This document shows, one piece after another, positions 1 through 32,000 of a stretch of DNA of 32,000 nucleotides. The notes beneath the pieces are model-generated. The model ran no database searches, had not been told where the DNA came from, and saw only the letters and a program-made list of their open reading frames with translations. This stretch comes from Kiritimatiella glycovorans (GTDB taxonomy: Bacteria; Verrucomicrobiota; Kiritimatiellia; Kiritimatiellales; Kiritimatiellaceae): contig NZ_CP010904.1 in the NCBI RefSeq assembly GCF_001017655.1, forward strand, positions 2,190,001 through 2,222,000, given 5' to 3'. The first letter of the stretch is position 1. Each line of letters opens with the position of its first letter. A program made the translations under genes and the position numbers.

Positions 1-534
1 CGACATCAGCCTGGCCTGCAGACCGACGTGCGAATCGCCCATCTCCCCTTCGAGTTCCGCGCGCGGCGCCAGGGCCGCTACCGAATCGACGACCACCACG
101 TCCAGCGAATTGCTGCGCACGAGCGCATCGCAGATGTTCAGCGCCTCTTCGCCCGAATCGGGTTGAGAGACCAGCAGATTGTCCAGATCGACCCCGATCC
201 GCTCGGAGTACGCCGGATCGAGCGCGTGCTCGGTGTCGACGAACGCGGCCGTCCCGCCCTGCTTCTGCGCATTCGCGATAATGTGGAGCACGAGCGTCGT
301 CTTGCCGGAGGCCTCCGGGCCGTAAATTTCCACCACGCGACTGCGCGGAACCCCGCCGATGCCCAGCGCCATGTCCAGCGTCAGAGATCCGGTCGGAATG
401 GACTCTACCGGCTTGCGCCGACCCTCGTCCCCCAGGCGGACGATCGCTCCGTCGCCGTATTGCTTCTGGATCTGCGCGATCACCGTGCTGAGCTGCTGCG
501 CGCCGCCGGATTCTTCTTCCTTCTTCTTCGCCAT
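1..534 (-). CDS. recA: Recombinase RecA, N-terminal ~178 aa (3' end runs off the window)
   Basis: My minus-strand translation from the ATG at 534-532 reads [36 protein letters not shown]...[66 protein letters not shown]...DSVAAL. It contains the RecA Walker A and the canonical RecA core. It is absent from the ORF track because there is no stop codon in the window. Confidence 0.95.
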
Positions 535-632
535 CGAACGTTCTCCCGGTTGGCCCCGCGCCCCTGCCGAGGCTTTATCTTGCTGATTGTGAACGATTTG
601 AGAACAGATCGCGGGGCATCATGTAAGACGGC

Positions 633-662
633 ATACTAAAAGACCCGCACGCGGTATGTCAA
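633..662 (-). promoter_or_regulatory. Candidate sigma70-type promoter upstream of recA (TTGACA-N18-TAGTAT)
   Basis: The minus strand reads GGATTGACATACCGCGTGCGGGTCTTTTAGTATGC about 100 nt upstream of the recA ATG. This is a pattern match only. Confidence 0.3.
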
Positions 663-685
663 TCCGCGCCCGCGAGAGGCAGCGA

Positions 686-817
686 TTCTCATTATGGCTT
701 CACCCTTTTCGGTCGGGGTGGAACCCGACCCTCCCAATGCCCGAAAAGGCGTCGGATATCGACTCGGGAGGGACGGCTGCCACGCCGTCCGCAGTCGGAA
801 TGCGGCCATAATGAGAA
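686..817. repeat. 132-bp nested-hairpin element closed by a perfect 13-bp inverted repeat (candidate structured RNA or MITE-like element)
   Basis: TTCTCATTATGGC (686-698) pairs with GCCATAATGAGAA (805-817). Inner stems are 704-710/743-749 (7 bp), hairpin 711-730 (GGTCGGG-GTGGAA-CCCGACC), hairpin 751-763 (GTCG-GATAT-CGAC) and hairpin 771-790 (GGACGGC-TGCCAC-GCCGTCC). All stems are perfect Watson-Crick. Confidence 0.6.
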
Positions 818-850
818 CTGCTGCGCGAGAGGACGTTACTCATCCTTCCA

Positions 851-881
851 TCTTCTGTGTCCCCTGTGCCCCTTTGTGGCC
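851..881 (-). repeat. Dispersed ~30-bp intergenic motif, copy a (GGCCACAAAGGGGCACAGGGGACACAGAAGA on the minus strand)
   Basis: Near-identical to copies at 16357-16387, 16401-16424 and 23213-23238. It lies between divergent recA and the SIMPL-like gene. Confidence 0.8.
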
Positions 882-955
882 CCTTTTTCTCTCCCTCGTA
901 TTCCCGGCGCGGCCGTGATAGACTTCGCCCGCAGATCACACGAGGAGGCGATAGC

Positions 956-1720
956 ATGAGAGGACGATGGATTGCAGCATGCGTGCTGATCGCGGCCGCG
1001 GCGGCGCCTGTATCCGCGCAGGAGACGATTACCGTCAGCGGCCGGGCCGAATCACTGGAGCCGGCCGACACGGCCTTTGTCTCCATGTACGTCATCGGCA
1101 CGGGCGAAGACATGAGCACGGCGGCGGAAGACGCTGACATGCGTCTGCGCGACGTGCTGGACGCCCTCCCGGAAGCGGGCGGGAACACGGTCCGCGAGCG
1201 CACCGTCTTCGATGTGTGGACGGGCGCGCAGCCGGTGGACTACTTCACGCCCGTGCCGCAGGACGCCCTCTCGCAGCCGCAGGTCATCCGCCGCATCCTG
1301 CTGGAGACCGCGCCCGAGCGCACCGCGATCTTCGGCATGATCGACGACGCCATGTACGCCGGGGCGCGCATGGAACTGCCCGCGCCTCCGCAGGAAGGCG
1401 AGCCGGGCGTGAGTACCTACAAGCATAATCTCGTCGTCTACGGGCTGCGCGACGCGGCCTCCGCCGAGGAGGCCCTGCGTGCGGAAGCCCTGGAGGAGGC
1501 CCGCGCCCGCGCGGGTGAAATGGCGGCCGAAGTGGGCCGGGATCCGGGCGGTATCACCCGGCTCCGCGCGGAATATCACGGCAGGAGCCTCGAACGCGAC
1601 ATGGAGATCCCGCTGCGCTATTCGGGTACGGATGCCGACCGCATCAGGCTGGTCTGCCGCATTGAGGCTACCTTCGCGCTCAAGGCGCGCGAACCGGACG
1701 CAGAAGACGAAGAAGAATAA
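956..1720 (+). CDS. Secreted SIMPL/DUF541-like protein
   Basis: ATG at 956 is preceded by GGAGG (943-947). It has a signal peptide (MRGRWIAACVLIAAAAAPVSAQE). The I-x-V-x-G...PD-x-A pattern and overall layout resemble SIMPL-domain periplasmic proteins. The track ORF start at 857 is an upstream extension. Confidence 0.55.
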   Translation: MRGRWIAACVLIAAAAAPVSAQETITVSGRAESLEPADTAFVSMYVIGTGEDMSTAAEDADMRLRDVLDALPEAGGNTVRERTVFDVWTGAQPVDYFTPVPQDALSQPQVIRRILLETAPERTAIFGMIDDAMYAGARMELPAPPQEGEPGVSTYKHNLVVYGLRDAASAEEALRAEALEEARARAGEMAAEVGRDPGGITRLRAEYHGRSLERDMEIPLRYSGTDADRIRLVCRIEATFALKAREPDAEDEEE

Positions 1721-1773
1721 GGGCCGCGTACGGGACGAGATGCCGTCCGCCGGAAACCGGGATCTTTGACACC

Positions 1774-2462
1774 GGAGTGCGCTGACGCCGTCAGCGCTTT
1801 TTTCAGAGCGGTGACGTAAGTCACCGCACTCCAGAACGCTTCTCGATTCTCTCGCCACCCTTCTCGCGGTCTGGAGTGCGCTGACTCAGTCAGCGCTTTT
1901 TCCAGAGCGGTGACGCAGGTCACCGCACTCCAGAACGCTTCTCGATTCTCTCGCCACCCTCTCACGGTCTGGAGTGCGCTGACGCCGTCAGCGCTTTTTC
2001 CAGAGCGGTGACGCAGGTCACCGCACTCCAGAACGCTTCTCGATTCTCTCGCCACCCTCTCACGGTCTGGAGTGCGCTGACGCCGTCAGCGCTTTTTCCA
2101 GAGCGGTGACGCAGGTCACCGCACTCCAGAACGCTTCTCGATTCTCTCGCCACCCTTCTCGCGGTCTGGAGTGCGCTGACTCCGTCAGCGCTTTTTTCAG
2201 AGCGGTGACGTAAGTCACCGCACTCCAGAACGCTTCTCGATTCTCTCGCCACCCTTCTCGCGGTCTGGAGTGCGCTGACTCAGTCAGCGCTTTTTCCAGA
2301 GCGGTGACGCAGGTCACCGCACTCCAGAACGCTTCTCGATTCTCTCGCCACCCTCTCACGGTCTGGAGTGCGCTGACTGAGTCAGCGCTTTTTCCAGAGC
2401 GGTGACGCAGGTCACCGCACTCCAGAACGCTTCTCGATTCTCTCGCCACCCTTCTCGCGGTC
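1774..2462 (+). repeat. Tandem array A: 7 units of a 98-99-bp double-hairpin (REP-like) repeat
   Basis: Units start at 1774, 1873, 1971, 2069, 2168, 2267 and 2365. The unit core is GGAGT-GCGCTGAC-N3-GTCAGCGC-T5-6-CCAGA-GCGGTGAC-N4-GTCACCGC-ACTCC, followed by a conserved 38-39-nt linker. Confidence 0.95.
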
Positions 2463-2564
2463 CTCAGCGATCCTGCGGTGTTGCGCATAAGAATTCCGTT
2501 AACCATCCCTTGCATGATGCCGCGTGCTTGATCCTTTCATCGCACCGCTTGATAATTGCTCTTC

Positions 2565-3107
2565 ATGAACGCTCCCGCCGACTACTGGCCTCACGCTCCC
2601 ATGCATCGTCTCTCTGAGAAAGGCGGTTATATGGTCACGGCGGGTATCTATCAGAAACGGCCGATCCTGAATACGCCGGAGAAGCGTACACTCGTGATGA
2701 AACAGCTGTTCGAATCTGCGAACCATTTCGGATGGAGGCTGCAGGCGTGGGCCGTGATGATTAATCACTACCATTTTGCCGCCCTTTCGCCCGAGGATCC
2801 TTCCAATCTGACCCGGATGATTTCCTCGATCCATAAGTGGACCGCCCTCGAACTGAACCGAATCGATGGTATGCGCGGCCGCCGGGTCTGGCACAATTAC
2901 CGCGAGACGCATGTCACATTTCAGACATCGTGGCTGGCGAGACTGCGGTACATTCATCAAAATCCGGTTCATCACGGGCTCACGGACCATGCTGCCAGCT
3001 ACCGGTGGTGCTCGCAGGCGTGGCTTGAGCAGAAGGCGAACCGGGCCTTTGTGCATACACTCAGCCGGATCAAGACCGATCGCATTCATGTCGCGGATGA
3101 GTTCTGA
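2565..3107 (+). CDS. rayT: REP-associated tyrosine transposase (RAYT; IS200/IS605 TnpA-like HUH/Y1 family)
   Basis: It carries the HUH motif in VMINHYHFAAL and the catalytic-Tyr motif LRYIHQNPVHHGL. Its size of ~180 aa and its position between REP-like arrays also fit. The track start at 2556 is TTG; the ATG at 2565 is preferred. Confidence 0.8.
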   Translation: MNAPADYWPHAPMHRLSEKGGYMVTAGIYQKRPILNTPEKRTLVMKQLFESANHFGWRLQAWAVMINHYHFAALSPEDPSNLTRMISSIHKWTALELNRIDGMRGRRVWHNYRETHVTFQTSWLARLRYIHQNPVHHGLTDHAASYRWCSQAWLEQKANRAFVHTLSRIKTDRIHVADEF

Positions 3108-3119
3108 TTGTCGCGGCCT

Positions 3120-3550
3120 GGAGTGCGCTGACGCCGTCAGCGCTTTTTCCAGAGCGGTGACGCAGGTCACCGCACTCCAGAACGCTTCTCGATTCTCTCG
3201 CCACCCTCTCACGGTCTGGAGTGCGCTGACTCCGTCAGCGCTTTTTTCAGAGCGGTGACGCAGGTCACCGCACTCCAGAACACTTCTCGATTCTCTCGCC
3301 ACCCTTCTCGCGGTCTGGAGTGCGCTGACGCCGTCAGCGCTTTTTTCAGAGCGGTGACGTAAGTCACCGCACTCCAGAACACTTCTCGATTCTCTCGCCA
3401 CCCTTCTCGCGGTCTGGAGTGCGCTGACTCCGTCAGCGCTTTTTTCAGAGCGGTGACGTAAGTCACCGCACTCCAGGACACTTCTCGATTCCCATCGCCG
3501 CCCTTCTCGCAGTCTGGAGTGCGCTGACTCCCTCATCGCTTTTTCAATCC
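3120..3550 (+). repeat. Tandem array B: 4 full units plus 1 decayed unit of the same 98-100-bp repeat
   Basis: Units start at 3120, 3218, 3317, 3416 and 3516. The last is degenerate (GGAGTGCGCTGACTCCCTCATCGCTTTTTCAATCC). Orientation is the same as array A. Confidence 0.95.
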
Positions 3551-3554
3551 ACTT

Positions 3555-3752
3555 CTACGCTCCCCGATCGCGGCAGAGCGCGCGGACGGACCGGTTGTAG
3601 GTCGCCTCCCCTTCGGCGCTGAAAAAGCAGCCGGGGATCTCGCCCGCGGCGCGGTGCATCCTGACGCACTCACAGCACAGCCCCTTCTTTCCGCATGGAT
3701 AGGTGCAGGTGCATTCCGCCTTGTTGCGTTCAATATTCGGACAGTCGGCCAT
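3555..3752 (-). CDS. Small cysteine-rich protein (65 aa, 9 Cys), uncharacterised family
   Basis: ATG at 3752 is preceded by GGGAGG. Sequence is MADCPNIERNKAECTCTYPCGKKGLCCECVRMHRAAGEIPGCFF, with a C-x-C-T-Y-P-C...C-C-x-C pattern reminiscent of small conserved Cys-rich DUF proteins. I recall the name DUF6485 but cannot verify it. Confidence 0.5.
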   Translation of the reverse strand: MADCPNIERNKAECTCTYPCGKKGLCCECVRMHRAAGEIPGCFFSAEGEATYNRSVRALCRDRGA

Positions 3753-3788
3753 CGTTGCCTCCCATGTCTGACATTGCTCTGCTCGAAT

Positions 3789-3818
3789 GAAAAAGCCGGG
3801 GCCTGTGAGGGCCCCGAC
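3789..3818 (-). terminator. Rho-independent terminator downstream of the pseudopilin pair
   Basis: The minus strand reads GTCGGGGCCCTCACAGGCCCCGGCTTTTTC. This is a 7-bp GC stem with a 6-nt loop and a T-run, located 23 nt after the stop at 3841. Confidence 0.7.
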
Positions 3819-3840
3819 CTTACGCCATGATTCCGATCAA

Positions 3841-4380
3841 TCAGTCCCAGGAATTCAGGTCGTCGGTATTGTCCCCCCCGCCCTGATCGTTCTGGTTCGG
3901 ACCGCTCGACCAGACCGCGACCGAGCGGCCTTTCAGATTCACGGACGGCCCCGCCGTGATCTCGTTGTCATAATTGCCGTCGTACGCCACCTGATACTCC
4001 TCGCCCCACGGATCGACGAAATCACCGTCGTCGAGACTCTTCTCGCCCACTTCGAGAAAGACGATGCGCCGCGGGTTATCCTCGCTGAGATCGGCATCGT
4101 CATCGGCGCGGAGGATATTGACGAGCTGCTCGTCCGTACTGAACGTGCCGTCCGACGCGCCGGTCTGATTCGGATACTTCCCGTACTCGCTCTCGTACGC
4201 CTTGACCGCCATTTCGATCGACTTGATCTCCGTGCGCGCCTTGGCCTTCTGCGCGTTCTCCTTCACCTTGGAGACACCGGGCACCACGATCGCCATCAGG
4301 ATCGCGATAATCCCGATCACCGTCAGAAGCTCGATCAGTGTAAACCCGTCACGACGTTTTTTGCTCTGCTCTTCCATCAT
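3841..4380 (-). CDS. Type II secretion/type IV pilin-like pseudopilin (prepilin-type N-terminal cleavage/methylation domain)
   Basis: MMEEQSKKRRDGFTLIELLTVIGIIAILMAIVVPG is the canonical G-FTLIELL prepilin motif. ATGATG at 4380 is preceded by GGGAGGGG. The track start at 4530 overlaps the upstream gene and was rejected. Confidence 0.85.
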   Translation of the reverse strand: MMEEQSKKRRDGFTLIELLTVIGIIAILMAIVVPGVSKVKENAQKAKARTEIKSIEMAVKAYESEYGKYPNQTGASDGTFSTDEQLVNILRADDDADLSEDNPRRIVFLEVGEKSLDDGDFVDPWGEEYQVAYDGNYDNEITAGPSVNLKGRSVAVWSSGPNQNDQGGGDNTDDLNSWD

Positions 4381-4391
4381 CGGCCCCTCCC

Positions 4392-4889
4392 TCACTGATT
4401 CACGTAGATGTTGTCGCGGTTGTTCAGACTGTCCCGGTCCTGATTGGGACTGTCGTCGCCGTCCGGTCCGACGGACCAGAGTTCGTAGCTGTAACGGCTC
4501 AGCCGGTTGTAGCGGTACTGGCTGCCCCACGGATCGATGAGCCGGATTTCATTTCCGACCTGATTGGTGCAGGTCAGCGCCATCGGCATGCGGTACAGCC
4601 GGAGAAGTCCTTTGCCATCCGCTTCGCCCTCGCTGTCCCCCACATCCTTGCGAAGAAATTCCAAGGTGAGATTTATGTAGTTTCCGCTGTTCTCCGGGTA
4701 GCGCCCCAGCTCGATTCTGTACTCTTCGAGATAGTTGCCGATCTCCTGCAGATCCGCCTGCGCACGCGCCTCGGCCGCCTTTCGGGATGCATACCCCGAA
4801 ACGCCGAGCACGATCCCCGCCAGCAACCCGATGATAGCCATCACCGTGAGCAGCTCGATCAACGTAAATCCCGCATATCGCCTTTGCAT
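4392..4889 (-). CDS. Type II secretion/type IV pilin-like pseudopilin (GspG/PulG-like)
   Basis: MQRRYAGFTLIELLTVMAIIGLLAGIVLG prepilin motif. ATG at 4889 has an upstream GGGGGAGGG. Confidence 0.85.
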   Translation of the reverse strand: MQRRYAGFTLIELLTVMAIIGLLAGIVLGVSGYASRKAAEARAQADLQEIGNYLEEYRIELGRYPENSGNYINLTLEFLRKDVGDSEGEADGKGLLRLYRMPMALTCTNQVGNEIRLIDPWGSQYRYNRLSRYSYELWSVGPDGDDSPNQDRDSLNNRDNIYVNQ

Positions 4890-5019
4890 CGGCCCTCCCC
4901 CGTGACTTGCAGGCTTTCAATATAAGCGCTGTTGCGATACCTGTATAGGTCAAAACGATTCTGAAGGAAGAAGGAAGAATCAGAGTCAGAGGAAGAGGAA
5001 GAGTCAGAGGAGTGGAGCG

Positions 5020-5826
5020 GTGAAGTATTATATAGCTGAATCAAAAATCGGACGGGCGATTTCGCGGGCGCGCTTTCTGATAGCGCTGGGGATCGCAGCG
5101 GGGGCGGCGGCGAACGCGGGGGCCCACTTTCAGACGCTGCTTCCCGCGCCGGCCCTGGTCTCGGAGGCGAACGAGGTCAGGTTCGACATCCGGTTCACCC
5201 ATCCGATGGAAGGCGGGCCGGTCATGGATATGAAGCCGCCACGGCTCTTCGGGGTACTCACGCCCTCCGGCCGCCGGGATCTCACGGAGGACCTGCAGGC
5301 CCATGAACTGGACGGAGTAACCCGTTATTCGGCGCGCGTCCCGATGCGCGAACCCGGCGATCACATCTTCTACCTCGAACCCGCTCCCTACTGGGAACCC
5401 GCCGAGCAGAAGATGATCATTCATTACACCAAAGTGGTGGTCAACGCGTACGGCCTGGAGCAGGGTTGGAACCGCACGGCGGGACTGCCGGTGGAAATCA
5501 GGCCGCTCACCCGCCCCTATGGCATCTGGGCCGGCAATCTGTTCCGCGGCGTGGTCCTGCACAAAGGCGAACCCGTACCCCACGCGGAAATCGAAGTCGA
5601 GTACTGGAACGAGGACGGGACAGTAAAACCGCCTGCCGCACCCTACATCACCCAGGTGATTCATGCCGACGCCGACGGCGTGTTCGCCTACGCCATGCCG
5701 CGCTCCGGCTGGTGGGGGTTCGCCGCTCTCCTGGACGGGGAGGAACCCATGCTCAATCCGGAGGGGGAGAACGTCGACGTAGAACTCGGCGGGCTGATCT
5801 GGATTTATGCGGACGATATGGAGTGA
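5020..5826 (+). CDS. DUF4198/COG5266-type periplasmic metal-binding component of Ni/Co ECF uptake (NikK/CbiK-like)
   Basis: It has a signal peptide (RARFLIALGIAAGAAANAGAHF). The AHFQ-L-P start of the mature protein, the HPMEGGP motif and the Ig-like C-terminal half resemble DUF4198. It sits immediately upstream of cbiM/nikM. The start is GTG, and its position is uncertain. Confidence 0.6.
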   Translation: MKYYIAESKIGRAISRARFLIALGIAAGAAANAGAHFQTLLPAPALVSEANEVRFDIRFTHPMEGGPVMDMKPPRLFGVLTPSGRRDLTEDLQAHELDGVTRYSARVPMREPGDHIFYLEPAPYWEPAEQKMIIHYTKVVVNAYGLEQGWNRTAGLPVEIRPLTRPYGIWAGNLFRGVVLHKGEPVPHAEIEVEYWNEDGTVKPPAAPYITQVIHADADGVFAYAMPRSGWWGFAALLDGEEPMLNPEGENVDVELGGLIWIYADDME

Positions 5827-6011
5827 GGGGAATGTGCGTTTGAGGGATGAAACCTGAGACCTGAGTGAGAGTGAAGAATCGGTATTCACTACGTTAGAGA
5901 GTGAGTCAGAATCAGAGTTAGAATCAGAGTTGAAGTGCGGGAAGGGTATTGGATTTTCGCCGCGCCTGCCACGAATCGCCCACGCCGTTGCCGCGAAAGT
6001 CACGAGGCTTC

Positions 6012-6638
6012 ATGCATCTCGCCGAAGGCATACTGAGCGCCCCGGTCCTCGCCTGCGGCGCCGCCGCGACGGCGGCGGGCACCGCGGCGGGACTTAAGGC
6101 GATGCAACCGGACGACATCCCGCGCACGGCTGTACTGACGTCCGCGTTTTTCACCGCCTCGCTGATTCACGTGCCGCTCGGGCCCGCCAGCGCCCACCTC
6201 GTGCTCAACGGGCTCTGCGGCCTCCTGCTCGGATGGATGGCCTTCCCCGCCATTCTCACCGCCCTGCTCCTGCAGGCGCTGCTGTTCGGATACGGGGGGG
6301 TCACGGTCCTGGGAGTCAACGCCTTCAACCTGGCTCTCCCCGCCGCCCTGTTCGGCACGCTCCTGCGTCTCCCCCTCAGGAATCCGCGCGGGCTGCGGAC
6401 CGTCTTCGCTGCGGGATTTGCCGCAGGCGCCCTCGCCCTCGCCGGAAGCACCCTGCTGGCCGCGCTGAGCCTGGGGCTTTCCGGCCGCGAGTTCCGGGCC
6501 GCCGCCGCGCTCCTCGTCGCCGGCCATGTCCCGCTGATGATCGTCGAAGGGTTCGTCACCGCCTCCGCCTGTCTCTACCTCTATCGCGTCCGCCCCGAAA
6601 TGCTGGGGGCACCTCCGGGAGGCGAACATGAAACCTGA
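6012..6638 (+). CDS. cbiM: ECF-type Co/Ni transporter substrate-capture membrane protein CbiM/NikM
   Basis: It has the MHLAEGIL N-terminus (the N-terminal Met-His needed for metal binding in CbiM/NikM) and is polytopic and hydrophobic. The ATG at 6012 is preferred over the track start at 5949. Confidence 0.8.
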   Translation: MHLAEGILSAPVLACGAAATAAGTAAGLKAMQPDDIPRTAVLTSAFFTASLIHVPLGPASAHLVLNGLCGLLLGWMAFPAILTALLLQALLFGYGGVTVLGVNAFNLALPAALFGTLLRLPLRNPRGLRTVFAAGFAAGALALAGSTLLAALSLGLSGREFRAAAALLVAGHVPLMIVEGFVTASACLYLYRVRPEMLGAPPGGEHET

Positions 6639-7086
6639 AACCGTATGGATCTCCATCCTGATCCTCTTCCTCTTCGTTTCGGGCGCGGCGGCGCACCGTA
6701 TACACGTGTTTGCCTCGCGCGAAGGCCCGAACGTGGAAGGGCGTGTCTACTCCTCTTCGGGGCGGGGAATCCGCGCGGACGTACGCCTGTACGATGCAGC
6801 GGATGACCTCGCAGCGCGGACGCAGACTTCGGAGAACGGCACCTTCCGGTTCGACGGACTCGACACGAAGGTGACACGCGTGGAAGCGGTGACTGACGAC
6901 GGCCACCGCGCGGAACGCGCGCTGAACCCCGTCCCCGGCGGAGCCCCCTCCGAGTCGGCCGTATCCGCCCCCGAGCAGGGGATACGCCTCCGCGACGTGA
7001 TCGCCGGGCTCGGCACTATCGCCGGCCTCGCCGGCCTCGCTCACTTCTGGAGTACGCGGAGAAGGGCGCGGGGCGGGAAGACCTGA
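6628..7086 (+). CDS. Two-TM accessory membrane protein with a carboxypeptidase-regulatory-like beta-sandwich (NikL-like, putative)
   Basis: ATG at 6628 is preceded by GGGAGG and overlaps the cbiM end by 11 nt. It has an N-terminal TM (VWISILILFLFVSGAAA), a GRVY...NGTFRFDGL motif and a C-terminal TM followed by an RRRARGG tail. Its position matches the nikKMLQO-type gene order. Confidence 0.4.
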   Translation: MKPETVWISILILFLFVSGAAAHRIHVFASREGPNVEGRVYSSSGRGIRADVRLYDAADDLAARTQTSENGTFRFDGLDTKVTRVEAVTDDGHRAERALNPVPGGAPSESAVSAPEQGIRLRDVIAGLGTIAGLAGLAHFWSTRRRARGGKT

Positions 7087-7183
7087 TCCCTTCCTCATAA
7101 CCTTTCGACAAACCGCGCCGTATCCCCTACCCTGCAACGTTCTCGCCCGAAATGGACTTACCGAGAGACAGGAGGATTCATTC

Positions 7184-8110
7184 ATGACACGTCCAGCCAT
7201 TGCCGAAACCATCCGATCCGGAACGCGCCTCGTGTCGGACGGCGCCTGGGGCACCCTGCTCCAGCAGCGCGGACTTCAGGCCGGGGAATGCCCGGAGGGC
7301 TGGGTCCTGACCCGCCCCGACGACGTCCGCGACGCGGGCCGCGCCTATATCGAGGCGGGCGCCGACATGATTCAGGCGAACACATTCGGCGGGACGCGCC
7401 TCAAGCTCGCACACTACGATCTCGCCGAAAAGGCCGCCGAAATCAATGAGCGCGGCGCCGCGCTCTCCCGCGAGGCCGCCGGTGAGGATCACTGGGTCAT
7501 CGCGTCGATGGGACCGACCGGCCGCATGCTGCTGATGGGAGATATCACCGAAGAGGACATGTACGAGGCGTTCCGCGAGCAGGCGGTGGCCCTCGAGCGC
7601 GGGGGCGCCGACGCCGCCTGCGTGGAGACGATGAGCGACGTGCAGGAGGCCGCCCTCGCGATACGGGCCGTGCGCGAGAACACCGCCCTCGAGATCATCT
7701 CCACATTCACGTTTGAGAAGTCGGTGCAGGGCGAATACCGCACGATGATGGGCGTCGCGCCCGCGGAGGCCGCACAGGCGGCGCTCGACGCCGGTGCGGC
7801 GGTCATCGGGTCCAACTGCGGCAACGGCATCGCCGGCATGGTCGAAATCGTAAGCAGTCTGCGCGAATCGTACCCGGAAGCGCCCATCCTCATCCACGCC
7901 AATGCGGGCATCCCGCGGACGGAGGGCGACCGGACGATCTTCCCGGAAACGCCCGAGGAAATGGGCCGCCAGGTTCCCGCGCTGCTCGACGCCGGCGCGT
8001 CGATCATCGGCGGCTGCTGCGGGACCGGACCCGACCACATTCGCGCCGTGCGCGCGGCGGTCGACTCGCGGAGCGGTCAAGCGTCGGAGCCGGAAGACTG
8101 CAGTTCGTAG
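7184..8110 (+). CDS. Homocysteine S-methyltransferase-domain protein (standalone MetH N-terminal/Hcy-binding module, Pfam S-methyl_trans-like)
   Basis: ATG at 7184 is preceded by GGAGG. DGAWGTLLQ, ANTFGG and the zinc-ligand Cys motifs GSNCG and IGGCCGTGP are typical of Hcy-binding domains. Confidence 0.8.
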   Translation: MTRPAIAETIRSGTRLVSDGAWGTLLQQRGLQAGECPEGWVLTRPDDVRDAGRAYIEAGADMIQANTFGGTRLKLAHYDLAEKAAEINERGAALSREAAGEDHWVIASMGPTGRMLLMGDITEEDMYEAFREQAVALERGGADAACVETMSDVQEAALAIRAVRENTALEIISTFTFEKSVQGEYRTMMGVAPAEAAQAALDAGAAVIGSNCGNGIAGMVEIVSSLRESYPEAPILIHANAGIPRTEGDRTIFPETPEEMGRQVPALLDAGASIIGGCCGTGPDHIRAVRAAVDSRSGQASEPEDCSS

Positions 8111-9846
8111 TACCGCGCGTAGTGGCCGCCGAGGCGGATCAGCTCGTCGTGCGTCCCCTCTTCAATGATCCGCCCGTCTTCGATGAAACAGATGCGGTCG
8201 GCATTGACGATGGTGCTGAGCCGATGCGCGATCACGAAACAGGTCTTGTCCTTCATCACCCGCTCCAGCGCCTCCTGGATGAGACGTTCGGTCTCGGAAT
8301 CCACGGACGAGGTGGCTTCGTCGAGAATCAGGATCGGCGGGTTTTTCACGATCGCGCGCGCGATCGAGATGCGCTGTCCCTGTCCTTCGGAGATCTTCAC
8401 CCCGCGCTGGCCGAGTTCGGTGTCGTATCCGTCTGAAAGCCGCTGCGCGAACTCGTCGACGTTCGCCTGCCGCGCCGCCTCCTTGATCTCCTCGGGCGTG
8501 GCCTCGAGCCGTCCGTAGGCAATGTTGTTGTAGAGCGTGTCCGAGAACAGAAAATCGTCCTGCATGACCAGGCCCACATTCCGGCGCAGGGACGGGAGCT
8601 TGATGCGGTTGACGTCCACACCGTCGATGCGGAGCGTTCCTTCGTAAGGCTCGTAGAACCGGGGGATCAGCCGGGTCAGCGTGGTCTTGCCCGTTCCGCT
8701 CGGCCCCACCAGCGCCACGGTCTCGCCGGGCGGCACCTTCAGGCGGATATCCCTGAGCACGGGCGTCGTGTCGTAGCGGAACCAGACGCCGTCGAATTCG
8801 ACCTCCCCCCGCGCCCGGCCCAGATCGACGGCGTCCTCCACGTCGGTGATGTCCGGTTCGCGGTCCATGAACGAGAAATAGCGCTCCACGCCCGCGAAAT
8901 ACTGGATCAGGGCCTCGTTGATCAGGAACAGCATCAGCAGCGGGAACATCAGACGCTGGAGGTACATGACGAACGCCGCCAGCGTACCCACGGTCATCGC
9001 GTCGGGATTGAGGATCGCCGTGCGCCCTCCGAGTCCCAGCGCGAGGGCCAGGGCGAACCCGAGGATCAGGATGGACGTGGGAAACAGCCAGGACCACCAG
9101 AAGATCGCCTTCATGCGGCTGCGATAGTGGCCCCGGTTCTCCTGCTCGAAGCGGTCCATCTCATGGGATTCGCGCACGAACGACTGGATGATGCGCACGC
9201 CGGAGAGGTTCTCCTCAGCCTGCGAAGACAACGAGGCCTTGTGTTCGCGCACCCGGCGTTCGGCGCCGAACATGCGCCGCGAGACCCACCACGCCACGAA
9301 GGCGACCAGGGCGACAATGACCATGCACACCGCCGCCAGCGACGGATGAAGCATCAGCAGCAGCGCGGCCGTCAGCACCAGCGTCACGGTATTGGTCACC
9401 CACGTCTGCGGCGCGTGATACAGGACCTCCTCGCCGCGGTTGAGATCGTCGATCAGCCGCGAAACCAGCTCCCCGACCCTGATGTTGTCGTGGAAGGAGA
9501 AGGACAGCTTCTGCAGGTGCCAGTAGAGATTGTTGCGCAGCCGGTAGGTGACCCGCTGCGCGACCATGTGGCCGATGTAGTGGCGGAACCAGTCGATCAC
9601 CGCCGCCAGGGCGAAGATGGCCATCAGCGCGCCCGCGGCAAGCCAAACCAGGCCGATGTCCTTTTGCGGGATCGCACGGTCGATCACCGCGCGCACGACC
9701 AGCGGCGGCAGAACGAGGAGGATCGCAAAGAGCACGTGCAGCACCCAGATCCCGTAGAACTTTCCCCTGTAGGGAGGCAACCCTTCGCGGTGAAACCGCG
9801 CAAACAGCCCCAGCGTCTCGCGCATCTGTCGTATGCTCTTCATCAT
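8077..9846 (-). CDS. ABC exporter, fused 6-TM permease plus ATPase (MsbA/type-1 exporter family)
   Basis: It starts MMKSIRQMRETL (ATGATG at 9846). The ATPase half has Walker A GPSGTGKTT, signature ISEGQGQRISIARA and Walker B ILILDEATS. At 589 aa it is a typical length. The track ORF extends to 10842 only because the repeat DNA lacks stops. Confidence 0.85.
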   Translation of the reverse strand: MMKSIRQMRETLGLFARFHREGLPPYRGKFYGIWVLHVLFAILLVLPPLVVRAVIDRAIPQKDIGLVWLAAGALMAIFALAAVIDWFRHYIGHMVAQRVTYRLRNNLYWHLQKLSFSFHDNIRVGELVSRLIDDLNRGEEVLYHAPQTWVTNTVTLVLTAALLLMLHPSLAAVCMVIVALVAFVAWWVSRRMFGAERRVREHKASLSSQAEENLSGVRIIQSFVRESHEMDRFEQENRGHYRSRMKAIFWWSWLFPTSILILGFALALALGLGGRTAILNPDAMTVGTLAAFVMYLQRLMFPLLMLFLINEALIQYFAGVERYFSFMDREPDITDVEDAVDLGRARGEVEFDGVWFRYDTTPVLRDIRLKVPPGETVALVGPSGTGKTTLTRLIPRFYEPYEGTLRIDGVDVNRIKLPSLRRNVGLVMQDDFLFSDTLYNNIAYGRLEATPEEIKEAARQANVDEFAQRLSDGYDTELGQRGVKISEGQGQRISIARAIVKNPPILILDEATSSVDSETERLIQEALERVMKDKTCFVIAHRLSTIVNADRICFIEDGRIIEEGTHDELIRLGGHYARYYELQSSGSDA

Positions 9847-9919
9847 CAAACGTCCCGTGCGTAAAAGCGGCCTATTTTCTCCGCCCGCCGCCGCGCGTGC
9901 AAGGCGATAACGCGAAAAC

Positions 9920-10381
9920 GGGGAAACTCGTGGCAACCGTGGCAACGCCACGCCTGGCGGCGGGCTCGGCGTCGTCGGAAAACTCGGGGAAACTCGTGGC
10001 AACCGTGGCAACGCCACGCCCGGCGGCGATGCTCGGCGTCGTCGGAAAACCCGGGGAAATTCGTGGCAATCGTGGCAACGCCACGCCTGGCGGCGGGCTC
10101 GGCGTCGTCGGAAATCCCGGGGAAATTCGTGGCAACCGTGGCAACGCCCCGCCCGGCGGCGGGCTCGGCATCGTCGGAAAACCCGGGGAAACTCGTGGCA
10201 ACCGTGGCAACGCCCCGCCCGGCGGCGGGCTCGGCGTCGTCGGAAAACCCGGGGAAAATCGTGGCAACCGTGGCAACGCCACGCCTGGCGGCGGGCTCGG
10301 CGTTGTCGGAAAACCCGGGGAAATTCGTGGCAATCGTGGCAACGCCCCGCCTGGCGGCGGTGCTCGGCAAAATCGCTCCCC
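9920..10381 (+). repeat. Tandem array of 7 x 66-67-bp G-rich repeats
   Basis: Units start at 9920, 9986, 10053, 10119, 10185, 10251 and 10317. The unit is GGGGAAAYTCGTGGCAAYCGTGGCAACGCCMCGCCYGGCGGCGGGCTCGGCGTCGTCGGAAAAYCC. It contains a CGTGGCAA doublet and, in units with CGCCACG, a hairpin CGTGGC-AAC-GCCACG. Confidence 0.95.
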
Positions 10382-10800
10382 CGATTGCCACGCTCTCCCC
10401 CCGACTGCCACGACTTCCACGATCCCCCGACTGCCACGCTCTCTCCCCGATTTCCACGACTCCCCGCTCCCCCGATTGCCACGCTCTCCCCCCGCTCCCC
10501 CGACTGCCCCGATTTCCACGACTCCCCGCTCCCCCGACTGCCACGCTCTCCCCCCGACTGCCACGATTTCCACGATCCCCCCGATTGCCACGATTTCCAC
10601 GATCTCTCCCCGCTCCCCCGACTGCCACGATTCCCACGATCTCTCCCCGCTCCCCCCGACTGCCACGATTTCCACGATCCCCCGATTGCCACGCTCTCCC
10701 CCCGACTGCCACGATTTCCACGATCCCCCCGATTTCCACGACTGCCACGATCTTTCCCCGCTCCCCCCGACTGCCACGATTCCCACGATCCCCCCGCCCC
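10382..10800 (+). repeat. C-rich block of short degenerate repeats carrying the inverse motif (C/T)TGCCACG / TTTCCACG
   Basis: CCACG occurs 23 times in about 420 bp, for example CCGATTGCCACGATTTCCACGATC. The units resemble the reverse complement of the GGGGAAATTCGTGGCAATCGTGGCAACG part of the 66-bp unit. Strand G/C skew flips at about 10381. Confidence 0.9.
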
Positions 10801-10847
10801 CGCTCCCGGATTGATCCGCGGCCTTCGATCCTGCATGCTCACCGGTG

Positions 10848-11567
10848 ATGAGTTGTATCACCCCATGGCACCGGCCCCCGCGCCTGTCCGGGATCGATCC
10901 GCGGCTCCGTCTGGGGGCGGCGGCGGCGTTCGCTGTGACGGCGGCGGTGTGCGACTCCACGCTGGCGCCGGCCGTGATGCTGTCCTTTTTCGTCCTGCTG
11001 GCCCTCGCGGAACAATTTCCGCTCCCGTCGCTGATGCGGCGTCTTCTTCCGCTGAATGTCTTTCTGTTGTTCGTCTCGCTGACGGTCGTATTCAGCGGGG
11101 CCGGCGGGGCGGCCACGGTGGCTGAAATCTACATCAAGGGTAATGCGATCATGCTCAACATCGTGCTGCTGATGGGCAGCATGGACATCTTCACGCTCGC
11201 GCACGCCCTGCAGCATTGTCACGTGTCGCCCAAAGCGGTCCAGGTACTGCTCTTCAGCTCGCGCTACCTGGAACTGATCCAGCATCGCGAGTACAACCGG
11301 ATCTACGACGCGATGCGGTCGCGCGGGTTCAGGCCGGCACTCAATCTTCATACGCTGCGCTGTTACGGGATGCTCACCGGCCAGCTCCTGATCCGGGGGC
11401 ACGACCGCGCCGAACACATCCTGCAGGCCATGCGCTGCAGGGGCTTCAACGGCGTCTTTCATCCGCTCGACGATCTCGAATTCCGGCGGCGTGATCTCTA
11501 TGCCGCGCTCACCGCCGCCGCGCTGTTCATCACCCTTGTTCTGCTGGAAACCGGAGTGACGCCATGA
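10848..11567 (+). CDS. cbiQ: ECF transporter transmembrane (T) component CbiQ/NikQ
   Basis: It carries the twin conserved Ala-Arg-Gly coupling motifs (YDAMRSRGF and LQAMRCRGF) and is polytopic. Its stop overlaps the cbiO start (ATGA). The start could be the ATG at 10848 or the GTG at 10845; neither has a clear SD. Confidence 0.8.
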   Translation: MSCITPWHRPPRLSGIDPRLRLGAAAAFAVTAAVCDSTLAPAVMLSFFVLLALAEQFPLPSLMRRLLPLNVFLLFVSLTVVFSGAGGAATVAEIYIKGNAIMLNIVLLMGSMDIFTLAHALQHCHVSPKAVQVLLFSSRYLELIQHREYNRIYDAMRSRGFRPALNLHTLRCYGMLTGQLLIRGHDRAEHILQAMRCRGFNGVFHPLDDLEFRRRDLYAALTAAALFITLVLLETGVTP

Positions 11568-12205
11568 TCGAAGTCCGCGACCTGCACTTCCATTACGCCG
11601 GCGGCCCGTCCGTGCTGAGCGGATTGAACCTGCGGATCGATCAGGGGGACCGGCTTGGACTCTACGGCGAGAACGGGGCGGGAAAAACCACGCTCTTCCA
11701 CCTCATCATGGGGCTCGAATTTCCCGGACAGGGGCGCGTCATCTGTTTCGGCGAACCCCGCACCACGGAAGCCGAATTCCAGGACGTCCGCCCGCGGATC
11801 GGCCTGCTCTTCCAGGACGCGGAAGACCAGCTCTTCTGTCCCACGGTGCTCGAAGATGTGGCCTTCGGCCCGCTCAACCAGGGGTGCCGCCGTGCGGCGG
11901 CGGAGGAGCGGGTTCAGGAGGCCCTCGAAAAAGTCGGTCTTCCGGGATTCGAGGACCGCCGCATCCACACGCTCTCCGGCGGGGAGAAAAAACGGATCGC
12001 CATCGCCGGGCTGCTCGCAATGAAGCCCGACGTGCTGCTGCTCGACGAACCCGCCGCGCAGCTCGACGCCGCGGGGCTCGAGATCCTGCGCACCATTCTC
12101 CGCGACTGGCACGGCGCGCTCGTCATCGCGTCGCACCGCCCCGTGGTGTTCAAAGAAACCGTGACCCGCGAAGTCTTTCTGAAGAACGGAGTCATTACGG
12201 GATAA
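11564..12205 (+). CDS. cbiO: ECF transporter ATPase CbiO/NikO
   Basis: Walker A GENGAGKTT, Q-loop LLFQD, signature LSGGEKKR and Walker B LLLLDEP. It is translationally coupled to cbiQ. Confidence 0.85.
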   Translation: MIEVRDLHFHYAGGPSVLSGLNLRIDQGDRLGLYGENGAGKTTLFHLIMGLEFPGQGRVICFGEPRTTEAEFQDVRPRIGLLFQDAEDQLFCPTVLEDVAFGPLNQGCRRAAAEERVQEALEKVGLPGFEDRRIHTLSGGEKKRIAIAGLLAMKPDVLLLDEPAAQLDAAGLEILRTILRDWHGALVIASHRPVVFKETVTREVFLKNGVITG

Positions 12206-12216
12206 AGGAGTGGCCG

Positions 12217-13497
12217 ATGTCACGATTAGTGATCGAAGGAGGACACCGGATCGGCGGGTCGTTCGCGCCGCTGGGCAACAAGAACGCCGTGCTGCCGATG
12301 ATCGCCGCGTCGCTGCTGACCGACGAACCGCTGCACCTCCGCAACGTACCGGACATTCGCGACGTGGCGGTGATGCTGGAACTGGTCGAGTCGCTCGGCG
12401 CGGAAGTCCACCGCAATAAACGCGAAGTGGAAATCCGCGCGGCGGGGGTGCGGCACACCGAGGTGCCCGAAGCGCTCTGCCGCCGGGTGCGGACCTCGAT
12501 CCTGCTCGCCGGCCCGCTGGCCGCGCGCCATGGCGAGGCCACGCTGTTCCCGCCCGGCGGCGACGTGATCGGGCGGCGGCGGCTCGACACCCACTTCTAC
12601 GGTCTCCGCAAGCTCGGCATCGAGGTAGACGCCGGAGAGCGGTACCGCTTCCGGAACACCGGGCTGCGCGCCGCCGACCTGCTGCTCGACGAGGCCAGTG
12701 TGACGGCGACGGAGAACATCGTCATGGCCTCCGTCCTGGCGCCGGGCACGACCACCCTCTACAACGCCGCCTGCGAGCCGCACGTGCAGGACCTCTGCCG
12801 CATGCTGAACAAGATGGGCGCGCGCATCTCGAACATCGGCGCCAACCGGCTGACGATCGAGGGCGTCGAGGCGCTGCACGGCGCGGAACACGCGATCTGC
12901 CCGGATCACATCGAACTCGGGAGTTTCGCCGCGGCCGCGGCCATTACCGGCGGGACGCTCGACGTGACCGCGCCCTCCGACCCCGTCACGCTGCGGGTGA
13001 TCCAGAAGTCGTTCGACAAACTGAACCTGCGTTTCGTGCCGCAGCAGGACGGGACCGTACGGGTGCCCGCCCCGGAAACGCTTCGGGTGGAGCACGACTA
13101 CGGCAACGCGATTCCGAAGATCGAGGACGGCATCTGGCCCGCCTTCCCCTCCGACCTGATGAGCGTGGCGATCGTCCTCGCGACACAGGCCGGGGGCACC
13201 ATCCTCTTCTTCGAAAAACTCTTCGAGAGCCGGATGTACTTCATCGACCACCTGCTCGGCATGGGCGCGCACATCGTGCAGTGCGACCCGCACCGCGTCG
13301 TCGTCACCGGCCCCGCCCCGCTGCACGGCACGCGGCTGACCTCGCCGGACATCCGCGCCGGGATGGCGATGATCATTGCTGCGCTGTGTGCGCAGGGGAC
13401 GAGCGTAATCGAAAACGCCGCCATGGTCGACCGCGGCTACGAGGACGTCGACGGCCGCCTGCGCTCACTCGGAGCCGTGATCGAGCGGGAGGACTGA
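12217..13497 (+). CDS. murA: UDP-N-acetylglucosamine 1-carboxyvinyltransferase MurA (Asp at the catalytic Cys115-equivalent position)
   Basis: ATG at 12217 is preceded by AAGGAG. MSRLVIEGGHRIGGSFAPLGNKNAVLPMIAASLL is a typical MurA N-terminus. Length is 426 aa. The active-site loop reads FPPGGDVIGRRRLDTH. The track start at 11884 is an upstream extension overlapping cbiO. Confidence 0.9.
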   Translation: MSRLVIEGGHRIGGSFAPLGNKNAVLPMIAASLLTDEPLHLRNVPDIRDVAVMLELVESLGAEVHRNKREVEIRAAGVRHTEVPEALCRRVRTSILLAGPLAARHGEATLFPPGGDVIGRRRLDTHFYGLRKLGIEVDAGERYRFRNTGLRAADLLLDEASVTATENIVMASVLAPGTTTLYNAACEPHVQDLCRMLNKMGARISNIGANRLTIEGVEALHGAEHAICPDHIELGSFAAAAAITGGTLDVTAPSDPVTLRVIQKSFDKLNLRFVPQQDGTVRVPAPETLRVEHDYGNAIPKIEDGIWPAFPSDLMSVAIVLATQAGGTILFFEKLFESRMYFIDHLLGMGAHIVQCDPHRVVVTGPAPLHGTRLTSPDIRAGMAMIIAALCAQGTSVIENAAMVDRGYEDVDGRLRSLGAVIERED

Positions 13498-13506
13498 GGC
13501 ATGCTT

Positions 13507-13525
13507 CCCCCGGCGACTTCGGGGG
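13507..13525. terminator. Hairpin between convergent murA and tpx (possible bidirectional terminator, no T-run)
   Basis: CCCCCG-GCGACTT-CGGGGG lies between the stop codons at 13497 and 13535. Confidence 0.35.
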
Positions 13526-13534
13526 CCCGGCCGG

Positions 13535-14032
13535 TCAGGCGGAGCGAGCGGCCTCGAGCGCGCGCTCGTAGTCCGGTTCCTCCGTGATCTCGGATACGAG
13601 TTCCGTGTGAAGCACTTTATTCTCCGCGCTCAACACGACGACCGCCCGGCAGGTGAGGCCCTTGAGCGCCCCGTCGACGATCTCCACGCCGTAGTCGCGC
13701 CCGAACGAGGACCGGAAGGTCGACAGCGGCACGACCTCGGTCATCGATTCGCATACGCGTCCGGCCGCGAACGGGAGGTCGGCGGATACGTTGAGCAGGA
13801 CCACGTCGTCGAGATCCGCAACGGCATCGTTGAACTTCTTCGCCATCGTCGAGCACACGGAGGTGTCCAGGCTCGGTGTGATGCTCAGGACTTTCTTTTT
13901 GCCCTCGAAAGCGCCGAGCCCGATATCCTCGAGATCGGTATGGGTCAGCTGGAAATCGGGTGCGGTATCCCCGACAGACGGGAGTTCCCCGCTCGTATTC
14001 ATTTTATTGCCCTTGAATGTTACTTCGGTCAT
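13535..14032 (-). CDS. tpx: Thiol peroxidase Tpx (atypical 2-Cys peroxiredoxin)
   Basis: ATG at 14032 is preceded by GGAGG. It has the peroxidatic Cys context SITPSLDTSVCS and the resolving Cys in AAGRVCES. Length is 165 aa. The track start at 14314 was rejected. Confidence 0.85.
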   Translation of the reverse strand: MTEVTFKGNKMNTSGELPSVGDTAPDFQLTHTDLEDIGLGAFEGKKKVLSITPSLDTSVCSTMAKKFNDAVADLDDVVLLNVSADLPFAAGRVCESMTEVVPLSTFRSSFGRDYGVEIVDGALKGLTCRAVVVLSAENKVLHTELVSEITEEPDYERALEAARSA

Positions 14033-14164
14033 GTCGCCCTCCTCGTTTGAAGACAGTGTAACAGAGAGCGGAAGGGGCACAAAGGGTTTCCGTTTTTCAT
14101 CTACCGCTTGCAGTTGTGGCAATTTTATGTTATTTGGCAATATAGTCTCAAAGGGGGATCTCCA

Positions 14165-14425
14165 ATGGAACTTGTTCTCGATCGCTTCGGACGCGTCCTG
14201 CTGCCCAAATCGCTGCGGCGCGACTACAACCTGCGCCCGGGGAGCCGGCTCTACGTCGACGAAGAAAGCCGGGCGATTATCCTCCGTCCCGAAACGGAAG
14301 AGGAGCCGCTGCACAGGGAGAATGGCGTCCTCGTCTTTGCCGGCGATGCCTGTGGAGATTTGGACAAGGCCCTTGAGCGATCGCGCCGGGAGCGCATGGA
14401 CAAGACGGGCGGCAGGCAGGCGTGA
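14165..14425 (+). CDS. vapB: AbrB/SpoVT-fold antitoxin (VapB-like)
   Basis: MELVLDRFGRVLLPKSLRRDYNLRPGSRLYV has the looped-hinge-helix signature. Its stop overlaps the GTG start of the downstream PIN gene (GTGA). Confidence 0.75.
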   Translation: MELVLDRFGRVLLPKSLRRDYNLRPGSRLYVDEESRAIILRPETEEEPLHRENGVLVFAGDACGDLDKALERSRRERMDKTGGRQA

Positions 14426-14856
14426 ATATCCTCTTCGACACCTCGGTGTTGATCGCGGCTTTTGTCGATACCCATACCGCCCACGGCCCCGCGCTGAAGC
14501 GGCTGGCCGCGGCCCGGCGTGCCGGGGACACGATCATGGTCAGCGCACATTCGCTGGCTGAACTCTATGCGGTCCTGACCCGGCTTCCGCTGCGCCCCCG
14601 CATCCGTCCCTCCACCGCGCGCCGCCTGATCGAGGAAAACACAAGGGACGCCAAGATCGTTACGCTCTCCGCACGGGATTATTACCGGGTGATAGCCCGT
14701 CTGGAGGAAGCCGACATCAGCGGGGGCGTATGTTACGACGCCCTGATCCATCATGCGGCGTGCAAGGCGAAGGCCGAACTCCTGTTGACGCTCAATCCCT
14801 CCGACTTCAACCGCCTGCCGGCCACACGCGGGACCCCGGCGATCGAAGAACCGTAG
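14422..14856 (+). CDS. vapC: PIN-domain ribonuclease toxin (VapC-like)
   Basis: It has the N-terminal ILFDTSVLI with the acidic Asp, later YDALI, and a C-terminal LLTLNPSDF (conserved Asp). It is paired with the upstream antitoxin. Confidence 0.8.
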   Translation: MNILFDTSVLIAAFVDTHTAHGPALKRLAAARRAGDTIMVSAHSLAELYAVLTRLPLRPRIRPSTARRLIEENTRDAKIVTLSARDYYRVIARLEEADISGGVCYDALIHHAACKAKAELLLTLNPSDFNRLPATRGTPAIEEP

Positions 14857-14869
14857 GACGGCCCGACGT

Positions 14870-16261
14870 TTATTTTCCCAGGCAGAAGCGCGAGAAGATG
14901 CGGTCGAGGAGGTTCTCGTGAAAGGCGCGGCCGGTGATCGCGCCGAGCGTCTCGAGCGCTGCGCGCAGGTGTTCCGCCGCGAGGTCGGCCCGGGTCTCGC
15001 CACCCTCGCTCCAGCGCGCGCAGGCCGCCTCGATCTCACGGCGGGCTTCGTCGAGCAGCGCCCGGTGGCGCTCGCCGATCACGGCATGCGGCGGCGCGTG
15101 ACGGTCGATGTTCCTCTCGAGAAACTCGGTCAGGGCGCGGCGTACGTCCTCCACACCCCGCCCCTGCGCGCAGCTCGTCTCGACCACCTCGAACTCGCTG
15201 AACGGAAAATGGAAATCCGGACTGCGGACATCGCTCTTGTTGAGCACGACGACCGTGCAGCCGGGATCGAGCAGCCCGAGCCGCGTCTCGTCTTCGGCCT
15301 CGAGCGGACCTGAGACGTCCACCACATACAGGGCGAAATGGGAGGCGCGGTGGGTCTCTTCCGCGCGCCGGATACCCTCGCGCTCGATGGCGCAGTCCGT
15401 CTCCCTCAGCCCCGCCGTATCGACCAGTCGCACGGGAAACCCGTCGAGCACGTATCCCTCTTCGATCGTATCGCGCGTGGTCCCGGAGACCTCCGTCACG
15501 ATCGCGCGCTCGTATCCGAGCAGCGCGTTGAGCAGCGTCGACTTGCCCGCGTTGGGCCGGCCGAGGATGACGACCCGCGCGCCTTCGCGCAGCAGCCGGC
15601 CCTCGTCCCAGGTCGAAAGCAGGCGGTCGACCTCGTCCAGCCCGTGCTTCAACCGCGCGTCGAGTTCTTCAAGCACGCGCGCCGGAAGTTCGTTCTCCTC
15701 GAAATCCAGCGTCGCCTCCACATCCGCCGCCGCATCCATGAGATGATCGTAGAGCCCGTCGAACGACCGGCTCAGCTTCCCCTCCAGCTGTTCGGTCGCC
15801 GCGCCGGCGGCGCGGTCGGATTGCGCCCGGACCAGATCGCAGATCGCCTCGGCCTGCACGAGGTCGACCTTACCGTTGAGAAACGCACGGCGGCTGAATT
15901 CGCCCGGTTCCGCGCCGCGCGCGCCGGCGTCGAGCACCGCGCGCAGGATGCGCCGCAAATTGATCGCACCGCCGTGTCCGTGCAGCTCGGCGGTGTCCTC
16001 GCCCGTGAAACTGTGCGGCGCACGCATCACCAGACAGAGGCCGCGATCCAGTTCGGTCCCGTCCCCCGCCACGAATCGGCCGTAGGCGAAGGTTCCGGCC
16101 TCCATCGCCGCGGGTGCCTCGCCGCGACCGGCGCGGCGGAACACGCGGCCGGCCGTGCCGAGCGCGTCCGGGCCGGAAATGCGCACGATGCCCACCCCGC
16201 CTTCGCCCGGCGGCGTCGCGATCGCGGCGATGGTCGTGTTGTTCCCGAGGCCCGTATTCAT
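14870..16261 (-). CDS. mnmE: tRNA modification GTPase MnmE (TrmE)
   Basis: TIAAIATPPGEGGVGIVRISG N-terminus, G-domain GRPNAGKSTLLNAL / DTAGLRE / NKSD, and the C-terminal FCLGK motif. Confidence 0.95.
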   Translation of the reverse strand: MNTGLGNNTTIAAIATPPGEGGVGIVRISGPDALGTAGRVFRRAGRGEAPAAMEAGTFAYGRFVAGDGTELDRGLCLVMRAPHSFTGEDTAELHGHGGAINLRRILRAVLDAGARGAEPGEFSRRAFLNGKVDLVQAEAICDLVRAQSDRAAGAATEQLEGKLSRSFDGLYDHLMDAAADVEATLDFEENELPARVLEELDARLKHGLDEVDRLLSTWDEGRLLREGARVVILGRPNAGKSTLLNALLGYERAIVTEVSGTTRDTIEEGYVLDGFPVRLVDTAGLRETDCAIEREGIRRAEETHRASHFALYVVDVSGPLEAEDETRLGLLDPGCTVVVLNKSDVRSPDFHFPFSEFEVVETSCAQGRGVEDVRRALTEFLERNIDRHAPPHAVIGERHRALLDEARREIEAACARWSEGGETRADLAAEHLRAALETLGAITGRAFHENLLDRIFSRFCLGK

Positions 16262-16356
16262 CCTCTCCCCCGTTCGTTCCGGCGGGCATTATGGCCATGG
16301 GAGTCCGGGAAGGAAACCCGATATTCCGGGCCACGAAGTGATCTGGGAGTATGGAA

Positions 16357-16387
16357 GGCCACAAAAAGGCACAGGAGACACAGAAGA
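16357..16387 (+). repeat. Dispersed ~30-bp intergenic motif, copy b (GGCCACAAAAAGGCACAGGAGACACAGAAGA)
   Basis: It lies between divergent mnmE and the HAD gene, 44 bp upstream of copy c. Confidence 0.8.
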
Positions 16388-16400
16388 GGTTTTTTCCATC

Positions 16401-16424
16401 GGCCACAAAAAGGCACAGGGGACA
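16401..16424 (+). repeat. Dispersed intergenic motif, copy c (GGCCACAAAAAGGCACAGGGGACA)
   Basis: It is in tandem with copy b and abuts or overlaps the first candidate ATG of the HAD gene. Confidence 0.8.
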
Positions 16425-17350
16425 TGGATGAACAGACTCCCCTTTTCATCGCGCGCCGTTTCGCGCATGCTCGGTCCATGACTGAAAATCCGCATCCGCT
16501 ATCGACGTTCCGAAGGTGTCACGACACGCTGGTCGGCATCGACTCCGACGGCTGCGTCTTTGACACCGTGGCGCACAAGCAGCACGTCTACGTCCAGCCG
16601 CTGATTATCGAATACTGGGGGCTCGAAGCGGCGGCCGACCGCGTACGCGAGCTGGCGGATCACATCAACCTGCACTCCACGCACCGCGGCGGCAACCGGA
16701 TCGCGAACCTGCTTCACCTCTTCCTGGCGATGCGTGAGGACCGGGAGATTCGTCGTTCCGGCGCAACCCTGCCGCCCGTCGATGCACTGCGCGCCTTCAT
16801 CGAGGCCGGTCATCCTCTGAACAACGAGGCGCTGGAGCGCGAGGCGCGGCGCAGCGGCGACCACGAGTTGCAGAAGGTGCTCGACTGGAGCCGCGAAGTG
16901 ACCCGCCGGATGGCGGAGGAGATGGAACCGCTCCCGCCGTTTGAACACGCGGCGGAGGCGCTGCGGCTGATCGCGGAACGTTCGGATGCCGTCGTGATTT
17001 CGCGCACGACCGAAGACGCGCTGGTACGCGAATGGACCGCGAGCGGGCTGCACGGGCATGTCGATGCGATCGCGGGCCAGGAACGCGGGGAAAAGGCGGA
17101 CATCCTCCGCCAGGCGGATCGGGACTATGCTCCCGGGCACGTCCTTGTGCTCGGCGACGCCCCCGGCGACCTGCGTGCCGCGCGCGAGACCGGCGCGCTC
17201 TTCTTCCCGATCCTGCCCGGCCGCGAGGCGGAGAGCTGGCGGCGCTTCATCGACGAGGGATACGAGCGGTACCTGAACGGCACCTTCGCCGGCGAATACG
17301 AGCGCGCATGGATTGAGGATTTCCGGTCGCAACTCGGCCGGGAGGGGTAA
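16424..17350 (+). CDS. HAD-superfamily hydrolase
   Basis: HAD motif I in LVGIDSDGCVFDT, and a later VLGDAPGDLRAA (motif IV-like). The start is ambiguous, either the ATG at 16424 or the ATG at 16478 (MTENPH). The track ORF from 15338 is an antisense-of-mnmE read-through. Confidence 0.6.
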   Translation: MDEQTPLFIARRFAHARSMTENPHPLSTFRRCHDTLVGIDSDGCVFDTVAHKQHVYVQPLIIEYWGLEAAADRVRELADHINLHSTHRGGNRIANLLHLFLAMREDREIRRSGATLPPVDALRAFIEAGHPLNNEALEREARRSGDHELQKVLDWSREVTRRMAEEMEPLPPFEHAAEALRLIAERSDAVVISRTTEDALVREWTASGLHGHVDAIAGQERGEKADILRQADRDYAPGHVLVLGDAPGDLRAARETGALFFPILPGREAESWRRFIDEGYERYLNGTFAGEYERAWIEDFRSQLGREG

Positions 17351-17360
17351 GCGGCGGTCC

Positions 17361-17390
17361 TTGAAAGATTACAATAAACCGCAGGATAAT
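17361..17390 (+). promoter_or_regulatory. Candidate sigma70-type promoter for tolC-macAB (TTGAAA-N18-GATAAT)
   Basis: It is an AT-rich island in a GC-rich context about 150 nt upstream of the tolC-like start. This is a pattern match only. Confidence 0.3.
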
Positions 17391-17540
17391 TCGTTGGGCG
17401 TGATGATGGGTCAGGGAAAACTCCGGGCATCGCGGGTGGCTGCGGATTCAATCTGCACTACCGTCACCCTGAGGGCTTTTCGGCGTCCACCCCGGATCGA
17501 GTCGAAAGCGGGAGAACATCAAAATTACACCGGGAGAAGC

Positions 17541-18887
17541 ATGGGGGACGCGAGCCGGATGATCAGATCTATCGTTTTTTTTATCATGTCCGTCGCGACC
17601 TGTGCGGCCGGCCGTGATTCCTTGGACTGGGAGGCCTGTGTACGACTCGCGGAACAGCACCACCCCCGGCTCGTGGCGGCACAGGCCTCTGTGCGAGCCG
17701 CGCAGGCGGGCACGGACATCGCCGAATCTTCAACCCTGCCTCAGCTTTCGGTGAGCGGCAGCGGGCGGTACAGTGAATCGGGTGGCGCAGGGGTTCCGGC
17801 CACCGGCCGCGAATCCTACGGCGCCGATTTCGGCGTCAGTCAGAACCTGTACAGCGGCGGCGAAAACCGGGCGCGTATCGATTCGGCGCGCGCCGGGCTC
17901 GAGGCCGCGATCCGCTCTTACGAAATCACCGCCGCCGAGGTGACCCTCGATCTCCGCCGCGCCTTCATCGAGCTCCTCTACGCGCAGCAGCAGGTGGCGC
18001 TCAACCGTGGCATCCTCGACCGCCTGATCGGAAACGAGAAGCTCGTGGAACTCCGCTACGAGGGCGGCCGCGAACACAAGGGCTCGCTGGCCCTGAGCCG
18101 TGCCACCACCTACGAGGGACGCACCGACCTGGCCCAGGCCGAGCGGCAGCGGAGCATCGCCCGCGAGAACCTCGCCCGCACGATCGGACTCGACCACGTG
18201 CCGCCCGCCCTGGCCGTGACGGGCGCGTTCGAGGTCGACGGCACCCCGGTCTGGAGCGGGGGGCGCGAGCTCGCCCGTGCCACGCCTGAATTCTCGCGCC
18301 GCCTGGCCCTGCTCGATCAGTCGGAGGCCGACCTTCGCTCCGCGGAAAGCGGCCTCCGGCCCGACCTCGATCTGACCGGTTCGGCCGGCCGGGCAGGCGA
18401 GGACCTCTATCTCGACGAATACAGCTGGTCGGCCGGAGTACGCCTCTCGTTCCCCTTCTGGTCCGGCGGACGCGAACGCCATAGAATCCGGCAGGCCGAG
18501 GCGGGGCTCCTGCAGGCCGAGGCCGAAGTGCGCAATACGCTCGATGCGCTCACACGTACACTCGCCGACGCCTACCGGTCCTACGCGGACGCGGCGGAAA
18601 ACGTCGAGGTACGCACCCGTTTCCTCGAGGCCTCCGAACTGCGCGCCTCGATCGCCCGCCGCCAGTACGAGAGCGGACTGCTCAGTTTCGAGAACTGGGA
18701 CATCATCGAGAGCAACCTGATCCAGAACCGCAAACAGCTTCTCCAGAGTCAGCGCACGGCGCTGATCGCCGCCGCACAGTGGACGAGGGTCCGGGGTCTC
18801 AACGCCTTCGACCGCGCTGCCGTTCGGCGGAAGGAATCGTACGACCGGCGGGAGGCGCGGCCTGCGCAGAGGACGGAGGGGCCGTAG
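17541..18887 (+). CDS. TolC-family outer-membrane efflux protein
   Basis: ATG at 17541 is preceded by GGGAGA. It has a signal-like N-terminus (MIRSIVFFIMSVATCAA), two OEP-type repeats (LSVSGSGRY...QNLYSGG and FPFWSGGRERH), and sits in an operon with macAB-like genes. Confidence 0.8.
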   Translation: MGDASRMIRSIVFFIMSVATCAAGRDSLDWEACVRLAEQHHPRLVAAQASVRAAQAGTDIAESSTLPQLSVSGSGRYSESGGAGVPATGRESYGADFGVSQNLYSGGENRARIDSARAGLEAAIRSYEITAAEVTLDLRRAFIELLYAQQQVALNRGILDRLIGNEKLVELRYEGGREHKGSLALSRATTYEGRTDLAQAERQRSIARENLARTIGLDHVPPALAVTGAFEVDGTPVWSGGRELARATPEFSRRLALLDQSEADLRSAESGLRPDLDLTGSAGRAGEDLYLDEYSWSAGVRLSFPFWSGGRERHRIRQAEAGLLQAEAEVRNTLDALTRTLADAYRSYADAAENVEVRTRFLEASELRASIARRQYESGLLSFENWDIIESNLIQNRKQLLQSQRTALIAAAQWTRVRGLNAFDRAAVRRKESYDRREARPAQRTEGP

Positions 18888-18957
18888 CGTCGCGCCCCGG
18901 GCAAGGGCCCGGACCTATTTGCGGCCCCGTGGCTGAACACACATCAGGGAAACGGAC

Positions 18958-19914
18958 ATGAAGAAAATTCTTTGGATCCTAGTCCTGGGAGGAATCGGCT
19001 TCGCGACGTGGTGGTTCCGGTTTCGTGAACCGGAGCAGACGGCGGACCGCACGCGGTACGAACCCGTGGAGCTGATGCGCGGCCGCATTGAATCAACGAT
19101 TGAAACGACGGGGATCGTAGAGCCTCAGAACCGGATCGAGATCAAACCGCCGATCGGGGGGCGGGTGGAAGAGATCCTGATCGAGGAAGGCGATACGGTC
19201 GAGAAGGGGCAGATCCTATCCTGGATGAGTTCGACCGAGCGCGCGGCACTGCTCGACGCCGCGCGCGCTCAGGGCGAAGACGAGCTTCGTAAATGGGAAG
19301 ACATCTATAAGCCTACCCCGCTGATCTCCCCGCTCGCCGGAACCGTGATCGCGCGTAACACCGAGCCCGGCCAGACCGTGACCACCGCCGAACCCGTCTT
19401 CGTCCTGTCCGACCGGCTGATCGTGGAGGCACAGGTCGATGAAACGGACATTGGCTCGGTCGAACCCGGGCAGCATGCGGGAATCACGCTCGACGCCTAC
19501 CCCGGCATCGCGGTCACCGGAACCGTGCGCCAGATCGCGTACGAGGCCACCACGGTGAACAATGTCACCATCTATGAGGTCGATGTCGTGCCGGTCCGCG
19601 TACCGGACTGCATGAAGAGCGGGATGACCGCCTCGCTGCGGTTCATCGTCGCCGCGGCCGACGACGTACTGACCCTGCCGGTCGATACCGTCCAGCACCG
19701 CGGAGAAAAGAAACTCGTGCTCGTGGATGCCGACGACGACCCCGCGACGCCGCCTGAGCCCCGCGGGGTGCGGACCGGTCTCTCGGGGGACGGGCGGGTG
19801 GAGATCCTCTCCGGCCTGACCGGAGATGAACGCGTGGTACGGCCCGCGTTCGAGGTTCCGGCGGTGGACCGGGGCAGCGGCAGCCCCTTCATGCCCAAAC
19901 GAAAAAAGAAGTAA
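18958..19914 (+). CDS. macA: Efflux periplasmic adaptor (membrane fusion protein, MacA/HlyD family)
   Basis: It has an N-terminal TM, a biotinyl-lipoyl-like motif (GRVEEILIEEGDTVEKGQIL) and a beta-barrel region, and lies between the tolC-like and macB-like genes. Confidence 0.8.
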   Translation: MKKILWILVLGGIGFATWWFRFREPEQTADRTRYEPVELMRGRIESTIETTGIVEPQNRIEIKPPIGGRVEEILIEEGDTVEKGQILSWMSSTERAALLDAARAQGEDELRKWEDIYKPTPLISPLAGTVIARNTEPGQTVTTAEPVFVLSDRLIVEAQVDETDIGSVEPGQHAGITLDAYPGIAVTGTVRQIAYEATTVNNVTIYEVDVVPVRVPDCMKSGMTASLRFIVAAADDVLTLPVDTVQHRGEKKLVLVDADDDPATPPEPRGVRTGLSGDGRVEILSGLTGDERVVRPAFEVPAVDRGSGSPFMPKRKKK

Positions 19915-19922
19915 ATCACGCC

Positions 19923-21911
<1,989 letters not shown>

Positions 21912-21929
21912 ACACAGATCTCCACAAGA

Positions 21930-22335
21930 GGACGGGGTGGAACCCGTCCCTCCACACCGACCCCGCGGGAACGGACGGGGTGGAACCCGTCCCTCCACAC
22001 CGACCCCGCGGGAACGGACGGGGTGGAACCCGTCCCTCCACACCGACCCCGCGGGAACGGACGGGGTGGAACCCGTCCCTCCACACCGACCCCGCGGGAA
22101 CGGACGGGGTGGAACCCGTCCCTCCACGCCGACCCCGCGGGAACGGACGGGGTGGAACCCGTCCCTCCACACCGACCGCAAAGAGGACGGGGTGGAACCC
22201 ATCCCTCCACGCCGACCCCGCGGGAACGGACGGGGTGGAACCCGTCCCTCCACACCGACCGCAAAGAGGACGGGGTGGAACCCATCCCTCCACGCCCACC
22301 GCAAAGAGGACGGGGTGGAACCCGTCCATCCAGAG
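21930..22335 (+). repeat. Tandem array of 10 x 40-43-bp hairpin repeats
   Basis: The hairpin GGACGGG-GTGGAA-CCCGTCC starts at 21930, 21973, 22016, 22059, 22102, 22145, 22185, 22228, 22268 and 22308. It is followed by CTCCACACCGACCCCGCGGGAAC (43-bp type) or CTCCAC(A/G)CCGACCGCAAAGA (40-bp type). The array fills the whole spacer between convergent macB and the M48 gene. Confidence 0.95.
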
Positions 22336-22347
22336 GAGATCGTCCAC

Positions 22348-23172
22348 TCAGGGTTCGGGCGTCCCGCTCAAATAAAGCTCCCGGGCCCGCGGGAGCAGCG
22401 CCTCGAGCTGCTGGACGCGTTGGGGAGCGGAGGGGTGGGTGGAGATAAAGCTGAGCGGCGAATGATTTCGACCCTGTTCCTCGACGACCCGCCGCCAGAT
22501 GCGCACGGCGGCCTCCGGATCATAGCCCGCCCGCGCCATGTACATCATGCCTACGCGGTCGGCTTCGTACTCGGCCCTGCGAGAATAGTGGGTGACCACC
22601 ACGCCCTGGTAGACCATGAACGTCCCCGCGAGGATGCGCGCGAATTCCTCCTTCTCCTGCGACTGCGCGTAGGCGGCGCCGATCGCGAACAGGATGCTCG
22701 GACCCATGTCGCGGGTCATGGCCTCGGTGGAATGGCGCGCGTTGACGTGCGCGATCTCGTGCGCCAGCACGGCGGCCAGCTCGTCGCGGTCGCTCACGAG
22801 CCCCTTTTCACGATCCCACAGTCCTTCAAAGACCATGATCTTCCCGCCCGGCGCGGCCATGGCGTTGGCGACGTTGGTGTGGATCAGGGCGACCTCGTAC
22901 GGGAACTGCGGGATATCGGAGACGGCGACAATGCGGTCCACGATGGTCTGAAGCTCGCGAACCCGTTCACGGTCTTCGTTTACGGGAATCCCCTTTGTAC
23001 GCATCTGTTCGAGGGTCTGCGAGTAGACCTCTTTGCCGATGCGGACGTCGTCCTCCAGCGTGTAGAAATTGTACGTCTCCGCCCCGGTCACGTAATCCGT
23101 CGTCGCACATCCGCCGCACAGGAGGAGCGCGGCGACTGCGATGATCCCATAGAGCCAACTTGAATGACGCAT
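22348..23172 (-). CDS. M48-family zinc metallopeptidase, probable lipoprotein/secreted
   Basis: HEIAHVNARH contains the HExxH motif. The N-terminus MRHSSWLYGIIAVAALLLCGGC is signal/lipobox-like. ATG at 23172 is preceded by GGAGGGGGG. Confidence 0.8.
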   Translation of the reverse strand: MRHSSWLYGIIAVAALLLCGGCATTDYVTGAETYNFYTLEDDVRIGKEVYSQTLEQMRTKGIPVNEDRERVRELQTIVDRIVAVSDIPQFPYEVALIHTNVANAMAAPGGKIMVFEGLWDREKGLVSDRDELAAVLAHEIAHVNARHSTEAMTRDMGPSILFAIGAAYAQSQEKEEFARILAGTFMVYQGVVVTHYSRRAEYEADRVGMMYMARAGYDPEAAVRIWRRVVEEQGRNHSPLSFISTHPSAPQRVQQLEALLPRARELYLSGTPEP

Positions 23173-23212
23173 GGCACCCCCCTCCGGTCCATTCGCTGTT
23201 CGACGGTAAATA

Positions 23213-23238
23213 AGCCACAAAAAGGCACAAGAGGCACA
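23213..23238 (+). repeat. Dispersed intergenic motif, copy d (AGCCACAAAAAGGCACAAGAGGCACA)
   Basis: It lies 41-66 nt upstream of the M48 start, on the opposite strand. Confidence 0.7.
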
Positions 23239-23356
23239 TGTTTTCTGGAAGTCACCCTCTGCGCATTCCGGACGGAGCGTGCACTCCGGGTTCTTTGCAG
23301 ATTTTTGTGGAACTACTGAAATCGTAGCGGCTGGATTAGAAATCCGCTCGCGTCAC

Positions 23357-23486
23357 CACGTACGCGTACTCGTACTCAGCGAAGCGGTACTCGTACTCGA
23401 GTTTCTTGAACAGGGGGAGTGGGATCGCGCCTTCGGCGCTCCGAGTACGCGTACGAGTACGAGTACGAGTACGAGTAAGAGTACGA
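23357..23486. repeat. Hexamer microsatellite arranged as an inverted repeat ((GTACTC)n ... (GAGTAC)n)
   Basis: The left arm is CGTACGCGTACTCGTACTC (23359-23377) plus GGTACTCGTACTCGAG (23386-23401). The right arm is GAGTACGCGTACGAGTACGAGTACGAGTACGAGTAAGAGTACG (23443-23485). The arms are complementary, and the central loop contains a GCGCC-TTCG-GCGC hairpin. Confidence 0.85.
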
Positions 23487-23528
23487 AAACGGCGGACGGC
23501 CTTCTGCTGTCCAGCAGAATCCCTGCCC

Positions 23529-24962
23529 TCACACATTCCCCTGCAGCTGGGGATCGCCTTCCTGTTCGCTTTTGCGCCGGGCGAGTTCGAGCTGGATCTC
23601 GCTGACCCGTTCCCGCGTGAGCGGAAAGCGCAGGGTGAGCAGCAGGGCGGCCACGAGGAAGGCGAGCGGGACCAGCGCGAAAAAGCCGCGCAGGAACATC
23701 TGGGTCTGCACCCCCTGCATCGCCTGGTCGGGATTGTAGCCGGACCAGTCGATGATGAATCCGCTCAGCGCCATCACGGCCGCCAGCCCCGCCTTGACCA
23801 GCCAGGTGAAGACCGAGCCGTACATGCCCTCGCGCCGCAAACCGGTATTGAGTTCGTCGAGATCGCAGATGTCGGCCAGCATCGAGGCCGTCAGGATCCA
23901 GACGCAGCCGAGACTCGGCGAGGCCAGCACGGGGAAGATGAGCTGGAGTTCGGGGATGTCGCGGCTGAAGAGCAGCGGGCTGATGACGAATCCGAAGCTT
24001 ATGATGCACAGCCCCGCGACCAGGGTGATCCGCTTGCCCAGCTTTCGGCTGGCGTAGTTGATCAGCGGCACCGACACGATCCCCAGCACGCCGTACACGG
24101 TGTTGTAGAGGCCGAACATCTGCGAGGCGGCGTCCTTGTCCCCGTCGTAGATGCAGGCGAGGTTGAGGTAGAGAATGAGCGGGAAGACGAGGAAGATCCC
24201 CATGATGACGGTGAACACGATCGAGGCGAGCATCAGGAAATGACGGTTGCGGAAGGTGACCGCCAGCGCGTGAAAGAAGGGGATCTTGCTTTGCGACTGC
24301 CCGCGCGCCTTCTCGCGGCAGAGCCAGGCGGGCAGGAAGGCGAAGATCATCACCATCACCCCGATCAGTATGCCGACATTTCTCGCGCCTTCGATGGGAT
24401 CTTTCCCGAACATCGGCATGTTCATCATCTTCCACAGCCACGGCAGGAACAGCGCGCTGCCGATGTTCATGAAGAAGGTCTTGTACGACATCACACTGGT
24501 GCGTTCGTCGTAGTCGGAGGTCATCTCGTAGCCGAGGGCGTTGAAGGGGACGGAAAAGACGGTATAGGCGGTGAAGAACAGGAGCGAGGCCACCAGAAAA
24601 TACCAGAAGAGCTGCATCTCGGACCAGTCCCGCGGCGGCATCCACATCAGTGCGCAGAAAAGGCCCGCGAGGATCCCGCCCGCCACCAGGTAGGGGCGTC
24701 GACGCCCCCAGCGCGTGCGGGTGTTGTCGGAGATGTTGCCCATGAACGGGTCGGTAAAGGCGTCCCACAGCCGCGGGAGCGAAACCGCCAGCCCGACCAG
24801 CGTGGCGGGGACCTTGAGTTCGACGTTGTAGAGCGGCATGGCGAGCTGGAACACCACGTTGGCCATGATCACGTCCGAGACGGCGCCGAGGCCGTACGAC
24901 ATCTTCTCGCCGATGGTCGGCAGCGCCTCTCCGGCACCGGACTGCCTCGCGGTTTTACTCAC
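23529..24962 (-). CDS. MFS glycoside-pentoside-hexuronide (GPH):cation symporter family sugar transporter
   Basis: It has the GPH signature LWDAFTDPFMGNISDNTRTRWGRRRPY and is polytopic. A GTG at 24962 is preceded by GGAGG and overlaps the upstream stop by 8 nt. An alternative start is the ATG at MSYGLG. Confidence 0.8.
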   Translation of the reverse strand: MSKTARQSGAGEALPTIGEKMSYGLGAVSDVIMANVVFQLAMPLYNVELKVPATLVGLAVSLPRLWDAFTDPFMGNISDNTRTRWGRRRPYLVAGGILAGLFCALMWMPPRDWSEMQLFWYFLVASLLFFTAYTVFSVPFNALGYEMTSDYDERTSVMSYKTFFMNIGSALFLPWLWKMMNMPMFGKDPIEGARNVGILIGVMVMIFAFLPAWLCREKARGQSQSKIPFFHALAVTFRNRHFLMLASIVFTVIMGIFLVFPLILYLNLACIYDGDKDAASQMFGLYNTVYGVLGIVSVPLINYASRKLGKRITLVAGLCIISFGFVISPLLFSRDIPELQLIFPVLASPSLGCVWILTASMLADICDLDELNTGLRREGMYGSVFTWLVKAGLAAVMALSGFIIDWSGYNPDQAMQGVQTQMFLRGFFALVPLAFLVAALLLTLRFPLTRERVSEIQLELARRKSEQEGDPQLQGNV

Positions 24963-26205
24963 GTCCGCCTCCTTCGTGTTCTTCCAGCAGCAGCCTGCGC
25001 GCCGCGCGCAGGACTCCGCCATGATCCGTCACCATCTCCCAGTTGTACAGACACAACAGCCGGCAGCCTTCGGTGTACAGGGTTTTTCTGAAAGCCTCCC
25101 GCCAGGGGTCATGGGCCATCGGCTCGAGCAGCAGCCACTCGACAGCCCCCCAGTACGGGGCGTCGGTCGCCGCGACCCCGCGCATGATCCCCTCGTCCTT
25201 TTCGGGATTCCCCGCATGGGTGTACACACTCCAGCCGGGACAGGCGAATTCATTCAGGGCCGCGTCATAGAGCCGCTCGCCCTCGCGATACCCCACCCCG
25301 TGTGTGAACAGCCGGTCGCGGGGGATCCCCAGCTCCGCGGCCGCACGCGAGAGATCGCGCAGATGGAGCCGCACGACTTCGTACAGATCCTCTTCCGTAA
25401 TGTCGCCTTCGGTTCGAAGACCCGCGGTGGACAGGGCGGCGTAGCCCTGCTGGACCATGCCGCGGCTGAGGAAATCGTCGGTGACCAGCTCACGGCTCGG
25501 ATCGCGCCGGGGCGGCCGGTCGAGCCACTCGTTCCCGTTGGGATAATAGTAGGCGCTGGTTCCGATCGAACTCTCCCAGCCGACATTCAGGCCCACGAAG
25601 AGATGCTTTTCGCTGTCCCACAACGCTTCGTACCACTCGGCGATGATCGGTACGAGCCGCCGCATCTGCTCGTGACATGCGCGGCGGTATTCGGGGCTGG
25701 CGAGGTTCGGCGGCGGCAGGACCCGGATCTGACGGCCCCAGTTGCGCCAGGCGATCTTCATCGCGTGATCGGGCGACCACCAGGTCCATTCGACGTTACG
25801 CCGATTGTCGGGATCGTAGCCGGGCCGCGAGGGATCCCACCAGTTCCAGAGGTCGGGCCGCGCTCCCCACCACTGCTCGCCGTCGAGCTTGATCCATACC
25901 GGGACCCCGGTTTCCCGCGAGGCGGCGAGCAGTTCGCGCAGGGACTGCTCCAGTTGCGCGGGCTCGGCATTGAGATAGGAGAAGATCGTCCCGACGCCGA
26001 GCATGACTTCCGGGTTGCGGTCGTGCCCCTCGAAGTTCGCGGCGATCTCTCTGAGCACCTCTTCGTGCGACTGGGGCGAGCCGGGGGTCCATGTGCGCAT
26101 GAAGCAGAGATAGCGCGTCTCCGGATCCTCCACGGCCCGCACGGATACCGCGGCGAAGGCCAGCCCCGCCGCGAGCAGGATGAACCCCCGGCAGAACCGG
26201 CTCAT
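24955..26205 (-). CDS. Secreted protein of unknown function (416 aa) encoded inside the GH38 operon; possible carbohydrate-active enzyme
   Basis: It has a signal peptide (MSRFCRGFILLAAGLAFAAVSVRA). Its ATG overlaps the GH38 stop (ATGA) and its stop overlaps the transporter start. It is Trp-rich (DGEQWWG, WNWWDP, EWTWW). I recognise no family. Confidence 0.6.
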   Translation of the reverse strand: MSRFCRGFILLAAGLAFAAVSVRAVEDPETRYLCFMRTWTPGSPQSHEEVLREIAANFEGHDRNPEVMLGVGTIFSYLNAEPAQLEQSLRELLAASRETGVPVWIKLDGEQWWGARPDLWNWWDPSRPGYDPDNRRNVEWTWWSPDHAMKIAWRNWGRQIRVLPPPNLASPEYRRACHEQMRRLVPIIAEWYEALWDSEKHLFVGLNVGWESSIGTSAYYYPNGNEWLDRPPRRDPSRELVTDDFLSRGMVQQGYAALSTAGLRTEGDITEEDLYEVVRLHLRDLSRAAAELGIPRDRLFTHGVGYREGERLYDAALNEFACPGWSVYTHAGNPEKDEGIMRGVAATDAPYWGAVEWLLLEPMAHDPWREAFRKTLYTEGCRLLCLYNWEMVTDHGGVLRAARRLLLEEHEGGGRE

Positions 26206-29069
26206 GCCCCACCCTTTCCGGTCAGTTCGATGGTGACGATCGCCCCCGCGCCGGCGGAGAAACGCACCCTGCCGTCCTCGAGTTCAAGCTCGGCATCCAC
26301 CTTCTCTTCGAGGGTCAGCATCCGCGCCGCCGTGACGCAGTCGGGTACGGTGAGGGTCACGTCCGCCGCCTCGCCGGTGGGATTGTATCCGCGCAGGATC
26401 ATCGCCTCGCCCGACTCCGCCTGCTTGAGCGCGCTGAACACGAAGCGCTCGCTGTCCCACTGCAGGAACGAGTGCCGCATCGGGAGCGTACCCTCGTGGC
26501 GCGTGCTGCTCACGGTCTCGGGCGGGACGACGAACCGCATGGCGCGGTTGGCCAGCTCGTGTTCGCCCTCGCCGGCGTCGTGCGGCGCCACGGCGTAGCG
26601 GAACCCATGCGTACCCGGACACTGCGCCAGCGGCTGCGGTTCGTACATCTCGGAATTGTTCCCGGCCGTCCCGAACGCGCGCAGCAGCGTCAGCGCCACC
26701 GCGCGGTCGGCGTCGTCGCTTACCTCATACTCCGAAAGACCCCGGTGCATGACCTGCAGACCGCCCTTCGCATCCTCCACATCCACGAACGACGTCGTCG
26801 GCAGCGTGCGTGCCGCGGCCTCATACCACCCGCTCGAATCCGGGATCGTGAAATCGCGCGTCACGACGTCGAACGCCGAATCGACCCGACAGGTCGTCGC
26901 CTCCGCCCGGCCGGTCGGGAAGAGCACGCGCAAGCGATGGTCCCGGACGGTATGATCGATCGTGGTCTCGAATTCCACCTGCCGCGCGTCCCTGCGCAGG
27001 GAAACCTCGGTCACCATGCGCATGGCGATTTTCCGTTCCGAGCGGCGCAGGGGGCCCTTGTAGATCCAGCGGTTGCCGTGGGGGACATGGACGCGGATTT
27101 CGGCGTCGAGCCCTTCGGGCAGTTCCCACTCGCGTTCGATCCGGTAACGGCTCCGTACCGGCCCGTTTTCGATACAGGCGATGCGCGCCGGCAGACCCTT
27201 CGTGGTCCAGGTCTGATCGCTCTCCGGCCGGTCGTGCGTCAGCGGCCCGCCGCACTCGCCCTCGTCCTCGAAGACGTGCAGCCCGGCGTAGGTCTCGCCG
27301 CTGGCCTTGTCGAAGAGATCCAGCGACCCGTCCGGAAGGATTTCGGCGCGCAGATGGTCGTTCTCCAGCCGGCGCGGCACCGGCGAGAGCAGATCCACGG
27401 GCCGATCCTGCGACTGTTCGGGACGGACCGTGAACGATGCGTAGCCCATCGGCGGCAGGTCGTCGGCATGAAAAGCGATCCGGAGGCGTGTCACGTCGAG
27501 GTCCATGTGCGAACCGTAGCGCAGGTAGGCGAAGGCCGTCTCGTCCTCCAGGTGCGAGATCTGGGCGCGGACGGGGTTGCCGTCGGCGTCCGCGAGCTTG
27601 ACCGCCATCGGCCGGACGTAGTGCGTGCCGGGATCGATGCGCAGGCCCCACTCGTGGGGGACGTCGATGACGGCCTCGACGACCTCGGATCGCCGCTGCG
27701 CGGTGGGATTGAAGACCGTGAGTCCGATCTCCTTTTCATCGAGCCCGCTGAAATCGATCCGGTCGACGACCGGGAACAGCCCGTCGCGCATGGCGACCTC
27801 GGCGATATCCCGCACGTTGCGGTAGCGCTCCTCCATCGCCTCGCTGATCCGGTCGACATGACACCCGCCGATCCCGTCGTGCTGCTGGTTCTGGAGCAGT
27901 TCCTGCCATCCTTTGCGCAAAAAGAGCCGCGGATATTCGCCGCCGAGCCAGGCGTTCCAGGCGGAGGCGGGTTCGGCCCATTTCTCGAGGCGGGTCTGCG
28001 CGGCGGCGTTCATCATTTTGAGCGGCATCCGGGCGGAGAACACGCCGATGTAGAGCGGGGCGAAGGGGTCGCCGCTTTTTTCGACCGAGAGCATCTCGCC
28101 GGTAAAGGTCTTGAACGACTCGCCCGCGCCGCGCGACTCGATGTCCTCGCGCGCCAGCCGGACGTACTCGGGGAGACTGCTCACATGCAGCTTCCCGCAG
28201 TCGAGCCGTTCGTTGATCTTGTCTACGAGGTCCGGCACGATCGGGTCGGGGTTCTCCTGGTCGAACCCCTGCAGGAAGAGCAGGTGGCGGGTCGACGACT
28301 TATGGCGCACGCTTTCGATCAGCCGTTCCATGCCCTCCATGGCCGCATCGAGGTCCTCGCCGTGGGGCTGGTTGCGGACGAAGTGGTTCAGGTCGTCCGC
28401 ACCGGGCGTGCAGCGTCGCAGGAGATAGCCGCCGTGTTCGGTGGTGTTTTTGAAATCGAGCGCGGGCAGCCCGCCGTTGATATACGGGCGGTAGGCGAAG
28501 ACCCAGAAGTTGAGCCGATGGTACTCGCCGAAGGTGAGGCCCAGCGCCTTCGTCCCGTCGGGCGCCTCCCACCAGAACTCGAGTTTTTCGAGGTTCGACT
28601 GGTCGATGCCGCGGTAGAAGAGGATCGTATCCATGCCGAACTGGCGGTAGATCTGCGGGAGCTGGGAGACCTGGCCCCAGGAGAAGATATTGTACGCCGT
28701 CTTCATCACCCCGCCGAGTTCGCCGGCGATCCGGTGGCCGAAGAGCAGGTTGCGCACCAGCGCCTCGCCGCTGACGAGGTATTCGGCCGGCAGCGTGTAC
28801 CACGGCCCCGCCAGCAGGCGTCCCTCGGCCATGAGTTTCTTCACGCGTTCGCGGTTTTCGGGCCGCAGTTCTAGGTAATCGTCGACGAACGACGCCTGCG
28901 AGTCGGCGTGAAAGTACGCGAAGCGCGGATCGTTCTCCATGGTCTCGACCAGGATATCGCCCGCTTCGCGCAGCCGCATCTGGGTCTCGCGGAACGACCA
29001 GCGGTACTCGCGGTCCCAGTGCGTATTGATAATCAGATGCATATCATAAGGCGGTTCTGCGGCAGCCAT
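26202..29069 (-). CDS. Glycoside hydrolase family 38 alpha-mannosidase (cytoplasmic, mannosylglycerate-hydrolase-like clade)
   Basis: It has the N-terminal GH38 catalytic signature HLIINTHWDREYRWSF...FHADSQ...GPWYTLPAEYLVSGEALVRNLLFG. Length is about 955 aa. The ATG at 29069 preceded by GGGAGA is preferred over the TTG track start at 29108. Confidence 0.85.
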   Translation of the reverse strand: MAAAEPPYDMHLIINTHWDREYRWSFRETQMRLREAGDILVETMENDPRFAYFHADSQASFVDDYLELRPENRERVKKLMAEGRLLAGPWYTLPAEYLVSGEALVRNLLFGHRIAGELGGVMKTAYNIFSWGQVSQLPQIYRQFGMDTILFYRGIDQSNLEKLEFWWEAPDGTKALGLTFGEYHRLNFWVFAYRPYINGGLPALDFKNTTEHGGYLLRRCTPGADDLNHFVRNQPHGEDLDAAMEGMERLIESVRHKSSTRHLLFLQGFDQENPDPIVPDLVDKINERLDCGKLHVSSLPEYVRLAREDIESRGAGESFKTFTGEMLSVEKSGDPFAPLYIGVFSARMPLKMMNAAAQTRLEKWAEPASAWNAWLGGEYPRLFLRKGWQELLQNQQHDGIGGCHVDRISEAMEERYRNVRDIAEVAMRDGLFPVVDRIDFSGLDEKEIGLTVFNPTAQRRSEVVEAVIDVPHEWGLRIDPGTHYVRPMAVKLADADGNPVRAQISHLEDETAFAYLRYGSHMDLDVTRLRIAFHADDLPPMGYASFTVRPEQSQDRPVDLLSPVPRRLENDHLRAEILPDGSLDLFDKASGETYAGLHVFEDEGECGGPLTHDRPESDQTWTTKGLPARIACIENGPVRSRYRIEREWELPEGLDAEIRVHVPHGNRWIYKGPLRRSERKIAMRMVTEVSLRRDARQVEFETTIDHTVRDHRLRVLFPTGRAEATTCRVDSAFDVVTRDFTIPDSSGWYEAAARTLPTTSFVDVEDAKGGLQVMHRGLSEYEVSDDADRAVALTLLRAFGTAGNNSEMYEPQPLAQCPGTHGFRYAVAPHDAGEGEHELANRAMRFVVPPETVSSTRHEGTLPMRHSFLQWDSERFVFSALKQAESGEAMILRGYNPTGEAADVTLTVPDCVTAARMLTLEEKVDAELELEDGRVRFSAGAGAIVTIELTGKGGA

Positions 29070-29302
29070 CAAAAACTCTCCCGTCTGTGTCCCTGCATTC
29101 CTGTTCAATTCTCATATCGTGAAATCGTTTGCCAAAAGAGGTTTTTCGCTGATCGGCGGGCGTTTTTCAAGCCTTAAAATATCGTTCGCAGCAGCGCCGT
29201 ACGCCTGCCCCGCAGGCAAGGCGCGTGAAGATCACGGCCCTGGCTCCGCTTCGCGGACCTGCGGGCCTACTACGAACCTTTTCCGCTGCGCGGGTCTGCG
29301 AC

Positions 29303-30478
29303 TCAGCGATACACGGCGTACTTCTTCCTGTACTGAGCGGGGCTCATTTTCTTCTCCTGCCGGAACAGGCGGGAAAAGTTTTTTGAGTCCTCGCAGCCCA
29401 GCTTGAGGGCGATCTCGTGGATCGGGAGGTTGCTTTCAATGAGAAAGGTCGAGGCGCGATCCACGCGGACCCTTCGTATTTCGGCATAGATCGATCTGCC
29501 GAGCCGGGCCTTGAACCGGCGATACAACACGCGCCGCGAAACCGGCACATGCCTCAAAACGTCTTCCACATGAATATTTTTCGTGGCGTGGTCCCTGATG
29601 AACCGCAACGCTGCGGCGAAATGAGGGTCGCCCGGGGCCGCGATATCGGTCGACTGCCTCCGCACCACATGAAGCGGTTCGGCGCAGACATCGTAGCCCT
29701 CCCGCGGGATGGTTCCGTCCATCATGCCGGCCAGCAGCTCCGCGGCATCATAGCCGGTCTGTTCCGTATTCCAGTAGATACTCGATAAGGGCGGATCCAC
29801 GAAATCGCATATCAGCTCGTCGTTACCCACGCCCACCACGGCCACGTCCTCAGGAACGCGCAGGCCCGCATTGTGACAGGCCTCAAAACAGTCGACGCAG
29901 CAATCGTCCGTACAGACCATCAGACCGAACGGAGTCGGCTGCGAAGCCAGCCAGTCCCGCAATTTGCGCTGCCGCGCGGCACGGTCCATCCGCATCCGCT
30001 TTGAATCGAGATCGTATACGGCGCAGGTGCAGTCAGCGACCCCCTGCGCGGCCCCGGTAAATCCAAGTCTCCTCCCGTTTGACCAATGATACTTTTGCTC
30101 CAGCCCATAGAAGGCCAGATGACGATATCCGAGCCCGAGCAGATGCTCCACAGCCATGCGGCCGATCGCCGCATCGTCGGTCAGAATATTGGGATAGCAC
30201 GATGAGACCTTCGTATTGGGCGCATAGACACACGGGATATCGAGTTTACCGATATCCGGCGATACGTCCGATTCTCTCCATATCACCCCGTCGGCATCCC
30301 AGTTCGCGAGATCATCCGGCGACACCCGGCTTTTACCGCCGGAGGCCAACGGGGTGCGCCGCAACAATGTCCACGGGCCGTGCAGGTGGGAATAATTAAG
30401 GACCCCCCGCACCAGCCCGCGCTCATAGGCGCGCGCGGTATCCACCAATAGTATGACTCTGCGCTTGGCTCCGGACAT
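29303..30478 (-). CDS. XylR-type regulator: periplasmic-binding-protein-like sugar sensor fused to an AraC-family HTH
   Basis: The N-terminus RRVILLVDTARAYERGLVRGV is LacI/PBP-like. The C-terminus is an AraC HTH (FIRDHATKNIHVEDVL...LIESNLPIHEIALKLGCEDSKNFSRLFRQEKKMSPAQYRK). ATG at 30478 is preceded by GGGGGAGG. Confidence 0.8.
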   Translation of the reverse strand: MSGAKRRVILLVDTARAYERGLVRGVLNYSHLHGPWTLLRRTPLASGGKSRVSPDDLANWDADGVIWRESDVSPDIGKLDIPCVYAPNTKVSSCYPNILTDDAAIGRMAVEHLLGLGYRHLAFYGLEQKYHWSNGRRLGFTGAAQGVADCTCAVYDLDSKRMRMDRAARQRKLRDWLASQPTPFGLMVCTDDCCVDCFEACHNAGLRVPEDVAVVGVGNDELICDFVDPPLSSIYWNTEQTGYDAAELLAGMMDGTIPREGYDVCAEPLHVVRRQSTDIAAPGDPHFAAALRFIRDHATKNIHVEDVLRHVPVSRRVLYRRFKARLGRSIYAEIRRVRVDRASTFLIESNLPIHEIALKLGCEDSKNFSRLFRQEKKMSPAQYRKKYAVYR

Positions 30479-30644
30479 CCTCCCCCGAACCGTAGCCGGA
30501 CACGCAGGCCCGTCAAGCACAATGGCACACAATGAAGGTAAAAAGACACTGAGAGAGGTTGCCCTTATGGGTCCCGCCCCGTAAAGATCGCCGCAGGAAT
30601 CGCGAGCTTCCTACTTATGGGCTTATGACCTGCGGGGATCTATC

Positions 30645-31679
30645 ATGAACGGCAGAGAACGAATGAACGCGGTGCTGAACCACGAACCGCCCGACCGGGT
30701 CCCTTTCGTCCCGTCCATTTACGAACACGGTGCAAGGGTTATCGGCAGAAGTCCCTACGAGACCAGCCGATCGGCGGCGCTTACCGCTGAAGCGGCGCTG
30801 AAATCATACGAGATCTACGGACACGACCTGGTGACCGTCGGCATCGATATCTACAACGTCGAGGCCGAGGCCTTCGGCTGCGAACTCTCCTTCGACCCGA
30901 AAAAATATATTCCGGGCATAAAATCCCATCCGCTGGCGGGTTCGACCGCCCTGGATGCGGGCGGACTGGACATCCCTGCGCCGGGAGAGGGAAATCGCTT
31001 ACAGCTGATCGTGGACGCGACGCAACGGGTGGTCGACGAGGCAGGCGATGAGGTATGGGTTCTGGCGACGATGTCCGGCCCGTTCTCGCAGGCCGCGGAA
31101 TTGCGCGGATTCGAAAACCTCATCTGCGATATGGTGGACACCCCGGAGCGGGTGCATGAACTCATGAACCTGACGACCGAGCTGTCGCTTCAGCAGGCCC
31201 GGCGCATCTCGGAAGTCGGCGCGGGCGTGAGTATATTCGAATCGTGGGCCACCATCCCGCTGATCACCTCGGATATCTTCGCCGAGTACGTGGTGCCCTA
31301 CAACAAGAAGGTCATCGAGATGATCAAGCGGGATTATGAGGTGCCGCCGCCGGCAGTCATCATGGGCGGCGATACGGCCATGCTGATGGACCACTTTATC
31401 GACGTCGGCACCTCGCTGGTCGTCGCCGACTACATGACGGACCTGGAACTCATGAAGGAGAAAACCCGGGATCTCCAGATGATCGTGCGGGGCTGCGCCG
31501 ACCCCAAAATGATTGAGCGCGGGCAGTGGGAGGGGGTCCAAGAATCGATTGACGGACTGGCCCGGAAGAAAAGGGGCATGAATAATTTTGTGTGGGGCTG
31601 CGGTTGCGTATCCCTCGATACCGGCACGGACGCCCTGATGAGGTTTAAAAAGATGTGCGCCGAAGCGGGGGGCCATTGA
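30645..31679 (+). CDS. Uroporphyrinogen decarboxylase (URO-D) family protein (MtaA/CmuA-like fold), function unknown in this context
   Basis: MNGRERMNAVLNHEPPDRVPFVPSIY is the typical URO-D-family N-terminus. Length is 344 aa. Confidence 0.65.
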   Translation: MNGRERMNAVLNHEPPDRVPFVPSIYEHGARVIGRSPYETSRSAALTAEAALKSYEIYGHDLVTVGIDIYNVEAEAFGCELSFDPKKYIPGIKSHPLAGSTALDAGGLDIPAPGEGNRLQLIVDATQRVVDEAGDEVWVLATMSGPFSQAAELRGFENLICDMVDTPERVHELMNLTTELSLQQARRISEVGAGVSIFESWATIPLITSDIFAEYVVPYNKKVIEMIKRDYEVPPPAVIMGGDTAMLMDHFIDVGTSLVVADYMTDLELMKEKTRDLQMIVRGCADPKMIERGQWEGVQESIDGLARKKRGMNNFVWGCGCVSLDTGTDALMRFKKMCAEAGGH

Positions 31680-31748
31680 CCGCACACAGCGGGGTTCCCG
31701 CTCGTACATCCCGGCGAAAAGAAACGCTGAACATCGGAGAGGATCATT

Positions 31749-32000
31749 ATGTGGCTGGGCCTTGATTATGCCATCTGGTGTGTAGTGCTGATCTACCTGC
31801 TGGCCATGCTGGCGCTCGGCTGGTGGAGTCGTGGCAGGGCCTCGAGCCAGGACGGCTATCTGATGGGGGAAAGAAAATTCAATACCCCGATGATGATCAT
31901 GCACTCTTTCGGAGCCGGCACGAATCCGGGCGATGCCGCCGGCGTCGTCAGCGGCAGCACCCAGGCGGGGGCCTCGGGCGTCTGGGTGTCGTGGCTGTGG
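31749..32000 (+). CDS. Sodium:solute symporter (SSS) family transporter, N-terminal 84 aa (runs off the window)
   Basis: My translation from the ATG at 31749 (preceded by GGAGAGG) reads MWLGLDYAIWCVVLIYLLAMLALGWWSRGRASSQDGYLMGERKFNTPMMIMHSFGAG. This is an SSS-like first TM followed by a D-x-Y-L-x-G-x-R motif. It is not in the ORF track because there is no stop in the window. Confidence 0.6.
   Translation, partial: MWLGLDYAIWCVVLIYLLAMLALGWWSRGRASSQDGYLMGERKFNTPMMIMHSFGAGTNPGDAAGVVSGSTQAGASGVWVSWLW

Follow-up and report, generated by a model that had tools for sequence, protein, structure and literature searches.

A probable RAYT gene between tandem arrays of paired REP hairpins in Kiritimatiella glycovorans

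A gene of about 180 codons in Kiritimatiella glycovorans is enclosed on both sides by arrays of a hairpin-rich repeat of about 98 bp, which raises the question of whether the repeats are the substrate of the encoded protein or a local minisatellite that happens to surround it. We analysed the whole 32,000-nucleotide stretch that contains the locus (hereafter the window), and all coordinates are positions within it. The locus is very likely a REPtron, in which a single gene for a REP-associated tyrosine transposase (RAYT) lies inside tandem arrays of its own hairpin-pair substrate. Its features are as follows.

1774..2463, + strand: upstream BIME-like array, seven head-to-tail units of 98/99 bp (Tandem Repeats Finder, unit table and alignment)
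1774..1797, + strand: first REP, with GGAGT tag, 8-bp stem and 3-nt loop, then T6
1808..1832, - strand: first inverted REP (iREP), GGAGT + GCGGTGAC-ttac-GTCACCGC, one per unit
2455..2463, + strand: end of the last upstream linker (TCGCGGTCC), read from the sequence
2528..2556, + strand: sigma-70-like promoter match TTGATC-17-GATAAT just 5' of the RAYT start, a consensus match alone
2565..3107, + strand: predicted RAYT (TnpA_REP) gene, 180 aa from ATG
3111..3119, + strand: partial linker (TCGCGGCCT), beginning 3 nt past the RAYT stop and running into the downstream array
3120..3515, + strand: downstream BIME-like array, four units, oriented as the upstream array
3516..3550, + strand: decayed fifth unit, with tag and left arm intact and right arm mutated (CTCATCGC)

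Anatomy and variation of the repeat arrays

Tandem Repeats Finder placed the upstream array at 1774-2462 (period 98, 7.0 copies, 95% matches, score 1245) and the downstream array at 3111-3544 (period 99, 4.4 copies, 94%, score 740). In the unit table, the upstream units start at 1774, 1873, 1971, 2069, 2168, 2267 and 2365, and the downstream units at 3120, 3218, 3317 and 3416, followed by the decayed copy at 3516. These results confirm the preliminary description of a 98-100-bp repeat, present as 7 + 4 units and one decayed unit in a single orientation, on either side of a ~180-aa ORF. Both arrays are extragenic and lie between the convergent SIMPL (857-1720, + strand) and DUF6485 (3555-3752, - strand) genes, with the decayed fifth unit abutting the stop codon of the latter. 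The linker of downstream unit 4 (3416-3515) is partly decayed, and a GAACAC linker variant is private to downstream units 2-4. The unit at 3120-3217 is identical to that at 1971-2068, and the longer segment 3111-3410 is 98% identical to 1962-2261. The RAYT segment is bracketed by a direct repeat with 7/9 matching positions (2455-2463 and 3111-3119).

Each of the 11 intact units opens with a REP, consisting of GGAGT + GCGCTGAC-N3-GTCAGCGC with an 8-bp stem. Next come a short T-rich linker of 10 nt (TTTTTYCAGA) and the inverted REP, GCGGTGAC-N4-GTCACCGC + ACTCC, which likewise has an 8-bp stem and is followed by a long linker of 38-39 nt that occurs in two variants. The two palindromes with N3 and N4 loops inside GGAGT/ACTCC, and the linker in its two variants, were thus found as previously described. 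The outer GGAGT/ACTCC stem proposed to enclose them is also present, but it is not a separate element: the + strand reads GGAGT-GCGCTGAC and the - strand GGAGT-GCGGTGAC, so that the second palindrome repeats the tag and hairpin in inverted form and the two tags can pair as an outer stem. The pattern GAGTGCGSTGACN{3,4}GTCASCGC gave 22 matches, corresponding to two on opposite strands in each of the 11 units, as compared to 0.00 expected in 100 shuffles. The upstream array alone accounts for 14 matches with alternating strands. The alternating matches are spaced by ~33 nt within a unit and by 98/99 nt between units, which is a BIME-2-type reiteration. GC skew was examined but set aside, because each unit bears the tag on both strands. 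As single-stranded DNA, the unit is predicted to fold in two ways, into two hairpins together with the outer stem or into a single long hairpin of the REPIN type (z -3.6 to -6.3).

Two other readings of the repeats were rejected. In a CRISPR-like reading, the 'spacers' turned out to be conserved linkers. A coding-repeat reading was discarded, since a protein search with a chimeric translation covering every open frame of the repeat found no homologs (753 candidates, none significant); this search has no bearing on dispersal. The stable folding of the units and the T-run that ends the first hairpin would also suit tandem small structured RNA genes, or some other RNA element unrelated to the transposase. 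We regard this as hardly credible. A search of Rfam at the gathering threshold and at E <= 1, run partly with a view to excluding motifs such as Acido-Lenti-1, returned no relevant family, the chance matches to miRNA hairpins being confined to other loci, and the units contain no promoter-like site. Moreover, the tag and hairpin occur on both strands, as expected of a REP/iREP acting at the DNA level, and their association with RAYT genes is kept across phyla (see below).

The variation among copies is unevenly distributed. In the 10 intact units compared, none of the 42 stem columns varies, as against 10 of the 58 non-stem columns (Fisher p = 0.0046), and variation is found in 5 of the 7 loop columns (p = 6e-5). 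The earlier claim that the variation sits almost entirely in the loops is therefore slightly too strong: the loops are variable and the stems invariant, but one T-run position and four linker columns vary as well. Likewise, the stem invariance (0/42) is real, but the selection that it was taken to indicate is not needed to explain it, because recent amplification or quasi-palindrome correction can also yield invariant stems.

On the + strand, hairpin 1 with its T5-6 run is terminator-like in all 11 copies, directly 3' of the SIMPL gene, when 3.2 terminator-like sites are expected in the region from shuffles. It probably serves as a + strand terminator of this upstream gene, in what would be a secondary, exapted role. 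Only half of each unit is terminator-like, because the second hairpin lacks a T-run on either strand. These properties bear on an alternative reading, in which the repeats are a local minisatellite and the RAYT that they surround is domesticated or inactive. The arrays would then have formed only by slippage or unequal crossing-over, without REP mobilisation in K. glycovorans, and if they are maintained at all, it would be as stacks of intrinsic terminators or insulators. Besides the terminator-like hairpin, the patchwork of variants and the occurrence of identical units on either side of the gene suit recombination and gene conversion, the tag + hairpin pattern has no further copy elsewhere in the 32-kb window, and the K. 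glycovorans-specific REP/iREP (REPIN) junction had 0 matches in the metagenome collection. However, we consider the minisatellite unlikely. It leaves the second hairpin, with no T-run, unexplained as a terminator; the catalytic residues of the RAYT are intact and conserved; and the matching tag and hairpin are dispersed genome-wide in other hosts of the RAYT clade. In addition, the terminator and REP roles are compatible, E. coli REPs being reported as 3' UTR elements.

The RAYT protein and its proposed action

The 180-aa protein contains the HUH motif NHYHF and the catalytic-Tyr motif RYIHQNPV, together with two clade-specific motifs, WPHAPxH at the N-terminus and YRWCS at the C-terminus. The public annotation (158 aa, P0001) begins 22 codons too late, and the N-terminal residues are invariant in 20 homologs; the gene model is corrected here from 158 to 180 aa. 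The exact 180-aa protein has no record in the assemblies, because the public model is the 158-aa form.

The sole NCBIfam match of the protein is REP_Tyr_transpos (NF047646; E 3.9e-21), at 75.5 bits versus the curated equivalog cutoff of 80, and its score against Pfam Y1_Tnp is 16.1 versus a cutoff of 23. A single-sequence phmmer search of the PDB returned only noise, and a profile was therefore needed for this comparison. The profile of 20 homologs gave a sole match, to 4ER8 (E. coli TnpA_REP; E 2.4e-7), in which the HUH motif NHYHF aligns with EHMHC, and the tyrosine motif YVHQNPVKHG aligns with YIYINPVKHG. In the AF2 model (pLDDT 87.7), the best Foldseek match was again 4er8_A (E 4.4e-9, TM 0.65/0.71), ranking ahead of the IS608 and ISDra2 TnpA structures. 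H68, H70, Y129 and N133 are invariant among the 20 homologs. In agreement with the preliminary description, the family match, the profile match and the nearest structure thus identify the ORF, at the level of sequence and predicted fold, as a RAYT (TnpA_REP), a Y1 HUH enzyme.

The Y1 HUH fold is common to the IS608 and ISDra2 TnpA proteins, and the hairpin modules are co-oriented, as are the ends of IS200/IS605 elements. The locus could accordingly be read as an autonomous IS200/IS605-type insertion sequence, in which the flanking hairpins mark the left and right termini of an element that transposes as a whole, and the neighbourhoods of the RAYT homologs do differ between genera. Nevertheless, this reading is very improbable. 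Both flanks consist of one repeated unit without distinct left and right ends, the ORF list contains no tnpB-like ORF, and the top structural and profile matches are to TnpA_REP and not to an IS transposase. Furthermore, only one K. glycovorans protein (P0001) is found among the best 120 of 143 homologs, and the homolog P0116 occupies one locus context in four samples. The REPs, for their part, stand in inverted pairs on both sides of the RAYT gene, with the downstream array beginning 3 nt past its stop codon.

For the REPtron, we infer the catalysis, the reading of the tag, the way in which the arrays amplify and the mobility of the REPs in K. glycovorans. By analogy with E. coli TnpA_REP, the RAYT would recognise single-stranded DNA in which the REP has folded, binding the hairpin and reading the tag left unpaired at its foot, and would then cleave and rejoin the strand nearby. 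Doublets of REPs could be mobilised in trans by this route. At the locus, the arrays would gain or lose whole tag-to-tag units, either by transposase-mediated strand transfer between neighbouring tags, or by slippage and unequal recombination accompanied by gene conversion from one array to the other.

The tag and hairpin in other lineages

The arrangement had been suspected to be lineage-specific. This is not supported, since the same tag and hairpin lie beside RAYT homologs in Kiritimatiellales, other Verrucomicrobia, Gallionella, Ignavibacteria and Thermoanaerobaculia. Matching tag + hairpin modules adjoin RAYT homologs at 10 loci or more, in several phyla and in some cases as tandem arrays, so that the layout of a RAYT inside tandem arrays of REP pairs recurs in several phyla. 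The homologs so flanked are from Pontiella, two Kiritimatiellales MAGs, a JGI contig, Gallionella, Verrucomicrobia, an Ignavibacteria MAG and a Thermoanaerobaculia MAG. The modules lie ~10-250 bp from the gene, with the bounds TGGAGTGC-hairpin and hairpin-GCACTCCA, and gene-adjacent tandem arrays were found at three loci (L052, 107 bp x 3.2; L131, 165 bp x 2.7; L125, 112 bp x 1.9). Among aligned rows pre-selected for perfect stems, both partners have changed in 5 of the 8 stem pairs, and the tag and the GC base are invariant.

The dispersal of the matching REP is most evident in the Thermoanaerobaculia MAG, which carries 83 exact REPs in 48 separate 8-kb blocks. Among these are 30 inverted doublets of 69-115 bp, and a RAYT homolog of this MAG lies 8 bp from a doublet. 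In a Kiritimatiellae MAG, a module stands between genes and no RAYT is present within 8 kb of it. The anatomy of the locus, the family and fold of the protein, and, across lineages, a conserved tag accompanied by compensatory changes in the stem are demonstrated by these analyses, as is the genome-wide dispersal of the matching REP in other hosts of the RAYT clade.

The candidate RAYT clade, recognized by NHYH, WPHAPxH and YRWCS, comprises 269 clusters at 50% identity (E <= 1e-30). Within this clade, Acidobacteriota, Planctomycetota, Verrucomicrobiota/Kiritimatiellota and Ignavibacteria share an identical 9-nt tag and GC(G) stem base, and in many cases all of the 8-bp stem (GCGGTGAC/GTCACCGC), although the proteins are only 33-45% identical. 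This contrasts with Proteobacteria, in which RAYTs and REPs are described as co-diverging rapidly and a REP is usually specific to a species or to a RAYT. We tentatively suggest that the K. glycovorans REPtron may belong to a so far undescribed superfamily of 'GGAGTGC-tagged' REPs that goes with a RAYT clade of its own, a proposal that we hold with some doubt. If so, this would suggest that the code between protein and DNA is unusually constrained or that the hairpin has a function for the host. A literature search with the REP sequence returned only unrelated primer or gene matches. In practice, the near-invariant GGAGTGC tag, combined with freely co-varying distal stems, offers a simple finder of the cognate REPs of this clade in uncultured genomes.

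Comparison with known REP/RAYT systems

Tandem arrays of paired REPs on both sides of a RAYT gene were initially thought to be atypical. This claim is not supported, because the layout is that of the E. coli REPtron and its BIME-2 elements: the E. coli yafM (tnpA_REP) gene has BIME-2 on both flanks (PMC2817692), and BIME-2 elements repeat REP/iREP pairs in tandem, with a short linker inside each pair and alternative linkers around it, the copy number differing between strains (PMC3333891). As in E. coli K-12, a single Y1 HUH RAYT gene lies between tandem pairs of REPs and inverted REPs, the inner linker is short and the outer linkers are longer and alternative, copies repeated in tandem within a locus are well conserved, REPs lie beside the stop codon, and an unpaired 5' tag stands at the foot of the hairpin (PMC2817692, PMC3333891). 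There are also differences. The tag is GGAGT(GC) here and GTAG in E. coli. The K. glycovorans palindromes are perfect over 8 bp, whereas the E. coli REPs are imperfect and E. coli TnpA_REP requires a stem mismatch for binding (PMC3333891). The protein is ~15% identical to 4ER8 in the structural alignment, with NHYH in place of EHMH and with the WPHAPxH N-terminus, and the host belongs to the Kiritimatiellota.

The REPIN/RAYT systems of Pseudomonas and Enterobacteria (Bertels & Rainey) share the inverted REP doublets able to form one long hairpin, the RAYT flanked by doublets, and the dispersed doublet populations, which are seen here in the Thermoanaerobaculia MAG. Unlike in those systems, the K. 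glycovorans doublet measures a compact 60 nt, its spacer being 10 nt, and is tandemly amplified with a 38-nt linker, and the REP sequence is kept between phyla.

The tag itself falls outside the described degeneracy of GTAG (GYAG, GYRG, GTRG, GTMG and GTGG; Di Nocera 2013), and the locus is therefore tagged-REP-like and not a member of the GTAG family. A GGAGTG foot appears once in Table S1 of Quentin et al. (2018), in the REP of the Chloroflexus aurantiacus RAYT ABY36092.1 (GGAGTGCGGCAGC-cat-GCTGCCG; subclass 2.2). Judged by its sequence, this REP is a catalogued precedent for the tag: it has the same GGAGTG foot and CG at the stem base and adjoins the RAYT gene, but its distal stem differs. 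By motif comparison only, and not by phylogeny, the K. glycovorans protein resembles TnpA_Y1 subclass 2.8 of the same study (NHYH / W[YH] / YIHYNP, with a proline-rich N-terminus and relatives in unrelated phyla). Both have NHYH, a W-H motif (VWHNY here), a conserved proline-containing N-terminus and a length of ~180-200 aa. However, the tyrosine motif here is Y[IV]HQNP, and the members of subclass 2.8 are cyanobacterial and flanked by long REPs with a 5' GT[AG]G.

The K. glycovorans REPtron thus adds an instance of a known system and does not open a new class. It extends the REPtron/BIME-type organisation to the Kiritimatiellota, a phylum that no paper in the literature searched links to RAYTs or REPs. 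The novelty is modest and, at the sequence level, consists in a GGAGTGC tag and stem base kept across phyla, which provide a clean set of substrates, tag mutants versus stem swaps, for studying how RAYTs read DNA.

Repeat arrays and other repeats of the window

The RAYT (TnpA_REP) gene lies between two tandem arrays, delimited here with Tandem Repeats Finder:

1774-2462: upstream array, period 98, 7.0 copies, 95% matches
2565-3107 (+): RAYT ORF, 180 aa
3111-3544: downstream array, period 99, 4.4 copies, 94% matches

Cutting the sequence at each GGAGTGCGCTGAC divided it into 11 intact units (98-100 bp each) plus a twelfth, decayed one at 3516; all are co-oriented, on both sides of the ORF. The pattern GAGTGCGSTGACN{3,4}GTCASCGC has 22 matches in the window, with strands strictly alternating +/- (shuffle expectation 0.00), and none of them falls outside the arrays within the 32 kb. 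The + strand element reads cTGGAGT-GCGCTGAC-N3-GTCAGCGC-T5-6, and the - strand element cTGGAGT-GCGGTGAC-N4-GTCACCGC. The second palindrome is the first element inverted, which explains the 'outer stem' GGAGT/ACTCC; each unit therefore consists of a REP (the GGAGT tag and its hairpin) and an inverted REP (iREP), forming a REPIN-like doublet of 60 nt. Between REP and iREP lies a 10-nt linker; a second linker, of 38-39 nt and occurring in two variants, comes after the doublet. Two alternative folds were obtained for the unit as single-stranded DNA (z -3.6 to -6.3), either two hairpins closed by GGAGT/ACTCC or a single long hairpin. Unit cutting and alignment bore out the preliminary description of the unit in every detail.

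Among ten intact units, no stem column varied (0/42), as compared to 10/58 of the other columns (p = 0.0046), while 5 of the 7 loop columns varied. This invariance of the stems is consistent with selection on the structure, although it could alternatively stem from recent amplification or quasi-palindrome correction. The unit at 3120-3217 is identical to that at 1971-2068, three downstream units have a private linker change in common, and the unit variants form a mosaic distribution across the arrays, indicating exchange between both arrays and homogenisation inside each.

On the + strand, hairpin 1 and its T-run are terminator-like in all 11 units, and may serve as a putative terminator for the upstream SIMPL gene (857-1720, +); this property does not conflict with the REP reading. 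No Rfam family matched the K. glycovorans repeat locus, a protein search with its translated repeats gave no result, and a metagenome scan for the REP/iREP junction gave no match.

Other repeats were observed in the window:

678-825: second hairpin-repeat family, site 2, an almost perfect palindrome of 148 nt (RNA fold z -6.5 and -8.2)
21926-22332: second hairpin-repeat family, site 1, a 43-bp unit x 9.6, head-to-tail
9865-10845: opposed short-motif blocks, intergenic, ~1 kb, upstream of a CbiQ-like/ABC transporter operon
851-881 (-), 16357-16387, 16401-16431 and 23213-23243 (+): short dispersed repeat GGCCACAAAAAGGCACAGGAGACA..., 4 copies in 32 kb, all intergenic

Site 1, between convergent genes for a MacB-like ABC transporter and an M48 peptidase, has the unit GGACGGG-gtggaa-CCCGTCC + CTCCA, which reads on the - strand as TGGAGG followed by the hairpin. 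At site 2, GGGAGG + hairpin occurs as an inverted pair, with the loop TKCCAC and a compensatory change in the stem. The tag resembles GGAGT, and the family may be the dispersed REP-like family of the K. glycovorans genome. The region 9865-10845 presents one short motif as two opposed blocks: in the left half, a CGTGGCAA-rich unit of 66 bp is repeated x 6.8, and in the right half the inverse motif (TTGCCACG, CTGCCACGA, TTTCCACGA) occurs ~40 times; no dnaA-type neighbour was seen.

The RAYT protein

The ORF product scored 16.1 bits against Pfam Y1_Tnp, which is sub-threshold, and 75.5 bits (E 3.9e-21) against NCBIfam REP_Tyr_transpos, slightly under the cutoff of 80. A profile of 20 homologs found a single significant relative in the PDB, E. 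coli TnpA_REP (4ER8, E 2.4e-7), with the HUH and Tyr motifs aligned. The AlphaFold2 model (pLDDT 87.7, pTM 0.83) likewise matched 4er8_A best (E 4.4e-9), followed by the IS608 and ISDra2 transposases. The preliminary assignment of the ORF and the repeat to a RAYT/REP system was correct.

The N-terminal WPHAPxH motif, encoded by codons 1-22 when counted from the ATG at 2565 (2565-2630), is invariant among the homologs. Thus, this ATG is the true start, and the public 158-aa model, which begins at an internal Met, is truncated.

Searched with a profile, 1.84 billion representatives gave 269 clusters at E <= 1e-30, rising to 12,528 at E <= 0.001. Compared by motifs (NHYH, W-H, Y[IV]HQNP and a proline-containing N-terminus) rather than by phylogeny, the clade looks nearest to subclass 2.8 of Quentin et al. 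2018. By analogy with E. coli TnpA_REP, we infer how the enzyme would catalyse and read the tag, and by what mechanism the repeats would be amplified.

The gene-repeat link in other lineages

We compared homolog loci from Pontiella desulfatans, two Kiritimatiellales MAGs, a JGI contig, Gallionella, Verrucomicrobia and further metagenomic contigs. In all of them, the RAYT is flanked by modules that start with (T)TGGAGTGC-hairpin and end with hairpin-GCACTCCA(A), and tandem arrays adjoin the homologs in L125 (112 bp x 1.9) and L131 (165 bp x 2.7). The distal stems vary by lineage with compensatory changes (CTGAC/GTCAG, GAGAC/GTCTC, CCGAC/GTCGG, GGGAC/GTCCC and ATTCAC/GTGAAT, for example); GGAGT and the stem base GC are the same throughout. 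In a 22-sequence alignment with rows pre-selected for perfect stems, 5 of the 8 stem pairs had changed on both sides (32 cells), as reached by none of 500 shuffles.

Upstream of the Gallionella homolog (L126, 2300-2490), the tag alone occurs three times (TGGAGTGCTTTATT), and the inverted-REP half (GCGGCG-tcgt-GCCGCC-GCACTCCAAAgct) recurs every 29 bp, in four copies, as a half-unit array; partial units can thus amplify independently. IS110-family elements target REPs in other bacteria. In P. desulfatans (L121, 4590-5850), an IS110-family transposase element interrupts the tag (GGAG/TGCG) of the REP that lies downstream from the RAYT gene, and the same module is uninterrupted in a second assembly (L122, 700-840).

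The tag and hairpin pattern was also scanned over 185,579 genomes. Among the matches listed, the REP occurs in Acidobacteriota, Planctomycetota, Lentisphaerae/Victivallales, Kiritimatiellae, other Verrucomicrobiota, Ignavibacteria and KSB1. Of these matches, those from Acidobacteriota, Planctomycetota, Kiritimatiellae and Lentisphaerae invariably have G at position -1, which the pattern leaves unspecified; the likewise unspecified flanks are almost uniformly TG upstream and T-rich downstream in Acidobacteriota and Planctomycetota, and are kept less consistently in Lentisphaerae and Ignavibacteria. The few actinobacterial, myxobacterial and Oxalobacteraceae matches, which lack these flanks, look like chance.

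A Thermoanaerobaculia MAG holds at least 83 exact REP copies in at least 48 separate 8-kb blocks, with at least 30 pairs of copies as inverted doublets (69-115 bp), and the end of its RAYT homolog (42% identical) is 8 bp away from a doublet of this kind. An Ignavibacteria MAG homolog (33% identical) is bordered on one side by a co-oriented array (107 bp x 3.2) and downstream by a unit, the same architecture as in K. glycovorans. A Kiritimatiellae MAG has an intergenic four-hairpin module with REP-module boundaries and no RAYT within 8 kb.

Seven Lentisphaerae/Victivallales loci (L004, L010, L039, L044, L045, L070 and L094) share a conserved three-hairpin element, near-identical between MAGs: GAATGC-gaaa-GCATTC, then GGAGT-GCGGTGAC-N3-GTCACCGC, and finally GCGCAGAC-N3-GTCTGCGC-ACTCC. 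Rfam had no match for this element (L004 and L010).

Comparison with known REP systems

The preliminary description had regarded the locus as an unusual, lineage-specific class. This view is not supported, given the conservation of the gene-repeat link far outside this genome and the published precedents. Inverted REPs always flank RAYT genes, one third of which lie within BIMEs, and BIME-2 occurs on both sides of E. coli yafM (Nunvar et al. 2010, PMC2817692). BIME-2 is a REP/iREP pair in tandem with a short linker and alternative flanking linkers, its copies being well conserved per locus and differing in number among strains; the gene-plus-BIME structure was named the REPtron (Ton-Hoang et al. 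2012, PMC3333891). Tagged REPs had already been described in the PVC group, and so had dimer clusters reiterated in tandem (Di Nocera et al. 2013). These precedents make the K. glycovorans architecture canonical, not atypical. The literature searched contained no paper connecting Kiritimatiella with RAYTs or REPs, and the REP sequence did not appear in it in a relevant context.

The K. glycovorans locus is a new instance of the known RAYT/REP organisation, and the tag is its differing feature: GGAGT(GC) is not covered by the GTAG degeneracy that Di Nocera et al. 2013 give. Table S1 of Quentin et al. 2018 has a GGAGTG foot for one Chloroflexus RAYT. As a by-product of modest interest, a single REP tag and stem base proved to be conserved along with a single RAYT clade in several phyla.
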